50,509 bases of DNA from positions 4,232 through 54,740 of the forward strand of contig CAYWUL010000003.1 of the NCBI GenBank assembly GCA_964461205.1, in the 5' to 3' direction. Numbering within the stretch: position 1 is the first letter of the stretch; the number at the start of each line of letters is the position of its first letter. This DNA comes from an uncultured archaeon. GTDB taxonomy: Archaea > Iainarchaeota > Iainarchaeia > Iainarchaeales > JAAZKV01. The translations under genes were made by a program, and so were the position numbers. The notes under the pieces are model-generated. The model saw only the letters and a list, made by a program, of their open reading frames with translations. It did no database searches and was not told the origin of the DNA. Shown in pieces: positions 1 through 50,509 of this stretch.

Positions 1-2
1 TT

Positions 3-482
3 GTTCTAAAAGGAAGAACTGTTGAAGAATCAGTTGATTTGTATTTCTTGGTTGAAAAAAGATTGCTTGATGTATCATTAAACAATTATTCTGTTCAAAC
101 TCTTGTTGGTGAAAAAGCAGAGTATGAATTTTCGCTGATAAATAATTCTCATGCTGATGCTGAATTCAAAATTCAAACTTCTTTGCCTTGGTATTGGTTA
201 TCAAACCCAGCAAGCACTTCAATGTACAAAACAATTATTGTTCCAAAAAAGTCTGTTGTTAAAGAAAAATTAGTTGTCATTCCAAAAACACCCGGAGAAT
301 TATATTTTACTTCAAAAATAATAATGAACACAAGTGAAACAAAAGAATTTTCGCATTATTTGGATTCTAAACCTACATTAAAATCAAAGTTTAATTCAGT
401 TTTGAATGGTCTTCCGTTTTATTCGATTTCTCAACTGCCTAGTTATTTTGTTACTGGTTTATTCTCATTGCTTTTTAACTAA
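3..482 (+). CDS. Partial (5'-truncated) hypothetical protein, beta-rich Ig-like surface/membrane protein
   Basis: The frame is open from the window edge. Beta-strand-like pattern (EYEFSLINNS...EFKIQT) and a hydrophobic C-terminus. Confidence 0.55.
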   Translation, partial: VLKGRTVEESVDLYFLVEKRLLDVSLNNYSVQTLVGEKAEYEFSLINNSHADAEFKIQTSLPWYWLSNPASTSMYKTIIVPKKSVVKEKLVVIPKTPGELYFTSKIIMNTSETKEFSHYLDSKPTLKSKFNSVLNGLPFYSISQLPSYFVTGLFSLLFN

Positions 483-501
483 GTCTTAATAGTGAATTAA
501 T

Positions 502-2088
502 ATGGGTAAGGATAATGCCAAGATTTTGTTTGCCGAACAGATTTTAAAAGAAATAAATAATAAAAAAATAAATTCTCTAAGAGATTTTGAGTTAAGGCAA
601 TTTAGTTTGTGTAAAGAAATTGGTTTAAGTTCTATTCCGTCAAGATCTTTTATTTTAAAACAAGAAAAGAAACCAACAAAAAAAATGAAAGAAATTCTTT
701 CAATAAAACCAACAAGAACGCTTTCAGGAGTTCAAGTTGTTGCAGTAATGCTTCCTCCTTTTGATTGTCCCGGGGAATGTATTTATTGTCCTTCTTCTTT
801 TGAAGGAAAGAAGTCTCCACAGTCATACACTGGGTTTGAGCCGTCTTCTTTAAGAGCACAGAGATTGAATTTTGATCCTTTTGCAATTGTTTCAAATAGG
901 ATTTCTCAGTTTGATTCTATGGGGCACAGGGCAGAAAAAATCGAATTAATTTTTCAAGGAAGTTCATTTACGTGTCTTCCAAAAAAAAAGCAAGAAATTA
1001 TTATAAAAAAAAGTATTGATGCTGTTACTGAAAAAAAGTCATTAACATTTAAGCAGGCGAAAAAAAATGCCGAAAACTCTAAGAGAAGAATTGTTGGTAT
1101 GACTTTTGAAACAAGGCCTGATTATTGTTCAAAAAAAGATATTGAACAAATGCTCTATTTGGGTGGAACAAGAGTTGAAATTGGTGTTCAAAATCCTGAT
1201 GAAGAAGTTTATTCAAGAATAAAACGTGGTCACACAATAAATGATGTTGTTAATTCAACTCGATTACTAAAAGATTCCGGGTTCAAAGTTTTGTATCATT
1301 TAATGCCAGGCCTTCCGGGGAGTGATTATAAAAAAGATCTGAAAAACTTTAAGAGCATTTTTACAAATCAAGATTTCATGCCCGACATGGTAAAGTTTTA
1401 TCCCTGTTTAGTAATAAAAGGAACAAAATTGTATGATGAATGGAAAAAAGGGGAGTTTGTTCCATTGGATGAAAAAAAAGCAGTAAAGATGCTTGCTGAA
1501 ATAAAAGAAACGATTCCAAAATGGGTTAGAATAATGCGCGTTAACAGAGATATTCCTAGCAATGTTATTTCTGGAGGAATACAAAAAACCAATTTAAGAC
1601 AATTTGTTCATGAAGAAATGAAGAAGAGTGGAACAAAATGTAATTGTATTCGTTGTAGAGAAATTGGTTTAAAGAGTCGCGGCGATAAAGAATTTGATTT
1701 ATTAAGCGAAAAACCAAGGTTAGAAAAAATTTCTTATAATGCTTCAAATGGAGAGGAAACATTTATTTCTTTTGAATCAAAAAATTATTTGTTTGGTTTT
1801 GTTCGTGTGAGAAAACCTTTCGAGCCGTTCATGAAACAAATTACTGACAAAACTGCTTTAATTAGAGAAATACATGTTTATGGACAAGCCTTAGAGTTGG
1901 GCAAAAAGGATCCTTTGGCAGCACAGCACAGGGGGCTTGGAAAGCTCTTGATGCAGGAAGCAGAAAATACTGCAAGAGGATTTGGCGCAAACAAGATGGT
2001 TGTTATTTCTGGTTTAGGGGTAAGAGAATATTATAAGAAAAACTTTGGTTATAAAATAGAAGAACCATTCGTGTCTAAAAAGATTTAA
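502..2088 (+). CDS. elp3: tRNA uridine(34) acetyltransferase Elp3 (radical SAM + GNAT)
   Basis: CPGECIYC radical-SAM motif, ETRPD, RVEIGVQ, RVNRDIP, C-terminal QHRGLGKLLM GNAT motif, ISGLGVREYY. Confidence 0.95.
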   Translation: MGKDNAKILFAEQILKEINNKKINSLRDFELRQFSLCKEIGLSSIPSRSFILKQEKKPTKKMKEILSIKPTRTLSGVQVVAVMLPPFDCPGECIYCPSSFEGKKSPQSYTGFEPSSLRAQRLNFDPFAIVSNRISQFDSMGHRAEKIELIFQGSSFTCLPKKKQEIIIKKSIDAVTEKKSLTFKQAKKNAENSKRRIVGMTFETRPDYCSKKDIEQMLYLGGTRVEIGVQNPDEEVYSRIKRGHTINDVVNSTRLLKDSGFKVLYHLMPGLPGSDYKKDLKNFKSIFTNQDFMPDMVKFYPCLVIKGTKLYDEWKKGEFVPLDEKKAVKMLAEIKETIPKWVRIMRVNRDIPSNVISGGIQKTNLRQFVHEEMKKSGTKCNCIRCREIGLKSRGDKEFDLLSEKPRLEKISYNASNGEETFISFESKNYLFGFVRVRKPFEPFMKQITDKTALIREIHVYGQALELGKKDPLAAQHRGLGKLLMQEAENTARGFGANKMVVISGLGVREYYKKNFGYKIEEPFVSKKI

Positions 2089-2110
2089 TTGTTATGTTCT
2101 TAATTTTATT

Positions 2111-2470
2111 ATGTTTGAATTAGTTTTGTTAATAATTGTAATAGTTCTTGTAGTTCTTCTTGTTCTTGCATTCTTGTATATTTCTGCATTAAAATCAGAT
2201 CTTTCTTCATTATTATTTTCAAAACAATCTCAAAGCGTTAAATATGGACAACTTACTGAACAATGGATTCCTTTTAGTGGCAAGTTTCCTTTTTCTTCCC
2301 AAAATTTTCGTTTTATTGGAAAACCAATTGATGGGCTTTGTTTTGAAGATGACAAAGTTGTTTTTGTTGAGTTTAAATCAAACACTTCTGGGTTGAGCCA
2401 AACCCAGAGAAAAATAAAAGAGTTAATAGAAAACAAAAAAGTAGAGTGGTTTGAATTAAAAATAAAATAA
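2111..2470 (+). CDS. Membrane-anchored Holliday junction resolvase-like PD-(D/E)xK endonuclease
   Basis: N-terminal TM helix followed by GQLTEQ...RFIGKPIDGLCF...FVEFKS, matching the Endonuc_Holl family pattern. Confidence 0.8.
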   Translation: MFELVLLIIVIVLVVLLVLAFLYISALKSDLSSLLFSKQSQSVKYGQLTEQWIPFSGKFPFSSQNFRFIGKPIDGLCFEDDKVVFVEFKSNTSGLSQTQRKIKELIENKKVEWFELKIK

Positions 2471-2504
2471 TAAAATGACTAAATTTTTATTTTTGGGGTC
2501 ATAA

Positions 2505-3536
2505 TTATTTTCTATAATGTAATAGTGCTATTGCTCCGCCAAAATTGTGAATTGTTTTTTCTTGTGGATTCTTAGAAGAAATAATATGCACTTCACAATT
2601 AAATTTGTCAGCAATATTCATTATTTCTTCTGCTTTGTTTCTGTTTTCCATTAAAAAAGTTTCACTTAAAATTAGTTTAGAAACCATTCCATTATTAATG
2701 GCATTAAGAATTTCTTTTTGTCCATATTCTGCTTTTTCTTTTGCAACACATAGCAAGACCTCTTCGATTAATTTTGATTCTTTTGTTAATTGTAATTCTT
2801 TTTCAATTGAATCAAGTTTCCCTTGGCTAATTAATTCTCTAAAACCGGTTTCTCCAACAGAATTTAGTGATTCTAAAATTATTTTTGGAAATCCTGCAAT
2901 CTTTTTGTCTTCAACAAACTTTTTGAAATTCTCTTTTGTAAAACCAGGCCCGGCAACAAGAACTTTTTTTGGAGCCAACCTAATAATTTCTTCGAGTACT
3001 TTGTCAAAATAATTGCTTTTTTCTTCTTTGAACATTTTTCCTTGTTTTTGTGCATTAATAGAAGCTTTTTTTTGTATTGAGAATTGGTTTACAAAAGCAA
3101 GCTCTGTTTTTTCATCATCCATCATTATTACAAGCATCTTGCTTGTTGCGCTTTCTTTTTCAGCCTTCCTTAATCTTTCTATTTGCCATTTTTTTATTTC
3201 TTTTTTTTGTATCTTTGTTTTTTCGCCAACTTTTATGTCAATACTATGATGGGCTTTTAATTCAACTAAGTCTTTTGGTTTCCCATCAACAATAATACCA
3301 CTAATTCTAAGATTTTCGCTAAACTCTTGAAAATGCACATTTTCAACTTGGATATGTACAAAAATTGTTTCTCGGATAACTTTTTCTCCTTCTTTTGAAG
3401 GTTTTATTTTTCTATCGGTCTTTCCTATAACAATGTCATCTTTTTCTATTATTTTTTCAAGATGCCATAAATCATCAAGGATTTCTGGAAAAACAATTAT
3501 CTCATTAATTTTTTTATCAATTTTTATGATTTTCAT
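2505..3536 (-). CDS. pelA: Pelota/Dom34 ribosome rescue factor
   Basis: PEILDDLWHL, LRISGII, HHSI, AGPGFTK, FGGAIALL motifs. Start taken at MKII (3536). Confidence 0.93.
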   Translation of the reverse strand: MKIIKIDKKINEIIVFPEILDDLWHLEKIIEKDDIVIGKTDRKIKPSKEGEKVIRETIFVHIQVENVHFQEFSENLRISGIIVDGKPKDLVELKAHHSIDIKVGEKTKIQKKEIKKWQIERLRKAEKESATSKMLVIMMDDEKTELAFVNQFSIQKKASINAQKQGKMFKEEKSNYFDKVLEEIIRLAPKKVLVAGPGFTKENFKKFVEDKKIAGFPKIILESLNSVGETGFRELISQGKLDSIEKELQLTKESKLIEEVLLCVAKEKAEYGQKEILNAINNGMVSKLILSETFLMENRNKAEEIMNIADKFNCEVHIISSKNPQEKTIHNFGGAIALLHYRK

Positions 3537-3591
3537 GAAATAATGGTTTTCCAAAGAGTTTTAAATCAATTTGGCTCACCAATTATGCTGT

Positions 3592-4017
3592 ATGTCACAA
3601 AAAGAATTGTCAAAAAAAAACGCCGATGCAATGGCTTCAATAGTTGAGGCAATTGTTACCAATGAAAAAGGGCAAATCTTGTTGTTGAAAAGAAGCGAGA
3701 ATAATACTTTTTTTTGTGGTCAATGGCAATTACCTGGTGGAAAAGTAGAGTTTGGAGAAAAAGTTAGAGATGGAATAAAGAGAGAAATAATGGAAGAAAC
3801 TGGTTGTAAATGCAAGGATTTGAAAATAAATAAAGTGTATTCTTTTGAGAAGGCCTTTAATGGTTTTAAAGGAAGTCTTTTTTTGATGGTTTTTAATTGT
3901 AAGTTAGATGGGAAATTAAAATTGAGTGCTGATCATACTGAATCAAAGTTTTTTGATTTGAACAAAATTGATAAGAGTGCTTTAACTCCTATTTCAAAAA
4001 AATCTATTTTTGGCTAG
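3592..4017 (+). CDS. NUDIX hydrolase (MutT-like)
   Basis: Nudix box GGKVEFGEKVRDGIKREIMEETG. Confidence 0.9.
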   Translation: MSQKELSKKNADAMASIVEAIVTNEKGQILLLKRSENNTFFCGQWQLPGGKVEFGEKVRDGIKREIMEETGCKCKDLKINKVYSFEKAFNGFKGSLFLMVFNCKLDGKLKLSADHTESKFFDLNKIDKSALTPISKKSIFG

Positions 4018-4023
4018 TTTTTT

Positions 4024-5766
4024 CTAATTACTATAATAAGATTTTTTTTGTTTTTGTTCTTTGTCTAATACAGAATCAAATTTGTTTATTCGTGGTCTCT
4101 TTGTTTGAGGATCTCTTCTAACAGTTATTTCTAAATATTCTAATAATTCGTTCATTCCTTTTTCTACTGTAAATGGTCCTGATGCCTCTCCTTTGATTGA
4201 AGGGTCTCCCTTAAAAACCATTAATTTATCACTGACATAATCAACAAAAGTTAAATCGTGGTCAATTATCATTGCTGAACAATCATTTAGCACAATATGG
4301 TTTCTAATAACTTTTCCAATTGCGAGTCGTTGTTCTACGTCTAGATAGGCGGATGGTTCATCTAAAAGATAGATGTCTGCTTTCTTACTCAAACAAAGCG
4401 CGATTGCTACTCTTTGTAGTTCTCCTCCAGAAAGAGTTTTTGCTTTCTTTCCCATTAGGTCTTGTAATTCAAGAGACTTAACAAAGGACTTTTTGAATTC
4501 TTTCAAATGAGTATCGTCAAATAATTCTTCAACTGTTTTGTTTCCATCATAACTAATATATTGTGGCTTGTAAGAAATTTTTGCACTTTGTTCTAGTTCG
4601 CAATTATCTGGTTTGATTTCTTTTGCTAATAATTTCATAAAAGTTGTTTTTCCTATTCCGTTTGGTCCAACAATTCCAACAATCTGGTTTTGTTTTATTT
4701 CATTTTCTTTAACTTTCAATTTAAAAGTGCCAAGTTTTTTTTCTATGTGTGGCCAACTAATTATTGTTTTTCCTTTTGAAGTTTCATTTCTGTTTCCTGA
4801 AAAGAAATCGATTGTGCTTTCTCTAAACCTATAATTTTCTTCTCTTGAATAACCTTCTAAATAATCGTTTATTCCTTCTTTTGTTGTTTTTATTTGCGAA
4901 ACAAAGCCATACACTCTCGGCTTTCCATAAATTAGGTGTATATAGTCACTCAAATAATCTAATAATATTAAATCGTGTTCAACAACCAGTACTGGTTTTG
5001 TTTCAGATATTTTTCTAATAAATTTTGCTACTCTTAGTCTTTCTCGTATATCTAAAAAAGAAGTTGGTTCATCAAAAAAATAAAGGTCTGCTTTTTTTAA
5101 TCCTGTGGCAGCGATAGCAATCTTTTGGAATTCTCCGCCTGACAATTTTGAAATATCTTTATCTAACAAATTTTCCAAGGCTAGTTCGCTTGTAACTTCT
5201 TTTAATCTGTTTTCTTCATCAACTTTTTTTAACAGAGTAACGACTTTTCCTTTTGTATTTAATCCTTCAATATGTTGTGGTTTTACGGCGACTTTGAAAC
5301 CAGAATACAATTGTTTGAAAAATTCTTGTTCTTCTCTTCCTTTATAATATTCCAAGACCCTTTCTTTTTTTCCTTCGTCTTCTCCGAAGTTTTGTATTAT
5401 GTCTCCTGAAAGTATTTTTATGATTGTTGTTTTTCCAATACCATTTCTTCCAACGAGTCCAATGGTTCCTTTTTTTGGTACGGGTAAACCAAATAATCTG
5501 AAGGCATTTTGTCCATATGAATGAACGGGGTCTTTTAAGTCAATTGAAATATTAACAATGCTTATTGCATGAAATGGACATCTGTTTTGACAAATCTCGC
5601 AACCAATGCATAGTTCTTCTGAAATAATCGGTTTTTCGCCTTGTTTATGTGTTATGCATTCTTTTTCGTTTCTATTTACTGGGCACACCTTACTACACAA
5701 GTAATTACCGCATTTTTCAAAATTGCATTTATCGTATTCGATTACTGCTATTCTTTTCTTACTCAT
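4024..5766 (-). CDS. rli: ABCE1/RLI ribosome recycling ATPase
   Basis: N-terminal Fe-S cysteines (CSKVCP, CIGCEICQNRCPF), two Walker A motifs (GRNGIGKT, GPNGIGKT), two LSGGE signatures, C-terminal RPRINK. Start taken at MSKKRIA (5766). Confidence 0.96.
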   Translation of the reverse strand: MSKKRIAVIEYDKCNFEKCGNYLCSKVCPVNRNEKECITHKQGEKPIISEELCIGCEICQNRCPFHAISIVNISIDLKDPVHSYGQNAFRLFGLPVPKKGTIGLVGRNGIGKTTIIKILSGDIIQNFGEDEGKKERVLEYYKGREEQEFFKQLYSGFKVAVKPQHIEGLNTKGKVVTLLKKVDEENRLKEVTSELALENLLDKDISKLSGGEFQKIAIAATGLKKADLYFFDEPTSFLDIRERLRVAKFIRKISETKPVLVVEHDLILLDYLSDYIHLIYGKPRVYGFVSQIKTTKEGINDYLEGYSREENYRFRESTIDFFSGNRNETSKGKTIISWPHIEKKLGTFKLKVKENEIKQNQIVGIVGPNGIGKTTFMKLLAKEIKPDNCELEQSAKISYKPQYISYDGNKTVEELFDDTHLKEFKKSFVKSLELQDLMGKKAKTLSGGELQRVAIALCLSKKADIYLLDEPSAYLDVEQRLAIGKVIRNHIVLNDCSAMIIDHDLTFVDYVSDKLMVFKGDPSIKGEASGPFTVEKGMNELLEYLEITVRRDPQTKRPRINKFDSVLDKEQKQKKSYYSN

Positions 5767-5809
5767 AAGAAAATAACTTGTGGAAAAGTATTTATAGTTT
5801 AATAAGGGG

Positions 5810-6214
5810 CTATTCTTTCCTAATTTCAACGATTTTATTGAGGTCTAGCTCGAATTGGGTTGCTGAAAAGTCTCTTGAAAAATGACATATTAGAAATCCT
5901 TGGGCAATATTTCCTGAAACAGCAAAAGAAGGATTGTTGCATTCTAACCAACTATTTCCATTTAGTTCTAAGGAATTTATTATTAAGTCTGAATTTGTGT
6001 CAATACAATTTTTTATTTCAATAGTACTTTTTTCCCAGTTACAATCTTGCGAAATGTGATTTAGTGTTATTTGGTAATTATTTAAAATAGTTTTTGTTTC
6101 GGATAATTCTTCGATGTAACTTATTTCGCTAGAAGAATAATTCATGCTCAACAAGACTATTGCTGTTACAAGAACAGCTATCGAAACGATTATTGTTGCA
6201 AACCCTTTGTTCAT
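5810..6214 (-). CDS. Pilin-like protein with class III signal peptide
   Basis: MNKG|FATII followed by a hydrophobic helix; part of an overlapping operon. Confidence 0.65.
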   Translation of the reverse strand: MNKGFATIIVSIAVLVTAIVLLSMNYSSSEISYIEELSETKTILNNYQITLNHISQDCNWEKSTIEIKNCIDTNSDLIINSLELNGNSWLECNNPSFAVSGNIAQGFLICHFSRDFSATQFELDLNKIVEIRKE

Positions 6215-6474
6215 TCAATTCCCTCGCAGAAAGTTTTATCTTTTAATTCGTTATTTTCATAATAAATTATTTTTACACAATATTGTGTTGTTAATTCGCC
6301 ACTGGTTGGAATTTCGTTAAAATAAAAGGAATTTGTTGCACTTCCTTGACTCTGAATTATTAAATATTCATTATTTTCATTTTCTCCAATGATTGGTGTG
6401 CCTAAGATTACTAATGCGACAATAAGAATACTGATTGAAAATAATGCTTCGATAGAAAAAATAAATCCCTTCAT
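6211..6474 (-). CDS. Pilin-like protein with class III signal peptide
   Basis: MKG|FIFSIEALF followed by a hydrophobic helix. Confidence 0.75.
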   Translation of the reverse strand: MKGFIFSIEALFSISILIVALVILGTPIIGENENNEYLIIQSQGSATNSFYFNEIPTSGELTTQYCVKIIYYENNELKDKTFCEGIE

Positions 6475-6944
6475 CTACTCACCCGTATATTTAATACTTT
6501 TTTTTGTGTTCCGCAACTTCCTTCTAAACAATTTTGTAATTCAGAAAAGCTAATCCCATTATTACATTCTAAAACATCAACTTCCACGGAAAAAATTTCT
6601 TCACCCATTTCTTCAGAAAAAAGTTCTGCGTTATCAATGAAAATAGAGGCCTTGTGTTTTTGTAATCCTAAATATTCTTTTATTTCAGTGAGGCTCGTGC
6701 TAGAAAGAACCGTGTTATCAATAGAAAACGCAATGTTTGAATTATTCATTTTGCAAGAATAATTTCCGTTTGACAAAGCAAGCAATGCTGAATTTGCTTT
6801 GTTTTGTAATTCTTTGTCTAAGAGCCCCTCTTTGATTTCGTGTGTTTTTATTTCAGCAGTATTAATCATTAATGCGAGAAACAAAATTATTATTGTCATT
6901 GCGATTATAAAATCTAGGGAAAAGATTTGTCCTTTATGGTGCAT
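6471..6944 (-). CDS. Pilin-like protein with class III signal peptide
   Basis: HKG|QIFSLDFII followed by a hydrophobic helix. Confidence 0.78.
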   Translation of the reverse strand: MHHKGQIFSLDFIIAMTIIILFLALMINTAEIKTHEIKEGLLDKELQNKANSALLALSNGNYSCKMNNSNIAFSIDNTVLSSTSLTEIKEYLGLQKHKASIFIDNAELFSEEMGEEIFSVEVDVLECNNGISFSELQNCLEGSCGTQKKVLNIRVSR

Positions 6945-7314
6945 TTTTTATCACCACTATTCCATTTTCTATTTCAACATCTAGCCCTGTGCCAAAATTT
7001 GAGGTTCCTTTTTTTTCGAAACCATTAATTTCAACTATTAAATTGTTATCTGAAATACTAATGTTTGGATATTCTTTTGTATTTCCAAATGTTACTTGGC
7101 GAGGAATGATTCGTGCAGTAAAATTATAGTCATCTAGAACATGGCTTGAAGTTATAATTGAAGTATAATTGCTTGCCAATAAGTGTAATTGGTTTTCTGT
7201 TAGTATTGATTCGTATGAATCTTGGTAATTATGGATTAAGAAAAAGAAGCCCCCTATGGCAATTATTACTACTACGAGAGTAATTAATAGATCAAGACTA
7301 ATTTGTCCGCGCAT
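6934..7314 (-). CDS. Pilin-like protein with class III signal peptide
   Basis: MRG|QISLDLLI followed by a hydrophobic helix. Confidence 0.8.
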   Translation of the reverse strand: MRGQISLDLLITLVVVIIAIGGFFFLIHNYQDSYESILTENQLHLLASNYTSIITSSHVLDDYNFTARIIPRQVTFGNTKEYPNISISDNNLIVEINGFEKKGTSNFGTGLDVEIENGIVVIKNAP

Positions 7315-7350
7315 AAAACACTATTATTACTTTTCTTTTTAATACTGTGC

Positions 7351-7710
7351 TTAGTCAATTATTTTTATTGTATTGGCTTGTCCTTGCTTATCAAAAAAAG
7401 CAAATTCTCTTATTGGCAAACTTAAAATAATATTAATGTCAAATCTTCTAAAAAATTTTAGATCTGCCCGACTTGGCATTGCTACCCCGTTAGGATGTGA
7501 GTGAAAACTACCAATAATAGTATCATCCATTGGAAAAGAATGTAAATTAATACTTGAAGAAGTTTTTCCATTCCAGGTGGGTAATATTACAACTTCTTCA
7601 ATTGTTTGTTCTTTTTTATTCCCTCCTAAAAAACAAAGAAATTCGTCGGGAAGATAATTATGTGCTGTTACCATTAGGTCTTCTAAAATGGTTTTTTTTA
7701 TTTGCCACAT
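7351..7710 (-). CDS. JAB/MPN+ (JAMM) metalloprotease
   Basis: N-terminal Glu (PDEF) plus HSHPNGVAMPSRAD, an intact HxH-x7-S-x2-D motif. Confidence 0.9.
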   Translation of the reverse strand: MWQIKKTILEDLMVTAHNYLPDEFLCFLGGNKKEQTIEEVVILPTWNGKTSSSINLHSFPMDDTIIGSFHSHPNGVAMPSRADLKFFRRFDINIILSLPIREFAFFDKQGQANTIKIID

Positions 7711-7713
7711 ACA

Positions 7714-8871
7714 TTATATTAGAACAAATAAATAGAAAAATAGAACTGGGACAATTAATGCTCCGAGACAAGTGCTTCTTTTTATTTTCCAATACACTGC
7801 TAATAAACCAAGTGCACAAGAAAAGCTCATTGCAATAATCCCAATAAAATTATTGAAAAAGAAAACAAGAAAAACCATTAGAATAATGCTGAGTATTTCT
7901 GAAATATTGATTATTTTTTTTGAGAATATTTTTATTGCTTTTTTTGAAATGAGTATTGTTGCGCTTCCGCCTATTCCTGCCGCGATGATTATTGCAATAA
8001 AACTTAGATAAAATAGATTTTCTGTTAAAAATAATTTTTCATTTAAAAAAAGCATTGCTCCGTTTCTTGCTTTTGATAAGAAAAATAGCATAGGGATAGA
8101 AAAAAAGAAATTGCTTGTATTAATACTTCCCACAAGTGTTAAATAATTTTGTGTTTTTATTTTTTCTCTGAAAGTTTTGATTATTGCTGCTGCCAAATTA
8201 CTTCCTATTCCTGGGATGATTGCTACTATTGCGCCGCCAGCCATTCCAATGACTCCTTCAATTGCCATTTTGAATTCGAATTGTGATTCTTTTTTTTGTT
8301 TTTTATAAAATTTTTCTTTTTGTAGAGAATAAATAACTGTTGGCAAACCAAAATAACCAATAATCAATGGAAATATTTGGTCAACAAAAAACAACCCTTG
8401 TGTTGCAGAGGCAAACAAAACAAATGATGCAAGAACTTTTTTGTATTTTTTTTCACTCAATATTAATACTCCGATTGAAAAAAATAAAACAACTGGAACG
8501 ATTATTGGCATGACTTCTTTGTTTGCATTAATAAAAATTATAAAAAAAGGAAGAAACATTAATCCGGTTATTATTGCTATTAGCCCGCCGAAAACAGTTA
8601 GACAAATTGCCTTGTATGCTTCTCCTTTAAGCGCCATTTTATGTCCTGGAAGAACCCCTTCAAAAGTGCTTGTTTCTGGCACCCCCAAGAATAAAGATGG
8701 GATAAAATCTACAAAACTTTGAGAAACACACATACTTATAACAAACAAACTCATTTCGGGACCAATAAAAGGAACGAGAGTTAATGTGATGGTAATATTG
8801 TTGGTGTGTAATCCCGGAATCAAACCAGTCATTATGCCTACTAATGAACCCGCAATACAATAAATAATCAT
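7714..8871 (-). CDS. TctA/DUF112-like (tripartite tricarboxylate transporter-like) polytopic membrane protein
   Basis: GIMTGLIPGLH, FIPSLFLGVP, VLPGHKMALKG and a repeated IIPGIG motif; many TM helices. Confidence 0.85.
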   Translation of the reverse strand: MIIYCIAGSLVGIMTGLIPGLHTNNITITLTLVPFIGPEMSLFVISMCVSQSFVDFIPSLFLGVPETSTFEGVLPGHKMALKGEAYKAICLTVFGGLIAIITGLMFLPFFIIFINANKEVMPIIVPVVLFFSIGVLILSEKKYKKVLASFVLFASATQGLFFVDQIFPLIIGYFGLPTVIYSLQKEKFYKKQKKESQFEFKMAIEGVIGMAGGAIVAIIPGIGSNLAAAIIKTFREKIKTQNYLTLVGSINTSNFFFSIPMLFFLSKARNGAMLFLNEKLFLTENLFYLSFIAIIIAAGIGGSATILISKKAIKIFSKKIINISEILSIILMVFLVFFFNNFIGIIAMSFSCALGLLAVYWKIKRSTCLGALIVPVLFFYLFVLI

Positions 8872-9197
8872 TTTTTGATCACTTTGTAAGCAAACAATTC
8901 TAGTTTATCATTGTATTTTCTTGTTTCAGCAAAAATAATGACTGTGTCATCGACATTTACTTCTATTTTTTTTGGGTAAAAAACATTGACTTTTTCGTCT
9001 CCTGCCAGAACAAATAACCCTGGTTCAAATTTGATAATATATTCTATTCTTCCTAAAACAATTCCTTTGTTTCCTTCTTTTTCTAGCAAATCCGAAATGC
9101 TTGTTTCTTTGAATTCTTCTTCATAGAAAGCAAAATAAAGAATTACTCCAATTATTACAAATGCGAGACAAATTTTGATGATGTGTGAATCATTCAT
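8868..9197 (-). CDS. Membrane-anchored OB-fold protein
   Basis: N-terminal TM helix, then GIVLGRI...DTVIIFAETRKYNDKLEL, an OB-fold-like strand pattern. Overlaps the TctA-like gene by 4 bp. Confidence 0.65.
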   Translation of the reverse strand: MNDSHIIKICLAFVIIGVILYFAFYEEEFKETSISDLLEKEGNKGIVLGRIEYIIKFEPGLFVLAGDEKVNVFYPKKIEVNVDDTVIIFAETRKYNDKLELFAYKVIKK

Positions 9198-9309
9198 ATT
9201 TGTGCTGTGTTTTGTTTGGTTTTTAAGTTTGATTGTTTTTTCGGGGTTTGCCGAAATATTTCATGCTTTGTCTTTTGCTTTGTTTTCTTTTTTTGATTAG
9301 TGTTTTTGT

Positions 9310-9636
9310 TTATTGATTGATTTCTATTGTGGGTGAAGAAAAATTAGTTCTTTGTACAAGTTTGTTTTGTATTTCTTCCAAATCAAAATCGCTATTTGTT
9401 AAATAATCTGGAGTCATAACAACTCTAAAAATATCAAGATCACTTTTTTCGTATTTCACAGAATTTATTATTACTGTAAAATCTTTTGAGTTAGATTGTT
9501 CTAACAAATCACTTCTAATTATTCCATAAGCCATTGTTGTGTCGTGTGTTTGCATGTAGGCCATCGTGATAAATATTGTGACTGTCATTATTACTAATAC
9601 TAAAAAAAGACTTTCAAAAGCAACTTGTCCTTTCAA
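9310..9636 (-). CDS. Pilin-like protein with class III signal peptide
   Basis: MKG|QVAFESLF followed by a hydrophobic helix. Confidence 0.8.
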   Translation of the reverse strand: MKGQVAFESLFLVLVIMTVTIFITMAYMQTHDTTMAYGIIRSDLLEQSNSKDFTVIINSVKYEKSDLDIFRVVMTPDYLTNSDFDLEEIQNKLVQRTNFSSPTIEINQ

Positions 9637-10094
9637 TTTAATCCCTCTTCAATCACGACCTCGTTTCCGACTTTTGAAATATCGACAACGTGTCTTCCAA
9701 ACAATAATTCTGTTATTTGACAGTCCAATGTAACATTATTTCTTATTGGAAAATTTTTGTCACAAATATTTTCTTTACAAATACTAATTGTTGGGTTTGC
9801 TCCAGTTTCGTTTATTTGTGATTCAAATTTTATTACTTCGCTATCACAAATAATCTTTGAGTTTTTTGGAACAAAAACACTCACCTTGTCTTTTGAGCCA
9901 TTTGCGAGCATTGCAACTTTGTTTATTGAATTAGTTATTTTTTGTGCTTCGTTGCTTGCTCGTGAAACATTTTCTATATCTTCTATTGCGCCTTGACTAT
10001 TCTCAATAATTGGTTTGGTGACTGTAAAAAGATAAATTACAATAATCAATATTATTAGAATGAATTCTAATGCTACTTGTCCTCTGTTCTTCAT
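9633..10094 (-). CDS. Pilin-like protein with class III signal peptide (DUF361-type)
   Basis: KNRG|QVALEFIL followed by a hydrophobic helix. Confidence 0.82.
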   Translation of the reverse strand: MKNRGQVALEFILIILIIVIYLFTVTKPIIENSQGAIEDIENVSRASNEAQKITNSINKVAMLANGSKDKVSVFVPKNSKIICDSEVIKFESQINETGANPTISICKENICDKNFPIRNNVTLDCQITELLFGRHVVDISKVGNEVVIEEGLN

Positions 10095-11192
10095 TTACAC
10101 ACCCATAAAAATAAATATTATTGCGTCTCCAACAAATAAACTTATCGCATAACCAATTAACATTGTTGGAACAAAAGGCATTGAATCCTTTATTTTCATT
10201 GTTTTTCCAATCAAACCTTTCTTGGCCAATAATCTTACTTCTTTTAATTCTTCTTCATCTAAACCACGCGCTTTGTTTGCAGAAATAATTTCTTTTTTTG
10301 TAAAAGAAATGTTTTTTGCATTCGTAAGATTTTTTATTATTTTTTTGAATGACAATGGGTCTAATTCAATTACTTTTTTTCCTTTCCACGCCAAGCTTTT
10401 TGAAGGAATCATTCCTTCTTCTAATTTGCTTACGCCTATTTCTGTTGTTAATACTATCCTCAAAGACAACATGAGTTTTATTAGTCCATATAATCCAACG
10501 ATTATTATTAGTGCTCCAACTAATGCAATTGCAAAAACAAATGGATTTAATATTATTCCAAAAAAAATTAACACGATTGCGATTGTTGGTTTCTTTTTTC
10601 CAAAAAAACCAATTACAAAGAGCAAAACAATTATGCTAACTGACTCAATCAATAAATTGTTTGTTACTAATATTATTATTGAGTGTAATGAAGCAATTAT
10701 TATTGATGAATAAATTCCAAGAATAACATTTCCTTTCATTTCTTTAAAAATCTTTTTTCTTATTTCTTTGTTTTGTTTTAACTTGTATAACATTACGATT
10801 ATTCCATATGGAAGGAAGGCAATTAGTGAATAAATAAACAAACTTATTGGAAATAATGGCAAGGAAGAATTTGTTAGTGGAAAAATTTTCAGTAATGCTG
10901 GCGTAAAAGGGTTTAATGCTCCAAGCGCCATGAACAATTTTACATCTCCTCCTGCAAACACGCCTATTTTCCACAATACCCATCCAAAAAAGAATCCAAT
11001 ACACAAACCAATAATAGAAAATGCGATTGGTAAAAAAGAAGTTTCAAATATGGATTGTGTTCCAAAAATTATTAATCCAATTATTGTCATTCCAAAGTTT
11101 AGTTTGTTTGGCACTATTCTTTCTTTTAGGTCTGTGTATGTTGCTATTGTCAAACCAATTATTGATGCAATTATTGCTATGTAAAAAAACAT
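10095..11192 (-). CDS. eppA: A24-family prepilin peptidase, EppA-like
   Basis: TYTDLKERIVPN, AGGDVKL (GxGD-type aspartates) and C-terminal MPFVP. The extra TM segments are typical of EppA. Confidence 0.85.
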   Translation of the reverse strand: MFFYIAIIASIIGLTIATYTDLKERIVPNKLNFGMTIIGLIIFGTQSIFETSFLPIAFSIIGLCIGFFFGWVLWKIGVFAGGDVKLFMALGALNPFTPALLKIFPLTNSSLPLFPISLFIYSLIAFLPYGIIVMLYKLKQNKEIRKKIFKEMKGNVILGIYSSIIIASLHSIIILVTNNLLIESVSIIVLLFVIGFFGKKKPTIAIVLIFFGIILNPFVFAIALVGALIIIVGLYGLIKLMLSLRIVLTTEIGVSKLEEGMIPSKSLAWKGKKVIELDPLSFKKIIKNLTNAKNISFTKKEIISANKARGLDEEELKEVRLLAKKGLIGKTMKIKDSMPFVPTMLIGYAISLFVGDAIIFIFMGV

Positions 11193-11262
11193 TTTTTATC
11201 AATAAGATAAAGTTAATTGAACTTTAAAATCATTGCATTTTAACTCTTTTAGATATTCAAAG

Positions 11263-11439
11263 CTATTGCAGTATGTCTTCTAGCACACGGGCACGAATAG
11301 TTAGTATGTCTGCTTGTGCTTGTAATGCTAATTGTCTAACTGTTTCTAATACTGCTGCTGCTGCTATTGCTAGCATTATTGCAAACACAGCAGTTAATAA
11401 GTATTCAAAAGATACTTGTGCTCTTTCTTCAAAAAACAT
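11263..11439 (-). CDS. Small pilin, 58 aa (not in the ORF track)
   Basis: Translated by hand: MFFEERA|QVSFEYLLTAVFAIMLAIAAAAVLETVRQLALQAQADILTIRARVLEDILQ. Confidence 0.85.
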   Translation of the reverse strand: MFFEERAQVSFEYLLTAVFAIMLAIAAAAVLETVRQLALQAQADILTIRARVLEDILQ

Positions 11440-11456
11440 TTTTTATCACAATAAAA

Positions 11457-11753
11457 TTAAGGTGTACAAGTCCACTGTTCTTTTAACAAAGAATCAGTTT
11501 TTGCACAACATGTTGTTGTTCCAGTTGTCTCATCTGGGAAATAACCCTTTTCGTCGCCATAACCTAAATAACAACCACAAGATTCAGTGTTTGAATCTAG
11601 AGTGTTACAAATGTACTCGTAAGTTTCTCTGCTTCCAGAATCTTCGATTGGGTCGATTGCCCCAATCATGAATGTAACTACAATTCCAACAACGATTATT
11701 GCGGCTGCAAGTAATAATAAGTATTCAATAGCTCCCTGTGCTTTTTTGTTCAT
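11457..11753 (-). CDS. Pilin with class III signal peptide and Cys-rich head
   Basis: MNKKA|QGAIEYLLLL; six Cys in the C-terminal half. Confidence 0.88.
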   Translation of the reverse strand: MNKKAQGAIEYLLLLAAAIIVVGIVVTFMIGAIDPIEDSGSRETYEYICNTLDSNTESCGCYLGYGDEKGYFPDETTGTTTCCAKTDSLLKEQWTCTP

Positions 11754-11801
11754 AGTATTAGTAAAGAATTATTTGTATTTAAATCTTCGCATAAAATTAG
11801 G

Positions 11802-11827
11802 TAGAAAAGGCATTGCTGCCTTTTCTA
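11802..11827 (-). terminator. 11-bp perfect hairpin downstream of a pilin gene (terminator/stabiliser)
   Basis: TAGAAAAGGCA-TTGC-TGCCTTTTCTA. Confidence 0.55.
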
Positions 11828-11849
11828 TTAATAATTAATTTGTTAGCCA

Positions 11850-12104
11850 TTATCTAGCATAGCTCAAACAGAATTCAATGTCAGTGCGACCTGTACAATC
11901 TCCAGCAGCATATGTTCCACCAACAGCGTTACATCCATCAAGACATTTTAATTCATCATATGTCCCTGTAATATTTTCTGCTCCAATACTATCTGTTCCT
12001 GCTTGTGTAACGGTTACCAAAGCGATTACTACTACAGCAACAACCAAGATAGCTGCACCTATGATAAGCAAGTATTCGATTGCTCCTTGTCCTTCTCTAT
12101 CCAT
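11850..12104 (-). CDS. Pilin, candidate major pilin
   Basis: GGAGG RBS, then MDREG|QGAIEYLLII; followed by a hairpin. Confidence 0.88.
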   Translation of the reverse strand: MDREGQGAIEYLLIIGAAILVVAVVVIALVTVTQAGTDSIGAENITGTYDELKCLDGCNAVGGTYAAGDCTGRTDIEFCLSYAR

Positions 12105-12162
12105 AATTAAACCTCCGTTTACAATTATAATTATCCTAATATAGTTTTTCTTATTTTTAAAC

Positions 12163-12309
12163 CTAAGCATTTATGTCAGCTGCTTCAACAGCAGCATCTG
12201 CAGTAGAATTTGCTATGTTTTTGATAAAGAGTGAGACTATTGTTACCACTACTACTCCAGCAACTATTACTAACAAATATTCTACATTTACCTGTGCTTT
12301 TTCTTCCAT
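12163..12309 (-). CDS. Small pilin, 48 aa (not in the ORF track)
   Basis: Translated by hand: MEEKA|QVNVEYLLVIVAGVVVVTIVSLFIKNIANSTADAAVEAADINA. Directly follows the tadC stop. Confidence 0.85.
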   Translation of the reverse strand: MEEKAQVNVEYLLVIVAGVVVVTIVSLFIKNIANSTADAAVEAADINA

Positions 12310-13224
12310 TTAAAATGCCCCGCTTAGCATCATTCCTATGCCTATTGTTGCAGCATAATACATAATGAACGCAATTAATAGTAACGCTGGGATGTATATA
12401 ATGCTTTTGTTAATTTTTCCTTCTCTAATAATTCCCATCATTACTCCTGATGCAATTACTTCAATTATCAAGTATCCTTGGATTAGAATGAATATATAAT
12501 TACTTAATTCGTCAGACGCAATTATTTGTCCCTTTGTCAATGCGGATAGAGTAATGTCTGAGAATAATCCCATTATTGCTGTCACTTCTCCGAAGATGAG
12601 TGGTGCGATAAATCCTCCAGCGGCAACCATGAACATGAATTGCATTGTAGTGCTTGATTTTCTTTCTTCTTTTAATTTGTAAATATCTCTTACATCGTCA
12701 GAAATATTATCTAATATTTCTGCCAAACTAGACCCGGTTTTTATTGAATCAAGAATGATTACTATTGTTCTTCTTATTAATCTTGAATTAATTCTTTCAG
12801 AAAAACCACGCAGGGCAGTGTCAATATTTTCTCCTTCTTCTAATCTTCGCAGAGCAATTGCCATTTCTTCAGACAAGCGACCATATTCAGCATTAACAAC
12901 TTCTCTCAAAGCACTTTCGTATGTGTCTCCTGCTTTTAGTGTGTCGGCCATTTGTTTTAATGCATCACTAAAATTATTTTCTATAGAATCAATTATTGAT
13001 TCTGTTTTCAAATAAGGATAACCTAAGAATAATACTAGTGAAGCAAAGGTAAAAGCAAAAGGAAGAAGAGTTACTCCTTGTAATAAAAATAATGAAAAAG
13101 TGAATGCCCCTAAACCAATAACAACAGAAATAACAATACTAATAATTATCCAGGTTATTGCGTTGAATTTCATTCTTGAAAAAGAAACCCAATCTTCATA
13201 TTTTTTTAACAAACCTACTTCCAT
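12310..13224 (-). CDS. tadC: Type IV pilus platform protein (T2SSF, TadC/FlaJ-like)
   Basis: FSDALKQMADTLKAG, YGRLSEE, GSSLAEIL; multiple TM helices. Start taken at MEVG. Confidence 0.85.
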   Translation of the reverse strand: MEVGLLKKYEDWVSFSRMKFNAITWIIISIVISVVIGLGAFTFSLFLLQGVTLLPFAFTFASLVLFLGYPYLKTESIIDSIENNFSDALKQMADTLKAGDTYESALREVVNAEYGRLSEEMAIALRRLEEGENIDTALRGFSERINSRLIRRTIVIILDSIKTGSSLAEILDNISDDVRDIYKLKEERKSSTTMQFMFMVAAGGFIAPLIFGEVTAIMGLFSDITLSALTKGQIIASDELSNYIFILIQGYLIIEVIASGVMMGIIREGKINKSIIYIPALLLIAFIMYYAATIGIGMMLSGAF

Positions 13225-13229
13225 AAAAA

Positions 13230-14324
13230 TCACATCTTTGGTTGAGTACTCCATACAACATAAGTCATCATTGCAAAAAGAATTGGCATTCCAATAAAAT
13301 ATATCATGAACATTATTGCAGGGGTCAAAGGAATATTTCTAAATAAGTCCTGACCAGTTGCTGCGAGTGGAGAATTTCGTATTGCTCCAAGAATCATTAC
13401 TGCTACTGGTAAAACAATTCCAAGAAAAATAAATATTACTGCAAAAAAATTCATTCTTTGTGAGAAAGTACTAATCCGCGTTTTTAGGTCATCAGAAACA
13501 TCTTCTGCAATATCGTTCATTACGTTTGATAAGTTTCCTCCTATTCTCATTGCTCTTAGAATATGGTTTATTGCTGTTTTTAATGGTCTACTTTGTGTTC
13601 GTAGTGCAGTGTGTTTCAAAGCAATTGTTGTGTCTGCTCCTTCTTCTATTTCATTAATTGCTCTTGCAAATTCTTCGCTTAAAACACCGTAGTCATTGGA
13701 AGCAATTGCTTGTATTGTTTTGTACAAACCAATTCCTGCTTTTAATTCAGTTGACATGTGTCTTAAAGCAAAAGGTAATTCTAATGACACTGCATTTCCT
13801 CTTGATACTGCCTTTTGTTTTGGTATAAATAATATTATTATTGCCCCAATTGCTCCAGCTATCAAGCCAATAGATATTGCTCCAATACTCATTATTATTA
13901 TATTTTGTAAAGCCAGTCCAATAAACAGCATTGCAATAAATGCTATCAAACCAATTACTGTTGCACCAGCGCTTGTTATTGCTAAGTATTGGTTTGGGGA
14001 ATAACGCATGTTTGCTGCGTACAAATAATAACCAATTTCTTCACTAAGAGGAAAGTTTCTAAGTAAGTTTTGTATTGGTTTTAATATTTTTTTGAATTTT
14101 AAATAAAAGTTTCCCATTTTTTTTGCAAGATCGGAACCAAATTGTTCTAAATCTTCTTCACTTTCAATATCAATTCTTGAATAAGAATTATCTGAGATAA
14201 TTCCTCTTAATTCTTTTAAATTGGTGTTAACTTCTTCAAATTCTATTCCTTCTTCTCTATATTTTTTCTTCATTGTTTCGACAATTCTGTCAACCTCGCT
14301 ATCATCTATTGAATAACTAGTCAT
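13230..14324 (-). CDS. Type IV pilus platform protein (T2SSF, TadB/C-like)
   Basis: ELPFALRHMSTELKAGIGL, YGVLSEEF, GGNLSNVM. Confidence 0.87.
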   Translation of the reverse strand: MTSYSIDDSEVDRIVETMKKKYREEGIEFEEVNTNLKELRGIISDNSYSRIDIESEEDLEQFGSDLAKKMGNFYLKFKKILKPIQNLLRNFPLSEEIGYYLYAANMRYSPNQYLAITSAGATVIGLIAFIAMLFIGLALQNIIIMSIGAISIGLIAGAIGAIIILFIPKQKAVSRGNAVSLELPFALRHMSTELKAGIGLYKTIQAIASNDYGVLSEEFARAINEIEEGADTTIALKHTALRTQSRPLKTAINHILRAMRIGGNLSNVMNDIAEDVSDDLKTRISTFSQRMNFFAVIFIFLGIVLPVAVMILGAIRNSPLAATGQDLFRNIPLTPAIMFMIYFIGMPILFAMMTYVVWSTQPKM

Positions 14325-16054
14325 TCTTCTTCACCGAATTCAGTTCTTCTTTCTAAAAATTGTTTTGCTTGCTCACTAACTTCTTTTATGCTACGAATAT
14401 TTTGATCCACAAGTTTTTCTAAAAACATTTTTCTTAAATTAATTTCTGATTCTATTTTTGTTTTTGACAAACCAGTAAAACTTTCTAATTCTTTTAAGTA
14501 TTCACTTTCAAATAATGTTCTTTCAATAGTGTCTTTTACTGGGTCTCTATCAAACAAAGTTTTTGTCTTTATTTTTCCTTCTATTCCTCCAACAACTTCT
14601 GCTATCTCACTCACTCTTCTAATAGTTCCTTTTTTTCTATCATGATATCTGTGTTCTACAATAATCATATCTAATCCGGATAACATTACTTCGGGAACAT
14701 TCATTGGTGGGCTAGTCACACGTATTAATGTTTCTCGTGGGCTATTTGCGTGCACTGTCCCGAGGCACCCATCATGCCCCGTATTCACTGCAGTGAATAA
14801 GGTAAATGCTTCTTCGTGTCTTACTTCTCCGACAATTATTCTGTCAGGTCTCATTCTTAGAGAATTTTTTGCAAGTATGTCCATTTTTAGTTCTCCGGTT
14901 CCTTCTAATCCTGGCGGTCTAGCTTCTAGTCTAATCCAGTGTTTTAATGGTAAATTTAGTTCTGCTGTGTCTTCGATTGATACTATTCTTTCTCTGTCAG
15001 GAATAAATGCGGCAAGTACATTTAACAAAGTTGTTTTTCCGGAACCCGTTCCTCCCGAAATAAGCATGTTTGCTGGTTTTGCTCCTAAACCATCTACACA
15101 AATCCATAGGAATGCTGCTGCTTCGCTTGAGATTGTTCCCATCCTTATCATATCAATTATTGAATAAGGATCTTCTCTGAATTTTCTTATTGTTAATGTT
15201 CCTCCACTAATACTTGCGGGAGGAATAGTTGCGTTTACTCTGCTTCCGTCTCCCAATCGTGCATCAAGTAATGGAGATGCAACATCAACTCTTCTTCCTA
15301 CTTCTCTTGCAATTTTATTTATTAGGTCTTCAATTTCTTGTTCTGAAAAAAATTCGATATTTGTTTGCATCATTTCATATTTTCTATGAAAAACATATAC
15401 TGGCGTTTTTGAACCAACAATCATGATTTCTTCTAATTGATCATCTTTTACAAGATCATCAATTAATCCGTATCCAACCATCTCTCTTACTACTGCGCTT
15501 GCATAGAATGATGTTCTTGATGGAGGAATTTTTAGAGAAGGATTGCTCTTTATTATGTCAAGAACTTTTTCTTTGTAAACAATTCTTCTTTCTTCAGCAT
15601 CTCTTATTTTGTAAGGAGCAATACTAATCAATCGTGTTGTTGCTTCTTTTATTGTATTAATTATTCTTCGCTCTGCTTGTGTCGGTCTTATTGTTGGCAC
15701 AAAATAATATTTTAATGGCTTACCCGGAATTTCATAAATAGTTGTTTTTCCATATTGTTCGATTTCAATTTTTTTTCCAGTCTCAAGTTCTTTTTCAACA
15801 AATGTTTTTTCTTTTGTTTTCATTGGTTCGATTTCAAGATCTTCCTTTATTCCAACTTTTTCTTTAAACCCCGCCATGTCTTCTTTTTTTACACTCTCAA
15901 TAGCATCTCTATTTTTTTCATCTTTGTCTTCTTTAACAACTTTTTTCTTTTCTTTTTCTTCACTAGCACTACTTTTTTCAGTGACAGATGGTTGTGTGTC
16001 GGATGACTTGGTTTTTGCTTCATTCATCATATCTTGTAAGTAATCAGTTGTCAT
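14321..16054 (-). CDS. cpaF: CpaF/TadA/VirB11-family pilus assembly ATPase
   Basis: GGTGSGKTT, IEDTAEL, LRMRPDRIIVGEVR, NTGHDG..GTVHAN; charged low-complexity N-terminus. Confidence 0.93.
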   Translation of the reverse strand: MTTDYLQDMMNEAKTKSSDTQPSVTEKSSASEEKEKKKVVKEDKDEKNRDAIESVKKEDMAGFKEKVGIKEDLEIEPMKTKEKTFVEKELETGKKIEIEQYGKTTIYEIPGKPLKYYFVPTIRPTQAERRIINTIKEATTRLISIAPYKIRDAEERRIVYKEKVLDIIKSNPSLKIPPSRTSFYASAVVREMVGYGLIDDLVKDDQLEEIMIVGSKTPVYVFHRKYEMMQTNIEFFSEQEIEDLINKIAREVGRRVDVASPLLDARLGDGSRVNATIPPASISGGTLTIRKFREDPYSIIDMIRMGTISSEAAAFLWICVDGLGAKPANMLISGGTGSGKTTLLNVLAAFIPDRERIVSIEDTAELNLPLKHWIRLEARPPGLEGTGELKMDILAKNSLRMRPDRIIVGEVRHEEAFTLFTAVNTGHDGCLGTVHANSPRETLIRVTSPPMNVPEVMLSGLDMIIVEHRYHDRKKGTIRRVSEIAEVVGGIEGKIKTKTLFDRDPVKDTIERTLFESEYLKELESFTGLSKTKIESEINLRKMFLEKLVDQNIRSIKEVSEQAKQFLERRTEFGEEE

Positions 16055-16111
16055 GCTAGAATTAGTGTATTCTTTATTTTAATTCTTTCGTAGAGCGTGT
16101 TTTTTGATTAT

Positions 16112-16172
16112 TTAGTTTTTCTTTTCTGCAATCTCTTTTTGTAGTTTTTCGATGAATTTTTCTGTTTTCCTT
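16112..16172 (-). pseudogene. Orphan thrS 3'-end fragment no. 1
   Basis: Encodes RKTEKFIEKLQKEIAEKKN*, versus intact MKTDKFIEKLQKEIKDKK*. Confidence 0.9.
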
Positions 16173-16236
16173 GGCCGATTTCGTACGGCCGGTCCGAAGA
16201 ATTTTGGTATTGCTTTTTGCAATACCAAGAAAACGA
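16173..16236 (+). repeat. Structured element copy E1
   Basis: GGCCG-ATTTCGTA-CGGCC-GGTC-CGAAG, then TTGGTATTGC-TTTTT-GCAATACCAA hairpin. Confidence 0.85.
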
Positions 16237-16311
16237 TTACTTTTTTTCTTTTATCTCTGTTAATAGGTTTTTAATGAATTTTTCTGCTTTCATTACTTCG
16301 TGTTTCCACTT
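16237..16311 (-). pseudogene. Orphan thrS 3'-end fragment no. 2
   Basis: Encodes KHEVMKAEKFIKNLLTEIKEKK*, versus intact KQEEMKTDKFIEKLQKEIKDKK*. Confidence 0.85.
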
Positions 16312-16372
16312 GGCCCGTTTCGTCAGGCCACGCCGATTGACTCATGCACTACTTACTGTAGTGCGATAGTAG
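16312..16372 (+). repeat. Structured element copy E2 (most degenerate)
   Basis: GGCCC-GTTTCGTC-AGGCC-ACGC-CGA, then GCACTAC-TTACT-GTAGTGC hairpin. Confidence 0.75.
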
Positions 16373-18103
16373 CTATTTTTTGTCTTTGATTTCTTTTTGT
16401 AGTTTTTCGATGAACTTGTCTGTTTTCATTTCTTCTTGTTTTCCTTGTCTATCTCTTATTGTAACACTCTTTGCTTTCACTTCTTTTTCTCCAACAACTA
16501 TTATGTAAGGGACTTTTTGTTTTTGCGCCTCGCGAATTCTATAACCAAGAGATTCATTTCTGTCATCTAATTTGCTTCTAATTTCTTTGTCAATTAATGT
16601 ATCGTTTAATTCTCTTGCATATTTTGCGAATGTTTCTGCAACAGGAATTATTACGATTTGCCTTGGTGCAAGCCACAACGGGAACGCGCCGCCAAAATGT
16701 TCGATTAATATTCCAACAAATCTTTCAAAGCTTCCAAATGGGGCTCTGTGAATCATTATTGGTCTGTGTTCCTTTCCATCTTTTCCAACATAATTCAAAT
16801 CAAATCTTTCTGGCAAATTATAATCTAATTGTATTGTTCCTGTTTGCCATTCTCTTCCAATAGAATCATTGATTACAATATCTGCTTTTGGACCATAGAA
16901 TGCTGCGTCTCCTTCTTCAATTGTGTATTTGATTTTTGTTTCTTTTAGAACTTCAATAATTTCTTTTGTAGCTTTTTTCCATGATTCTGTTGAACCAACA
17001 TACTTATTGCTTTTTGGATCTCGCGTTCCTATTCTTACTCTGAAATCTTTTAGTCCAAGAGTATTCATTACATGCATTACTAATTCAAAAACTCCTGCAA
17101 ATTCGCTCTTCACTTGTTCGTGTGTACAAAAAATGTGTGCGTCGTCTTGTGTGAATCCTCTTACTCTTAATAACCCACTTAATTCTCCACTCTTTTCGAA
17201 TCTATATACTGTCCCCATTTCACTTAATCTTAATGGGAGTTCGCGATAACTTCTTTTTCCTTTCATATAATATTGTATATGAAAAGGGCAATTCATTGGT
17301 TTTAATAAATATTCTTCTTCGTCAATTTTTATTGGAGAATACATCATTTCTTTATAATGTTCATAGTGCCCAGAAATTTTGAACAATTCTAATCTTCCAA
17401 TGTGTGGGGTCATTACAAAATCGTATCCTCTTTTTTGTTGTTCTTTTATTAAGAAATCTTGTAATTGCATTCTTAGCATTGTTCCGTTTGGTGTCCATAT
17501 TGGTAGGCCTTTTCCGACTTGTTCACTTATCAAATAAAGGTCAAGTTCTTTTCCAAGTTTTATATTTGAGTTTTCTTCTGCTTTTTTTCTATTAGCAATC
17601 CATTGATCTAATTCTTGTTTTGTCTTAAAACTAATTCCATATACTCTTGTTAGTTGTGCATTTTTTTCATTACCTTTCCAGTATGCGGAAGAAATTTTTA
17701 ATAATTTTACTGCTTTTATTTCGCTTGGTTTTTCTAAGTGTGGTCCCTTACAAAGATCTGTGAATGATCCGTTAGAATAAACAGTTACTTTTTTTTCACC
17801 CGCCTTTTCTAAATCATTAATCATTTCAACTTTGTATTTGTTATCTTTGAATAATTCTCTTGCTTCTTTTATTGTTTTTTCTTCACGAACCATTTTTCTG
17901 TTTTGTTTTACAATGTCCTTCATTTTCTTTTCTATTTTTATTAAATCTTCTTCTTTTATTCCTTGTTTTAATTCAAAGTCATAATGAAAACCGTTTTCTA
18001 TTGGCGGTCCGATAGCAATCGTCGCGGTTGGATAAATCTCCTTTAATGCTTCTGCAAATATGTGTGCTGTTGTGTGCCAAAATTTTTCCATTGATTTATC
18101 CAT
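16373..18103 (-). CDS. thrS: Threonine--tRNA ligase, bacterial-type, lacking the N-terminal TGS domain
   Basis: HTTAH and DLCKGPH editing domain, KPMNCPFH, LRVRGFTQDDAH, AFYGPK, IHRAPFGSFERF, anticodon-binding domain; GGAGG RBS. Confidence 0.97.
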   Translation of the reverse strand: MDKSMEKFWHTTAHIFAEALKEIYPTATIAIGPPIENGFHYDFELKQGIKEEDLIKIEKKMKDIVKQNRKMVREEKTIKEARELFKDNKYKVEMINDLEKAGEKKVTVYSNGSFTDLCKGPHLEKPSEIKAVKLLKISSAYWKGNEKNAQLTRVYGISFKTKQELDQWIANRKKAEENSNIKLGKELDLYLISEQVGKGLPIWTPNGTMLRMQLQDFLIKEQQKRGYDFVMTPHIGRLELFKISGHYEHYKEMMYSPIKIDEEEYLLKPMNCPFHIQYYMKGKRSYRELPLRLSEMGTVYRFEKSGELSGLLRVRGFTQDDAHIFCTHEQVKSEFAGVFELVMHVMNTLGLKDFRVRIGTRDPKSNKYVGSTESWKKATKEIIEVLKETKIKYTIEEGDAAFYGPKADIVINDSIGREWQTGTIQLDYNLPERFDLNYVGKDGKEHRPIMIHRAPFGSFERFVGILIEHFGGAFPLWLAPRQIVIIPVAETFAKYARELNDTLIDKEIRSKLDDRNESLGYRIREAQKQKVPYIIVVGEKEVKAKSVTIRDRQGKQEEMKTDKFIEKLQKEIKDKK

Positions 18104-18120
18104 AATTTAACCTCCAATAT

Positions 18121-18164
18121 AACAAAAATCCTGCTCGAAAACCTTTTTAAAATAGATTTTGAGC
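18121..18164 (-). promoter_or_regulatory. Putative attenuator hairpin between the leader peptide and thrS
   Basis: On the - strand: GCTC-AAAATCT...AGGTTTT-C-GAGC immediately after the leader stop, followed by AGGATTTTTGTT. Confidence 0.55.
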
Positions 18165-18221
18165 TTACGCCGTGGTCGTAGTTGTAACAGAAACAGTTTG
18201 TGAACTAGTAACTACATCCAT
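18165..18221 (-). CDS. Thr-rich leader peptide of thrS (MDVVTSSQTVSVTTTTTA)
   Basis: 18 codons with 7 Thr, including 5 consecutive (ACA ACT ACG ACC ACG); lies directly upstream of thrS. Confidence 0.8.
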   Translation of the reverse strand: MDVVTSSQTVSVTTTTTA

Positions 18222-18244
18222 AATATAATTCCAACAAATAGTTA

Positions 18245-18252
18245 TTTATAAA
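18245..18252 (-). promoter_or_regulatory. TATA box for the leader-thrS transcript
   Basis: TTTATAAA with 23 nt between it and the leader ATG, the spacing expected for a leaderless archaeal mRNA. Confidence 0.55.
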
Positions 18253-18295
18253 CTCGTTAAATTTGAATGTAATAATTTGTATAGTTTGATATTAT

Positions 18296-18408
18296 TTTAT
18301 CTCGTTGCTCTTTTGCATGGCCAATTCCGTATGGCCGGTCCGGAATACGCTTAATGTGTTACTTTCAGTGACACAACAGAGAATGTTTATCTCGTTGCTC
18401 TTTTGCAT
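18296..18408. repeat. Perfect 23-bp direct repeat (18296-18318 and 18386-18408) flanking element E3
   Basis: TTTATCTCGTTGCTCTTTTGCAT occurs twice. It spans the last codons and stop (CKRATR*) of ORF 18387-18839. Confidence 0.95.
18319..18386 (+). repeat. Structured element copy E3 (68 bp)
   Basis: GGCCA-ATTCCGTA-TGGCC-GGTC-CGGAAT, then GTGTTAC-TTTCA-GTGACAC, ending CAGAGAATGT. Confidence 0.92.
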
Positions 18409-18839
18409 CTTTCTTTTCCACAAATAGAATGAAATTCTGTACAATAAGTATTCCCGTCAACAGTTTTTTTGTATTTACAATTTTCCCAAGTAGCATTTCC
18501 ACAAAAAGTATCATTACTGCCTCTAATAACGTCTGCAATAATATTTCCATGCCGATTATCAATTTTTTGGTTTCCTCGGTGGATAATTGTTTCTTGTCTT
18601 CTTGGTATTTCTTCAACAACCGTTGAGTTTTCTTGTAAAGAATTTGTGGGTTTTTCGATTTGTGTTTCTATCCTTGATTCTTGTTGGTTGGCCCGATCTA
18701 TGGTTTCGCTTGATACTTGGTTTCCTTGAGTAGTATCAATTATTTGTCCTTGAGATCCAGAATTCTTTTTTTCTTCAAGTTTTTGTTGTATAAGTAGGTT
18801 AGTTCTTCTTGTGTCTTCAACAAAACTTTTAAAGGCCAT
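18387..18839 (-). CDS. Hypothetical protein with a polar linker and C-terminal Cys cluster
   Basis: 150-aa ORF with five Cys in the last 45 aa. Confidence 0.7.
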   Translation of the reverse strand: MAFKSFVEDTRRTNLLIQQKLEEKKNSGSQGQIIDTTQGNQVSSETIDRANQQESRIETQIEKPTNSLQENSTVVEEIPRRQETIIHRGNQKIDNRHGNIIADVIRGSNDTFCGNATWENCKYKKTVDGNTYCTEFHSICGKERCKRATR

Positions 18840-18943
18840 AATAGAACAAATTCTAAAAACAAATAAAAAGCTATTGACTAGTGGAAAATCGAATTTAAGT
18901 AATTAGTTTAAGTAATTTTTTGATTATTATTATTATTGTTATT

Positions 18944-19045
18944 ATGAGAACTACTTGCCCAGTTTGTGGAAGTACTAAATACAAGTTGATTCAAAAAGAG
19001 TATAAATGTGCCAAATGTCATTTTGTGAATAAGGTGGTAGGTTGA
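18944..19045 (+). CDS. 33-aa zinc-ribbon microprotein (not in the ORF track)
   Basis: MRTTCPVCGSTKYKLIQKEYKCAKCHFVNKVVG: CPxCG...CxxC. Confidence 0.75.
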   Translation: MRTTCPVCGSTKYKLIQKEYKCAKCHFVNKVVG

Positions 19046-19054
19046 TTTCTTCAG
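19042..19054 (+). pseudogene. Orphan nre 5'-end fragment no. 1
   Basis: AGGTGG RBS, then TTG ATT TCT TCA G (M-I-S-S versus intact M-I-S-P). The TTG overlaps the Zn-ribbon stop codon (TTGA). Confidence 0.55.
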
Positions 19055-19114
19055 GGCTCCTTTCGTCGAGCCGGAGCGAAGAATTTGGCGTTAACTTCGT
19101 TAACGACAGAAAGC
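19055..19114 (+). repeat. Structured element copy E4
   Basis: GGCTC-CTTTCGTC-GAGCC-GGAG-CGAAG, then CGTTAAC-TTC-GTTAACG, then ACAGAAAG. Confidence 0.85.
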
Positions 19115-19127
19115 AAAAGGTGATGTT

Positions 19128-19150
19128 GTGATTAGTCCAGAACTATGTAT
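19128..19150 (+). pseudogene. Orphan nre 5'-end fragment no. 2
   Basis: AGGTGA RBS, then GTG ATT AGT CCA GAA CTA TGT AT = MISPELC(I). Same peptide as intact nre but with different synonymous codons. Confidence 0.9.
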
Positions 19151-19218
19151 GGCCAATTTCGTATGGCCGGTTCGAAATACGCTTGATGTGCTACTTTCAG
19201 TAGCACTGCAGAGAATGT
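19151..19218 (+). repeat. Structured element copy E5 (68 bp)
   Basis: GGCCA-ATTTCGTA-TGGCC-GGTT-CGAAAT, then GTGCTAC-TTTCA-GTAGCAC, ending CAGAGAATGT. 59/68 identical to E3 by hand alignment. Confidence 0.92.
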
Positions 19219-19231
19219 TTGAGGTAATAGA

Positions 19232-20464
19232 ATGATTTCGCCTGAGTTGTGTATTAAGTGTAAGGGAAAGTTACTTTGTGGTTTAAAAAAATGCCCTATC
19301 TTAGAAAAGAATTTTTCTCAAACAAAAATAGTTTCAAAAATAAAGAACAACGAGTTTTCTGGTGCGACTCCGCCTGGGTTTTTTGTTTCTTGGCAGAATT
19401 ATCCAAAAGTCGCTGTTGCTCCTCTTTCTACCATTCCTGAAGAACTTTCTCCGTTAGCTGATGAACCCGAAAAATGGTATGGTCTTCCTCAAGAACAAAT
19501 AATTTCTTTTAGAGAATCCTTGCTAAGAAGTTACAAAAACATGCCAGTTTCATTAGCAGCAAATCCAAATTATGAGTTAATGGATTTTCAAGAACTAGCA
19601 ATGTCAGAAAAAGTAATGGATGTTGATGTAAAATTAAACAAGGCTCCTTCTGGGCAAACAAAATTTGATTCTTTTTCTGCACCAATGGGACCAAGTGCTG
19701 AACTAAATAAATTATCTTTAACAGAGAATTCTAAGATTCCACAAAAAATTGATTATTATTATTCTGATACAGACGCAAAATCAAATACTGCGTTGATAGA
19801 TTTGTTTGAACACGGTTTTTCAGTTTCAACCCTATCAAAAGTTTTGTCTTCTGGCTCACTTGGTGTAAAAAAGAATAGAAGAATTGTGCCTACAAGATGG
19901 TCAATCGTGGCAGCCCTCGATTCTATCGGAAAAAATTTAATAAATAAAATAAAAGAGTATTCTGTTATTGATTCTATTCAAGTTTTTGAAGATACTTATT
20001 TGGATAATCATTTTATAATAATGCTTTTACCAAAACCATGGTCGTTTGAACAGTTAGAAGTTTGGGTTCCTGGAAGTATTTGGAATATGGAAACCGCTTC
20101 CTCAAAAATAAAGATTTATCACGATCACGAAATGTTTGAAGGGATGAAAGGTTATGCGAATGAAGTTACTGGAGCATACTACGCAGTTCGTCTGCCGATT
20201 GTTGAATATTTAAGAGAAAAGAAAAAACAAGCAATGGTTGTAGTATTCAGAGAAATTGGAGATGGGTACAAGCTTCCGTTGGGTTCGTGGGTTTGTGGTG
20301 AAACGACAAAAGCTGCAATGCAAAAACAACCAAAAATATTTTCAAATGTAGATTTAGCTCTTGAATTTATTGGAAAAAGATTAAAAGTTCCAATCAATAA
20401 ATGGAAGAAAGAAAGTGTTGTCTTGGATTATTATAACAAGCAGAAAACTCTATTCGACTTTTGA
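19232..20464 (+). CDS. nreA: Nre DNA repair protein (DUF650/DUF651) with C-terminal PIP box
   Basis: CIKCKGKLLCGLKKCP, YPKV, RRIVPTRWSI, GAYYAVRL, C-terminal QKTLFDF. Confidence 0.92.
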   Translation: MISPELCIKCKGKLLCGLKKCPILEKNFSQTKIVSKIKNNEFSGATPPGFFVSWQNYPKVAVAPLSTIPEELSPLADEPEKWYGLPQEQIISFRESLLRSYKNMPVSLAANPNYELMDFQELAMSEKVMDVDVKLNKAPSGQTKFDSFSAPMGPSAELNKLSLTENSKIPQKIDYYYSDTDAKSNTALIDLFEHGFSVSTLSKVLSSGSLGVKKNRRIVPTRWSIVAALDSIGKNLINKIKEYSVIDSIQVFEDTYLDNHFIIMLLPKPWSFEQLEVWVPGSIWNMETASSKIKIYHDHEMFEGMKGYANEVTGAYYAVRLPIVEYLREKKKQAMVVVFREIGDGYKLPLGSWVCGETTKAAMQKQPKIFSNVDLALEFIGKRLKVPINKWKKESVVLDYYNKQKTLFDF

Positions 20465-21679
20465 CCAAATTAAACAACAACTCTTTTCTGGGCGTATTTT
20501 CTGTATTTTGCTTTGTGCTTCAAGTTTTGCTAAATGTTCACGTAATGTACTTCCACATATTTGTAATTTATTTCTGAGTTCTAATGAGTTTAGATTTTGA
20601 TTTGACAACAAGTCTAAAATCATTTCTTGTGTAATTCCATACGCACGTCTTTTCCATTTCCGATTTTGCCTTTCTACGATTTCTTTTAACAAGTGTTCTT
20701 TGTGAGCTAGTCCACATGTGGAAAATTTTGTTTCAAGTTTTTTACAATCATTAAGAAATTTTTGAGCATTTTTTAATGAGATTCTTACTCTATACATTTT
20801 TCCAGTCTTTTCTTGTTTTTCACTTATATTGCACGTTGAATATTTGAGTTTGTTTGTAATTTTTCTTATATCTTTTAAAAGATTTTTGTTTCCTGAATAA
20901 ATTTCAATTGTTTCTCCAATGTGTCCTTCATCTACAATGAATGCATTCAGGCCCGCCAGTAAGAAGTCATTTGACATTAATTCGATTTTTCTACTTATTC
21001 GAGATTTGTCCCAATGACAATCGCCTAGTTCTAAATATTCGTCAAGAAATACACTAATCACTTTTGGTATAGCAACCTTGGAATCTTCAGATATTTTAAT
21101 TTTAAAGTTTCCAAAGCAATTTTGTAATTTTTGTGCAAAATTATTTAATCCTTGTTTATTCACTTGACGATAATGTGATTGTTTTCCTTTTCCTCCCAGG
21201 TGGCCATCACCATATAAATGAAATGCGATTGAGACTAATTCAGGAGTTAGATAAATTGGAAAATCTATTTTAACTGGTGTACCACGTCCAGTTGAAGAAC
21301 AATCAACAAGGTTTTTTTCAACTTCTTTTAGTGTTTGTTTATTTTTTGATGATATTTCTATTATTGCCCACAATGGTATTCTTCTTGTTTTTTTACTTGT
21401 TTTTTCAATTCCATAAAACCAGTGTGATAATAAACCAACCCCAACTTTTGGATGAATATTATATTTTGCACGTTTATCATTTAAGTAGTTCGTAGCTTCT
21501 TTCCAAGAATCAAATGAGTCGATAAAGTTTTGAATGAATCTTTTTCGAAAGCGATCTTTAAGCATAATTGTTGTGTTTTTTGAAAAATCAACCAAGTGAA
21601 TTTCTTTGTATTGATTCATATAAGACTCTTTTTTTAGAGACTTATAATCGCTTTGGGAGTACAATGCCGGTGATCTCAT
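20450..21679 (-). CDS. Free-standing LAGLIDADG-type homing endonuclease with C-terminal winged HTH
   Basis: LTPELVSIAFHLYGDG and LAGLNAFIVDEG resemble the two LAGLIDADG helices. C-terminal ILDLL..LNSLEL..LQICGSTLREHLAKLE is HTH-like. No intein Cys...His-Asn ends are visible. Confidence 0.72.
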   Translation of the reverse strand: MRSPALYSQSDYKSLKKESYMNQYKEIHLVDFSKNTTIMLKDRFRKRFIQNFIDSFDSWKEATNYLNDKRAKYNIHPKVGVGLLSHWFYGIEKTSKKTRRIPLWAIIEISSKNKQTLKEVEKNLVDCSSTGRGTPVKIDFPIYLTPELVSIAFHLYGDGHLGGKGKQSHYRQVNKQGLNNFAQKLQNCFGNFKIKISEDSKVAIPKVISVFLDEYLELGDCHWDKSRISRKIELMSNDFLLAGLNAFIVDEGHIGETIEIYSGNKNLLKDIRKITNKLKYSTCNISEKQEKTGKMYRVRISLKNAQKFLNDCKKLETKFSTCGLAHKEHLLKEIVERQNRKWKRRAYGITQEMILDLLSNQNLNSLELRNKLQICGSTLREHLAKLEAQSKIQKIRPEKSCCLIWSKVE

Positions 21680-21807
21680 TTTTGACCACCAACAAAATTT
21701 TCAAGAATCCATAAACTCCTTTCATCCAAGAGTTCAGGACACTCTTTTGATTCTTTTATCACTGAAATAATTTCTTCCTTTTTTGGAAGTTGAATTCCAT
21801 AAACCAT
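21676..21807 (-). CDS. 43-aa ORF translationally coupled to the endonuclease gene (not in the ORF track)
   Basis: GGAGG RBS; MVYGIQLPKKEEIISVIKESKECPELLDERSLWILENFVGGQK; ATGA overlap with 20450-21679. Confidence 0.65.
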   Translation of the reverse strand: MVYGIQLPKKEEIISVIKESKECPELLDERSLWILENFVGGQK

Positions 21808-21965
21808 TATTATCGCCTCCACGAAAAATTTTTTCATGAAAATTCAAAACGACTTTGGAGGCATTGGTTAGTGCAGGTTACATGCCAGACTTATTGATAG
21901 AAATAGGTTTCAAGAAAGATGTTGTTTGGAATGCTTTTGACCGTTTTAATAAACATTGAATTAAA

Positions 21966-22139
21966 ATTAGGGAAAATGTTCGCTTTGCTTTAAAACAAAA
22001 ACCAATGGATTTTTCTTCGATGGATTTAGCTTTAGAATTTTTATCAAAAAAACTAAGGGTTTCTATTGATAAATATAAGAAAAAATCTTCTCTAATAAAA
22101 CATTTCAAAACGCAACATAGATTGAGTGAATGGTTTTGA
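21966..22139 (+). pseudogene. Orphan alternative nre 3' end (57 codons)
   Basis: IRENVRFALKQKPMDFSSMDLALEFLSKKLRVSIDKYKKKSSLIKHFKTQHRLSEWF* aligns without gaps to the Nre C-terminus (21/56 identical by hand) and ends in a PIP-like motif. Confidence 0.88.
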
Positions 22140-22148
22140 AAATTATGA

Positions 22149-22748
22149 TTAAAGTATTGGTTCTAAAATCTTTTTTAGTTCTTCATAATTTTCAGCACAA
22201 GCTAATTCTTTTTCTTGTTCTTTCAAAGCATTGCAACCACGAAATATTATTCCTTTATCTGCACCTTTTAGCATGCTTAAATCATTAAAGCTGTCTCCTA
22301 TTGCAATTGTTTCCATGCCTGCATCTTTAAAACGATTAACCATTTCTATCTTCCCGTCACTTTCTCTTAAATTATATCCTTCAACTTTTCCATTTTCACT
22401 AATATTTAAGGTGTTTGCAAACATGCAAGGATAACCAAGTTTTTTCATTAGAGGCATTATATAATCATAATATGTTCCAGTCAAAATAACCACTTGTGCT
22501 CTTTCTTTTAACCAAGAAATAAATTCTGGAGCACCTTTTAGTGGATCCATTTTTTCTACAACTGTGTTAATTTCTTTTATTCCAAAATTATTTTCTTCCA
22601 AAACCTTTATTCTCATTTGCATTAATTTTTCATAATCAGGTTCATCACGGGTTGTTTTCATTAATTCTGGAATATTTGTTGCTTTTGAAAACTCTTGCCA
22701 AAACTCTGGCAATAAGACTCCTTCCAAATCAAGGCAGACTAATTTCAT
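22149..22748 (-). CDS. thrH: Phosphoserine phosphatase/homoserine phosphotransferase ThrH (HAD family)
   Basis: CLDLEGVL.PE.W, TTRDEPDY..LM..R, GDSFNDLSML. Confidence 0.88.
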   Translation of the reverse strand: MKLVCLDLEGVLLPEFWQEFSKATNIPELMKTTRDEPDYEKLMQMRIKVLEENNFGIKEINTVVEKMDPLKGAPEFISWLKERAQVVILTGTYYDYIMPLMKKLGYPCMFANTLNISENGKVEGYNLRESDGKIEMVNRFKDAGMETIAIGDSFNDLSMLKGADKGIIFRGCNALKEQEKELACAENYEELKKILEPIL

Positions 22749-22753
22749 TTTCC

Positions 22754-23719
22754 TCACTTTTTGTATTTCATGAATTGTGCTAGTAATGCTTCTATTTGTA
22801 TTCTTTCATTTGCTCCTTCTACAATTCTAAAATCATATTCTCCAACAGTATCTACTAAATCAATTTTTGCTTTCTCGCTTAAATGTTTTTCATCCAAGTT
22901 AATTGTTTCTCTATATATTTGTTTTATTATATCTTCTCCGCTCATTCCATAATCATACATTAATTCATCTAGTTTTTTTCTTGCGTCTAAGAATTTTCCT
23001 TGTACTGCGAGCACAAGCATTTCTTGTACTTGTTCTGGTCTTGCTCTGCTTGCAACACTATATACTGTTTCGTCAGTTATTTTTGTGTTAAGCGTAGAAC
23101 AGGCTTGTAAAATATTAATTGTTTTTCTTAGGTCTCCTTGCGAAACATAATTAATTGCTTCTTTTGCTTTTTCATCAACATCTAATTTCTCTTTTTTTGC
23201 AACAAGCTCGATTTGTTTGTCCACATCTTTTGGGCTTAATGGTTTGTATCTGTATATTACACATCTACTTTGTAATGGTTCAAGTATTTTTGAAGAATAA
23301 TTACATGATAAAACAAATCTGCAGGTCTTGGTATATTTTTCCATTGTTCTTCTTAGTGCTTGTTGTGCATCACTTGTTAGTGCATCACATTCGTCTAAAA
23401 AAATTATTTTGAAAGTTGAATCAAATGCTAGTGTTCTTGCGAAATCTTTTATTGTGTTTCTTACTACATCAATTCCTCTGTCATCAGATGCATTTAGTTC
23501 TAAAAAGTTTTGTTCAAAATTTTCTCCAAATAATTCTCTTGCTAAAGCAATAGAAGAAGAGGTTTTTCCTGTTCCTGCTGGTCCACTAAATAACATGTTT
23601 GGAACATTTCTGCTTATCACGTAACTTTTTAATCTATTTATTGTGTCTTCGTGGCCTATAACATTTTCTAGTTTTTTTGGTCTATATTTTTCTACCCATG
23701 GTAATTCCATTTCTGTCAT
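22754..23719 (-). CDS. rfcS: Replication factor C small subunit
   Basis: PWVEKYRP, GPAGTGKT, LELNASDDRGID, DECD, ALRRTME, SRC. Confidence 0.97.
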   Translation of the reverse strand: MTEMELPWVEKYRPKKLENVIGHEDTINRLKSYVISRNVPNMLFSGPAGTGKTSSSIALARELFGENFEQNFLELNASDDRGIDVVRNTIKDFARTLAFDSTFKIIFLDECDALTSDAQQALRRTMEKYTKTCRFVLSCNYSSKILEPLQSRCVIYRYKPLSPKDVDKQIELVAKKEKLDVDEKAKEAINYVSQGDLRKTINILQACSTLNTKITDETVYSVASRARPEQVQEMLVLAVQGKFLDARKKLDELMYDYGMSGEDIIKQIYRETINLDEKHLSEKAKIDLVDTVGEYDFRIVEGANERIQIEALLAQFMKYKK

Positions 23720-23843
23720 ACCAAATTAGTTTCAAGTAAAGGTTAAAAGGGTAATTAGCATTTTTGGCATTAAAACAAATTAAGGGCTTTGAGTAAATAT
23801 TAAAAGCTTATTATAGTTAACTTTTCTATTGTTAGTGGTTTTA

Positions 23844-24506
23844 ATGGGTAAATTAAATAAAAAGCAATTCTTGGTTTTGTTAATAGTTTGGTTTGTAATT
23901 GCTTACTTATTAATGTGGTTTTTTGGTGGAGCCTGCATGAGTTTATTTGTTTCTCCAAATACTGTTGGTGATGTTTGTGTTGCATCTGGTGCTTTACAAG
24001 GTTTAAGGAGTATTCCTGTTATTGGTTTTTTTATTCCTTATAACGAATGGATTTCAATAATGTATTGGTTTGCACCTATTGCGGGTTTTGTATTAGCATT
24101 AGTTGTCATGAAATGGTGGAATAATTACTTTGAAACAAAAGAAGCAACTAGTATTTTTTTCTTATTAATAATGATTGTTATTTTACTTGCTGGGTTCTAT
24201 ATTAACTTGTCTTGGTATTATGGAGAAATTGCTGCAAACAATTCTCGTAATGATTTACAAGTAGCATTATATTTTTGTTTTGATAATGACGGGCAAGTAT
24301 GTAATAATACTGTTTCTCAGTTAAATCAGGAATATGTTTCTCAAGCACAGAAAAATAATTCTACAAAAGTCACACAGCTCTTGATGGTTAATTATTGGGC
24401 AGAACTAAGAGAAAGTATTTTCTTATTATTTATCCTTGGTGCGCTTGTTGCCTGGCTTCCTTTATTTGTAAAACAAAAAATTGAAGAAAAAGAAGACAAA
24501 AAATAA
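23844..24506 (+). CDS. Hypothetical integral membrane protein
   Basis: About 4 hydrophobic helices with Cys pairs in the loops. Confidence 0.75.
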   Translation: MGKLNKKQFLVLLIVWFVIAYLLMWFFGGACMSLFVSPNTVGDVCVASGALQGLRSIPVIGFFIPYNEWISIMYWFAPIAGFVLALVVMKWWNNYFETKEATSIFFLLIMIVILLAGFYINLSWYYGEIAANNSRNDLQVALYFCFDNDGQVCNNTVSQLNQEYVSQAQKNNSTKVTQLLMVNYWAELRESIFLLFILGALVAWLPLFVKQKIEEKEDKK

Positions 24507-24647
24507 TCTATTTGTGACAAGTGAGGGTTTTTTGGCATTTTGTTGAATTAGGGATAACTAATGTATATACTAATTTTTTATGGATAATGTTGCAGGGATT
24601 TTAGACTAAAAAACTGTTTTTTAAACCTTTTTTATAAATTGTTAGTT

Positions 24648-25448
24648 ATGATTGGACTTATTTTTAACAGAGCCCTTGAAGAATACAAGAGCAACTTTAA
24701 AGTAATGCTTAGTTTTGGCATATTGTTTGTCTTTGTAATTTTGTTTCTTTTTTTCAACCAGTTTTTCTTGTCTTCAGGTACAGTATTTCTTTCTTTTAGT
24801 GAATCAATAATAACTATTGTTGGATTAGTTCTAGGATTAATATTTTTGTATGTATTTTCGTTCTTTATTTCTCTTACAGTTTATTCAATAAAGAGAGATA
24901 TGCAAAGAGTAAATTTTGATGTTTATTGGAACACACTGTTAAAAAAAGTTGCAGTAAAAGTATTTTTGTTTTACTTTTTTATTTCGATTATAATATATGC
25001 GATTTCGGTGATAGGATTATTTTTTGCTTTTGAAGCAATAACTGCAATAATTTCTCTTGTTATTGTTGCTTTGTTAATGTATGTCCCTCAAAGTATTATT
25101 TTAGAAGAAAAGAATTTGAAAGAAGCTTCTCTTGAAAGTCTTGTTTTTTGGAAAAACAATTTTTTGCTGAGCATTTCAATAATTATTTTAGGAGCAATTT
25201 TGTTGTCAGTAATTTTTCTTATAGAATTTGCTCTTGAGTTAGTTGCTTTTCCAGGAATAATTTTTTCATTTATTTTTGTATTGATTTTTGTTGTGCCTTT
25301 TATTGAACAAGTAAAATCTTATTCGTTTATTCTTAAGTTTGATTTGATAAAACAACCAGAGCTTTTGAGTGCGGAAGTAAAACCAAAAAAGCCACAAAAG
25401 ATTAATGCAGTTAGATTAAGAGAAAGAGTAAAAGGCGGAAAAATTTAA
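24648..25448 (+). CDS. Hypothetical polytopic membrane protein
   Basis: About 6 TM helices and a basic C-terminal tail. Confidence 0.78.
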   Translation: MIGLIFNRALEEYKSNFKVMLSFGILFVFVILFLFFNQFFLSSGTVFLSFSESIITIVGLVLGLIFLYVFSFFISLTVYSIKRDMQRVNFDVYWNTLLKKVAVKVFLFYFFISIIIYAISVIGLFFAFEAITAIISLVIVALLMYVPQSIILEEKNLKEASLESLVFWKNNFLLSISIIILGAILLSVIFLIEFALELVAFPGIIFSFIFVLIFVVPFIEQVKSYSFILKFDLIKQPELLSAEVKPKKPQKINAVRLRERVKGGKI

Positions 25449-25505
25449 TTCCAATTAATTATTCTAAATGACTATTCTAAATATTTATTCTAAAATAGTA
25501 TGAGA

Positions 25506-27056
25506 TTATTCTTTTCCAACAAAAATAATTTGTTTGACTTTTTTGTCAATTAGTTCATTTACTTCTTTTGTTGTTGTTGCGTAACCAGTAAAACAACATT
25601 TTTTTGAATCCAAGCATTCTTCAAAATTCATTGAACCTTGGGGATAAACTTTTTTTCCAGATGTGTTATCAAACTTTTTTTGTGCTTCTTTGCTTCCTAA
25701 ACCAAATAACAATTCATCTTTAAATAAGCGATTTAATTCTCTATATGTTTTGTTTGCAAATTCTCTTGGTTTTGTATTTTCAAAATTCTTTGCTAGCTCA
25801 GTTAGGCTTGTTAGTCCTATCGCGGTTTTCATTTCTCCTAATTTAAGTTCTTTCAAATATTCTTTTTCAAGTAATAATTCTTTTTTTAGTTCACTTAGCT
25901 TTTTTATTTCAGTAGATAGTTTTTCTAGTTTTTCAAAAAACTTTCCTTCTTCTTTGCATTGGGCAATTTTTTCTAAATTAATGTTTACAAAAAGATCTAT
26001 TCCTTGTGTTGGCGAAAACAATTCATTATTCAAAGGGAAATATTCTGAGTTGGAACAGTTTAATATTCTAAAAGATTTGTTCTTTGTTTCAATTAGTTTC
26101 ATTGAATATTTTGAGTCGACACAGACGACACTCTTGCTTTCTTCAGCAAGAAAATTGCTTAATGCAGTTGCTTTTAATTTGTGTTCTCCACTTTTTTCAA
26201 ATGCTGTTGGAGTGAATAATTCTAGTGAAATAGAAAATTCTTTTTCTGGAATTTGTATTAATTCTAAAATTAAGGCTGCTGCTTTTTTTGTTTGTGCTTT
26301 GTTTTTTAAGAATGGGGCGCATGCAAATGTTAATCCAAATATGTTTGGCTGTAAACAAAAATATTTTTTGTTTTGAATAATTTGTTTTATTGAATTAATA
26401 ATTGTTTTTTCTAAAGTGTCTTTTGTTTCTGCAATAAATGAATATGAATATGGTCTGGAAGAAAAACCCTCGACATCTTCAATGAAAATGTTTCCGCCAA
26501 AATGTTCTTTTCTTATTTGTTTTGGGATTACTGACAAAAAATTATATTCTTTTGTAGAAAGATTTGCGTATGGTTCAATTAGAAATTTTTTCTTTACTTC
26601 ATAAACCGGTTCTCCAACTCTTGTATAATTATTTCTAAATTCTTCAAAACCATATGTTACAAGTTTTGCATTTACAAGTTCTCTTATTAATGCTGGTGTC
26701 AAAAAATCGATTTTTGAATCTTTTATTTGGTTTTCAATTTCAATAGTTATTTTTTCCGCAACACTTCTTGCAATCGAAGTTTCTTTTGTCAAAGATTTTA
26801 TTATGTGTCCTCTGTTAAAACTTTCAATATTTTCTTTTGAAGTGTAAACTGTCATTCTGCTGAACGCTTCGTATGTTTGTCCTGCTTCAGGATCTAATTC
26901 TTTTAATAATTCTAATGCTTTTTCTCTGAGTTTTTTACTACTCTTTGTATTGAGTAAATTAATTTCTTTTAATATTTTTGTGATCGTCCAGGGAGAAGCA
27001 TTTGCTTCCTGCATTTCTTTTGCAATTATTTGTATCTTTTCTTCTATTAGGTTCAT
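25506..27056 (-). CDS. ATP-cone protein with a degenerate NrdD (class III RNR)-like body
   Basis: ATP cone (ESFNRGHIIKSL...PALIRELVNAKL), YTRVG.PVYEV, EHFGGNIFIED, NINLEKIA and IGLTSLTE echo archaeal NrdD motifs. Catalytic motifs are not evident. Confidence 0.65.
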   Translation of the reverse strand: MNLIEEKIQIIAKEMQEANASPWTITKILKEINLLNTKSSKKLREKALELLKELDPEAGQTYEAFSRMTVYTSKENIESFNRGHIIKSLTKETSIARSVAEKITIEIENQIKDSKIDFLTPALIRELVNAKLVTYGFEEFRNNYTRVGEPVYEVKKKFLIEPYANLSTKEYNFLSVIPKQIRKEHFGGNIFIEDVEGFSSRPYSYSFIAETKDTLEKTIINSIKQIIQNKKYFCLQPNIFGLTFACAPFLKNKAQTKKAAALILELIQIPEKEFSISLELFTPTAFEKSGEHKLKATALSNFLAEESKSVVCVDSKYSMKLIETKNKSFRILNCSNSEYFPLNNELFSPTQGIDLFVNINLEKIAQCKEEGKFFEKLEKLSTEIKKLSELKKELLLEKEYLKELKLGEMKTAIGLTSLTELAKNFENTKPREFANKTYRELNRLFKDELLFGLGSKEAQKKFDNTSGKKVYPQGSMNFEECLDSKKCCFTGYATTTKEVNELIDKKVKQIIFVGKE

Positions 27057-27214
27057 TTTAATCTTTATCCTACGAAATGATTATAATAGTAGGATTTTAG
27101 TAAGCTTTTTGAACCAAGATACAGGTTTGATTCGAAAAACAAATTTTATAAAGGTATTTTGTTTAATATATTAAGTGGTGAATTAGTTTTTTTAACTATG
27201 AAGGGGTTTTTTAT

Positions 27215-27688
27215 TTGGAAGCAAAACTTGACAAGATAGATCATATTATTCTAGAAGCGTTATTACAAGATGGAAGAGCATCTTTTTCAGCTATTGCTAG
27301 AGAAACCAAGTTAACTGATGTTGCGATAAAAAAAAGGGTTGAATCATTAAAAAGAAGAGGAATTATATCGGGGGTTAGTATTGAACTTAATTATCGTGCG
27401 CTTGGTTATGAAAATCCTATTTTTGTTCAAATTAGAAGTGAAATTTCAAAAAACAAAGATATCATAAAGAAATTAAGTAATATGGATTTTGTTTTAGAAT
27501 TGTATCAAATTTTGGGCGAATATAATTTGATTGCAAAATTAATTGTTCCTAATTTAGAAACTGCTGAAAAATTTATTTCTCAACTTGGTTTGATTGATGG
27601 CGTAATAGATCTGAAAACAATGGTTGTTCTTTCGGAACTAAAAAAAGCAGCGTCTTTGCCTTCAAAAACTCTTCAAAATAAAATTTAG
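27215..27688 (+). CDS. Lrp/AsnC-family transcriptional regulator
   Basis: LDKIDHIILEALLQDGRASFSAIA HTH; GEYNL in a RAM-like domain. Confidence 0.92.
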   Translation: MEAKLDKIDHIILEALLQDGRASFSAIARETKLTDVAIKKRVESLKRRGIISGVSIELNYRALGYENPIFVQIRSEISKNKDIIKKLSNMDFVLELYQILGEYNLIAKLIVPNLETAEKFISQLGLIDGVIDLKTMVVLSELKKAASLPSKTLQNKI

Positions 27689-27743
27689 GTTTTTGTCGAA
27701 TTTTCCTCAGGATTTATAATCCTTTTTCTTCCCTCTCTTTTTC

Positions 27744-29825
27744 ATGAAGCTAATTATTTCTGAGAAAGCTATTGCTGGTGAAAGAATTGCTTCCTTGCTT
27801 GCAGATGGTGATGTTCAAAATAAAACTGTTGATGGTGCAAGAGTTTTCGAGTTTAATTGGAAAGGCGAAGAGATAAGATTGATTCCTTTACGGGGCCATA
27901 TTAGTGATGTCGAATTTCCAAAGGAATATTCTAGTTGGACAACAGTTCCTTTAGAAAGTCTTGTTAATGCGCCGATAAAATATTCAAGAAAAGAGTTTAG
28001 GATAATTGATTGTATTTCTTCTTCAGCAACAGAAGCCGATGAAATAATTATTGCAACAGATGCAGATAGGGAAGGAGAAGCTATTGGTTTAGAAGCAGTT
28101 ACCTATGCGTTGCTTGGCAACAAAAACATTACAATAAAAAGAGCATATTTTTCTGCAATAATAAAAGAAGATATTTCTAAAGCATTTGATGAATTAGAAA
28201 AGTTTGATTATAATTTTGCTTACTCCGCTAATGCACGACGAGAAATTGATCTTATTTGGGGCGCAGTTTTAACAAGATTTATTTCTATTGCTTCTGGACA
28301 ACTAGGAAAAAGTTTTCTAAGTGTTGGAAGAGTACAAACACCAACGCTTGCATTGTTAGTTGACAGAGAAAAAGAAAGAAGGGTGTTTAAGAAAAAGAAT
28401 TATTGGGAAATAATTGCAGAATGTGAAAAAAATAAAGAAATATTTTCTGCATCACATAAAGAAGATAAATTTTGGGAAAAAGAAAAAGCCGAAAATGTGA
28501 TAAAAAAAGATATCAAAAAACTAATTGTGAAAAAAATTGATACTAGAAAAAAGATTTTGAAGAAACCAGTTCCTTTTAACACAACCGAATTTTTGAGGGC
28601 TGCGTCGGCAATTGGTATTTCTGCAGGAAAATCAATGAATTTGGCCGAAACCCTATATCAGAAAGGATTTACTTCTTATCCAAGAACCGATAACAAAGCA
28701 TATCCTAAATCTCTTAATTTAAAAGAAATACTCAATAAATTGGCTTCTGTTCATGAGCTAGTGGATAGTGTTCAAAAAGTTTTGGGGCAGAAAAAAATTG
28801 TCCCTAGCGCTGGAAAAGAAACAAAGGATCATCCTCCAATACACCCTGTTACTCCTGTACAAAAAAACGTGTTGAGTCCTGATGAGTGGAAAGTATATGA
28901 ATTAATTTGCCGAAGGTTTTTAGCAACTCTTTATGAAGATGCAGAAACAGAAAATGTTGCTGTTGTGATGGAAGAAAAAGATGAGGAATTTGTTGCAAGG
29001 GGACAAATAATTTTGAAACCTGGTTGGAAATCAATTTATACTTATAGTAAATTAAGTGAAACAATATTGCCTAAGTTAGAAGTTGGTAACGAAATCAAAG
29101 TTAACAAAATTGATTTGTTGGAAAAAGAAACTCTTCCTCCCGCAAGATACAGTCAGGGATCATTAATCAAGTTAATGGAAGACAACAATCTTGGAACAAA
29201 ATCTACTCGTCCAAACATAATACAAAAATTGTATTCGAGAAATTATATTTCTGGAAATAAAAGTATTGAAGTTAGTGAAGTTGCTATGGCAGTAATTTCT
29301 TCTTTGGGAGATCATTGTAGTATTGTTACAAAACCCGAGATGACTTCTCAACTTGAAACTGAGATGAATGAGATTGCTGCTGGCAAAAAAGAATTGAAAG
29401 AAGTTGTTGGAGATTCATCAAATAAATTAGGAGATATTTTACAAACTCTCCAAAAAGGAAAAGAAGATATTCGATTGGAAATTAGAAAATCAATTCATGC
29501 GAGCAATGTTATTGGGCCGTGTAATAAATGTAAGGACGGAAATTTGATTACAAGAAAAGGAAGAACAGGAAAAAGATTTGTTGGGTGCAGTAGTTATCCA
29601 AATTGTAACAATTCATATCCTCTTCCACAAAAAGGAGTTATTACTCCAACAGATGAATTGTGTATTGAATGTAATGAACCAGTAATTAAAGTAAATAATG
29701 GGCGTTTTAATTATAAGATGTGTTTGAATATGACTTGTAAAACAAAGGATTCGTGGACAAAATTTCCAAAAAAGAAGATTGTTAAAAAAAATACGAAGAA
29801 AATAACAAACACAAATAAAAAATAA
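27744..29825 (+). CDS. topA: DNA topoisomerase I (type IA) with C-terminal Zn ribbons
   Basis: IISEK, ATDADREGE, SVGRVQTP, catalytic SYPRTD, HPPIHP, LGTKSTR. Confidence 0.96.
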   Translation: MKLIISEKAIAGERIASLLADGDVQNKTVDGARVFEFNWKGEEIRLIPLRGHISDVEFPKEYSSWTTVPLESLVNAPIKYSRKEFRIIDCISSSATEADEIIIATDADREGEAIGLEAVTYALLGNKNITIKRAYFSAIIKEDISKAFDELEKFDYNFAYSANARREIDLIWGAVLTRFISIASGQLGKSFLSVGRVQTPTLALLVDREKERRVFKKKNYWEIIAECEKNKEIFSASHKEDKFWEKEKAENVIKKDIKKLIVKKIDTRKKILKKPVPFNTTEFLRAASAIGISAGKSMNLAETLYQKGFTSYPRTDNKAYPKSLNLKEILNKLASVHELVDSVQKVLGQKKIVPSAGKETKDHPPIHPVTPVQKNVLSPDEWKVYELICRRFLATLYEDAETENVAVVMEEKDEEFVARGQIILKPGWKSIYTYSKLSETILPKLEVGNEIKVNKIDLLEKETLPPARYSQGSLIKLMEDNNLGTKSTRPNIIQKLYSRNYISGNKSIEVSEVAMAVISSLGDHCSIVTKPEMTSQLETEMNEIAAGKKELKEVVGDSSNKLGDILQTLQKGKEDIRLEIRKSIHASNVIGPCNKCKDGNLITRKGRTGKRFVGCSSYPNCNNSYPLPQKGVITPTDELCIECNEPVIKVNNGRFNYKMCLNMTCKTKDSWTKFPKKKIVKKNTKKITNTNKK

Positions 29826-29895
29826 TATTGAACACAACAACTAAGAACTCTCTTTGAAATGACTTAATTAAAAAACAGTTTTTTTTATTTTTTTT

Positions 29896-29958
29896 GAATA
29901 GGGATTATAAAGCATGGAAAATTAGTTAGCCTGGTGAGCCTACTCATAATCCCCATTC
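29896..29958 (-). ncRNA. Candidate structured small RNA or long hairpin
   Basis: On the - strand GAAUGGGGAUUAUG pairs with UAUAAUCCCUAUUC (14 bp including 2 G-U); relatively GC-rich in an AT-rich intergenic region. Confidence 0.4.
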
Positions 29959-30117
29959 ATCCTCAATTTTTTTTCCTCATCTCTCTTAACTATCCCCTCC
30001 ATAAAATTATACTAGTAATACTCTTTCTGTATTAAAAAGGATTGATACAATTCTACTGTAACAAAAGACACATTTAAATACTGGACAGTGTATCATTTAT
30101 CTTATTGAGGTGTTTTT

Positions 30118-30657
30118 TTGGCCCAAAAAATGGAGGTTGATGACGAAATTCGATTGAACATTCTTAAGGCACTCTTGAGTAAGGGGTGTGTACAGCCCAA
30201 CCTAAGAAGAATAAAGACTTTTACAAAATACCACCTTGCGACAATAAAAGGTTCTATTGATTTCTTACAAAAAGAAGGGATTTTGAAGGGATATGGGCCA
30301 AAAATTGCGTTCTGGAATCTTGGATATAAGCTAGAAGCTGTAGAATTATTACAATTAGATTTTTCAAAGCAAGAACTGGTTGAACAATATTTAGATATTG
30401 CAGAAAAAGACCCTCATGTATATCATTTAAGTTCAGTAATGGGTTCGGGAAATTTTAATGTAATGAGTTTTCAATTTTATTCTGATGTAGAATCTTACCA
30501 CAAAAATTTACAAGAGCGCTATGTAAAAAAAATTCCAAATTATTATGACGTGGTGAAAAATAGACAAGTATTCTATATGGCAGAGCCAACTTTTAAAAGA
30601 GGCTCTAGAACAGATTCAATAATACGTGTGTTAAGAGAAACTGCCGCGTTGGAGTAG
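30118..30657 (+). CDS. Divergent Lrp/AsnC-like regulator
   Basis: N-terminal HTH-like region (LNILKAL...LQKEGILKGY) and a GSGNFNV RAM-like segment; GAGGTG RBS with TTG start. Confidence 0.7.
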   Translation: MAQKMEVDDEIRLNILKALLSKGCVQPNLRRIKTFTKYHLATIKGSIDFLQKEGILKGYGPKIAFWNLGYKLEAVELLQLDFSKQELVEQYLDIAEKDPHVYHLSSVMGSGNFNVMSFQFYSDVESYHKNLQERYVKKIPNYYDVVKNRQVFYMAEPTFKRGSRTDSIIRVLRETAALE

Positions 30658-30663
30658 TTCAAA

Positions 30664-31461
30664 ATGGAAATCGAGTTAGACTTAACAAAGAGCTTAGAAG
30701 AAAATGCTACGGCTTATTTCGAAGAAGCAAAAAAAGCAAGAAAAAAAATTGAAGGAATAAAAATCGCACAAGAAAAATTTGCAAAACAAAAGAATACAAA
30801 AGAAATTGAAAAAAAGCAATTGCAAAAAACTATTGAGCGAAAAAAGAAATGGTTTGAAAAATTCCATTGGTTTATTTCAAGTGATAGTTTTTTGGTAGTT
30901 GGCGGAAAAAGTGCTAAACAAAATGAAGAAATAGTAAAAAACTATATGAAAAAAGAAGATGTTTATTTTCATGCAGAAGTTTTTGGTGCGCCCCATTGCA
31001 TAATAAAAACGCGGGATGAAAAAACAAATAAAATTAAAACAGTGCCAGAAACAACAATGGTTGAAACCGCACAGTTCGCAGCAACTTTTTCTAAAGCATT
31101 TGAATCTGGGCAATCAATAGCAGATGCATATTCTGTAAAACCAGAACAAGTTTCAAAAAAAGCACCAACAGGAACAAGTGTGGGTGCGGGGGCCTTCATG
31201 ATTTATGGTGAAAGAAATTGGTTCAGGAAAACTACTATTGGTTGTGCAATTGGTTATTATCAAAAAGAAAAAATTTTAATGTGTGGTCCAACAAGTGCAA
31301 TAAAAAAGAAATGTATTCATATTTTTGAATTAAGACAAGGGGGCATAGAAAAAAACCTTGCTGCAACAAAACTACAATCAAAATTCAAAGAAAAAGGATT
31401 TGATTTTAAAAATGAAGAAATCCTTTCTTTATTACCAAACGGAAAATTTGAAATCCTTTAA
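30664..31461 (+). CDS. NFACT RNA-binding (Rqc2/NEMF C-terminal) domain protein
   Basis: KSLEENA..YF, KWFEKFHWFISSD, GGKSAKQNE, FHAEVFGAP, GAFMIYGER. Confidence 0.9.
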   Translation: MEIELDLTKSLEENATAYFEEAKKARKKIEGIKIAQEKFAKQKNTKEIEKKQLQKTIERKKKWFEKFHWFISSDSFLVVGGKSAKQNEEIVKNYMKKEDVYFHAEVFGAPHCIIKTRDEKTNKIKTVPETTMVETAQFAATFSKAFESGQSIADAYSVKPEQVSKKAPTGTSVGAGAFMIYGERNWFRKTTIGCAIGYYQKEKILMCGPTSAIKKKCIHIFELRQGGIEKNLAATKLQSKFKEKGFDFKNEEILSLLPNGKFEIL

Positions 31462-31540
31462 CACAAACCCCAGTAAGAAACAAAAAATTGATTAGCTTTT
31501 TAATCCTTTTATTAGTTTTTTAATTAAGAGAGTTGTTTGT

Positions 31541-33919
31541 ATGTCAGAAAGAGAAATAGTCTTACAGGTTCAAGATCCTGATCCAACCCACGTTGGAAGA
31601 AACATAGTTACTCTTGATAAACAAACAAAAATAGCATTAAACATTACTTCTGGAGACATAGTTGAAATTGAAGGAACAAAGAAAACAGCAGCAATTGTGT
31701 GGCCTGCACGTGTAGATGATGATGGAAGACAAATTATTAGAATGGATTCTTTCATAAGGCATAATGCAGGAACTGGTTTGGGAGAAAGAGTAAAAGTAAG
31801 CAAAGGAAAACCGAAAGAGGCAAAAAGAGTTGTTCTTGCTCCTATCGAAGAAGTTAGAATTATTGCTTCTGGTTATGAAAGAATATTAAAAAAATCTTTT
31901 TTAGGAAGGCCATTAACAATAGGAGACAATGTTTGGGTCTCGGTTTTTGGTTCTGGTTTTATTTATCGTGTTGTTGACACACAACCAAGAGCAATAGTAA
32001 AAGTAACTGATGCAACAATTTTTGCACTAAAAGAAAAACCGGTGCAAGATTCTTTAGAAGGAGTTCCAAGAGTTGCATATGAAGATATTGGCGGACTTGA
32101 TGAACAAGTAAAAAAAGTAAGAGAGATGGTTGAATTACCAATGCGTCATCCTGAATTGTTTCAAAAACTTGGCGTTGTTCCTCCAAAAGGAATTCTTTTA
32201 TATGGTACTCCCGGAACCGGAAAAACCCTGCTTGCAAAAGCAGTTGCAAACGAAGCACAAGTTCATTTCATTTCTGTTTCAGCACCAGAAGTAATGGGAA
32301 AATTTGTTGGTGAAGCAGAAGAAAGAGTTAGAAAAATTTTCAAAGATGCAGAAGACAATGCGCCTAGTATAATTTTTATTGATGAAATTGATGCGATTGC
32401 ATCAAAACGAGATGAATCTGTTGGAGAAGTTGAAAGAAGAGTTGTTGCACAATTATTAGCATTAATGGATGGTCTTTCTTCTCGCGGAGAAGTAGTAGTA
32501 ATGGCGGCAACAAACAGAATTAATTCTATTGATGAAGCATTAAGGCGACCTGGAAGATTTGACAGAGAAATAGAGTTTGGAATTCCTGATAGAAAAGCAA
32601 GAAACCAAATTCTTAGTATTCACACAAGAGGGATGCCTCTTGCAAAAAATTATTCTCCATTATCAAAGGCAAACGAAATGAGTAAGATTGAAAATGAGAT
32701 TTATGAATTACTTGAAAAAAACAAGACACTTGATGCGGTTGCTGTTTATGAAAACTATATACAAAATCTGCATGAAAAAAAATCTATGAATGAAATATTT
32801 GATACACTAAGAGAAATGGCGGATAAGAAAATAATTAAAAGAAAGGATTTTGATTTAGAATACTTCGCCGACCTAACGCATGGTTTTGTTGGAGCAGATT
32901 TACAAGCCCTATCAAAAGAATCAGCAATGAAAGCATTGCGAAGATATCTTCCTGAAATAGAAAAGTTAGAAGATGGGGAAGCTATTCCTGTTGAAATACT
33001 CGAATCGTTAAAGATTACAAAAAAAGATTTTATTGAAGGATTAAAAGATGTTCAGCCTTCTGCTCTAAGAGAAGTTGCAATAGAAATCCCAAATGTAAAA
33101 TGGGACCAAATAGGGGCACTTGATGAAGTAAAAGATGAATTAAAACAAGCAATTGAATGGCCATTAAAAAATCCACAATCCTTCAAGGATATGGGAATAA
33201 GTCCTCCGCGGGGAATTTTGTTGTATGGCCCGCCCGGGACAGGAAAAACCTTGCTTGCAAAAGCAATTGCTACAGAAAGTGAAGCAAATTTTATTTCTAT
33301 TAAGGGCCCAGAATTATTGAGTATGTGGGCTGGCGAAAGTGAAAAAGCAGTTAGAAAGATTTTTAGAAAAGCAAGACAAGTTGCTCCTGCAATAATTTTC
33401 TTTGATGAGATTGATGCAATGGCATCAAAAAGAGGAAGAGATGCCGGCAACAATGTTACTGAAAGAATGGTTAATCAATTATTAACAGAATTAGATGGAG
33501 TAGAATCATTACATGATGTAGTATTTATTGCTGCAACAAATAGACCAGATTTAATTGACCCTGCTTTATTGAGACAAGGAAGAATGGACAAATTGATAAT
33601 GGTTCCGGCGCCAGATGAAAAAGCAAGAGAAAAAATTCTTGAAGTTCATTCAAAAAAAGTTCATTTAGGAAAAGATGTAAAATTAAAAGAACTTGCACAA
33701 AAAACAAAGGGATTTTCAGGAGCTGATTTAAGCGGACTTGTACGAGAAGCAGCATTACTTGTTTTGAAAGAAAATAAAATGAAAGCGGGTCCAATACAAA
33801 TGAAACACTTTGAAGAGATTTTGAAAAAAATTAATCCAACTATTGATGAAGAAAGTGAAAAAGCATATGGCGAATTCAAAGAAAAAGCACTTGACTTTCG
33901 TCCAAGTTATGTTGGCTAA
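31541..33919 (+). CDS. cdc48: Cdc48/VCP-family AAA+ ATPase
   Basis: N domain plus two AAA modules ([31 protein letters not shown]). Confidence 0.97.
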
Positions 33920-34831
33920 TTATTTTCTATGTCCTATTTTTGTGCTGCTAACTTTTGTCCAAACTACTTTTTTTGGTTTTTGTGAACGAACACGAGCAAT
34001 AATTTCGGCTGCTTGATTAATTACTGCTCCAACTTTTGCTTTTGGACTTAATGATGTCACAATAGTCTTGGTAGGGACGGGATGTTTTTTCGCGTTTGCT
34101 TTTTTTTTCGCTAAGAGTTGGGGGTATTCAGAAAACAAGAGTCTCTTTTGTGTCATTAAACGTGTTCTTTGTTTTACTTGATCTCTAAAACTGGTGGCCT
34201 GTCGAAAAATTACTTCTGCATTTCTTACAAATATAATCTTTGATCGATATTTTGCTTGTATAAAAACATCATCTCCCAAGTTTTTTCCGATTGGGAGAGG
34301 ATTTGCTAACAAGAAACTTTTTCTCACAGCAAAACCCATTGCACAAAAAAAGTCATATTCATATTGTTGGACTAACCGCATAACTTCAACTCCAAGTTGG
34401 GATGTTACTCCTCTTTTATTTTTTGGGATAAATGCTGCAGAATTTTTTATTCGGGGGGCTGCGAATTCTGCATTTGGATTTGATTCTAATGCACTAATGA
34501 CGCGATCAATAGTTGTTCGTCTGACTAAAACGTCTGCATCTGAAAAATAAATGTTTTGTGTCCTTGGATTTGTGGCACGTGCAATATGATTTATTGCGGC
34601 ATTCTTGTCTGCTCTTGGTTGTATAATAACTCTTAGTTGTGGGATCTGTTTTGATAATTCAGCGCAAACTTTATTTGTATTGTCGGTCGAGCCATTTATA
34701 CAAATAATTAATTCTTTTTCATTGTCTGGTTGTTTTGTCCAAGCATATGTTGAAGTAAGATTTCTAACTGTTCGTTCAATTGATTCTTCTTCGTTCATTG
34801 CGGCAATGCCGATTGATAAAAATTCAGCCAT
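33920..34831 (-). CDS. Family 2 glycosyltransferase
   Basis: IAAMNEE, NGSTDNT, KNAAIN, FSDAD, GDD, QRTR motifs. Confidence 0.85.
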   Translation of the reverse strand: MAEFLSIGIAAMNEEESIERTVRNLTSTYAWTKQPDNEKELIICINGSTDNTNKVCAELSKQIPQLRVIIQPRADKNAAINHIARATNPRTQNIYFSDADVLVRRTTIDRVISALESNPNAEFAAPRIKNSAAFIPKNKRGVTSQLGVEVMRLVQQYEYDFFCAMGFAVRKSFLLANPLPIGKNLGDDVFIQAKYRSKIIFVRNAEVIFRQATSFRDQVKQRTRLMTQKRLLFSEYPQLLAKKKANAKKHPVPTKTIVTSLSPKAKVGAVINQAAEIIARVRSQKPKKVVWTKVSSTKIGHRK

Positions 34832-34869
34832 ATATTATTCACGTCTGTGACTTAATTAAATTTTTCTAC

Positions 34870-35514
34870 TTAAATAAACCAACCAAATAATAACATTGGG
34901 AATAAAACAGCAGTTATTGGTAATATTATTGCGGCAAACCAAGCAATTGGATTCCATGCAAGAACTTTTTTTCCGTCAAGAACCCAGATTGGTAATAAAT
35001 TAAATAATGCGAAAAAGAAATTTATTCGTGAAGCAGAAATCAAAACAATTTTAATCAAATTATTTGGAAACAAAGGAATTAATAATATCAAAAAAAGCCC
35101 AATTGCAATATTTGTTACTGGGCCAGCAATTGAAATGATTCCGTTTTGTTTTCTAGTAACATTATTCGCAAAAAAATATGTTGCTCCGGGTGCAGCTAAA
35201 ATCCATCCTGTAAGAACTGCAAAAACTACTGCTAGCCCAAGCATTGGGTACCATGCGCGGTATTCAGAAACAAAACCAAAATGTCTTGCTGCTTGTCGAT
35301 GTGCTAATTCATGGAAAATAAATCCTGTTCCAACTGCTAAAAAAGCAATTGGGACTGCAAGTTCTAATGGCAAACTACCCACTAAGTTTCCACTTAATGC
35401 ACTCCCAAGGTCAAGATTAATTAATACTAATGCAAAAGCAACACTAAGAGTTATCCAACTAATAACCAAGTCAATTTTTTCTTGTTTTGAAAAATACCAA
35501 AACGACCTCTTCAT
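34870..35514 (-). CDS. Site-2 (M50) membrane metalloprotease
   Basis: HELAH, AGPVTN, FNLLP...LDG. Confidence 0.92.
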   Translation of the reverse strand: MKRSFWYFSKQEKIDLVISWITLSVAFALVLINLDLGSALSGNLVGSLPLELAVPIAFLAVGTGFIFHELAHRQAARHFGFVSEYRAWYPMLGLAVVFAVLTGWILAAPGATYFFANNVTRKQNGIISIAGPVTNIAIGLFLILLIPLFPNNLIKIVLISASRINFFFALFNLLPIWVLDGKKVLAWNPIAWFAAIILPITAVLFPMLLFGWFI

Positions 35515-35618
35515 GATTAAGTATTAACTTCAATAACTTAATATAATTTTGTAATGCTTTTTCGTTCTTCAACGAAGTTTTGTGAAGCTTTTTAAATGAA
35601 CAGAAACGAATTCATTTT

Positions 35619-35801
35619 ATGAATAAGAGTATTTTTTCAGAAGAAAGAGCACAAATTTCTGTTGAACTAATAATTGTCTTAGCCGCAGTAGTTGCGGTTG
35701 TTTTGGTGTTGGTAAACCAATTACAAGCAACTTCAAATGAAGGTTCGGAGAAATTAGAAAAAACAGCAAAAGAAGTTTTCAGTAAAATTGATGATATATG
35801 A
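35619..35801 (+). CDS. Small pilin with class III signal peptide
   Basis: ERA|QISVELIIVL followed by a hydrophobic helix. Confidence 0.82.
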   Translation: MNKSIFSEERAQISVELIIVLAAVVAVVLVLVNQLQATSNEGSEKLEKTAKEVFSKIDDI

Positions 35802-36214
35802 AAAAGATAACAAAAGGACAGGTTTCATTAGAGTATTTGCTGATAATAACTGCTTTTTTTGCTGCATTGTCAATAATAATTCCGTCTTCAGCCTTTGCGT
35901 TAGAACAATTTCTTTCTGCATCAGACACTATTTTAGCAAAACAAATTTACTCGACAATGGAAGAGCAAAATGAGTTATTTCTTTTCTTAGGAAACAATTC
36001 AAAAAAAGAATTCGAGTTTGTTCCTGCGCAAAAAATAATTCTCAAAACACAAGGAAACAATTTTGAAATCTCTTCACAACAAAAAACATTTTCTTTAACT
36101 CTGCGTGACAACCAAATCTCAAAAGAAAAAGAATTTACGAAAAAATTTAAAATACTCCTAAAAAAAGAAAACGAAAAAATAATTATTGAATTTGAAGAAG
36201 TTTCTGTGACTTAA
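35798..36214 (+). CDS. Pilin-like protein with class III signal peptide
   Basis: TKG|QVSLEYLL. Confidence 0.82.
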   Translation: MKKITKGQVSLEYLLIITAFFAALSIIIPSSAFALEQFLSASDTILAKQIYSTMEEQNELFLFLGNNSKKEFEFVPAQKIILKTQGNNFEISSQQKTFSLTLRDNQISKEKEFTKKFKILLKKENEKIIIEFEEVSVT

Positions 36215-36236
36215 TTAAACTAATTAGTTTAAATAA

Positions 36237-36572
36237 TTAATTCAAATAAACAACAATCCTTATTTTTCTTTCAATTAAAAAATCATCAATAATGATTCCT
36301 TCACTACTAACACTTTCATTTCCGCTTCCTTTCAAAATTTCAGCCCCATCCAAATAAACACTTGCATTTTCAAACAAACTCTTAGTATCTAGAATCATCT
36401 CGCTCTCACTAGGGAAGTCAATTGACCAAACCTTCAACAAATCATTTTCTTGTTGTATTATTAACAATTCTTTTAGTGAATTCTCACTTGGAAGATTAAT
36501 GCACAGTATTGCTATTCCAAATAATAGTATTGAGATTACTGCTTCCATTGTTAGCACAAATCCTTTATTCAT
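36237..36572 (-). CDS. Pilin-like protein with class III signal peptide
   Basis: MNKG|FVLTMEAVI. Confidence 0.75.
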   Translation of the reverse strand: MNKGFVLTMEAVISILLFGIAILCINLPSENSLKELLIIQQENDLLKVWSIDFPSESEMILDTKSLFENASVYLDGAEILKGSGNESVSSEGIIIDDFLIERKIRIVVYLN

Positions 36573-37029
36573 TTAAACAACCTTCTAACAAAACAATTGC
36601 TTTTTCTCCATCTAAAATAACAAAACGTTTTACAGTAACACATTCTTTCTCATTCCTAGCATCAAAGAATATTCTTTCTTCTTTCAAATGCGTTTTTATG
36701 ATTACTTGTTTTACAAAAAAATCATCAATTTGCAATTTATGCATATTTGCAAAATTTGTTCTTGTTAATTCATTACTTTTAATTCTCTTTTTTTCTAAAT
36801 CAAAAACACATGCTCCTAACAAAGAGTTTTCTGTATCAAAGTTTTTTACAAAAGAATCCGCAACAAAAATAGTTTTTTCTTCAAGATAAAAATTTTCAGT
36901 GCTTTTTACTAGTTGTGTTGTGCTGTTTGATAATATTATTACAAAAACAAGCAAACTAAATAGCATTATTGTAAATGCAATTAGCGCGTCTATGGAAAAA
37001 ATAAAACCTTTGTTATGTATAATGATCAT
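36565..37029 (-). CDS. Pilin-like protein with class III signal peptide
   Basis: HNKG|FIFSIDALI. Confidence 0.77.
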   Translation of the reverse strand: MIIIHNKGFIFSIDALIAFTIMLFSLLVFVIILSNSTTQLVKSTENFYLEEKTIFVADSFVKNFDTENSLLGACVFDLEKKRIKSNELTRTNFANMHKLQIDDFFVKQVIIKTHLKEERIFFDARNEKECVTVKRFVILDGEKAIVLLEGCLNE

Positions 37030-37333
37030 TTGTTCTCACAACCAAATTATTTTCTTTTTTGACTTTGGTAATAATAAATAGTTCTTTCTTTTTTTTACCA
37101 ATAGAAATTACTTTATTATTTTCAGCAGAACAATCAACTTCTCTTTCGAAAATATTTGCGGAGTTAGAAAAAAAAGAATCAATGATAGTTGCACATTCTA
37201 ATACAGAATCTTTTTCGCTTAAAGAATTTAATGAATTTTCTAAAACATTGCTTTGGCTGTTAATGCTAGTTAAAATTACTGCAAAACCAGAAAGCAAAAT
37301 TAATAATGCTAAAACTGCGTCCAAATAATTCAT
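37013..37333 (-). CDS. Pilin-like membrane-anchored protein lacking an obvious cleavage motif
   Basis: MNYLDAVLALLILL N-terminal helix; overlaps its neighbours in the operon. Confidence 0.6.
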   Translation of the reverse strand: MNYLDAVLALLILLSGFAVILTSINSQSNVLENSLNSLSEKDSVLECATIIDSFFSNSANIFEREVDCSAENNKVISIGKKKKELFIITKVKKENNLVVRTNDHYT

Positions 37334-37830
37334 TTCAATACCTTCATACTATAATCAATTGGTATTTTGAAAAAAAGTTTTGTTTGTCTTCCTAAAAAAG
37401 AAGAAATATTATTTGTTTTTCCGATATTTGAAGTAAACGCATATTCTCCATAAGTAAGTCCATTGTATTCAAAAAGTAAGACAACACTATTTTCATTTAA
37501 ATATAGCAAATCCAATATGCCCATATCTTCAAGAAATAAATTTGTTTTTCTTGCTCGCGGTCTTAGATATTTTAACAGAGCAGAATTAATTTCATTTTGA
37601 GCTATGATTAAATTCAAATTTTCTTTTTCTATTTGTTCTGTCAAACTCACAGAAATTATTTTGTCAACATTATTTTCTATCAAAGTTCTTTCTTTACTTG
37701 CTTGTTCTAATGCAATTAATTCTGTTTTAATTTTTTCTTTTTCCAAAGAACTTTCATTTATTCCTATCGAAAATATTATTAGTAATAATAACAATGCTAA
37801 AATGATTGAAAACGAAAAAAATCCTTTCAT
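37330..37830 (-). CDS. Pilin-like protein with class III signal peptide
   Basis: MKG|FFSFSIIL. Confidence 0.7.
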   Translation of the reverse strand: MKGFFSFSIILALLLLLIIFSIGINESSLEKEKIKTELIALEQASKERTLIENNVDKIISVSLTEQIEKENLNLIIAQNEINSALLKYLRPRARKTNLFLEDMGILDLLYLNENSVVLLFEYNGLTYGEYAFTSNIGKTNNISSFLGRQTKLFFKIPIDYSMKVLK

Positions 37831-37906
37831 AAAAAAAGCGTTTTTTAAAGGATTAAAAACATTAACAAAAATTCGTTGATTGTACTAGGTAAATATTTTG
37901 TTGATT

Positions 37907-38173
37907 CTATAATAAGATTACTATCCCAATTAGAATAATAAAAATCAATGTCGCATACGTTCTATTATAATATGCCATTAAACCAGACACTGCCGGAATT
38001 AAAACAATCATAAATGTTTTTTCTGGCCATTGTTCTGCAACAAATAATGCCGCTCCGGCACCCGCAGCGAAAATTAAGAATAAAAAAGCCACAAACGCTC
38101 CTATGACTCCAGTAACATAGGTCTCTATTTTGCCAAACCAAGTATCAACTTTTCCTACTTTGTCATCGCCCAT
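37907..38173 (-). CDS. Small hypothetical membrane protein
   Basis: GGTGA RBS before MGDDK; three hydrophobic segments. Confidence 0.7.
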   Translation of the reverse strand: MGDDKVGKVDTWFGKIETYVTGVIGAFVAFLFLIFAAGAGAALFVAEQWPEKTFMIVLIPAVSGLMAYYNRTYATLIFIILIGIVILL

Positions 38174-38277
38174 TTCTTCACCAATATCAATAATTATTAT
38201 AGAATTGCTTAAATAATTTGCCATTTTGTGAAAAAGTCACAAAAGCTTTAAAATAACGATTTTGTTTGTTTTCTCAT

Positions 38278-39720
38278 ATGATACAAGGCCTAGAGCAGTT
38301 AAGTGAGATTGAAAGACAAGCATTAATGGTTATTGATGATTCTGAAAAAAACGCAGAAGATATTTCTGAACTATCAAGCTTGAATATTGATTCTGCAAGA
38401 AGAGCAATTGCTTGGTTATCAGAAAAAGGATTTGTAAAAATAAATGAAAAACCAAGAACTGTTTTATCACTTACTGAAAAAGGAAAAATATCGTTGGAAA
38501 AAGGAATGCCTGAAAATATTTTTTTAGAGGCCTTAGAAAAATTAAATGGCGAAGCAACTTTTGATGAATTACAAAAAGAATCTAATTTAGATAAAAAAGA
38601 ATTTACTGCTGCGCTTGGGATAAATAAAAAAAATGTGTTTATTATTATTGCTCAAGGAAGGATTTCTCTTACGGGGGTAGCAAAGGAACAAGAAACATTT
38701 GATTTAAGAAATTCTTTGAGAGATGTTGTTGATGGAAACAAAGTAAAAAAAGAAATTGCTTTGGATTTGTTACAAAGGGGATTAATCGAAAGAAAAGAGA
38801 TTGTTGAAAGAACAGTAAGTATTAATCAAAAAGGGATTGATGCACAAAAATTATTAAAAGACAAAAAAATAAAACGTGTTTATGATGTTGAAGCTCCCGT
38901 GCCAAGAATACTTGCTGGAAAAAAACAACCATATATGCAATTCGTTCAAAAACTAAGACAAAAAATGGTTAACCTTGGTTTTGAAGAAATGAAACCACAA
39001 TTAATCGTTCCTGAATTTTATAATTTCGATGTTTTATATCAACCACAAAATCATCCTGCGCGGACATGGACAGACACTTACCAATTAAAAAAACCAGCAT
39101 TTGGAAAATTAAATAATAAAAAAGCTGTTGAAGGAATACGCGCTGCTCATGAAAATGGTGGAAAATCAAAGAGCAAAGGGTGGAGGTATAAATGGGACCC
39201 AAAAATAGCATCAAAGTTAATGCCCACTGCACACGGAACAACATTTGATGCAATGGAATTGTGTAAACCTTGCAAGGTTCCAGGAAAATATTTTGTTATT
39301 GCAAGAACTTTTAGGCCAGATGTATTAGATGCAACTCACCTAGTAGAGTTTAATCAAATGGATGGTTTTATTATTGGAGAAAAATTAAATTTCAGGCATT
39401 TGTTGGGTATGTTAGAATTACTTGCAACAGAAGTGGCCGGGGCAACAAAAATACGATTTTTCCCAGATTATTATCCATTCACAGAACCCTCTGTACAATT
39501 ATCTGCGTACAAACCAGGGTTTGGTTGGGTAGAATTTGCAGGTGCTGGAATATTTAGACCAGAGATGTTAGAAAATTTGGGGTATGGAAAAAATGTTCGT
39601 GCGATTGCGTGGGGTGCGGGAATTGATCGCCTAGCAATGATGAAACTTGGAATAACTGATATAAGAAATTTATTTTCACAAGATTTGAATTATTTAAGAG
39701 AAGCACAAGGGGTGAGATAA
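38278..39720 (+). CDS. pheS: Phenylalanine--tRNA ligase alpha subunit (archaeal type)
   Basis: N-terminal wHTH domains, [46 protein letters not shown]. Confidence 0.96.
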
Positions 39721-40074
39721 ATGCCTAAGAGTGGTTATTCAGTTTCGGCTTATTTAAAAGCTCAAGAAAAAGCAAGTTCTGCAAGTGCTTCAATCCGGTC
39801 TTCAAATCCAGTGTGGACTAAGAAACTCCTTGTTAAAATTCCTTTTGTAAGAACAATGAATAATAGCAGAAAAGCCGTTAATAGGGTAAGAGAGTTTAGG
39901 GTTGGATATGGAGTATTTGAAGAATTACATGAAGCACTAAAAGATATGCCGGTTGGTTCAAAGCACACTATTGTTAGAACCTCTGAAAAGGGAATAGTAA
40001 GAAAATATGTTTATAGAAAAATAACAAAGGATGAATACAAATTAGTTTCAAGATCACCAAGGGGGAGTAAGTAA
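39721..40074 (+). CDS. Basic orphan protein between pheS and pheT
   Basis: 117-aa ORF abutting the pheS stop and overlapping the pheT start (TAATG). Confidence 0.65.
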   Translation: MPKSGYSVSAYLKAQEKASSASASIRSSNPVWTKKLLVKIPFVRTMNNSRKAVNRVREFRVGYGVFEELHEALKDMPVGSKHTIVRTSEKGIVRKYVYRKITKDEYKLVSRSPRGSK

Positions 40075-41726
40075 TGCCTACAATTGAAATGTCAAAAAAA
40101 GATTTTGAAAAACTTGTTGGAAAAAAATTTTCAAAAGAAGACTTAGAAAGAACATTAATGTTTGTTAAAGGGGAAATTGATTCTGAAGACGGAGATACAT
40201 TAAAATTAGATGTAAAAGAAACTAATAGGCCAGATTTGTGGTCAACTGAAGGAATCGCAAGAGAAATCTTAGCAAGAATAGGAAAAGAAAAAGGTATAAG
40301 AAAATACAAAACACAAAAATCTGGAATAAGAGTTTTTGTTGATAAAAATTTGGAAAAAGTAAGGCCATTAATTGCTTGTGCTGTTGTTGAAAATGTTAAA
40401 GTTGATAATAATTTTATCATACAAATGGTTCAACTTCAAGAAAAAGTTGGAGAAACATTTGGAAGAAAAAGAAAAGAAACAGGGATAGGATTATATGACT
40501 TAGACATTATGACTCCTCCGATATACTATAAAGGTTACAAAGATACGGATATAGAATTTGTTCCATTAGAATGGAAAGTTCCTATGCGACCGACAGAAAT
40601 ATTATTACAACATGAAAAAGGAAAAGCATACAAACACTTGTTAGAAAATGTTTCGGTTTATCCAATAGTAATTGATTCGGAAAATATTGTCGCATCCATG
40701 CCGCCAATAATTAATTCAGAAAAAACAGGAAAAGTAACAGAAAAAACTAAGAACTTGTTTATCGAAGTAACTGGGTTTTCTTGGCTAACAGTAGAAACAG
40801 CATTAGAAGTAATGTGTATGGCTCTTGCGGACAGAGGGGGAAAAATAAAAACAGTCGAAGTTAATTTTCCAGAAGGAAAAACATATCCTGGAAGAAAAGT
40901 TAATACTCCTGAATTCAAAACAGAAAAACTTTCTTTAGATACAAACTTGTTTAATGAAATGTCGGGGCTAAATATTTCAAATAGTGTGTTAAAAAAGTTA
41001 TTTGAGAGTGCACGCTATAATGCAAGTGTTTCAAAAAACAGAACAATTGTTGAGTATCCATCTTATCGTCAAGATATTTTTCACGGAGTGGACGTTGTTG
41101 AGGATGCATTAATTTCTTATGGTTATGACAAAATTTCTCCACAAAAAATAGAGTTAAATGTTATTGGGAAAAGCTTGGAAGAATTTGATTTTTTGGAAAA
41201 TATTCGAGACGGAGCAATCGGTCTAGGATTACAAGAAATTCTTACATTTAACTTAACATCAAAAATCGCACAAAATGATAATTTGTTTTTGAAAGAAGAA
41301 TTTGTTGAGATAAATAATCCTCTAAGCAATAATTATGAAATATTCAGAAAAAGATTGTTACCAAACTTGTTAATGTTCCTTGCGAAAAACAAAGACAAAG
41401 AGTTTCCACAAAAAATATTTGAAATAGGTTCTTGTTTGGAATTAAATTCAAAAGAAGACAATGGTGTAAAACAAAGTAATCACATTTGTGTTGTTTCTTC
41501 TCATTCAAACACAAATTTTACTGAAATAAAATCAATACTGGTTTCATTATGTGCATATTTAGGGTTTAGTCTGACAGTTAAGAAAAAACAATTCGCTTTC
41601 CTTGAAGAAAATAGTGCTGAAATAATTGTGAATGGAAAGAAAGGTTTTATTGGTGAATTAAAAAAAGAAGTAGAAGAAAAGTTCTCTTTGAAAAAACCAG
41701 TAATAGTACTTGAATTTGAATTGTGA
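40074..41726 (+). CDS. pheT: Phenylalanine--tRNA ligase beta subunit
   Basis: MPTI, NRPDLWSTEGIAR, SMPPIINS, YRQDIFH.VDVVED. Confidence 0.96.
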   Translation: MPTIEMSKKDFEKLVGKKFSKEDLERTLMFVKGEIDSEDGDTLKLDVKETNRPDLWSTEGIAREILARIGKEKGIRKYKTQKSGIRVFVDKNLEKVRPLIACAVVENVKVDNNFIIQMVQLQEKVGETFGRKRKETGIGLYDLDIMTPPIYYKGYKDTDIEFVPLEWKVPMRPTEILLQHEKGKAYKHLLENVSVYPIVIDSENIVASMPPIINSEKTGKVTEKTKNLFIEVTGFSWLTVETALEVMCMALADRGGKIKTVEVNFPEGKTYPGRKVNTPEFKTEKLSLDTNLFNEMSGLNISNSVLKKLFESARYNASVSKNRTIVEYPSYRQDIFHGVDVVEDALISYGYDKISPQKIELNVIGKSLEEFDFLENIRDGAIGLGLQEILTFNLTSKIAQNDNLFLKEEFVEINNPLSNNYEIFRKRLLPNLLMFLAKNKDKEFPQKIFEIGSCLELNSKEDNGVKQSNHICVVSSHSNTNFTEIKSILVSLCAYLGFSLTVKKKQFAFLEENSAEIIVNGKKGFIGELKKEVEEKFSLKKPVIVLEFEL

Positions 41727-41846
41727 TTTAGAAAAGTACTAAGCTGATTTTTCCTTTAAGCTTTCTTATTTGGTTTGTTGGGGTTTCTAGAACACAACCT
41801 TTTTCTCTTTGTTAAGCTTTTATTCTTTTGTGAATATTAGATAATT

Positions 41847-42929
41847 ATGACAAATATCTTTGATTCTTCTAAGGAAAATTCTATTCTAAAAGATGAGCGT
41901 TTTCTATATCCTGATTTTGTTCCTGATCAACTGCCTTTTAGAGATGCAGAAATCGGAGAGATAGTTTTTGGTTTGAAGCCAGCGGCACATGGAAAGAAAC
42001 CGACAAATATTTTTATTGCAGGAAAACCGGGGACAGGGAAAACAGCTTCAGCAAAATTCGTTTTAAACGAACTCGAAGAGTATTCTGACCGCGCAAAACC
42101 ATTATACATTAATTGCTTTGAAATAAATACTCGCTATGCAATCCTAGCAAAAGCAACTAATTTTTTTGGTTTTCCAGTCCCAAATAGAGGTTTGGGTAGT
42201 CAAGAAATATTTGAAAGATTTTTAGCAGTAATCAAAAACAAAAAGATTGTTCCAATACTTATTTTTGATGAAGCTGAACAATTATTAAAAAACGAGGATT
42301 CAAAAAAACTATTATATGATCTTTCTCGTTTAGCAGAACAATTCAAGATTTTTGCTGGTTTATTGTTTATTTCAAACGATGAAAAATTTCTTTCGTTTTT
42401 GGATGAAAGAATAAGAAGTTCTCTTAACGCTTCAAAAATAGTGTTTGAGAAATATTCTGCTTTGCAATTAAAAGAAATTTTAAAGGAGAGAGCACAATAC
42501 GCTTTTTTCTCAAATGTTTTGGAAGACGAAGTTATCCCGCTTTGTGCAGCACATGCCTCAAAAGAAGGTGATGCGAGAATAGCAATTGAATCTTTGTTGA
42601 AAGCATCTCGTTTTGCAGAAAGAGAAAATGCTCAAAAAGTATCAGTAAAACATGTGCGAAAAGCATTCATGGAAGAAAAACCAGTAAAATTTGAGATAAC
42701 TGAAAACCTGTCAGAACAAGAACAATTAGTTCTTGATTTTGTTGCAGAAACAGAGGTTTCAGCAGGAGACTTGTATAAGGCATTGTGTAAGAAGTTTGCT
42801 GAGCGAACACTTAGAAAAGCAGTTTCAGATTTAGAAAAAAAGGGTTTGCTTGTTACAGAAAAGACAAAGAAAGGAAAGGGCCATTCTCGTATAATTAGAA
42901 GAAATAGTCCTAATTGTTCAAAAAAATAG
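41847..42929 (+). CDS. cdc6: Orc1/Cdc6-family replication initiator
   Basis: PDQLPFRD, GKPGTGKT, YINC, FDEAE, GDARIAI, C-terminal wHTH. Confidence 0.9.
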   Translation: MTNIFDSSKENSILKDERFLYPDFVPDQLPFRDAEIGEIVFGLKPAAHGKKPTNIFIAGKPGTGKTASAKFVLNELEEYSDRAKPLYINCFEINTRYAILAKATNFFGFPVPNRGLGSQEIFERFLAVIKNKKIVPILIFDEAEQLLKNEDSKKLLYDLSRLAEQFKIFAGLLFISNDEKFLSFLDERIRSSLNASKIVFEKYSALQLKEILKERAQYAFFSNVLEDEVIPLCAAHASKEGDARIAIESLLKASRFAERENAQKVSVKHVRKAFMEEKPVKFEITENLSEQEQLVLDFVAETEVSAGDLYKALCKKFAERTLRKAVSDLEKKGLLVTEKTKKGKGHSRIIRRNSPNCSKK

Positions 42930-43026
42930 CTAAAATGGCAAATTAGTTACTTCTTCACTGAAAGAGGTTAAGGGAAAGGTTTTTATAGTGTTTTTTGGAA
43001 AAGATTGTTAGTTCTATGGTGAGATT

Positions 43027-44265
43027 ATGGTAGTAAAAAAGAAAAAATTTGGAAAAAAAGCTGCAAAGAAAGTAGTAAAGAAAAAAACAAAAAAAGTTAC
43101 AAAAAAGACAACTAAGAAAAATGTAAAGAAAGCAGTAAAGAAAAAAGCAAACAAGGCTGCAAAAAATACAACTAAGAGAGTTGTGAAAAAAGTAATTGTA
43201 AAAAAAGCAGTTGTTTCTAAAACAGTAAAAAAACAAATTGCTTCTACAAATAAGAGAACAACAAGAGCTCTAAAACACAATGTAAAACAAGATGCCGAAA
43301 TTTCTAAATTACAAGAAGAAGTAGCTAAATTACAAGGAAAAGGAAAAGTAGTTAAGGGAAAAAAGAGGGTAAATTCAAAAAGAATTAGCGAATATAATTT
43401 ATTTATTAGAAAACAAATTAATGCGGGTTACACTTTTACTCAAGCAGTTAAAGAATGGAATAGGTACCAAGCTTTAATGGCAAAAGATAAGAGAAGACCA
43501 AGTGCGTATAACCAATTTATTGGTTCGCAAATGAGACTTGGAAAAACTTTCAAACAAGCAGTTGCTCTTTGGAAATTAGCAAAAGCAGGAACACTTGGAA
43601 GAAAAGGAACAACAAAAACAGTTACAAAAGTAGAATACAAAACTAGAACTATTAAGGCAAAGCCCGAAATTAAATATAGAACCAGAACTATTAAGGCTAA
43701 ACCAGAAATTAAATATAGGACTAGAACTATCACAGCAAAACCAAGAATAATTGTTAAAAAGGTTAAGTCTAAACCCGAAGTTGTTGAAAAAATCAAGTAC
43801 AAAACAAGAACTGTTAAATCTAAACCAGAAATAATTGTTAGAAAGGTTATGTCAAAACCAAAGATAGTTGAAAAAATTAAATACAAAACAAGAACTGTTC
43901 ATGAGAAACCAAGAGTTGTTTACAGAACAAAGACAATTAAGGTTCCTGTTGAATCAAAAACAAAGGTTGTTCAACAAAGCTTTGATTATTCAAAACTTGC
44001 AGACATCTTAAAGAGTTCAATATCAACTCAAAGTGTTAGTTCACTAAAAAGAACTGATATTAGAGAAGTTATTGAAGCAGATGACGAAGAAATCGCATTT
44101 AAAATCGTTCAAACTTATTTCAAAGAAATTGCTAGGTTTGGTTTCAAGAAACAATTAACTCTTGATGAAATAATTGATGCATATATTTATGCGTTGGCAA
44201 GGGTAAAAAGAAATGAAGCAATGGCAGTTGCTGAAAGAGTAAAAAGAGCAGGAATGAGGAAGTGA
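43027..44265 (+). CDS. Highly basic repeat protein (H1/Hc2-like N-terminus, two HMG/YABBY-like motifs, tandem repeats)
   Basis: KKVVKKK-type N-terminus; SEYNLFI and PSAYNQFI repeats; KPEIKYRTRTI repeats. Confidence 0.8.
   Translation: MVVKKKKFGKKAAKKVVKKKTKKVTKKTTKKNVKKAVKKKANKAAKNTTKRVVKKVIVKKAVVSKTVKKQIASTNKRTTRALKHNVKQDAEISKLQEEVAKLQGKGKVVKGKKRVNSKRISEYNLFIRKQINAGYTFTQAVKEWNRYQALMAKDKRRPSAYNQFIGSQMRLGKTFKQAVALWKLAKAGTLGRKGTTKTVTKVEYKTRTIKAKPEIKYRTRTIKAKPEIKYRTRTITAKPRIIVKKVKSKPEVVEKIKYKTRTVKSKPEIIVRKVMSKPKIVEKIKYKTRTVHEKPRVVYRTKTIKVPVESKTKVVQQSFDYSKLADILKSSISTQSVSSLKRTDIREVIEADDEEIAFKIVQTYFKEIARFGFKKQLTLDEIIDAYIYALARVKRNEAMAVAERVKRAGMRK
43636..43945 (+). repeat. Intragenic tandem repeats (39-bp unit, then longer composite units)
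   Basis: YKTRTIKAKPEIK / YRTRTIKAKPEIK / YRTRTITAKP and similar, with synonymous divergence. Confidence 0.85.
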
Positions 44266-44325
44266 TTATATGAATTACCAAAAATCAAATATTTTAGGAA
44301 TTAATTTTTCCACTGAGGTGAAAAA

Positions 44326-44664
44326 ATGAATGATGAAGAAGTAGCATTTAGGGTAGTAAGACTTTATTTTGAAGAAATCGCAAGACTTGGATTCAAAAGA
44401 ACACTTGATTTAGATCAAATAATCAATGCATATTTTTATTCTCTAAAAAGACTAGAAAATAAAGAAGAAGCAATGAAAATAGCAGTGAAAAGGATTATTG
44501 AAGAAGAAAAAACAAATCCAAAAAATACTTTTACTACTACAACAACAGTAACTGAAGAAACAAATACAGTTCCTACTCAACCAGTGGTGGTAAAAGAAAC
44601 AACTACTACAACAGAAACAAAACCAAGTAAGACAATAATGGATATTATAGAAGAAAGCAAGTAA
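44326..44664 (+). CDS. Small paralogue of the C-terminal domain of 43027-44265, with a Thr-rich tail
   Basis: DEEVAFRVVRLYFEEIARLGFKRTLDLDQIINAY versus DEEIAFKIVQTYFKEIARFGFKKQLTLDEIIDAY; GAGGTG RBS. Confidence 0.85.
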   Translation: MNDEEVAFRVVRLYFEEIARLGFKRTLDLDQIINAYFYSLKRLENKEEAMKIAVKRIIEEEKTNPKNTFTTTTTVTEETNTVPTQPVVVKETTTTTETKPSKTIMDIIEESK

Positions 44665-44706
44665 ACAACTTGCTATTCTTTTCTTTTTTTCTTAATCTTT
44701 TTTTTA
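44656..44706 (+). terminator. Hairpin plus T-tract terminator
   Basis: AGCAAGT-AAACA-ACTTGCT followed by long T-rich runs. Confidence 0.6.
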
Positions 44707-44728
44707 TAAAAAAATATGTTTTTTGTGC

Positions 44729-45931
44729 TTATGGTTTTTTGAAAATTAGTTCAATAACATCGCCATATTTCAGAACATGTTCTTTTCCAATAATTTGTTT
44801 AGTCTTTACATCTATTGCGCGTATGAATCCATCGCCCATATCTGTGTGAAGCATATATGCAAAATCTAAAGCTGTGCTTCCAACTTTCATTAAAAAGCAA
44901 TCCGGCAAATATCGACCTTCCTTATCTTGTAATGTTTTTGTTCCTCCGGGAAAAACAGGAATATACTTTAACACATTCAAAATAGTTTCATCCAAACATT
45001 GTTGGATACCAGTTCCACCAAATTTTGCAAGAACATTTTTTCTTATGGTTTCTAATCCTTCTTTTTGTTTGTCATTTAATTCACCAGTAATTTCAAAATC
45101 TTTTGCACCTGGATAATATTTCAAAATATTTTGTTTCGCGGCTTTACGTAGAGATAACTCTGAAGCAGCTGAGCAAGGTACAATTAACATTTCTGGAAAC
45201 TTTTCCTTCATTTTTTTTATGTTTTCACTAGCATTAGGAAGATCGCATTTGTTTGCTGCAATAATAATTGGCTTACTATAATGTCTGCATTTTATTGCGA
45301 ATTGTTTTTTGTCTTCTTCTGTCCATTGATCAAACATTTTTTCGTCCAACTTTAATTCTCTCAAAGCTTTTTCAATATGTGGCTCAAGGATTTTTACTCC
45401 TGAAAGATTTTGTGTTAACAAATTAACTCTTTTTCTGAATTCTTTTTCAGGACTCTTTCCAAATTTTGCCCAATTGTTTTCAATAATTTTTAAGAACCAT
45501 AATTCGATTTCGTTTTCTAAAAAAATAATGTCTTCGCAAGGATCATGGCGTTCACAAATTTTTCCTTCAGAATCAGTTGTTCCACTAGCATCAACAACAT
45601 GTATTAAGGCGTCTGCTTGACTTAAATCATTTAAGAATTCATTTCCAAGCCCCTTTCCTTCATTTGCGCCCGGAACCAAACCAGCAACATCAATTAATTC
45701 GATTTGAACATATCTAATTGGTCCTTCTTTTGTTTCTATCAAAAAACCGTGTTTTGGGTTACTAATAACATTGAAAAATCTTCCAGCGTCTTCTACGCGA
45801 ACAAAACCCATTCCTTTATTTGGTTCGATTGTTGTAAATGGATAAGAAGCCATTGCGACATCTATTAGCGTTGCTGAACTAAAAAAAGTGCTTTTTCCGC
45901 TACTTGGTTTTCCAACGATTCCTATTTGCAT
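44729..45931 (-). CDS. ychF: YchF/Obg-family translation-associated GTPase/ATPase with TGS domain
   Basis: GKPSSGKS, YPFTTIEPN, DVAGLVPGA, ANKCD, C-terminal TGS. Confidence 0.93.
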   Translation of the reverse strand: MQIGIVGKPSSGKSTFFSSATLIDVAMASYPFTTIEPNKGMGFVRVEDAGRFFNVISNPKHGFLIETKEGPIRYVQIELIDVAGLVPGANEGKGLGNEFLNDLSQADALIHVVDASGTTDSEGKICERHDPCEDIIFLENEIELWFLKIIENNWAKFGKSPEKEFRKRVNLLTQNLSGVKILEPHIEKALRELKLDEKMFDQWTEEDKKQFAIKCRHYSKPIIIAANKCDLPNASENIKKMKEKFPEMLIVPCSAASELSLRKAAKQNILKYYPGAKDFEITGELNDKQKEGLETIRKNVLAKFGGTGIQQCLDETILNVLKYIPVFPGGTKTLQDKEGRYLPDCFLMKVGSTALDFAYMLHTDMGDGFIRAIDVKTKQIIGKEHVLKYGDVIELIFKKP

Positions 45932-46016
45932 TATATCACTATAATTTTAGCTTATTGAATGTTTTAAAGTCTTGCTGTAAGTTTTTGTTTTAATTCTTTC
46001 GTTGGATACTTCTTTT

Positions 46017-47321
46017 ATGTCGCAACAATTTACAGATAAGTTTTTTCCAAAGGATTTTGATGAGTTTATTGGAAATGTAGAATTAGTTGATTCTACAATA
46101 AAATGGGCTCAGGATTGGGAAGAAGGAAGGAAACAAAAACCCCTTCTTTTTTTTGGTTCACCAGGAGTAGGAAAAACAACAATCGCACAGTTGATAGCAA
46201 GAAAAATGGGTTGGCAATTATTTGAAATGAATTCTAGTGATCTAAGAAATAAGGACACCATAGAAAAAATTGCAGGGGCAGCAACAAATAATTCAACATT
46301 ATTTGGTTCAAAAAGATTAATTCTAATTGATGAGGTTGACACTCTTCATAGAGTTGACAGAGGGGGAGCCGGAGCAATATCTTTATTATTAAAAGACGCG
46401 AATAATCCAATAATTTTAACTGCAAATAATATTTATTCTGACAAACGTTTGTTACCTTTGCGTTCTCTAGCAACTTTGAAAGAGTTCAGAAAAATAAATT
46501 ATCTATCAATAGCAAAACGGCTAAGAGAAATATGTGAAAAAGAAAATATTGTATTTGATCCAGAAGCAATAAAAGAATTAGCAAAAAATTCTGGTGGGGA
46601 TTTCAGAAGTGCTTTGTTGGATACACAAAGTTTGGCTCCCGAAATAAAAATGGAAGAAGTAAAAAAACTGTATCCGAGAAGAAGAGAAGAAAAAATATTC
46701 CCAGTGATGACAAAAATATTCAAAGGAAAAACGATTGCAGAAATACAACAAATAGTGGAAAATTCAGAAGTCTCTTCAGATTTGTTATTTCGCTGGGTGG
46801 AAGAAAATATCCCTCGACAATATGATTCAAAAGACACTGCAAGAGCGTTTGAAATATTGAGTAGGGGAGATATTTTTTATGGAAGAATTTTTCGAAGACA
46901 AAATTATTCTTTTTTAAAATATGTTTATTTTTTATCAACAGTTGGGGTCGGTTTATCAAAAGAAAAAGAGTATCATGGTTGGCAGCCATTTCAATTTCCA
47001 GTATTATTAACTTCTCTTTCAGCTTCAACTTCAAAAAGGGCTATGAGAAAAAAAATTGCCTCAAAAATTGGTGAAAAAACACATTGTTCAATAAGACAAG
47101 GAATGAAGGACATTTCTTTTGTACAAGTTTTGCTTGAAAAAAAAGAATTAGCACACAAAGTCATTTTATTTTTTGGTTTTGATGAAAAAGAAGTTGCATT
47201 TTTATTAGTGACAAAACCAACAACAAAAAAAATACAAAACTTAATGGAACAAGCTGACTTGTTAGAAAAAGAAATTATTGCGACGAAGGGAAGGCCAAAA
47301 CAAACATCATTATTTGTTTAG
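46017..47321 (+). CDS. rfcL: Replication factor C large subunit
   Basis: GSPGVGKT, EMNSSDLR, DEVD, GDFRSA, WVEENIP, C-terminal PIP box QTSLF. Confidence 0.92.
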   Translation: MSQQFTDKFFPKDFDEFIGNVELVDSTIKWAQDWEEGRKQKPLLFFGSPGVGKTTIAQLIARKMGWQLFEMNSSDLRNKDTIEKIAGAATNNSTLFGSKRLILIDEVDTLHRVDRGGAGAISLLLKDANNPIILTANNIYSDKRLLPLRSLATLKEFRKINYLSIAKRLREICEKENIVFDPEAIKELAKNSGGDFRSALLDTQSLAPEIKMEEVKKLYPRRREEKIFPVMTKIFKGKTIAEIQQIVENSEVSSDLLFRWVEENIPRQYDSKDTARAFEILSRGDIFYGRIFRRQNYSFLKYVYFLSTVGVGLSKEKEYHGWQPFQFPVLLTSLSASTSKRAMRKKIASKIGEKTHCSIRQGMKDISFVQVLLEKKELAHKVILFFGFDEKEVAFLLVTKPTTKKIQNLMEQADLLEKEIIATKGRPKQTSLFV

Positions 47322-48097
47322 TTTTCTTCAAACTTGGTATTGTTTTCAACGAATTTTTCTATTTTAGAAGCAAATGCTTTTCTCTTCCAAACAATAAAGC
47401 CTACAACAACAAGTATTGCTAATATTACTATTGCGCCTTCACTTGTTCTAAATAAAAAATAACTGAATTCATTAAGATCAACTATTGGATTTATTTTTTT
47501 CCAAATAACATATTTAACTTGTAATTGATTTCCGCTCTTGTATCCTTCCCAAAAAATAAGTTTCTTTGAACCAATAGTAATTATTTCTGCTTGTGGCTCA
47601 ATGTTATCTTTTATTTCTGCTCCCGCAGGCAACTCAATACTCAATCTTGTGTTGTCTGGAATAACCCATATTCCTGAACGATACAAATTATTTAAATAAA
47701 CTGCCTTAATGCTATACTCTTCAATCAAAGCAGTTTCTTTTCCTTTTGACATTAATGGTTCTGACAAAGAATAAGTTATTTCTAAATAACTATCGTCACT
47801 CTCATTGTAAGCAATTTTTGGACTTACAATATTTGAAGAACCAATGGTTGGCACAAAAGCTGAATTGAATTCTTGCCATTTTATTCCATTAGTCCCAAGA
47901 ATATTACTCTGTTCTCTAAAATCTAATTTATCTGCTTCTGTTGGAAAAAACAAATGAAATTTTTCACTTATTTGTGCAAAACCATCTGCATCAATATTAA
48001 TTTCAATATTATGGGACCAAATTCCATAGTTTTGTGCGCTTGCAAAACCAATTAATAGTATTAAAGAAAAAACTAAGAAAATTTTTTTTGATAACAT
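47318..48097 (-). CDS. Secreted, C-terminally anchored hypothetical protein
   Basis: Signal peptide (…GFASA|Q), beta-rich body, C-terminal TM helix followed by WKRK. Confidence 0.78.
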   Translation of the reverse strand: MLSKKIFLVFSLILLIGFASAQNYGIWSHNIEINIDADGFAQISEKFHLFFPTEADKLDFREQSNILGTNGIKWQEFNSAFVPTIGSSNIVSPKIAYNESDDSYLEITYSLSEPLMSKGKETALIEEYSIKAVYLNNLYRSGIWVIPDNTRLSIELPAGAEIKDNIEPQAEIITIGSKKLIFWEGYKSGNQLQVKYVIWKKINPIVDLNEFSYFLFRTSEGAIVILAILVVVGFIVWKRKAFASKIEKFVENNTKFEEN

Positions 48098-48189
48098 AAT
48101 TACTTTAATGAAAAAACTATTAATTAAGCTTTCCGTGCTTCTAAACTATCGGTTTTAAATGCAGATTATACTATATATTGATGGTGAGC

Positions 48190-48867
48190 ATGGTGGAGTT
48201 GCAGTATTTAGGACATTCTTTCTTTTCAATAAAAGATCATGGGGAAATAATTCTTGTTGACCCGGTGTTTAATTCAACGAAGAGTAGTGCAAAGAAATTG
48301 AATTCTATTCCTGCAAAACAAAAAGACATGAAGAAAATTTCGTTAATTTTGTTAACAAATGAAATGGAAGAACATTTTGACAAAAAGGCGGTTCAAAAAA
48401 TTGCTTCTGAAAATGGGGCAATAGTTGTTGCTCACGATTATATTTTAAGGGACCTTGATTTATCGCGGGATTTAAAAAAACCAATAATGCCAAACATGGA
48501 AATTTTTCTAAAAGGATTTAAGATCACTACTACAACAGCACATTGCCCTCAAAGTTTTTGTCCAACGGGTTATTTGATTGAAGCTAGTGGAAAAACTATT
48601 TATCATGCAGGGGTAACAAAATTATTAGATTCGTTTTCAAATATTGATGCTGATGTAGCATTGCTTCCGATGAGTAATATAAGTATGGATGTTATTGATG
48701 TTGTTAGGGCTGCAAAAATAATCAAGCCAAAAACAATTATTCCAATGCAATATGATATTTATGGTTCAGGAACATTTGATCCAAAAGAACTTAACAAACG
48801 AATAAAGGAAAGTGTTTTAAATTCTGAAACCGTTATTCTTAAACCAGGAAAAAAGTTCAAGGTGTAA
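48190..48867 (+). CDS. Metallo-beta-lactamase-fold protein (UPF0173-like) with degenerate metal ligands
   Basis: YLGHSFF, ILVDP, YHAG, DVALLP, IIPM scaffold. THxHxDH is replaced by TNEMEEH. Confidence 0.85.
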   Translation: MVELQYLGHSFFSIKDHGEIILVDPVFNSTKSSAKKLNSIPAKQKDMKKISLILLTNEMEEHFDKKAVQKIASENGAIVVAHDYILRDLDLSRDLKKPIMPNMEIFLKGFKITTTTAHCPQSFCPTGYLIEASGKTIYHAGVTKLLDSFSNIDADVALLPMSNISMDVIDVVRAAKIIKPKTIIPMQYDIYGSGTFDPKELNKRIKESVLNSETVILKPGKKFKV

Positions 48868-48869
48868 CA

Positions 48870-48995
48870 ATGATTTATGTGTTGTTAATTGGGATAATTG
48901 CGATAATCCTTATTGTTGCAATGTTCAAAGTAGCTACTCGACAAAGACAAAGAGAATTAGAACAAAAAATAAAGCATTTTGACAAAAAACATTAA
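48870..48995 (+). CDS. 41-aa single-TM microprotein (not in the ORF track)
   Basis: AGGTG RBS; MIYVLLIGIIAIILIVAMFKVATRQRQRELEQKIKHFDKKH. Confidence 0.6.
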   Translation: MIYVLLIGIIAIILIVAMFKVATRQRQRELEQKIKHFDKKH

Positions 48996-49025
48996 ACTTA
49001 AATTCTACAAAACAGTTCTCTTTCT

Positions 49026-49520
49026 ATGATAGAAGTAATAGTGCTAGGGATAATAGCAATAATTTTTCTAATGCTATTTGTGATTGTTAATTCAAAAGAT
49101 AATTTATTTGCAAAAGAACGTAAAATAAATTCTTTAAAAGAAAGGCTTCATTTAGCAGAAAATAAGTTCATGAAAGGAAGAATAAAGAACGAAGTTTTTA
49201 TTTCGCTGAAAGAGGACTTGGAAAAAGAAATAATTGATAACGAAATGAGTTTATTGCGTTTAGAAAAATCAATGGATGTTAATGTTGAGTCCAAAACAAA
49301 AGAATTGTTGGAAAGAATAGAAAAACCAACTGAGAAAAAAAGAGTAAGAATTTCTAATTTTTTAAAAGAAACCGAGTTGATAAGAAGAGAAATGGCTATG
49401 CTTGAAAAAAAGTTTTTGAAAAAAGAAATTGGAGAAAAAACATTCAAAGAAGTAATGAAGAAAAAAGAAAACGAGTTAATTGAAAAAGAAACAGAAATAA
49501 TTCACTTAGTAAAAAAATAA
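49026..49520 (+). CDS. Membrane-anchored coiled-coil protein with two SHOCT-like repeats
   Basis: N-terminal TM; ENKFMKGRIKNEVF and EKKFLKKEIGEKTF repeats. Confidence 0.7.
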   Translation: MIEVIVLGIIAIIFLMLFVIVNSKDNLFAKERKINSLKERLHLAENKFMKGRIKNEVFISLKEDLEKEIIDNEMSLLRLEKSMDVNVESKTKELLERIEKPTEKKRVRISNFLKETELIRREMAMLEKKFLKKEIGEKTFKEVMKKKENELIEKETEIIHLVKK

Positions 49521-49600
49521 TACTATTAAATATTTCAAAAAATTAATTTTTATGCTAGGGGTTACTTTTTATCAAAGCTATTTTTTTATCAAAACTATTA

Positions 49601-50509
49601 TTATAATATAATTTCTTCCATGTCTTTTGCAGAAGAGGTGTTTGAAAAAACTTTTTTTGCTTCTGTTTCAGCATCTTTTGAATTGTTTATTCGTGCACTG
49701 AAATGGAACAACATTAATTTTTTCACTCGTGCTTTTTTTGCAAGTTCAGCAACCTCGGTCGTTGTTGAATGTTTTGACTCTAAAGCATTTGCTTTGTGTT
49801 CTTCCAAAAAAGTTGATTCATGTATTAACAAATCAGCTTCTTTTGCCGCATTAATAGTTTCTTTATTTGGTCGTGTATCCGTAACAATAACTATTTTTCT
49901 TCCAATTCTTTTTTTTGAATAATCCAGAACATCTTTTTTTGAAATTTTTTTTCCTTTAACAGTAATTGTTTTTCCTTTTATCAATTCAGAATATTGTGGT
50001 CCTGGGGGGATACCAAGTTTTTCTGCTTTTTTTCTATTGAACTCTCCTTCTTTATCTTTCTCACAAAATGCAAAACCATAACATGCAATTTCGTGTTCTA
50101 AAGGAAAAGCGCTAACACTAAAAAATTCTTCTTTTAACACAATACCTTTTTTTAGTTCTTTGTATTCTATTTCAAAACTTGGTTTGACAACTTCTTTCAA
50201 AATTCTTTCAATTTTTTGGTTTCCTCCTCTGGGAGAAAAAATAGTTAATTTTTCTCGTCTCTGATTTAATGTCATTGTTGCTATCCATCCAAACAAACCA
50301 AGAAAATGATCTGCGTGTAAATGAGAAATAAAAACATTGTTTGTTTTCATAAGAGAAACGTTTGATTGCATTAATTGTCTTTGTGTTCCTTCTGGACAAT
50401 CAAATAATAAATTGCTTCCGCTAAAAGAAATTATTGTCGAAGCAAAATTCTTGTCTTTTTGAGGAACACTTCCTGATGTGCCTAAAAAAGTAACCTTTAT
50501 TTTTTCCAT
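49601..50509 (-). CDS. rnz: Ribonuclease Z
   Basis: FLGTSGSVP, FDCPEGTQRQ, SHLHADH, GIPPGP exosite, DTRP, HESTF, HFSAR. Confidence 0.96.
   Translation of the reverse strand: MEKIKVTFLGTSGSVPQKDKNFASTIISFSGSNLLFDCPEGTQRQLMQSNVSLMKTNNVFISHLHADHFLGLFGWIATMTLNQRREKLTIFSPRGGNQKIERILKEVVKPSFEIEYKELKKGIVLKEEFFSVSAFPLEHEIACYGFAFCEKDKEGEFNRKKAEKLGIPPGPQYSELIKGKTITVKGKKISKKDVLDYSKKRIGRKIVIVTDTRPNKETINAAKEADLLIHESTFLEEHKANALESKHSTTTEVAELAKKARVKKLMLFHFSARINNSKDAETEAKKVFSNTSSAKDMEEIIL

Follow-up and report, generated by a model that had tools for sequence, protein, structure and literature searches.

A short structured element between duplicated gene ends and in tRNA introns of one archaeal lineage

Introns of archaeal tRNA genes can be mobile, as in the Thermoproteales, where tRNA intron transposition is known, and some self-cleaving ribozymes, such as the hatchet and the HDV-like ribozymes (including phage theta ribozymes beside tRNAs), cut at their own 5′ edge. 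Mobile or recently gained tRNA introns are also described in the accessible parts of a study of the Caldiarchaeum tRNA-Thr locus (PMC3293823) and of an Asgard survey of tRNA introns (bioRxiv 10.64898/2026.10.13.758758). The window, the whole 50,509-nt stretch of archaeal DNA analyzed, holds five copies of an element of 60-67 nt, hereafter E, starting at 16173, 16312, 18319, 19055 and 19151, all on the plus strand and each preceded by a truncated duplicate of the gene end behind it, as motif matches and repeat comparison confirmed for a preliminary description of this DNA. The motif GGCCNNTTYCGTNNGGCC, allowing up to two mismatches, is found five times against 0.02 expected, a count reached in none of 100 shuffles. 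Four of the five copies begin with GGCC after a T, a regularity already noted and confirmed by reading the sequence, and E4 with GGCT after a G. E is best read as a previously uncatalogued, lineage-wide structured element, non-coding, non-autonomous and 55-70 nt long. The region is laid out as follows.

16112-16172, minus strand: X1, orphan ThrRS C-terminal end, 19 codons and its own stop, 84% matching the live end across 55 nt, translation ending in KTEKFIEKLQKEIAEKKN and the stop; it terminates at the first base of E1
16173-16236, plus strand: E1, AGAAAAC-type tail, model score 41.2 bits
16237-16311, minus strand: X2, second orphan ThrRS end, 24 codons and a stop, tail like the ThrRS tail of the relative G001
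16312-16372, plus strand: E2, GATAGTAGC-type tail, 34.5 bits, 3′ end adjoining the thrS stop codon
16373-18103, minus strand: intact thrS, 576 aa (Pfam tRNA-synt_2b, HGTP_anticodon, tRNA_SAD), whose last 55-75 nt are the live repeat copy X3
18296-18318, no strand given: left copy of a 23-bp direct repeat, stop codon and 7 codons of the 150-aa gene, 100% identity
18319-18385, plus strand: E3, AGAGAATG tail, 40.6 bits
18386-18839, minus strand: right copy of the 23-bp repeat (18386-18408), running on into the intact 150-aa gene, which matches no Pfam family
18944-19045, plus strand: Zn-ribbon-like small ORF, 33 aa, Pfam matches below cut-off only
19028-19054, plus strand: Xa, repeat unit 1, with the Zn-ribbon gene end, SD plus 13 nt from an old nre start (boundaries by inspection), terminating at E4
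19055-19114, plus strand: E4, ACAGAAAGC tail, 37.8 bits
19115-19150, plus strand: Xb, repeat unit 2, SD and GTG ATT AGT CCA GAA CTA TGT AT, orphan for both neighbouring genes
19151-19217, plus strand: E5, AGAGAATG tail, 43.1 bits, the best match
19218-20464, plus strand: Xc (SD and start), continuous with intact nre, 410 aa (Nre_N 1e-89, Nre_C 1.9e-31)

The duplicated ends cover the range first reported, from identical through synonymous to diverged. E3 is flanked by a direct repeat identical at 23 of 23 positions; the nre start is present in three copies (about 19028-19054, 19115-19150 and from 19218), and the MISPELC repeats (VISPELCM versus MISPELCI) differ at synonymous sites only; the three ThrRS tails (16112-16172, 16237-16311 and from 16373) are 76-84% alike over 55 nt, each with its own stop codon and, translated by inspection, an open frame. 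Judged by resemblance, the orphan ends look like the ends of functional alleles in other lineages, as had been suspected: X2 is similar to the ThrRS tail of G001, and the Nre orphan Xb shares 14 consecutive bases with the live nre allele of G004. The last codons and stop of the Zn-ribbon ORF lie inside Xa, overlapping the old nre start, and the Zn-ribbon gene overlaps the nre start also in G004, G005 and G003. Behind copies of E beside gene starts comes, by inspection, a strong SD (AAAGGTGA-like) that surpasses the native one. All junctions between 15900 and 19400 are bridged by zero-mismatch contigs of two public runs (run X1 and run X3, which may include the window's own sample), so that local misassembly is unlikely.

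The fold of E has three parts. A GC-rich 5′ hairpin of 5-6 bp begins at the first base; its loop, TTYCG, pairs with CGRAR four bases 3′ of the hairpin, giving a compact H-type pseudoknot; and a second hairpin, variable in sequence and 7-12 bp long, is followed by a short purine-rich tail (AGAAAGC or AGAGAAT). In a covariation test on an alignment of 49 copies (A3), the strongest covarying column pairs were 1-18, 5-14, 2-17, 9-25 and 4-15, and 91.8% of the cells were paired, compared with 75.6% in shuffles (none of 500 reached the observed value) and 34-50% in slid controls, helix-1 pairing among matches being partly selected for because that helix is contained in the model that collected the copies. 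At the pseudoknot position 9-25 all copies keep a pair, U-A in 43 and C-G in 6, and G002 adds, by inspection, a G-C type. Stems vary by compensatory substitutions while core bases are fixed, and 35 U·G wobbles in helix 2 assign the fold to the sense strand. The folding z of hairpin 2 is below -2 in 18 of 23 copies and reaches -5.5 in E1. Helix order, by inspection, is unlike the nested double-pseudoknot of HDV, and an Rfam search with E gave no match, ribozyme models at E-value ≤ 10 included, which agrees with the first impression of an element outside the known structured families.

The 0.78-Mb genome G000 contains about 23 canonical copies and some 9 variants, the former being model matches, 21 of which form the training set, and the latter having been added via nhmmer. 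A model of the 5′ domain matches 22 of 40 relatives (within the same genus, 9 of 11 genomes) and, in a sample across the phylum, 46 of 150 genomes, every listed match there falling within the same order. Between loci of G000 no two copies come near identity, the most similar pair reaching 87%; E3 and E5 show 87% identity over 75 nt, copies are mosaics of 5′ and 3′ modules, and E types vary among the units of one array and at identical junctions between strains. The uniform plus orientation proved to be a local trait, as genome-wide 13 of 18 neighbouring pairs are co-oriented (counted from coordinates), and antisense and sense placements of E relative to the host gene are about equally frequent, the conserved tRNA-Tyr intron being among the antisense ones. 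The base at -1 is T in 27 of 52 cases, against 35% genomic T. Window copies and junction comparison revealed neither terminal inverted repeats nor a fixed target word, and no transposase lies near the window copies, just as had been described. On the other hand, the HUH/RAYT-like nuclease or reverse transcriptase formerly proposed as driver found no counterpart when five genomes, two with a completeness of 94-97%, were searched for four Pfam families: Y1_Tnp (Y1/HUH transposase) and RVT_1 (reverse transcriptase) were absent from all five, and TnpB passed the cut-off in one (G034).

About 45% of E copies are flanked by direct repeats, 11-75 bp in length, whose end falls precisely on the 5′ edge. 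A strict test (direct repeat scoring at least 36 and ending at the junction) counted 10 of 23 model matches against 6 of 1500 random positions, in support of the 5′ edge as a precise join point; alignment and inspection gave duplicated flanks at 14 of 32 copies in G000 and 13 of 29 in relatives, and duplicated ends are therefore not the constant companion of E they had seemed to be. Identical repeats measure 23, 35 and 19 bp in G000, and 40 bp (G020), 34 bp (G011) and 49 bp (G007) in relatives. Some lie in non-coding DNA (promoter regions, tRNA parts), and several of the identical or non-coding ones behave like target-site duplications, an origin previously dismissed for most copies. Each repeat unit at nre combines the terminal part of the upstream Zn-ribbon gene with the nre start, the left copy serving the left gene and the right copy the right gene, a division of labour that plain target duplication predicts. 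This service to both neighbours departs from the uniform polarity originally claimed, as does G011 (L051), where E has an intact tRNA-Leu 5′ of it and the orphan 3′ of it. Orphans are never longer than ~75 nt, and tandem X-E-X-E-X arrays occur in G001, G009 and G002. In most repeat-bearing copies the 3′ end of E lies, by inspection, close to the intact gene, either 0-2 nt from its stop codon or immediately upstream of its SD/ATG, and comparison of radical-SAM loci shows a constant 3′ junction with the gene and a variable 5′ junction.

Empty-site alleles, envisaged from the outset, exist in both relatives and population contigs. E is absent from 8 of the 10 thrS loci that could be assessed in the genus, from all 10 such nre loci in relatives and from 17 of 20 radical-SAM loci, and population contigs without E3 and one repeat join 18281 to 18402 and 18272 to 18394; in one variant contig the E3 site holds no more than the 3′ half of an element, directly against the stop codon. 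Among close species, orthologous sites have or lack E in a patchy manner. The start of the radical-SAM gene (G000, G003, G007 and G002, with 5′ edges after CDS nucleotides 61, 61, 49 and 11) and the end of thrS (G000 twice, G004, G001 and a sister strain) are hot spots carrying unrelated E types, and exactly the same junctions hold different types in G000 and the sister strain, and in G000 and G003. The thrS gene of G000 is a mosaic of two deep allele classes: amino acids 141-460 of its ThrRS share 70-95% identity with one class and 32-50% with the other, the two ends have their closest counterpart in G004, and the neighbouring gene is uniformly 71-77% identical.

E or a variant also forms the core of 4 of the 9 tRNA introns in G000, its 5′ edge coinciding with the 37/38 junction. 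In relatives, 12 of 29 E loci lie at tRNA genes: four in introns, the 5′ edge at the intron border; six with the 5′ edge against tRNA nucleotide +1, on the opposite strand; one just past the 3′ end; and one upstream, where the 5′ part is duplicated. Between species, E is conserved in the tRNA-Tyr and tRNA-Glu contexts, and in G021 a tRNA fragment is followed by the element and then by an intact tRNA. The link to tRNA introns does not appear in the preliminary description.

Our preferred explanation, to which we give about an even chance, is that E is a non-autonomous structured element inserting with lengthy, variable duplication of the target, while recombination among divergent lineages leads to differing orphan ends. 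Copies would move into new sites complete and with exact ends on both sides, each insertion would double 11-75 bp of the target, and E would consequently sit between two copies of its landing site. The survivors in a compact genome would be gene-border insertions, in which one repeat copy keeps each neighbour intact and the other becomes an orphan end, whereas insertions in tRNA genes would survive only at 37/38, as introns, or flush against mature tRNA ends. Arrays would follow from repeated hot-spot insertions and unequal crossing-over between repeats, and orphan and live copies would diverge with coding preserved because homologous recombination with diverged relatives replaces the live genes time and again. 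Insertion may proceed through a trans-acting or host enzyme that makes staggered or flap-type joints, with either DNA or RNA as the presumed moving intermediate. Several points count against this explanation. Random cuts and selection on gene integrity alone would leave the 3′ edge of E at offsets spread over tens of bases instead of the close placement seen; the dissimilarity of copies within a genome and their modular mosaicism are unlike a recently active copy-and-paste family; different E types at exactly the same junctions fall outside the prediction of simple insertion; and the coding-preserving divergence of orphans requires a second process.

In a rival explanation, E would have arrived on linear DNA of a relative ending at its 5′ edge, through a nuclease cut or an exonuclease stalled at the pseudoknot. 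The far side would be joined by homologous recombination in the gene and the E end illegitimately in the resident gene end (homology-facilitated illegitimate recombination), with old termini stacking in order of arrival. Orphans that are open, coding-preserved and like live alleles of other lineages, demonstrably mosaic flanking genes, E types differing between array units and between strains at the same junctions, a constant 3′ but variable 5′ junction and the lack of an identical source copy within the genome all speak for this route, as does the accessible part of a report that bacterial long target duplications are found most often in species with natural competence (PMC2853133). We nevertheless consider it rather unlikely: with E upstream of nre in 0 of 10 assessable relatives there is no donor among those searched, repeats also occur in promoters, in tRNA parts and with opposite polarity, the E-proximal C-terminal part of thrS is of the resident (G004-like) type and the foreign tract internal, orphans stay within ~75 nt though longer ones would be harmless, and the primary placement of E at overlapping genes would still require a duplication step. 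The earlier proposal of donor DNA plus homologous recombination is still a live rival. Spread through RNA is unlikely. E would here be a putative small RNA processed from an intron or UTR, its 5′ end made by self-cleavage, by RNase P on a tRNA-like pseudoknot stack or by the splicing endonuclease, and it would join other RNA ends by ligation or template switching and then go back into DNA through RNA-templated repair or an unrecognised reverse-transcribing polymerase. The 5′ edge does coincide with RNA-processing sites (tRNA 37/38, tRNA nucleotide +1, one base past a tRNA 3′ end), the U·G wobbles make the fold strand-specific, and the 3′-half element at the E3 site, a single case, resembles a 5′-truncated retro-copy. 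RtcB-made chimeric RNAs are reportedly retrotransposed in human cells, which also counts for an RNA route. So does the circularisation and re-insertion proposed for archaeal C/D sRNA genes in the accessible part of one study (PMC6009581). Against it stand the absence of RVT_1 from the five genomes, the frequent antisense placement, the conserved tRNA-Tyr intron included, and the lack of both an Rfam ribozyme match and, by inspection, an HDV-like helix order.

Compensatory stem changes with fixed core bases, the strong SD after copies beside gene starts and the tRNA-Tyr and tRNA-Glu contexts conserved between species would also suit a non-mobile host RNA or regulatory module (UTR end-protector, terminator or SD-bearing leader) kept by selection at gene borders, its repeats and arrays owed to local slippage, unequal crossing-over and gene conversion; archaeal C/D sRNA genes, according to the part of the source available, lie a mean 22 nt from genes, supply stop codons and adjoin tRNAs (PMC6009581). 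This is quite improbable in view of the patchy distribution among close species, the unrelated E types at one site, the identical long flanking repeats with population-level empty alleles and an orientation indifferent to the host gene. Hairpins near both ends, the shared orientation of 13 of 18 neighbouring pairs and the enrichment of T at -1 (27/52 vs 35%) would be expected of a miniature of a known transposon class (IS200/IS605 PATE, REP/RAYT or classical MITE), but such a miniature, or an assembly artefact, is highly improbable: Y1_Tnp is found in none of the five genomes and TnpB above cut-off only in G034, terminal inverted repeats and a fixed target word are lacking, the duplications are long, zero-mismatch contigs of two runs bridge the junctions, and dozens of genomes assembled independently share the family. 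To our knowledge, IS200/IS605 makes no target duplications.

Among known systems, the bacterial long-repeat inserts of a published survey resemble E in having direct repeats of tens of bp, variable in length and single-copy where the insert is absent, in lacking a transposase or integrase, and in that the repeats often overlap gene 3′ ends and can drive tandem amplification. Those inserts, however, are kilobase-sized coding units of bacteria, the survey having found no archaeal case passing its filters, whereas E is a 60-nt structured non-coding element in dozens of copies and also a tRNA intron. REP/BIME, PATEs and classical MITEs are likewise short, abundant, hairpin-forming, intergenic and non-coding, with local orientation bias, but E has no Y1 transposase/RAYT, terminal inverted repeats, fixed short duplication or target word, and its ends are defined by the pseudoknot base. 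With the 5′-edge self-cleaving ribozymes E shares a length of ~65 nt, a pseudoknot, a functional boundary at the first nucleotide and, in some copies, a position directly after tRNA 3′ ends or stop codons; it differs in giving no Rfam ribozyme match at E-value ≤ 10, in a helix order that is not that of HDV and in frequent antisense copies. The C/D box sRNA genes of Pyrobaculum, as far as the accessible text describes them (PMC6009581), are also of small-RNA size, flush at gene ends with stop-codon overlap, found a few nt from tRNA 3′ ends and in tRNA introns, and subject to family expansion and rearrangement, but E has no C/D boxes (by inspection) and no Rfam match, folds as a pseudoknot plus hairpin rather than a k-turn, and is flanked by long repeats. 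Finally, mobile or recently gained archaeal tRNA introns show, like E, related sequences at 37/38 of several tRNAs and patchy gain, and the order of tRNA fragment, element and intact tRNA in G021 is a further likeness. In their accessible parts, those studies report a 1.8-kb recombinase-bearing element or no arrival route, whereas E, the same short element, occurs with target duplications outside tRNAs as well, and its occurrence both at gene borders between duplicated pieces and in long tRNA introns offers a lead on the route by which introns arrive.

Reading of positions 15800-19500 places a structured element of 60-67 nt in five copies (E1 to E5), all on the plus strand and each at a gene border:

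16173 and 16312, plus strand: starts of E1 and E2, downstream of thrS (16373-18103, minus strand; Pfam tRNA-synt_2b, HGTP_anticodon and tRNA_SAD)
18319, plus strand: start of E3, downstream of a 150-aa gene without a family (18387-18839, minus strand; from the ORF listing and Pfam)
19055 and 19151, plus strand: starts of E4 and E5, upstream of nre (19232-20464, plus strand; Pfam Nre_N, 1e-89)

The motif GGCCNNTTYCGTNNGGCC, allowing at most two mismatches, has five matches in the window against 0.02 expected, a number attained in none of 100 shuffles. The gene end that follows each copy is also present, truncated, before that copy: there are three ThrRS tails, mutually 76-84% alike across 55 nt and each with its own stop codon and open frame, an identical repeat (23/23) on both flanks of E3, and three copies of the ribosome-binding site and start of nre. 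Moreover, the element junctions are spanned without mismatch by contigs of two public sequencing runs of lake samples (runs X1 and X3, possibly not independent of the assembly), which makes local misassembly an unlikely source of the arrangement. The five copies with truncated gene ends reported in the preliminary description are confirmed. Among the public runs, no RNA run is listed with 15900-19400. The ~190 nt that separate the start of thrS from the left E3 repeat (18104-18295) are an unusually long stretch for so compact a genome, with no real-looking ORF of 40 aa or more and no Rfam match. No tRNA was found in the window by ARAGORN, and the sign of the GC skew switches near 4 kb, 24 kb, 36 kb and 38 kb of positions 1-50509.

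The genome that holds the window (G000; 783 kb in 21 contigs, 31% G+C, 85% complete) contains further copies, which were gathered by regular expression and then by single-sequence nhmmer searches. From 21 copies a covariance model (R1) was built that spans the 5′ domain (34 nt); it finds 23 sites in G000 at E <= 1, namely the 21 training copies and two new ones; in about nine extra G000 copies the 5′ hairpin differs, and the linker, second hairpin and tail are unchanged. The model matches 22 of 40 relatives at E <= 0.01 (9 of 11 genomes in the same genus). In a phylum-wide sample of 150 genomes it matches 46 at E <= 0.001; every match listed there carries the label 'same order', and one family has 16 of its 17 genomes positive. 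Genomes rich in copies include G000, G038, G067 and G068, and examples free of the element are G007-like genomes, G013, G016 and G026. A single degenerate 26-nt pattern of the 5′ domain has no match in viral_contigs and occurs in 26 records of named-genome contigs, 11 of them archaeal (titled 'Candidatus Iainarchaeum archaeon', 'uncultured archaeon' or 'archaeon') and 15 from GC-rich bacteria, the latter taken as chance matches of a GC-rich pattern; the record titles suggest that the hosts of the family belong to an Iainarchaeota-like lineage. A source copy of E3 was sought with an exact 46-nt stretch of it, which has no match in metagenome_contigs.

Copies at different loci of G000 include no near-identical pair, and their 5′ and 3′ modules are shuffled among copies. 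Five clusters of 3-34 kb (on contigs C3, C4, C8, C9 and C10) contain 21 of the 32 G000 copies, with mostly shared orientation within a cluster, and could result from local spreading or from regional hot spots; orientation is mixed in G038 (two contigs) and in G049 (a single contig). An orientation that tracks host transcription was rejected, as the same-strand gene fraction around copies spans 0.04 to 1.0. The excess of T-runs after the element (18 of 52 copies versus 24% of random 40-nt windows) is too weak to point to a terminator. Position -1 is T in 27 of 52 copies (genome T, 35%), and position -3 is C in 20 of the 52 (genome C, 15.5%) and A in only 3, biases that may reflect a weak target preference or an added base pair with the conserved G19.

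By alignment and inspection, 14 of the 32 G000 copies lie within a direct repeat that stops exactly at the first base of the element and resumes right after its tail. A covariance-model scan of relatives, which had been proposed to learn whether copies always abut duplicated gene ends, did reveal a large family, but such duplications flank only part of its copies. A strict automatic rule recovers repeats at 10 of 23 model matches versus 6 of 1500 random positions, and in the relatives repeats flank 13 of 29 loci. Repeat length ranges from 11 to 75 bp; identical repeats occur in G000 (23, 35 and 19 bp), G020 (40 bp), G011 (34 bp) and G007 (49/49 coding bases), and part of the repeats lie in promoter regions or are made of tRNA gene parts. 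At nre, every repeat unit combines the nre start with the terminal codons and stop of the Zn-ribbon gene upstream; the left-hand unit completes the Zn-ribbon gene and the right-hand one nre, exactly what target duplication predicts. In G004, G005 and G003 the two genes overlap, and no element separates them. The polarity once described as the same in every case is not universal, as G011 has an intact tRNA-Leu on the 5′ side of the element and an orphan 3′ part downstream.

Empty-site alleles, whose search in relatives and reads had also been proposed, were found in both. Assessable loci without an element number 8 of 10 at thrS within the genus (G004 and G001 have one each, and G006 stops at a contig edge), 10 of 10 at nre and 17 of 20 at a radical-SAM gene, while variant lake-run contigs lack E3 together with one repeat and encode the gene end by a synonymous variant. 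The repeats around the element thus act like target duplications of considerable and variable length; such insertions are recognised by flanking direct repeats longer than about 20-30 bp that are single-copy at the empty site of a relative, and both features were found. At window positions 18272-18402, one variant allele (contigs of runs X1, X3 and X6) has the left repeat and E3 replaced by 32 nt that abut the stop codon and look like a different element type reduced to its second hairpin and tail; this may be a 5′-truncated copy.

Identical junctions are held by different element types across strains or species. A sister strain carries another type between the same two junctions as E2, and the thrS end harbours elements in G000 (two), G004 and G001. 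At the 5′ end of the radical-SAM gene, elements of unrelated types occur in G000, G003, G007 and G002, with the 5′ edge after coding base 61, 61, 49 and 11, respectively, and with the ribosome-binding site (SD) and ATG always after the 3′ end. Tandem arrays of identical units, in which flanking repeats (X) alternate with elements (E) as X-E-X-E-X, are found in G001, G009 and G002, as unequal exchange between repeats would yield. Most repeat-bearing copies have their 3′ end within 0-2 nt of an antisense gene's stop codon or shortly before a sense SD/ATG, whereas random cuts with selection on gene integrity alone would be expected to give offsets across tens of bases. For sense genes, insertions might be viable only near the ATG if the element tail brings an SD, which is AAAGGTGA-like at three unrelated loci. 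On inspection, copies upstream of sense genes have a strong SD right after them (AAAGGTGA-like or GGTG), better than the native sequence in the left repeat (window 19100-19231, the G007 and G000 radical-SAM loci L108 and L105, and G000:C2:30242), and in many orthologues without an element no SD is obvious. A ribosome-binding site may therefore travel with the element.

Covariation was analyzed in a gap-free alignment of 49 copies and 34 columns, where the pairs of highest mutual information are 1-18, 5-14, 2-17, 9-25 and 4-15. Scored over a 5-bp hairpin (1-5 with 14-18) and a pseudoknot helix (7-11 with 23-27), 91.8% of the cells are paired versus 75.6% in shuffled alignments, a value attained in 0 of 500 shuffles, and the share drops to 34-50% in slid controls. 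Double changes occur at each of the five hairpin pairs; the hairpin is included in the search model, so that its pairing among matches is partly selected, whereas the pseudoknot helix is absent from that model. In this helix, columns 9 and 25 always pair, as U-A in 43 copies and as C-G in 6, the two outer pairs form in only 71-76% of copies, and 35 U.G wobbles assign the fold to the sense strand of the element. A second hairpin of 7-12 bp (z < -2), variable in sequence from copy to copy, follows in 18 of 23 G000 copies, with a purine-rich tail next to it. The first base of the element, at the foot of the pseudoknotted hairpin, would offer a natural exonuclease stop and a target for structure-specific nucleases. 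Strong matches to the 5′ domain that lack the second hairpin occur at G000:C8:37583-37616, C4:37311-37344 and C16:15039-15072, two of them inside long opposite-strand ORFs; the reverse complement of the C8 match reads in frame within an acidic low-complexity stretch of a 1093-aa ORF. Another copy, at G000:C10:30500-30590 (minus strand), has an internal threefold tandem repeat of ~27 nt that covers the 3′ arm of hairpin 1 and the sequence up to and including the pseudoknot partner; a predicted 76-aa ORF that encodes a repeated peptide overlaps this copy.

In the 85% complete genome G000, ARAGORN with introns allowed found 25 tRNAs, nine of them with introns of 13-106 nt, and some others may have been missed owing to long or non-canonical interruptions. 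The element is present in four of the nine, and the tRNA-internal copies, and only these, occupy the archaeal 37/38 intron position:

79-nt intron of tRNA-Ser(TGA), sense: canonical copy
106-nt intron of tRNA-Tyr(GTA), antisense: canonical copy, the first base of the element being the last base of the intron
81-nt intron of tRNA-Glu(CTC) and 87-nt intron of tRNA-Glu(TTC): variant element, starting at the first intron base

In the relatives, 12 of 29 loci are at tRNA genes. Four are intron copies with the 5′ edge at the intron border, in Lys(TTT), Ser(GCT) and Arg(TCT) in sense and in Tyr in antisense orientation, the antisense Tyr copy being conserved from G000. Another six have their 5′ edge 0-4 nt from tRNA nucleotide +1 on the opposite strand, one follows right after a tRNA 3′ end, and one lies upstream of a tRNA whose first 19 nt are duplicated. 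This link to tRNA genes connects with the proposal that mobile DNA creates introns and tRNA fragments (PMC3293823) and with the statement that the route by which tRNA introns arrive is open (bioRxiv 10.64898/2026.10.13.758758).

The truncated gene ends, or orphans, bear on how the present arrangement was reached. On inspection, at least eight positions distinguish the live start of Nre from its orphan, all of them synonymous, and in a thiolase-like gene of contig 2 the differing codons are synonymous in 13 of 14 cases; since a dead fragment decaying in place cannot give such a pattern, both copies must formerly have been under selection. ThrRS residues ~141-460 of G000 are 70-95% identical to those of G007, G003a and G006 and 32-50% identical to those of G004, G001 and others, and its N-terminal 140 and C-terminal 100 residues are nearest to G004; the neighbouring ATPase gene shows a uniform 71-77% identity to all relatives, and G003 has both ThrRS classes. 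As judged from these identities, thrS (16373-18103) is an intragenic mosaic of two deep allele classes, and the genus is recombining. The orphan ThrRS end before E2 (repeat unit X2) is like a G001-type tail, and both the one before E1 (repeat unit X1) and the live tail are like the G004 type. In the simplest account, the live gene would be overwritten by alleles of relatives and the orphan beyond the element would stay behind. The main rival, that the element arrives together with the new allele on donor DNA, fits the same orphan and live data, and we regard it as unlikely. With about an even chance of being right, our preferred reading is that of a non-autonomous element acting at the DNA level with a long target duplication. 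The observation in the preliminary description is real and more general than reported, and its 'serial gene-end replacement' is best understood as a side effect: an element inserts and duplicates its target in a genome that is compact and recombines.

Possible drivers were sought with four Pfam families (Y1_Tnp, RVT_1, Phage_integrase and TnpB) in five genomes, those searched for PF01797 being G000, G001, G008, G034 and G038 (completeness 85-97%). An HUH/RAYT-like nuclease or a reverse transcriptase had been suggested earlier, and neither Y1_Tnp (PF01797, HUH TnpA; positive control, 6 of 14 known genomes) nor RVT_1 (PF00078; positive control, 3 of 14) has a match in any of the five. An integron attC or similar cassette site is defined by a dedicated tyrosine recombinase and a fixed crossover core; matches to PF00589 (Phage_integrase), which could be Xer-type, number two each in G001, G008, G034 and G038 and none in the 85% complete G000, and TnpB is above the cut-off only in G034 among the five. 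A SINE-like retroelement was rejected on the result for PF00078, and an RNA-borne route of spread appears quite unlikely. Next to loci that are empty in relatives and variable in the lake samples, a non-mobile host module seems very unlikely. As to known transposons, IS200/IS605 elements recognise a fixed target word of 4-5 nt, insert on its 3′ side and leave the target unduplicated, and a miniature of this class (PATE) was rejected given the lack of Y1 in the five genomes, the only weak -1/-3 bias and the presence of 11-75 bp duplications. REP/RAYT systems combine a RAYT (Y1) gene with imperfect palindromes of 20-40 nt that have a conserved 5′ tetranucleotide; here Y1 has no match, and the element, at 55-70 nt, folds into a pseudoknot and two hairpins that differ from each other. 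Nor is it a classical MITE, as its ends (GGCC.../...AGAGAATG or ...AGAAAGC) are not inverted repeats and the duplication length varies (11-75 bp). The defining features examined for the IS200/IS605 and MITE families, an identity considered from the start, are absent, as are those examined for REP/RAYT, C/D sRNAs and Rfam ribozyme families, and that the element is a derivative of a known transposon, or an artefact, is hardly credible.

A bolder reading, which we hold to be decidedly doubtful, is that the element is the long-sought vehicle of archaeal tRNA intron gain that spreads by host end-processing, with no transposase or reverse transcriptase of its own. The pseudoknot base of an intron-sized, self-structured element would define a nucleic-acid end, which the host splicing endonuclease or RNase P, ligase, primase or polymerase would cut and rejoin. 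Landing at tRNA position 37/38 would then create an intron, and landing elsewhere a portable gene-border module with its own SD, which would seed the exchange of gene ends from lineage to lineage. One short family is found in two states, as tRNA introns at the canonical position and as dispersed insertions, the latter with duplicated targets, empty sites and population polymorphism, so that a single lineage allows a direct test of intron gain by insertion. The concept of insertion with long target duplication is extended to archaea and to a 60-nt non-coding unit, the element is a candidate for a new pseudoknotted RNA fold with its first nucleotide as a functional boundary, and the fossil gene ends beside it keep a record of how alleles are replaced in DPANN-type genomes, which are ultra-small and recombine strongly. 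In genome annotation, the element accounts for apparent pseudogene fragments at gene ends and may account for tRNA genes missed by standard finders.

Among structured RNAs, Rfam 15 gives no cmscan match at gathering score in the whole window, and at E <= 10 only four unrelated weak matches at 16000-19400, none on any copy. Known self-cleaving ribozymes (HDV-like, hatchet, pistol, twister and hammerhead) were rejected, with no covariance-model match, and an HDV-like topology, a T-loop mimic, H/ACA boxes and a role as protein-gene intron were dropped after inspection. On inspection the repeats are direct and not complementary, so a bulge-helix-bulge (BHB), the motif at archaeal tRNA intron splice sites (also in a relaxed form, BHL), cannot form. 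A C/D box sRNA was rejected because the C (RUGAUGA) and D (CUGA) boxes are absent from the aligned copies on inspection and Rfam gives no match. As described in PMC6009581, archaeal C/D sRNA genes share their habits with the element, since they lie flush with gene ends, adjoin tRNAs and are found in tRNA introns.

Follow-up and report, generated by a model that had tools for sequence, protein, structure and literature searches.

Duplicated gene ends beside a recurrent folded element

The window, by which we mean the whole 50,509-nucleotide stretch of DNA analysed, comes from a tiny archaeon living in a lake and carries around thrS, a gene for a 150-aa protein and the Nre gene five copies of one element of about 65 bases, all on the + strand and all with a common layout of a 5-bp stem (stem 1), an 8-nt loop, a 4-nt linker, a partner for the loop and a second hairpin (hairpin 2) (Table 1). 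The motif is matched five times against 0.07 matches expected from shuffled sequence, and none of 100 shuffles reached five. An earlier, sequence-only reading of this DNA had described stem-1 variants (GGCCA/TGGCC, GGCCG/CGGCC and GGCTC/GAGCC), a constant 8-nt loop and 4-nt linker, a compensatory change between E3 (ATTCCG/CGGAAT) and E5 (ATTTCG/CGAAAT), and pairing kept across five differing hairpin-2 sequences, all of which we recover in the window copies. Absent from that description were a C-A mismatch at the fifth stem-1 pair of E2 and a loop/downstream pairing of just 3 bp in the same copy. E4 belongs to a divergent subfamily with relatives in both tRNA-Glu introns of the source genome.

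Table 1. Element copies and adjoining gene-end copies, in positions of the window
Feature	Position	Strand	Basis
Extra copy of thrS 3' end, outermost	16118..16172	-	Open tail with stop codon; repeat family D1; ORF 16112..16228; duplication statistics
E1	16173..16236	+	Motif match; structure-model match 47.6 bits; all layout parts present
Extra copy of thrS 3' end, second	16240..16311	-	Repeat family; duplication z 7.2
E2	16312..16375	+	Motif match; structure model 62.8 bits
3' end of working thrS gene (16373..18103)	16376..16430	-	Third repeat member
23-nt copy of 150-aa gene 3' end and stop codon	18296..18318	-	Repeat D10, 100% identical
E3	18319..18385	+	Motif match; structure model 76.7 bits
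E3 stem 1	18319-18323 with 18332-18336		
E3 loop	18324-18331		
E3 linker	18337-18340		
E3 loop partner	18341-18346		
E3 hairpin 2	18355-18363 with 18367-18375		
Matching 23 nt at true end of 150-aa gene (18387..18839)	18386..18408	-	
Outermost copy of Nre ribosome-binding region and first codons	19031..19054	+	
E4	19055..19118	+	Motif match; structure model 23.1 bits
Second copy of Nre gene start	19117..19150	+	ORF 19128..19235
E5	19151..19217	+	Motif match; structure model 82.7 bits, top score
Ribosome-binding region and first codons of working Nre gene (19232..20464)	19221..19254	+	

The two extra copies of the thrS 3' end stop exactly at the first bases of E1 and E2, respectively, and the 3' end of E2 adjoins the stop codon of the oppositely oriented thrS (distance -3 to the ORF end). 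Likewise, the 23-nt copy of the 150-aa gene end stops at the first base of E3, and this gene end is present as a single copy in the seven related species examined. At the Nre gene, whose product matches Nre_N (1e-89) and Nre_C (1.9e-31), the outermost copy of the gene start is overlapped by the stop codon of a zinc-ribbon ORF lying upstream and reaches as far as the first base of E4, and the second copy ends at the first base of E5 and encodes the same seven residues as the true start with synonymous codons only. The Ser codons of the three Nre starts read TCT, AGT and TCG and resemble starts in other species. Since some of the duplicated gene ends differ by synonymous codons only, simple duplication and decay are insufficient, and either later exchange with a foreign allele or arrival together with one is needed. 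At the Nre-start copies, no strict bulge-helix-bulge motif could be placed that would splice out E5 together with the second gene start, and such splicing is unsupported. The sequence-only reading had drawn no link from the motif to the adjoining duplicated gene ends or to tRNA introns, and it is these links that lead us to reinterpret its nature.

Conservation of the fold

The motif had been proposed to be a structured one, combining an H-type pseudoknot with a second hairpin, and larger alignments bear this out, structure being kept while sequence varies. Among 65 distinct copies from the genus of the source genome, stem 1 is paired in 92.9% and hairpin 2 in 96.7%, with changes on both sides at all five and all eight pairs, respectively, and the covariation score of this expanded alignment was reached by none of 500 shuffles. 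The loop measures 8 nt in 64 of these copies and the linker 4 nt in all 65, with 30 different linker sequences; the linker sequence is not conserved, and the only well-conserved unpaired bases are two T's in the loop. The structure model used for aligning the copies contained no pseudoknot. Across 142 distinct copies from several families, pair 9-25 is UA in 98, CG in 30, GC in 8, UG in 2 and unpaired in 4; pair 10-24 is CG in 135, UG in 2, GC in 1 and unpaired in 4; and pair 11-23 is GC in 133, CG in 3, AU in 1, GU in 1 and AC in 4. Both-side changes thus occur at all three core pseudoknot pairs, which are kept through compensatory changes. As a negative control we used a strict-motif scan of the species-genome collection. 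Of its 120 loci, just three are true archaeal copies and nearly all are chance matches in GC-rich bacteria; pair 9-25 was standard in 54 of 118 chance matches from unrelated, mostly GC-rich bacterial records. For the candidate extension pairs 8-26, 7-27 and 6-28, pairing drops to 69%, 61% and 47% of alignment cells in the 65 copies, a level too low to show constraint on them. Counting independent switches on a tree built from these short sequences gave no fewer than 14 changes of state, with 13 pairs in the same direction, but only three on supported branches, so that tree-based significance is weak and the case for covariation rests on the counts and the pair types. In agreement with the earlier statement that the motif matches no known family, the whole window gave no Rfam match at gathering score, and the four weak matches up to E = 10 between 15900 and 19500 are all unrelated and none lies on an element.

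One part of the sequence-only reading did not survive the larger sample. A T-G wobble in E3 had been taken to favour folding of the + strand, but the stems of the 65 copies hold 11 G-T/T-G against 23 A-C/C-A pairs, and in one subfamily stem 1 contains a conserved C-A, which on the opposite strand would form a wobble. With no preferred strand in these counts, the single T-G in E3 says nothing about strand, and the wobbles decide neither between the strands nor between DNA and RNA.

Distribution, target sites and tRNA introns

Of 151 genomes sampled from the same archaeal order, 51 have a match to the structure model, and within the genus there are 79 matches over all 12 genomes, with 1 to 19 per genome. 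The elements are about 55-130 nt in size, encode no protein, and come and go between closely related species. The thrS-to-Nre region holds a copy in just one of 11 related species, at the thrS end, and contigs from lake metagenomes reveal further strains in which the ends of thrS and of the 150-aa gene carry elements of other types. The majority of copies are found not in tRNA genes but at the ends of protein genes and of tRNAs. Of 111 contexts, each 660 nt long, 34 include a tRNA gene, and in six cases the first base of the element is no more than 1 nt from a tRNA end.

A flanking target duplication (z >= 6, ending no more than 3 nt from the first base of the element) was detected at 35 of 107 contexts, with lengths of 16-70 nt and identities of 81-100%, and in 31 of the 35 it reaches that first base exactly (gap 0). 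Like integrative elements, the copies have a partial target-gene copy at both ends. The target is biased upstream of the junction, T being found at -7 in 47 and at -5 in 46 of 67 sites in the genus (38% background), at -7 in 26 and at -5 in 25 of 44 sites in other genomes (25% background), and also being favoured at -1. No guide-target signal was seen, mutual information between flank and element being at most 0.22 bits at all positions. The evidence for short homology at the 3' join comes from only three insertions, read by eye.

The window itself contains no tRNA genes, and its five copies are not in tRNA genes. Two of the seven strict-motif copies of the source genome, however, lie inside tRNA introns, one in sense orientation in tRNA-Ser(UGA) (79 nt) and one in antisense orientation in tRNA-Tyr (106 nt). 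An archaeal bulge-helix-bulge motif has two 3-nt bulges around a 4-bp helix at the exon borders; a reading by hand gave three of the four central pairs for each of the two genes. A tRNA splicing endonuclease gene is present. Among 12 species, tRNA-Ser(UGA) is intron-free in six, has introns of another family in five and carries the element in the source genome only. For tRNA-Tyr, one species lacks an intron, another has one of 37 nt, and three have an intron of 106-116 nt with the element at its exon-2 border. In the introns of two tRNA-Glu genes, a stem-1 variant begins at the first intron base.

Proposed single-strand movement and its alternatives

We propose, with confidence evenly balanced for and against, that the motif is the conserved 5' module of very small, protein-less mobile elements in this small-genome (DPANN-type) archaeal order, and our best reading of the fold is that it marks the 5' end of the element during single-strand movement. 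In such a scheme, the pseudoknot and hairpin would form in the single-stranded element, either DNA or RNA, and would be recognised by a cellular or other enzyme that sets the 5' end at the first base of stem 1. The join of this end would follow a T-rich target, in which positions -7, -5 and -1 favour T; the 3' tail, rich in A/T, would join close by, possibly via short homology, and repair synthesis between the two joins would give rise to the 16-70-nt duplication. Insertions near a gene start or stop would survive because the duplication restores the gene end, and those in the anticodon loop because they would be cut out, along with the intron, by the splicing endonuclease. More tentatively, and in our view with the balance against it, this may be an undescribed kind of archaeal DNA movement, in which a protein-less single strand of about 65 nt uses its own pseudoknot to direct host replication, repair or RNA-processing enzymes and inserts with a long duplication, a process that would be the sought-after source of archaeal tRNA introns and of rare protein-gene introns or split ends.

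The proposed movement shares features with several known systems. IS200/IS605 elements transpose as single strands, with strand-folded hairpins near the end defining the cut site and the target lying immediately 5' of the left end, and in both the hairpins and the position of the target the elements described here resemble them and their miniature derivatives. IS200/IS605 transposition uses a Y1 transposase and makes no target duplication, and we rejected assignment to this type given the duplications at 35 of 107 contexts, the lack of guide-target covariation and the finding of PF01797 (IS200-type Y1 transposase) in none of six genomes searched. A classical MITE, which has terminal inverted repeats and a short duplication of fixed length, was likewise rejected, the duplications here being variable. 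SINE-like retroposition and transposon-derived eukaryotic introns involve variable-length duplications, an A/T-rich 3' end and no protein, and the insertions can become introns; our elements share each of these traits, the last of them possibly. In contrast to such systems, no reverse transcriptase was found in any of six genomes searched, and removal from transcripts would use the archaeal protein endonuclease and not a spliceosome. Neither within the copies nor next to them is there a transposase-like gene. A 409-aa ORF (20450..21679, - strand), which has a weak LAGLIDADG-like match and a helix-turn-helix, both below Pfam cut-offs, was considered as the mobilising enzyme and dismissed, since just two of the genus's 12 species have it at full length and two element-rich species lack it.

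Among the alternatives, the one that fares best, though we regard it as unlikely, is that the fold serves tolerance and not movement: a self-contained, nearly palindromic insert that folds on itself in a transcript of either direction would have been selected by the host, as the splice motif of a pre-tRNA would still form and neighbouring mRNAs would be left undisturbed. Such a role accords with the presence of the element in both directions in introns of single-copy tRNA genes, with the unbiased wobble counts, with the splicing endonuclease and with minimum-energy folds, in which stem 1 and hairpin 2 persist in 10 of 15 contexts inspected, with alternative pairings in the rest. However, tolerance alone would not call for constant lengths of the loop (8 nt) and the linker (4 nt) or for a loop whose sequence is conserved along with its partner, it leaves the sharp 5' boundary and the target bias unexplained, and most copies lie outside tRNA genes, many of them probably untranscribed or antisense to their neighbours.

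We give somewhat less credence still to miniature integrative elements, in which a folded attachment site would be moved in trans by a tyrosine recombinase, either of the host Xer type or from a virus or plasmid, and would integrate by recombination between the target and a short stretch of it that the site carries, in the manner of integrative elements at tRNA genes. In another genus, copies are bordered by duplicated 3' ends of tRNAs, arranged like classic attL/attR sites; the gene end on the element side may differ synonymously from the displaced one, as if from another lineage, and tyrosine recombinases occur in all five other element-rich genomes searched. Against this, dozens of unrelated targets would each require a matching core, the duplications vary in length, the 55-130-nt elements, unlike those moved by an integrase of their own, contain no integrase, and no tyrosine recombinase (PF00589) was found in the source genome, which is 85% complete. 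The additional recombinase genes of one element-rich genome are, by their coordinates, not near a copy. Integron attC sites have conserved core sites at both ends and form cassette arrays beside an integrase; the ends of our elements are, by eye, variable stem bases.

Two RNA-based explanations appear highly improbable. The sequence-only reading had suggested self-cleavage at the N|GGC junction, and a ribozyme that cuts at its own 5' edge and frees the element RNA from a host transcript would account for the sharp 5' edge that coincides with the base of a compact pseudoknot and for the tRNA-Glu introns that start with a variant of stem 1. Yet the first stem-1 pair is G-C in 32, C-G in 24, A-U in 5 and U-A in 2 copies, so that GGC is not conserved, hardly any unpaired bases are, and no Rfam ribozyme family (HDV-like, hatchet, pistol, twister and others) is matched. 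The orientation of the element is also mixed, both relative to neighbouring genes and relative to the tRNA whose intron holds it, and thus independent of host transcription; together with the unconserved first base this argues against a self-cleaving RNA and lends no support to a cis-acting RNA role. The same mixed orientation counts against a small RNA gene or a regulatory or terminator element for neighbouring genes, an equally remote prospect despite the T-rich tail after hairpin 2 in many copies and the several copies that adjoin stop codons, because the 5' flank is variable target and so holds no conserved promoter, and because close species differ in whether their housekeeping genes have a copy beside them.

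No description of such elements was found in the literature searched. Among the nearest parallels are the transposed bulge-helix-bulge tRNA introns of Thermoproteales, where, in the account available through later papers, related short sequences recur in the introns of different tRNA genes of one genome (Fujishima et al., 2010, via PMC10714607; 10.64898/2026.10.13.758758). The recurrence of our element in tRNA-Ser and tRNA-Tyr, and of a variant in two tRNA-Glu genes, is similar and implies that introns move as DNA. In contrast to the Thermoproteales introns as described in that account, the copies here lie mostly outside tRNA genes, have long target duplications, occur in either orientation and share a conserved pseudoknotted fold, in a DPANN-type order. 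In Caldiarchaeum subterraneum, disruption of a tRNA gene was modelled by an integrating element of 1.8 kb that encodes a recombinase (Sugahara et al., 2012, PMC3293823). There, as here, intron gain and a partial tRNA copy are tied to a mobile element in a natural population, although that element is far larger than ours, which encode nothing.

In a recent preprint (10.64898/2026.10.13.758758), the origin of archaeal tRNA introns is left open, and the element described here may show how they arise. One genus holds three states together, namely intron-free genes, genes with short introns, and introns with a recognisable mobile element, and the same element is found freshly inserted at protein-gene ends with a duplicated target, which makes intron gain directly testable. 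The findings point to mobilisation without a known transposase, reverse transcriptase or element-borne integrase, and the conserved pseudoknot provides a concrete experimental handle on it.

The element and its fold

Five plus-strand copies of one small element, designated E1 to E5, lie in the window, and the motif derived from them is matched five times there against 0.07 matches expected from shuffles. Checked on these copies, the description of the motif in the sequence-only reading proved accurate, and its failure to assign the motif to a known family was borne out by Rfam, which gave no match at gathering scores in the whole window and, between 15900 and 19500, four weak matches that were unrelated and off the elements. 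No description of this element family was found in the literature searched.

Parts of the element in the window copies, and coordinates of associated features
Feature	Position	Description
Element copies E1 to E5 (plus strand)	starts 16173, 16312, 18319, 19055, 19151	five copies of one small element
Stem 1		5 bp, G+C-rich; common to all five copies
Loop		8 nt, contains TTYCG, then closing strand of the stem; all five copies
Linker		4 nt, 3' of stem 1; all five copies
Loop partner		CGR, able to pair with the loop YCG; all five copies
Spacer, then second hairpin		hairpin sequence unrelated from copy to copy; all five copies
thrS tail, three copies	16118-16172, 16240-16311, 16376-16430	each open, with terminal stop codon
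tRNA-Glu genes (loci L188/L189, contigs C9 and C20 of this genome)	C9:21806-21959, C20:20-179	introns of 81 and 87 nt

The proposed fold, a pseudoknot followed by a second hairpin, is upheld by covariation of the stems and of the core pseudoknot pairs. Among 196 genomes of the same order, the strict motif has 53 occurrences, spread over 12 genomes; the reversed control gives three matches. A covariance model built from nine copies, which contains stem 1 and hairpin 2 only, has 79 matches within the genus, where all 12 genomes are hit, and matches in 51 of 151 sampled genomes (25 of 65 genera) across the order. Among 65 distinct genus copies, stem 1 is 92.9% paired, with both-side changes at five of five pairs, and hairpin 2 is 96.7% paired, with both-side changes at eight of eight; none of 500 shuffles reached the observed covariation score.

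The pseudoknot is absent from this model and so had no part in fitting the alignment. Among 45 distinct 30-nt starts of the strict motif, the loop/downstream pair 9-25 is U-A 36 times, C-G eight times and U-G once, and is never unpaired. The wider pair counts cover 148 distinct copies, from the 12 genus genomes and about 14 genomes of other genera, and 142 of these, from several families, have intact stem-1 geometry and make up the pseudoknot set. In this set, pair 9-25 is U-A in 98 copies, C-G in 30, G-C in 8, U-G in 2 and unpaired in 4; pair 10-24 is C-G in 135, U-G in 2, G-C in 1 and unpaired in 4; and pair 11-23 is G-C in 133, C-G in 3, A-U in 1, G-U in 1 and A-C in 4. As a control, pair 9-25 was standard in 54 of 118 chance motif matches from unrelated bacterial genomes. 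The loop measures 8 nt in 64 of the 65 genus copies and the linker 4 nt in all 65, despite 30 different linker sequences, and such fixed lengths are what a compact H-type pseudoknot would demand. At the candidate extension pairs 8-26, 7-27 and 6-28, only 47-69% of cells in the genus copies are paired, so that a constraint on them is not shown. On a tree of these short sequences the 9-25 state must change 14 times or more; the tree contains 13 same-direction independent pairs, only 3 of which lie on supported branches.

Target duplications and mobility

Each window copy is preceded, up to the first base of its stem 1, by a duplicate of the gene end that lies after the copy. Besides the three thrS tails, there are two identical copies of the final 23 nt of the 150-aa gene and three of the Nre gene start (ribosome-binding region plus first codons). 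Across many genomes, a duplication ends within 3 nt of the first base in 35 of 107 contexts, the gap being zero in 31 of the 35, and these duplications are 16-70 nt long and 81-100% identical. The thrS-to-Nre regions of 11 related species hold one copy only, at the thrS end of one species, and in seven of the 11 the 150-aa-gene end and the Nre start are single and unduplicated; in lake metagenome contigs, the same thrS and 150-aa-gene ends carry a different element type in other strains. From the flanking duplications, the near-absence in relatives and the other types in lake strains, we infer that the window copies are recent, recurrent insertions.

The 5' flank is biased towards T at -7 and -5, both in the genus (47/67 and 46/67; background 38%) and in other genomes (26/44 and 25/44; background 25%). 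Of 18 copies in this genome, 5 have a 3' end directly adjoining the stop end of an opposite-strand ORF, and 2 have a 5' end at most 2 nt after a same-strand stop codon. In three young insertions read by eye, the A/T-rich 3' tail and the start of the duplicated target share an overlap of 6-7 nt, an observation that counts as weak evidence. Other arrangements were also seen: three loci of related species (L207, L240, L194) carry tandem arrays in which the element and a 37-60-nt spacer are repeated two to three times almost identically, and at L041 (447 (+) / 448 (-)) and L043 two elements stand head to head, at a distance of 22 nt from first base to first base, with a leftover tRNA-Leu 3' end copy between them.

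The three Nre starts show synonymous codon differences only (serine is TCT, AGT and TCG), a pattern that does not fit a simple duplication, and the start copies resemble Nre starts in other species. The stop codon of the zinc-ribbon ORF that lies upstream continues to overlap the outermost start, an arrangement shared with relatives; the outermost start is therefore native, and the element with the inner copy is the addition. On this evidence, elements may bring along part of a foreign allele, or the Nre gene may have been exchanged later. From the outermost start (19042-19130) an in-frame read runs through E4 for about 30 codons to a stop, and is probably meaningless.

Strand, enzymes and the role of the fold

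The T-G wobble in E3 had been taken to favour folding of the plus strand. The two stems contain 11 G-T/T-G and 23 A-C/C-A pairings, so this lone wobble is no argument for that strand; one subfamily retains a stem-1 C-A, which would be a wobble pair on the opposite strand, and the interleaved pairing is possible on either strand.

We give about an even chance to the reading that a putative enzyme recognises the fold and uses it to locate the 5' end of a single-stranded intermediate. The element 5' end would be joined after a T-rich target, the tail would join nearby and repair synthesis would produce the target duplication; survival would be limited to insertions that can be spliced or that do not disrupt the gene. 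A splicing endonuclease gene is present. Searches of this genome and of five other element-rich ones found neither a reverse transcriptase (PF00078) nor an IS200-type transposase (PF01797). A 409-aa ORF on the minus strand (20450-21679), which overlaps the end of the Nre gene, shows a helix-turn-helix and a weak LAGLIDADG-like match, neither of which reaches the Pfam cut-offs; among 11 related species a full-length relative was found in one only, at the corresponding position and containing a single in-frame TGA.

That the fold is instead kept for its harmlessness in transcripts seems to us unlikely. Somewhat less probable again is a miniature attachment site mobilised by a tyrosine recombinase, an enzyme present in the five other element-rich genomes and not found in this one (85% complete). 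A small RNA or regulatory element is very improbable, and we regard just as sceptically the self-cleaving ribozyme suggested earlier, a view of the role that is probably wrong, given a variable first base, almost no conserved unpaired bases and an orientation independent of host transcription.

tRNA genes and introns

The window (1-50509) holds no tRNA gene; the 783-kb genome yields 17 without the intron option and 25 when introns of up to 150 nt are allowed. Two more strict-motif copies of this genome lie within tRNA introns, one in the sense direction in tRNA-Ser(UGA), the other antisense in tRNA-Tyr, and both tRNA-Glu introns contain an E4-type variant. The latter each start with a flipped E4 stem and share the E4 downstream motifs, without the TTYCG loop. 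More widely, 34 of 111 contexts of 660 nt include a tRNA gene, and the first base is no more than 1 nt away from a tRNA 5' or 3' end in six cases.

Among the 12 genus species, tRNA-Ser(UGA) is intron-free in six, has introns of another family in five and carries the element-type 79-nt intron in this genome only. A second, unrelated tRNA-Ser(UGA) intron family of 83-121 nt was seen in five related species (L256, L259, L261, L262, L263); it has a purine/pyrimidine-tract hairpin and occupies nearly the same anticodon-loop position as the pseudoknot element does in this genome, and a similar hairpin module follows the element beside tRNA genes in another genus (L013, L021, L041, L043, L048). As for tRNA-Tyr within the genus, one species has an intron-free gene and another a 37-nt intron; in three species the intron measures 106-116 nt, with the element at the exon-2 border. 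A link between mobile DNA and intron gain is treated as open in the literature searched (10.64898/2026.10.13.758758; PMC10714607; PMC3293823). Through the presence and absence of these tRNA-Ser and tRNA-Tyr introns within one genus, the element family links mobile DNA to intron gain.

Follow-up and report, generated by a model that had tools for sequence, protein, structure and literature searches.

We analyzed a window of 50,509 nt from the genome of an archaeon (G000). The archaeal origin proposed in the initial annotation is supported by the presence of Nre_N/Nre_C, an archaeal-type LeuRS and a class I LysRS. The minus strand carries thrS, which encodes a bacterial-type ThrRS that lacks the TGS domain and shares ~50% identity with the ThrRS of Bacteroidota and other bacteria. 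Between thrS and a TATA box further upstream lies a short upstream ORF (uORF) whose translation, MDVVTSSQTVSVTTTTTA, contains seven Thr among 18 codons, five of them consecutive (Table 1). The run at codons 13–17 does use all four Thr synonyms, as had been noted from the sequence, and ACG and ACC are rare in this genome (3.6% and 7.1%, respectively, of the Thr codons in 756 genes, called crudely as longest ORFs). Out of 208 intergenic ATG uORFs in the same genome, only that of thrS has a run of at least three Thr codons. The other elements named in the initial annotation, namely a TATA box before the uORF, a hairpin starting at its stop codon and a GGAGG ribosome-binding site of thrS, are all present. 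The GGAGG motif at −18 to −3 is rare, being found in 10 of the 561 genes examined.

Table 1 Features of the thrS leader region, with positions counted in the window
Feature	Position	Strand	Description
thrS	16373..18103	−	ATG at 18103; 576 aa; tRNA_SAD, tRNA-synt_2b, HGTP_anticodon
thrS Shine-Dalgarno (SD) GGAGG	18111..18115	−	Motif in the sequence
T5 tract	18124..18128	−	4 nt after hairpin II
Hairpin II	18133..18164	−	11 pairs, dG −9.5 kcal/mol; begins at the first base after TAA
TTTTAAAAA, TATA-like	18144..18152	−	In the hairpin II loop; ~48 nt before the thrS ATG
Leader uORF	18165..18221	−	18 codons plus TAA, MDVVTSSQTVSVTTTTTA; homologous Thr-tailed uORFs in relatives
Thr-codon run	18171..18185	−	Codons 13–17, ACA ACT ACG ACC ACG; one codon ahead of the stop
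Hairpin I	18173..18220	−	Pairing of the Thr tract (GUUACAACUACG.CCA) with the region around the start codon (UGG.UGUAGUUAC)
TATA box P1, TTTATAAATA	18243..18252	−	Begins 31 nt ahead of the uORF ATG
Dyad-like element, TATACAAATTATTACAT	18267..18283	−	~15 nt 5′ of P1; kept in a six-leader thrS alignment

Across the genome, TATA-like heptamers peak at −32 to −25 from start codons (42 of 362 genes with long intergenic regions), and 11 of the 12 complete thrS leaders considered below have such a heptamer at −29 to −36 from the uORF ATG. Because P1 begins 31 nt 5′ of the ATG, within the genome-wide peak, the geometry fits a leaderless start, and the uORF is probably leaderless. Most genes of this genome are leaderless. 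The dyad-like element may bind a transcription factor or act as an upstream element of the promoter. Motifs resembling TGTnnAnnTTGTTACAY also precede the promoters of the aspS and serS leaders in the same genome; a strict regular expression combining the dyad with the TATA box returned no leader-type copies in the genome beyond that of thrS.

Conservation of the Thr-tailed uORF and its hairpin

A Thr-tailed uORF ending 57–69 nt ahead of thrS was identified at 13 of 35 loci from the same family (12 complete and one cut by a contig end), a count over relatives that are non-independent samples. The 13 loci span two genera and two ThrRS types that are only 46–56% identical to each other. The expectation that Thr-rich uORFs would precede thrS in related genomes is therefore correct for these loci, but the Thr run is missing from the other 22. 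Several of the 22 still have the promoter but only a shortened uORF (one reads MKVFVTSQ followed by a stop). The device is therefore dispensable. Where the run is present its third positions and length (4–7 codons) vary and the residue stays Thr. In six uORF tails, 19 of the 33 Thr codons are ACG or ACC, whereas the thrS genes next to them have 14 such codons among 159.

No uORF with a Thr-rich tail was found at 58 thrS loci from other families of the same order. As a negative control we reused 148 bacterial thrS loci from ThrRS protein scans of genome and metagenome contigs; these scans retrieved only bacterial ThrRS (~45–52% identity) because a universal motif dominated the search patterns. 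Four of the 148 were flagged by the Thr-run criterion, none with a run at the same position. We also considered whether the leader was inherited from a bacterial thrS donor, and the 148 loci gave no sign of this.

These distributions bear on whether the uORF arose by chance in AT-rich intergenic sequence and has no function. At 31% GC, a genome contains many short ORFs and A/U hairpins, and the whole 141-nt thrS leader of the window folds no better than shuffled sequences (z = +0.79; 162 of 200 shuffles fold equally well or better). Against this stand the conservation across two genera and two ThrRS types, the absence of similar uORFs from the 58 loci of other families of the order, the lack of anything of the same kind in the bacterial loci, the absence of Thr runs from every other uORF in the genome, and the match between codon run and enzyme at four loci described below. 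Thus, we regard a chance ORF as extremely improbable.

Hairpin II was found at 13 of 13 uORF-bearing loci, beginning −2 to +1 nt from the uORF stop, with a dG of −5.0 to −12.1 kcal/mol in one set of folds and a mean of −9.5 in another. In each of the 13 leaders a stem of 8–11 pairs is followed after 2–10 nt by U3–U7, and the sequence 3′ of the stem reads AGRA and then the U tract. Several stem positions show 3–5 pair types, the sequence varying and the pairs being kept, although the pair indexing, taken from per-sequence folds, is approximate. The hairpin goes together with the uORF: at 15 uORF-less loci it is weak or absent (mean dG −3.7 versus −9.5; Mann–Whitney test, P = 1.5e-5, uncorrected for relatedness). 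A MAFFT alignment of the 13 leaders misplaced the 5′ arm, so that RNAalifold predicted no structure from it, and per-sequence folds were used instead. Hairpin I, which joins the first 30 nt to the final nine codons, occurs in 10 of 12 complete leaders with differing sequences; its stability is modest (mean z = −1.16, and −0.06 for the leader of the window). The initial annotation had also proposed that the U-rich tract pairs alternatively with the 5′ arm of the hairpin. The complementarity of AAAAUCU and GGAUUUU exists, but the pairing is absent from the minimum free energy and centroid structures, and in relatives it is reduced to a match between an A run and a U run. A scan for bacterial-type terminators gave 0 sites.

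The conserved structures could instead mean that the leader RNA is a protein or tRNA operator and not a translated sensor, either with ThrRS binding a tRNA-like hairpin, as in Escherichia coli thrS, or with the codon run base-pairing to uncharged tRNA, in the manner of a T-box. Hairpins I and II are both conserved RNA structures, and the upstream dyad-like DNA element suggests added factor-mediated control. However, an Rfam scan of positions 17900–18900 at E-values up to 10 returned four weak and unrelated matches, with no T-box and no Thr, Trp, His or Leu operon-leader family. The hairpin II loops of the 13 leaders resemble AUUUUAAAA and have no NGU triplet in a 7-nt loop that could mimic the Thr anticodon. 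The runs always lie in frame, preceded by an ATG whose distance from a TATA box suits a leaderless start and followed by a stop codon, and they keep Thr through changes in third positions and length. We consider an operator of either type very improbable.

Cognate-codon leaders before other synthetase genes

The initial annotation suggested a search for cognate-codon leaders before other aminoacyl-tRNA synthetase genes. A lax test, which counted at least four cognate codons in any 8-codon window and any frame, was non-significant (4 observed versus 2.1 expected at 15 synthetase loci, P = 0.12), and it was replaced by a scan based on the architecture of the thrS leader. Only 11 upstream ORFs in the genome have at least four identical residues within their last six codons, and four of these precede the cognate synthetase. 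They are the Thr-run leader of thrS, a leader with six Leu before the leuS operon (TIGR00395, 928 bits), an Asn/Asp-run leader before a non-discriminating aspS (Asp-tRNA(Asn) ligase, NF003483, 539.5 bits) and a Ser-run leader before serS (TIGR00414, 476.7 bits). The chance of four cognate matches is ~1e-8, a rough estimate that allows ~1–2 correct targets among 756 genes for each ORF. The suggestion was therefore fruitful within the genome itself, and this archaeon would have four or more such leaders (Thr, Leu, Asn/Asp and Ser), that of thrS among them.

The three other leaders are conserved in relatives: Asn/Asp tails were identified at 11 of 16 aspS loci and Ser tails at 6 of 28 serS loci. 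Leu tails are found in G000 and G001, and also in G006, where the leader precedes a different LeuRS type. The cognate runs always end 0–2 codons ahead of the stop, and in all four leaders of G000 a stem begins 0–3 nt past the stop. Within G000, no cognate leader precedes the genes for the Ile, Val, Met, Gly, Tyr, Trp, His, Lys or Phe-alpha enzymes or those for the putative Cys and Pro enzymes, and in this genome, which is 85% complete, neither AlaRS nor ArgRS was identified. The GluRS gene is at the start of a contig. Genus-wide, leaders were found at none of 11 IleRS loci, and one of 12 ValRS loci gave a weak match, the upstream sequence being short in two of the 12.

The aspS leaders differ in their predicted structures. 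In G000 the purine motif AAGGG is predicted to form a −17 kcal/mol helix with bases starting 3–4 nt after the stop, and in folding this helix drops to −4.5 once the arm near the stop is masked. A duplex that sequesters the SD is predicted only for the aspS leaders of G000 and G010. Relatives with GC-richer aspS leaders show a change in the predicted fold, from a:b plus c:d to b:c, when the arm next to the stop is masked; here c:d is a hairpin followed by U5.

A possible second promoter and the modeled effect of ribosome position

The loop of hairpin II contains TTTTAAAAA, which may be a proximal thrS promoter (P2). TATA-like motifs lie at −44 to −53 of thrS at 13 of 13 uORF-bearing loci and at −28 to −31 at five uORF-less loci, where thrS appears to be leaderless. 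The flanks of TTTTAAAAA match the promoter profile of the genome, A-rich before and T-rich 19–27 nt after. Because the hairpin loop, the A-rich 5′ side and the T tract fit this profile, a thrS transcription start downstream of the uORF is possible, and the T5 tract is a candidate for either an archaeal termination signal or the T-rich proximal element of P2. If so, there would be two units: thrS would be transcribed from P2, the uORF transcript would end at the T tract, and any action of the uORF on thrS would be indirect (by promoter interference, or through a small RNA or a peptide with a target elsewhere), if it acted on thrS at all. The serS leaders are also compatible with this, as they have GGCATTTAAAA directly 3′ of the hairpin, ~44 nt ahead of the gene, and the many relatives that have lost the Thr run show that thrS can be expressed without it.

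Two separate units would nonetheless leave several observations unexplained: the cognate run at four different synthetase loci, the joint loss of hairpin and uORF, and the restriction of a strong thrS SD to the uORF architecture (an SD-like motif precedes thrS at 13 of 13 uORF-bearing loci) in a mostly leaderless genome. In G000 no TATA-like box of this kind separates the aspS uORF from aspS, and the helix predicted for that leader sequesters the aspS SD, which would require a single transcript. We consider it unlikely that thrS and the uORF form two such units.

To describe how translation of the uORF would affect the RNA, we modeled the leaders with the ribosome at defined positions. Over the 12 leaders, the probability of hairpin II is 0.37–0.99 in free RNA (0.64–0.99 in 11 of 12). 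It is 0.11–0.97 when the final Thr codon occupies the A site and 0.00–0.17 when the ribosome has reached the stop codon. In the model the hairpin stays intact if the ribosome stalls early in the run, on its first Thr codons. The SD of thrS responds little: in leader L001 its unpaired probability is 0.52 in free RNA, 0.59 with a stalled ribosome and 0.67 with a ribosome at the stop, and the other 11 thrS leaders behave similarly. SD sequestration is not supported as the thrS mechanism, given this near-constant accessibility. Inspection and constrained folding revealed neither a second, mutually exclusive hairpin (3:4) in the thrS leaders nor a sequence that could pair with the 5′ segment once freed; likewise, no partner was found for the 3′ arm of hairpin II, which is the single stem between the stop and the T tract.

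We propose that transcription starts at or next to the uORF AUG, as the position of the TATA box at −31 suggests, and that a ribosome loading at the 5′ end would then reach a Thr run rich in the rare codons ACG and ACC. Whether the stop-adjacent stem forms would depend on where this ribosome sits. A ribosome dwelling at the last codons or at the stop codon would mask the 5′ arm, and with the arm empty hairpin II would form ahead of the T tract, the two together acting as an attenuator. The corresponding stem of the aspS leader would sequester the ribosome-binding site. Slow decoding of the final Thr codons would keep the stem open and raise thrS expression, giving a homeostatic response. Archaeal RNA polymerase is known to terminate at T tracts without hairpins, which counts against a hairpin attenuator. 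The thrS leader probably senses its cognate tRNA. In our judgment it is reasonably probable that the 18-codon ORF acts in cis on thrS by sensing the supply of Thr-tRNA(Thr), the attenuator mechanism included, and the homeostatic sign is favored only slightly over an even chance.

The sign is where the modeling allows a different account. The same sensor could operate as a translational-coupling gate, in which only a ribosome that reaches the stop melts the stop-adjacent stem. A stall in the Thr run would then leave the stem closed, and thrS output from the long transcript would fall when Thr-tRNA is scarce, which would make production of the synthetase depend on successful decoding. In the models hairpin II is indeed abolished only with a ribosome on the stop and not by a stall at the first Thr codons, and the SD-sequestering helix of aspS behaves alike. 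If timing were dominant, starvation would lower read-through, as an early stall leaves hairpin II intact. The uORF stop lies ~44 nt ahead of the end of the T tract, presumably near the spacing of a polymerase-trailing ribosome in expressome structures, which would favor the gate. However, the gate amounts to positive feedback on an essential enzyme, and to our knowledge every known synthetase control, such as the T-box and the pheST attenuator, is unlike this. In addition, arrival time alone would allow the run to lie anywhere, whereas it abuts the stop by 0–2 codons in all four leader types. Placed there, a ribosome that pauses at the final cognate codon covers the beginning of the stem. We consider this gate, with its opposite sign, rather unlikely.

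Relation to known regulatory systems

T-box riboswitches of Firmicutes synthetase genes bind tRNA directly at a single specifier codon, without translation. Their purpose would be shared by the sensor proposed here, which is to sense the charging of the cognate tRNA and to set the synthetase in cis via a terminator-type stem. At the E. coli thrS operator, ThrRS binds a tRNA(Thr)-like stem beside the SD that mimics the anticodon arm, resulting in protein-mediated autorepression. The gene is the same, and a structured 5′ region lies beside the SD in both cases, but the archaeal leader has an in-frame ORF of Thr codons and no anticodon-like loop.

Leader-peptide attenuation is a textbook bacterial mechanism that needs coupled transcription and translation and hairpin terminators. 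The classical ribosome-mediated attenuators include E. coli thrL, trpL, hisL and pheM, the leader of pheST. These share with the thrS leader a short ORF rich in cognate codons, a stop abutting a structured segment, and a hairpin and U tract ahead of the structural gene. Three alternative pairings, as in the classical systems, are predicted in some aspS leaders of relatives, but the thrS leader has one stem and lacks an antiterminator/terminator pair. The uORF is putatively leaderless rather than SD-led, and archaeal polymerase and termination factors differ from those of bacteria. Synthetase genes would be targets in both, pheST being one example. In Streptomyces, attenuators are predicted for leuS and trpS (PMC1262725).

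The polycysteine leaderless short ORFs of mycobacteria, described as a ‘Cys ribulon’ (10.1101/834739), are similar in several respects. Both systems have a short first-cistron ORF that is leaderless (putatively so here) with consecutive codons for the same amino acid, both apply one sensor logic at several loci, and in both a paused ribosome would affect a downstream duplex (10.1101/834739). The SD-sequestering helix predicted for aspS embodies the same idea (10.1101/834739). The differences are that the host here is an archaeon rather than a bacterium and that the putative targets are the synthetases themselves rather than biosynthesis genes (10.1101/834739). Here four different amino acids are involved, each matched to its own enzyme, and the thrS SD is not predicted to be sequestered, a stem and then a T tract being found instead. 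Our literature search retrieved no case of leader-peptide attenuation from archaea, and no case for thrS from any domain.

From the combined leaders we put at about even the chance that this small-genome archaeal family has a synthetase ‘ribulon’, in which leaderless ORFs with same-residue tails would set the matching synthetase via a stop-adjacent stem. If true, this would be the first described ribosome-mediated attenuation system in Archaea, and RNA hairpins beside T tracts could modulate archaeal termination or initiation in vivo. The four leaders provide paralogous and compact test cases, each <130 nt, for the interplay of archaeal polymerase, ribosome and RNA structure, and the order of same-residue tail, stop codon and stem gives a search rule for more. 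The Asn/Asp leader before a non-discriminating AspRS would mean that the sensor reads the indirect pathway to Asn-tRNA. If the leaders work as proposed, ribosome-based amino-acid sensing exists in Archaea, built on leaderless mRNAs and used for the synthetases of host-dependent, biosynthesis-poor cells, in which tRNA charging may be the sole readout of amino-acid supply.

A threonine-tailed leader ahead of thrS

The initial annotation had read the region upstream of thrS, from sequence alone, as a threonine-sensing leader peptide controlling the gene by an attenuation-like mechanism. Re-reading the element positions and the translation of the upstream open reading frame (uORF) on the minus strand confirmed the observed elements, including five Thr codons in a row (ACA ACT ACG ACC ACG) and the stem next to the stop codon, here called hairpin II.

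Coordinates of the thrS leader, its surroundings and other synthetase leaders (window positions unless a host contig, C5 or C7, or a locus, L, is named)
Feature	Position	Strand	Remark
Dyad-like element	18283..18267	minus	
TATA box TTTATAAATA	18252..18243	minus	
uORF ATG	18221	minus	31 nt past TATA-box start
uORF MDVVTSSQTVSVTTTTTA, stop	end at 18165	minus	Thr-run leader of thrS
Hairpin II, 11 pairs	18164..18133	minus	first base immediately after TAA
T5 tract	18128..18124	minus	
GGAGG	18115..18111	minus	
thrS	18103..16373	minus	
23-nt direct repeat	18296-18318 and 18386-18408	minus	
Gene for cysteine-rich 150-aa protein	18387-18839	minus	no Pfam family
Short ORF with seven-Asn codon run (…HNNNNNNNQKIT)	about 18908-19021	minus	5' of cysteine-rich gene
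Leader MHSLVLSRDLLLLLL, stop (Leu6)	C7:34331-34378	plus	operon of serine hydrolase and archaeal LeuRS
Leader MEYSSLSIAVLASISMNLNNNDNNAN, stop (Asn/Asp)	C5:25713-25793	plus	Asp-tRNA(Asn) ligase (non-discriminating aspS)
Leader …ETLLESSISS, stop	C7:about 21043-20921	minus	SerRS
tRNA genes beside synthetase genes	L005:3249-3320, L008:2767-2838, L334:3428-3499	minus	

The thrS product is a 576-aa ThrRS of bacterial type, with an editing domain and without a TGS domain, about 50% identical to Bacteroidota enzymes. The host is an archaeon, because Nre_N/Nre_C adjoin and the genome encodes an archaeal-type LeuRS and a class I LysRS. Its assembly is 0.78 Mb and 85% complete, the GC content of the window is about 31%, and its DNA is present in lake-water metagenomes X1-X5. 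ThrRS enzymes of the host's GTDB family fall into two types (46-56% mutual identity), which occur together in two genomes; AspRS and LeuRS likewise come in two types each within the family.

ThrRS is present in 35 of 38 family genomes, and 35 loci had usable upstream sequence. By a fixed criterion 13 of these loci were flagged: the uORF had to have 6 codons or more, lie no further than 260 nt away and contain a Thr run of at least three or at least four Thr in its last nine. We dropped L193, where the flagged ORF is a different one that overlaps the upstream gene's end; the unflagged locus L196, at a contig end, has the tail …ITSTSTTTTQ before its stop and hairpin II. Thr-rich uORFs do precede thrS in the family, with a final count of 12 complete loci and one partial (L196), for example MDVVISIKVLTTTTTTTQ, MEVVELTQTVSETTTTTTA, MARFKISKTITTTTITA and MNKIVTSQESTSESLTSTTTA. 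Every one of them stops 57-69 nt short of thrS, and they span two genera and both ThrRS types. By the same criterion none of 58 loci from sister families of the order was flagged (60 fetched, two too short; start codons imprecise in a few), and the 4 flagged among 148 bacterial thrS loci end 132-241 nt upstream, none with a stop-adjacent Thr tail. Several other family loci keep the promoter and have a truncated ORF, such as MKVFVTSQ and a stop followed by leftover Thr codons; the leader device has decayed repeatedly.

Many relatives have 3' ends of genes similar to the cysteine-rich one (…CGKEKCKRA…) upstream of thrS, so the thrS neighbourhood is conserved. The seven-Asn run further 5' is not at the extreme end of its ORF, and a cognate link is not evident. 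The first copy of the 23-nt repeat contains the upstream gene's stop codon, and the roughly 67 nt between the copies are GC-richer and hold two small inverted repeats. This region resembles either a small insertion that duplicated its target or a small RNA, and is overlapped by a weak C/D-box snoRNA-like Rfam match (27.6 bits, below threshold). At the thrS leader region no relevant Rfam match was found, even at E up to 10.

Promoters and RNA structure

Among the 362 genes whose upstream spacer is 70 nt or longer, TATA-like heptamers are concentrated at -32..-25 from start codons (42, versus 2-11 per 4-nt bin from -120 to -33), so most host mRNAs should be leaderless. Perfect GGAGG motifs are rare (10 of 561 genes). 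The uORF stands at the exact leaderless distance from its TATA box, a geometry shared by 11 of the 12 complete thrS leaders among relatives. A dyad-like motif, TGTnnAnnTTGTTACAY, lies 15-20 nt 5' of the TATA boxes of the thrS, aspS and serS leaders (the latter two on C5 and C7) and is kept in relatives; it may be a common transcription-factor site of the three. A strict regular expression found no further leader-type copies.

Hairpin II is predicted at all 13 uORF-bearing loci, starting -2 to +1 nt from the stop codon, with 8-11 pairs and dG of -5.0 to -12.1 in per-sequence folds; AGRA and U3-U7 follow on its 3' side. Several stem positions carry 3-5 different pair types (indexing approximate). 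Mean dG is -9.5 at uORF-bearing loci versus -3.7 at the 15 uORF-less loci whose TATA-like motif is comparable (Mann-Whitney p 1.5e-5, relatedness uncorrected); seven more loci lack the motif. This contrast between predicted stabilities argues that hairpin II is part of the uORF device rather than something thrS promoters have in general. Hairpin I, in which the start-codon region pairs with the Thr tract, is found in 10 of 12 leaders that differ in the sequences used; it is modestly stable (mean z -1.16). Taken whole, the 141-nt leader of the window is no more stable than shuffles.

The loop of hairpin II is itself a TATA-like box about 48 nt 5' of thrS, A-rich on its 5' side and with a T-rich stretch at the usual promoter distance. 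Five uORF-less relatives have a TATA-like motif at -28..-31 of thrS, four of them without an SD-like motif and the fifth (L022) with a weak AGGA; at uORF-bearing loci the motif lies at -44..-53, together with an SD-like sequence in 13 of 13. From the loop box and these positions, thrS may have its own proximal promoter, to which the leader unit would add or with which it would interfere.

Of the Thr codons in host genes, 10.7% are ACG or ACC. In six leaders these two account for 19 of 33 tail Thr codons, whereas the thrS genes next to them have 14 of 159 (Fisher 2.7e-9, sequences related). Such tails would fit a pause-prone design, and the codon choice may partly serve hairpin I.

Leaders before other synthetase genes

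We located 15 synthetase genes or operons in the host genome (names from NCBIfam) and scanned the whole genome for upstream ORFs. These had to span 8 codons or more, stop 20-200 nt short of a gene, have an intergenic tail and carry at least four identical residues in the last six codons. Eleven ORFs passed, and four precede their cognate enzyme: besides thrS, cognate-codon leaders were found at the leuS operon, aspS and serS. The remaining seven end in F, K or L, residues with AT-rich codons. In all four cognate leaders a stem begins 0-3 nt past the stop codon. Four different codons, three rare, encode Ser in the Ser tail, and the Leu tail draws on four synonyms. The three additional leaders are conserved: Asn/Asp tails (DNNNIN or NNGNNNAN, then stop) occur at 11 of 16 aspS loci, spanning two AspRS types, and Ser tails (ESSLSS, GSSSS, SSESS, then stop) at 6 of 28 serS loci; Leu tails stand directly before leuS in one relative (G001) and before a different LeuRS type in another (G006).

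No cognate leader was seen at the other eleven host synthetases, seven of which have a spacer of at most 80 nt. A lax any-frame test for cognate runs in the host genome was not significant; the cognate signal resides in leader architecture, not in codon runs as such. In one relative only, G001 (locus L345), valS is preceded by a short Val-rich ORF (…VQVSASVSVVFEVE) whose end lies 119 nt from the gene; it could be a weak Val leader or a chance ORF.

In two relatives a uORF-less thrS is immediately preceded by a same-strand tRNA-Thr(TGT) gene, and the host has a tRNA-Ile(TAT) gene about 70 nt 5' of ileS. A tRNA gene beside its own synthetase gene is a second kind of cognate pairing.

Proposed mechanism and its sign

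We folded 12 thrS leaders with the bases that a ribosome would cover masked. The probability of hairpin II was 0.37-0.99 in free RNA (0.64-0.99 in 11 of 12), 0.64-0.99 with the ribosome on the run's first Thr codon, 0.11-0.97 on the last Thr codon and 0.00-0.17 on the stop codon. The host aspS leader has a predicted helix of -17 kcal/mol between the purine motif that precedes the aspS ATG and bases from 3-4 nt past the uORF stop, and folding frees the motif once the stop-side arm is masked. Where aspS leaders are GC-richer, the stop codon itself is predicted to lie inside a stem a:b; masking a would give b:c pairing, so that the c:d hairpin with its U5 is lost.

We infer both the mechanism and its sign. 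By the rule common to these leaders, a ribosome over the stop-adjacent segment would leave the leader open and expressing, and without one there it would be closed; slow decoding of the last cognate codons would keep the segment covered and raise expression. Cognate runs always extend to within 0-2 codons of the stop, which favours this model. Stalled ribosomes might instead never reach the stop-adjacent segment, so that expression falls; from sequence we consider this opposite sign possible, though less likely.

A literature search found neither an archaeal leader-peptide attenuator nor a thrS leader peptide. The nearest systems are the leaderless polycysteine sORFs of mycobacteria (10.1101/834739) and, at pheST, leuS and trpS, classical attenuators (PMC1262725). 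Comparison among relatives gives good support to the originally proposed threonine-sensing role and widens it: the uORF is probably one of a set of four synthetase leaders in this archaeon.

Follow-up and report, generated by a model that had tools for sequence, protein, structure and literature searches.

The window, a stretch of 50,509 nucleotides from an uncultured archaeon, contains an nre gene that ends against a convergent gene, and beyond that gene lie a small companion ORF, a spacer and a second, orphan Nre C-terminus (Table 1). In the nre product the Pfam domains Nre_N (E 1e-89) and Nre_C (E 1.9e-31) are both full length, by which it is predicted to be an NreA-type protein. NreA is an archaeal PCNA-binding repair factor that carries a PIP motif of the form QXXhXXaa at its C-terminus (PMC4929162). 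The live nre gene terminates in Q-K-T-L-F-D-F, a shortened PIP-like motif with one aromatic residue, followed by the stop codon. As the first-pass annotation of this DNA had stated, the convergent gene overlaps nre by 15 bp, with the two stops overlapping. Scanning the complete window for tRNAs and Rfam families gave no match, and thus neither a tRNA-type integration site nor a known RNA is present in it.

Table 1. Features of the nre locus, in coordinates of the window.
Feature	Position	Strand	Size or basis
nre	19232-20464	+	410 aa
Native nre 5' part, ~residues 1-227	19232..19910	+	tree and breakpoint
Foreign, co-converted nre 3' part, ~residues 228-410	19911..20464	+	breakpoint, tree, AU test
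Altered presumed homing site P-L-G-S-W-V-C-G-E-T-T-K	20276..20311	+	codon alignment
Free-standing double-motif LAGLIDADG homing endonuclease gene (predicted) with C-terminal winged helix	20450-21679	-	409 aa
Small companion ORF	21676-21837	-	53 aa; overlaps nuclease start by 4 nt
Spacer, cassette to orphan	21838..21962		no ORF, no homology detected
Orphan native Nre C-terminus	21963-22139	+	Pfam Nre_C, identity, tail tree

The orphan comprises 59 codons without a stop, or 57 when counted from I-R-E-N-V-R. It aligns with positions 55-110 of the 110 positions of Pfam Nre_C at E 2.6e-11 and 43.8 bits, where the cut-off is 27. In the 783-kb genome, no Nre match was found other than nre itself and this orphan (E 1.3e-7). 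Its DNA homology to intact alleles begins at about 21968. The identity of the orphan to the live tails of nuclease-free relatives is 60-76 %, compared to 41 % to the live tail of its own gene, and the tail tree places it among the canonical tails, the native ones of nuclease-free relatives. Its terminus, Q-H-R-L-S-E-W-F, is a full match to the PIP motif. Both the stop-free alternative C-terminus of 57 codons and its own PIP-like motif, which had been read from the letters beforehand, were therefore recovered. The spacer in front of it is presumably the promoter side of the small ORF and the nuclease, as judged from its position. Over 22 nt, the stop region of the live nre resembles 21934-21955 (77 %), which was judged likely to be due to chance.

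The fold of the 409-aa protein was predicted with AlphaFold2 (pLDDT 91.4, pTM 0.86). The model is that of a double-motif LAGLIDADG enzyme, in which two alpha-beta-beta-alpha-beta-beta-alpha domains are packed via two LAGLIDADG helices, with a winged helix at the C-terminus; the model and the Foldseek search thus agree with both parts of the earlier domain assignment. In Foldseek, the protein is matched best by homing endonucleases from archaeal inteins and introns, with PI-TkoII (2cw7, E 2.9e-7) and, among the others, the TliVMA intein endonuclease, PI-PfuI and I-DmoI. The Foldseek probability is 1.00 for I-DmoI, PI-PfuI and PI-TkoII, and the TM score to I-DmoI is about 0.6 on the target. Both LAGLIDADG helices end in acidic residues, at G157-D158-G159 and D250-E251, and these do not vary among 27 homologues. 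Pfam HTH_5 scores 18 bits on the protein, and LAGLIDADG_3 scores 19.0 bits (E 1.7e-3), below its curated cut-off of 22.5; the family is divergent and is missed by the Pfam models. The nuclease gene is an ORF of its own on the strand opposite to nre and does not lie within an intron or intein. Since many homologues begin at the residue aligned with M21, its real start may be M21. In public records, homologues are labelled as ArsR-family regulators or hypothetical proteins.

A convergent nre gene abuts or overlaps the 3' end of the nuclease relative in 24 of 26 public loci, which belong, according to the record titles, to Woesearchaeota, Nanoarchaeota, Iainarchaeum, Micrarchaeota, Hadarchaeota and Methanosarcinales. 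Using a purpose-built tail HMM, an orphan tail beyond the nuclease, on the nre strand, was detected in 11 of the 24 nre-linked loci (E-values from 2.5e-10 to 7e-3, four of them weaker than 5e-4), and none was detected by this HMM in the other 13. Orphan tails are also present in three compared genomes (G004, G009 and G021). Adjacent gene-end duplications, for which a survey of homologues had been proposed, are thus common. Among the 30 nre genes sampled from the family and order, four are accompanied by a nuclease and 25 are canonical; the compared genomes are kin, and such locus counts are therefore not independent. The use of the same insertion site, together with the patchy presence among close relatives, identifies the nuclease gene as a candidate free-standing homing element.

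The recurrence of the arrangement also bears on the possibility that a chimeric contig joins two nre alleles of different strains. The DNA comes from a metagenome-type assembly with 21 contigs, and contigs of other runs break at the small ORF, which is a repeat. Nevertheless, the same order of parts recurs in at least 11 loci besides those of G002, G004 and G009, and contigs from other runs span the junction of nre and nuclease as well as the stretch from the small ORF over the orphan to a HAD gene without differences. As the same arrangement occurs in four further public DNA runs, possibly from one campaign, it did not arise as an artefact of this particular assembly, and we regard this explanation as extremely improbable. 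No contig joining across the cassette, as expected from an empty site of the strain, was seen in these four runs.

Another explanation is that the protein has been domesticated as a regulator or DNA-binding partner of nre and is retained beside it for this function, the tail duplication being incidental. This would be comparable to WhiA (DUF199), a bacterial transcription factor with the same domain order, a LAGLIDADG scaffold followed by a C-terminal helix-turn-helix, which as a non-catalytic regulator is also among the structural matches. The ArsR-family names of homologues and the linkage to nre, which is kept across phyla, would fit as well. However, WhiA is not known to have the catalytic acidic residues, whereas the catalytic-type residues are invariant here. 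WhiA is universal in its lineages, whereas this protein is distributed patchily, being missing from 26 of the 30 nre loci of the family and order; of 196 genomes of the order, most lack it. A regulator would also not account for insertion events marked by orphan tails and chimeric nre genes, or for paralogues beside unrelated genes, and this explanation is therefore considered very improbable.

The nre gene itself is a mosaic. A maximum chi-square analysis places a breakpoint at residues 224-230, with none of 2000 permutations reaching the observed statistic. On its left side the allele agrees with G004 at 30 informative sites and with G002 at 12, and on its right side with G004 at 11 and with G002 at 55. 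In the tree of Nre residues 1-235, the window's allele (G000) is the sister of G004 (SH-aLRT 94), and in the tree of residues 236-352 it forms a clade with G002 and G014 (94) that falls outside the other family members (98*). For the latter residues, the grouping of G000 with G004, chosen after the sliding-window result, was rejected by the AU test (p 6e-6). The neighbouring RFC served as a control: within the family, no RFC is less similar to that of the window than the one of G002 (73 %), despite the Nre of G002 being the most similar (75 %). The breakpoint, the conflicting trees of the parts and the RFC control indicate co-conversion of the nre 3' part. As far as can be read from the sequence, nre is intact but chimeric, native to about residue 227 and foreign from there to the stop.

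These results modify what had been proposed for the end of nre. The separate phylogenies of the Nre body, the C-terminal part and the tails conflict as predicted, and the exchanged end belongs to a foreign clade. However, given the breakpoint, about 185 codons were replaced and not 57; only the last 57 codons of the replaced tract are duplicated. The replacement is also not a recoding, as the new 3' end is a diverged foreign sequence and not a synonymous one. The proposed re-ending of nre at the 5' terminus is real as well, but involves a different element, a 75-nt structured repeat.

The altered codons coincide with a conserved site. Of the 30 nre genes of the family and order, 25 read W-Q/V-I/V-R-E there and have no nuclease, while all four nuclease-bearing genes of the family sample are altered exactly at this site. 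The full pattern in 25 of the 30 relatives' genes, W-[QV]-[IV]-R-[EQ]-[NT]-[VIM]-R, bears out the first-pass contrast between the live W-V-C-G-E-T-T-K and the Nre consensus. In the codon alignment, the nuclease-free alleles share GGN GTN TGG CAR ATW MGN GAR AAT GTN MGN, from which the live allele differs in six of the ten codons. Both the altered codons and the orphan boundaries are grouped around the codons for W-Q-I-R, which immediately precede R-E-N-V-R, and the boundaries in G000, G004 and G009 fall within the TGG-CAA-ATT codons. Orphans of independent lineages start at the same codons.

W-V-C was found in 16 of 25 nuclease-adjacent nre genes versus 2 of 54 nuclease-free genes. In a second lineage, nine of twelve close relatives read W-V-V, none of them with a nuclease. 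The other three read W-V-C, of which one has the nuclease and an orphan, one a 39-aa remnant and one neither. The change of a V to a C codon, or of Q-I-R to V-C-G, is a candidate immunity change in two lineages, and the altered codons of nuclease-bearing alleles give comparative support to a nuclease that would cut empty alleles and spare its own. In the other 9 of the 25 nuclease-adjacent genes the site has stayed close to canonical, for example as W-V-V or W-Q-I, so that either altered codons are not the sole route to immunity or some of the nucleases are inactive. Variant tails are rare without a nuclease, and not common as the refutation envisaged in the first pass would require, occurring only in G014 among the 26 nuclease-free genes of the family and order and in 1 of 28 genes of the second lineage.

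The two variant-tail genes without nuclease, G014 and L091, and the nine near-canonical sites would be compatible with an exchange of the nre 3' part by ordinary homologous recombination or gene transfer, with the nuclease as a passive passenger or later arrival. A homing cycle includes a loss phase, and nuclease-free variant tails are consistent with it. Moreover, an ordinary exchange does not explain that the foreign tract always terminates in the nuclease gene with overlapping stops, that orphans in independent lineages start at the same codons, or that the same position is occupied by two very divergent nucleases. For these reasons, a passive nuclease is considered very improbable.

We conclude that the region at 20.45-21.84 kb is, with high probability, a mobile homing-endonuclease cassette that spreads by intronless homing into nre with replacement of the gene end. 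The cassette consists of the small ORF and the free-standing LAGLIDADG-winged-helix nuclease, antisense to nre. The predicted nuclease, if active at present, would cut nuclease-free nre alleles at the conserved DNA coding for G-V-W-Q-I-R-E-N; LAGLIDADG homing endonucleases cut long targets site-specifically, with 4-nt 3' overhangs. The break would be repaired from a cassette-bearing allele, with the nre body and the orphan tail of the donor as homology arms, and this repair would copy in the cassette plus the donor's own diverged nre 3' part. In the sequence, the site is altered in the live copy, where it would presumably be resistant, and is separated from its left half in the orphan copy, and the native last 57 codons lie downstream, untranslated.

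The small ORF had not been mentioned in the first-pass annotation. It has no Pfam match. G002, G004 and G009 have homologous ORFs upstream of their nucleases (45-69 % identity by tblastn), and an HMM built from only two sequences matches upstream of other members of the nuclease family, including gatB-linked paralogues. In all four DNA runs, contigs of the small-ORF segment have a depth of 13-74x compared to about 4-6x in the flanks, and at 5-12x the flank depth there are many near-identical copies in the community.

The two very divergent nucleases share both the nre site and the small upstream ORF. They have no significant similarity in BLASTP (best E 0.087) and are linked by profile-profile comparison only (93.8 %, E 1.7e-7). 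The type-2 model gives the same Foldseek outcome, a LAGLIDADG fold, and its A-D154-G and F-E250 are invariant. Paralogues of the nuclease adjoin the unrelated genes gatB, a GTPase gene and RuBisCO. Twelve such loci were annotated in the order. For eleven of them, next to gatB, Obg-like GTPase, RuBisCO and HMG-CoA genes, a search of the neighbouring genes gave no duplicated gene end at tblastn E <= 0.05. The one match was a shared TGS domain and not a duplicate. So far, the gene-end duplication is specific to the nre subfamily of nucleases.

A possible but rather doubtful extension is that the small ORF and the first ~20 nuclease codons form a portable leader module common to several unrelated-looking LAGLIDADG nucleases of small-genome archaea. 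It would be shared by types 1 and 2 at nre and by a third type, of 340 aa, which is encoded where contig C5 of the window's genome begins. If so, nuclease bodies and gene-end cargo would be exchanged behind a common expression or mobility module. This would be a modular platform retargeting to nre, gatB, a GTPase gene and RuBisCO, and every invasion of nre would rewrite the PCNA-binding end of a DNA-repair protein.

The homing reading has several consequences. The element is widespread in small-genome archaea and hidden under regulator or hypothetical-protein labels, and a limited literature search on Nre, DPANN, free-standing archaeal LAGLIDADG proteins and intronless homing in archaea found no description of it. 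The comparative data yield the G-V-W-Q-I-R-E-N coding DNA as a concrete candidate target. As the 3' 185 codons of nre do not follow the species tree, its mosaic nature matters for phylogenies, and it affects how Nre function is read because the PCNA-binding end is the part replaced. Two nucleases without BLASTP-detectable similarity at one site with one leader ORF also provide a natural system for studying nuclease turnover.

Among known systems, the archaeal LAGLIDADG enzymes I-DmoI, I-Tsp061I, PI-PfuI, PI-TkoII and the TliVMA intein endonuclease are the best structural matches of both nuclease types. They share with the nre nuclease the double-motif monomer and the acidic residues ending both LAGLIDADG helices, at a sequence identity of 11-22 %. 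However, they are intron- or intein-encoded, whereas the nre nuclease is free-standing, with N-terminal and winged-helix domains in addition. For spread without an intron, phages offer a comparison. SegF of T4 is reportedly a free-standing endonuclease with intronless homing. The same is described for MobE of T4 (PMC2790892). Such phage elements agree with the nre cassette in a free-standing nuclease beside a conserved gene, spread by break repair and co-conversion of flanking markers. In contrast, the phage enzymes are GIY-YIG or HNH, not LAGLIDADG, act during co-infection and are located between genes, and unlike the nre cassette they leave no duplicate of a gene end. Free-standing LAGLIDADG genes in an archaeal chromosome are proposed as drivers of gene conversion in Haloferax glycosylation islands (PMC5867893). 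These belong to another Pfam family (pfam03161) and have non-coding flanks, and the passages on them describe no gene-end replacement.

The closest parallels are the mORF gene hybrids of fungal mitochondria, in atp6 of Allomyces macrogynus and atp6, atp9, cox2 and nad3 of Glomus sp. (PMC3630166), and the C-terminal duplications of cob and atp6 in Endoconidiophora resinifera (PMC6279837). The nre cassette differs from them in its host and target, an archaeal chromosome and a DNA-repair gene, its winged helix, the small companion ORF in the window's lineage and the long replaced tract of about 125 codons upstream of the duplicated part. The mORF nucleases are fused or co-oriented, whereas the nre nuclease lies on the opposite strand with overlapping stops. 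The common features are nucleases that are mostly LAGLIDADG, an endonuclease ORF that brings a foreign, divergent C-terminal segment in frame with the host gene, and a native C-terminus downstream that resembles those of close relatives. Apart from the antisense nuclease, the nre locus thus has the make-up of an mORF-type hybrid, and the mitochondrial mechanism, a selfish nuclease with its own replacement gene end, would extend to archaeal chromosomes.

The arrangement of nre, a convergent nuclease ORF and an orphan, i.e. the stranded native Nre C-terminus downstream of the nuclease, is a real feature of the window. The orphan matches the second half of Pfam Nre_C (positions 55-110, E 2.6e-11, exceeding the cut-off) and is the sole second Nre match across the 783-kb genome. 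It is followed by a HAD hydrolase gene and an RFC small-subunit gene, and tRNA and Rfam scans of the whole window returned no match. The stretch is present in six lake-water DNA runs, four of which were compared. In these, contigs span both the nre-nuclease junction and the stretch from the small ORF through the orphan into the HAD gene, with 0 differences, and no contig skipping the cassette was found in the four runs. The small-ORF segment (21668-21865) has a depth of 13-74x versus about 4-6x in its flanks (5-12 times) in all four; variant contigs are numerous, and loose ends occur at either edge. For this reason, the small-ORF module is considered multi-copy and present in many contexts in the community.

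Features of the nre locus, of related genomes and of the nuclease paralogues (window positions unless a locus or contig is named)
Feature	Location	Strand	Description
nre	19232-20464	+	410 aa; Pfam Nre_N E 1e-89, Nre_C E 1.9e-31, both full-length
Nuclease ORF	20450-21679	-	409 aa; convergent with nre, shares final 15 bp of nre
Small ORF	21676-21837	-	53 aa; 4-nt overlap with start of 409-aa ORF
Orphan Nre tail	21963-22139	+	59 codons without stop, 57 counted from I-R-E-N-V-R
Structured repeat, copy 1	18314-18388		region 18296-18408
Structured repeat, copy 2	19146-19220		region 19125-19252
150-aa gene	18387-18839	-	
Zinc-ribbon ORF	18920-19045		41 aa; between 150-aa gene and nre
Extra cargo, G004	L033 2729-3298		between small ORF and orphan; 2'-5' RNA ligase-superfamily ORF, Pfam E 1.6e-11
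Extra cargo, G009	L034 2769-3239		between small ORF and orphan; 156-aa ORF, no family
Third LAGLIDADG ORF	L119 (G000 contig C5) 1-1029		338-342 aa; starts at contig end
Paralogues by gatB	5 loci within L066-L077		
Paralogues directly upstream of Obg-like (Obg/YGR210-like) GTPase gene	4 loci within L066-L077		
Paralogue at RuBisCO large subunit	1 locus within L066-L077		convergent and overlapping, like nre case
Paralogue between HMG-CoA synthase and reductase genes	1 locus within L066-L077		
Remaining paralogue	1 locus within L066-L077		
RFC small-subunit gene, G025	C1:89278-90018		
RFC small-subunit gene, G032	C6:47011-49860		
RFC small-subunit gene, G033	C1:15741-18587		

Against Pfam, the 409-aa protein shows only sub-threshold matches to LAGLIDADG_3 (19 bits) and HTH_5 (18 bits), and its 30 homologues are unnamed or labelled as ArsR-type regulator or hypothetical protein. 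An alignment of 27 homologues revealed the prominent motifs L-T-P-E-L-V-S-I-x-F-H-L-x-G-D-G and F-L-L-A-G-L-x-A-F-I-V-D-E-G, in which G157-D158-G159 and D250-E251 are invariant. The AlphaFold2 model built from this alignment (pLDDT 91.4, pTM 0.86) has its top Foldseek matches in the PDB to PI-TkoII (E 2.9e-7), the TliVMA intein endonuclease, PI-PfuI and I-DmoI (TM about 0.6 on the target), with WhiA ranked lower than these intein and intron endonucleases. The LAGLIDADG fold proposed in the first-pass annotation is thus confirmed by the model and its structural matches, and the winged helix comprises residues 349-407.

All 40 relatives carry nre, and the site was read in the C-terminal 95 residues of 30 nre genes. 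The canonical form P-L-G-V-W-[QV]-[IV]-R-[EQ]-[NT]-[VIM]-R occurs in 25 of them, and the same 25 terminate in Q-x-R-[LI]-x-[QE]-W-F or similar. The genes of the window's own genome (G000) and of G002 read W-V-C-G-E-T-T-K, and their adjoining nucleases are of one type (type 1, 64% identity). G004 and G009 read W-L-I-L-E-S-V-[RK]; here, a 462- or 438-aa ORF (type 2) is convergent and overlapping with nre at the same position as the window nuclease, with a small-ORF homologue upstream and, farther along, an orphan tail reading R-E-N-V-R. G014 reads W-V-C-G-E-T-V-A; its nre locus has no nuclease, and the type-1 profile detected none genome-wide. In G021, an orphan-like tail lies at the extreme contig end.

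Nuclease-free alleles share the DNA GGN GTN TGG CAR ATW MGN GAR AAT GTN MGN. The G004 orphan retains TGG CAA ATA AGA, its homology ending immediately 5' of TGG, while homology begins at the second base of the CAA codon in the window orphan and at about the AGA codon in that of G009. The live nuclease-linked alleles are altered in exactly these boundary codons. Because the orphan boundaries and the altered codons coincide there, the W-Q-I codons are the presumed cut and insertion point. A target in the RENVR-coding DNA had been suggested; the region agrees, and the presumed spot shifts slightly 5' of R-E-N-V-R.

The window orphan shares 60-76% of its residues with live tails from nuclease-free relatives, compared with 41% for its own live tail, the translated C-terminus of nre. 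In a tail tree of only 59 columns, four orphans are placed among canonical tails and the five variant tails form a single clade (SH-aLRT 92). In a sliding window, G000 is near G004 until about alignment column 240 and thereafter near G002 and G014. Trees of Nre residues 1-235 place G004 as sister to G000 (94) and G002 with the nuclease-free G006 and G003 (95), whereas residues 236-352 yield a clade of G000, G002 and G014 (94) that excludes the remaining 20 family members (98). For the latter residues, an AU test rejected G000+G004 (p 6e-6), a group chosen after the sliding-window result was known. The maximum chi-square breakpoint lies between residues 224 and 230, with 30 G004-like and 12 G002-like sites to its left and 11 and 55 to its right, a statistic matched by 0 of 2000 permutations. 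As a control, the neighbouring RFC gene of G002 has the family's lowest similarity to the RFC gene of the window (73%), in contrast to the Nre of G002, which has the highest to the window Nre (75%). The breakpoint, the conflicting trees and the RFC control argue that the window nre is a chimera, the last ~185 codons of which probably travelled with the nuclease. The split into native and foreign tails expected from separate phylogenies was thus recovered and the replacement of the nre 3' end stands, but its supposed extent of 57 codons does not, since the exchange reaches past the duplicated part.

A pattern scan of public data, restricted to a single genome for each species, recovered 26 loci encoding a nuclease relative (34-64% identity), and in 24 of these a convergent nre lies at the nuclease 3' end. 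An HMM of Nre tails detected a second short Nre-tail ORF in 11 of the 24 nre-linked loci, so the gene-end duplications anticipated in homologues do occur; all 11 are on the nre strand at the far side of the nuclease. Preservation ranges from near-whole orphans (L052, L056, L059) down to the last 20 residues. W-V-C is found in 16 of 25 nuclease-adjacent nre genes, and the orphans paired with the L052 and L056 genes read W-V-V. A second-lineage control drew 30 nre loci from genomes related to that of L052. Nine of the 12 close relatives have W-V-V-R-E-S-V without a nuclease, and the three with W-V-C carry a nuclease and an orphan, a 39-aa nuclease remnant, and nothing, respectively; all 18 distant relatives have G-V-G-I and no nuclease. 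Altered tails are therefore not common without a nuclease, the only such cases being G014 among the 30 family and order genes and one of the 12 close L052 relatives. Intact, decaying and lost nucleases with the altered allele kept are what a homing cycle would predict. Near-canonical codons are kept in nine nuclease-adjacent nre genes, which the homing model leaves unexplained.

BLASTP found no similarity between type 1 and type 2 past the first ~20 residues, but profile comparison aligned 290 columns (93.8% probability, E 1.7e-7, 17% identity), and the type-2 model (pLDDT 89) resembles LAGLIDADG enzymes of inteins and introns, as the type-1 model does. On the basis of this profile link and the shared structural matches, the two types are regarded as far-diverged representatives of a single superfamily that occupy the same site, and each is accompanied by a variant tail of its own. 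In G000, a 64-nt piece of the small-ORF segment is repeated at the start of contig C5, leading into a third, 340-aa double-motif LAGLIDADG ORF. No winged helix was seen in this ORF; its leader (R-W-F-R-M-K ... A-L-Y-S-Q-x-D-[FY]-K) is common to both nuclease types, and similar 335-342-aa frames were matched in G004, G006 and G022.

Across the order, about 17 of 196 genomes contain a match to the type-1 profile that is nearly full-length (E <= 1e-28). The four strongest adjoin nre; these may coincide with pattern-scan loci, from which they are not independent. A further 12, weaker, matches are located away from nre, several with a small-ORF homologue upstream, and no gene-end duplicates were found in the neighbour genes of 11 of these 12 loci. 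Given the varied neighbours and the lack of duplicates at the 11 loci, the family is considered a set of site-specific lineages, with the gene-end trick in the nre lineage.

Upstream of nre, a structured repeat of ~70-75 nt occurs in two copies (87% identical), with eight genome matches, three of them full-length, and its copies differ by compensatory changes that preserve the pairing of both hairpins. A perfect 23-bp direct repeat, which encodes the final six codons and the stop codon of the 150-aa gene, lies on either side of copy 1. Copy 2 lies immediately upstream of the nre start and is preceded by a duplicate of the first seven nre codons, which differs only synonymously from the live codons and matches the native start of G004. 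This duplicate makes the 5' end of nre look re-ended as well, in agreement with the earlier claim for both termini, though by a different element. In G004 and G003, nre is likewise preceded by a C-x-x-C ... C-x-x-C coding stretch similar to the zinc-ribbon ORF. Separately, the RFC small-subunit genes of three relatives in the order, G025, G032 and G033, occupy open frames of 776-1010 aa in which the RFC match falls into two pieces, suggestive of inteins.

According to PMC4929162, NreA binds PCNA and acts as a repair factor in archaea, and in Haloferax it needs its C-terminal PIP motif (QXXhXXaa) for function. The orphan ends in a full PIP motif, Q-H-R-L-S-E-W-F, and the live nre in Q-K-T-L-F-D-F. 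The interpretation that a cassette replaced the nre 3' end is upheld and extended by strong comparative evidence, from which we infer a homing mechanism and regard the cassette as a probable selfish element. Free-standing LAGLIDADG genes were previously noted in Haloferax, according to PMC5867893; within the partial coverage of the literature, neither an nre-linked nuclease nor gene-end replacement in archaea was found, which does not prove their absence. The closest precedent comes from fungal mitochondria (PMC3630166, PMC6279837): in their mORF gene hybrids, an endonuclease ORF imports a foreign C-terminus and leaves the native copy downstream. The Allomyces atp6 case and its biochemistry are as recounted in PMC3630166.
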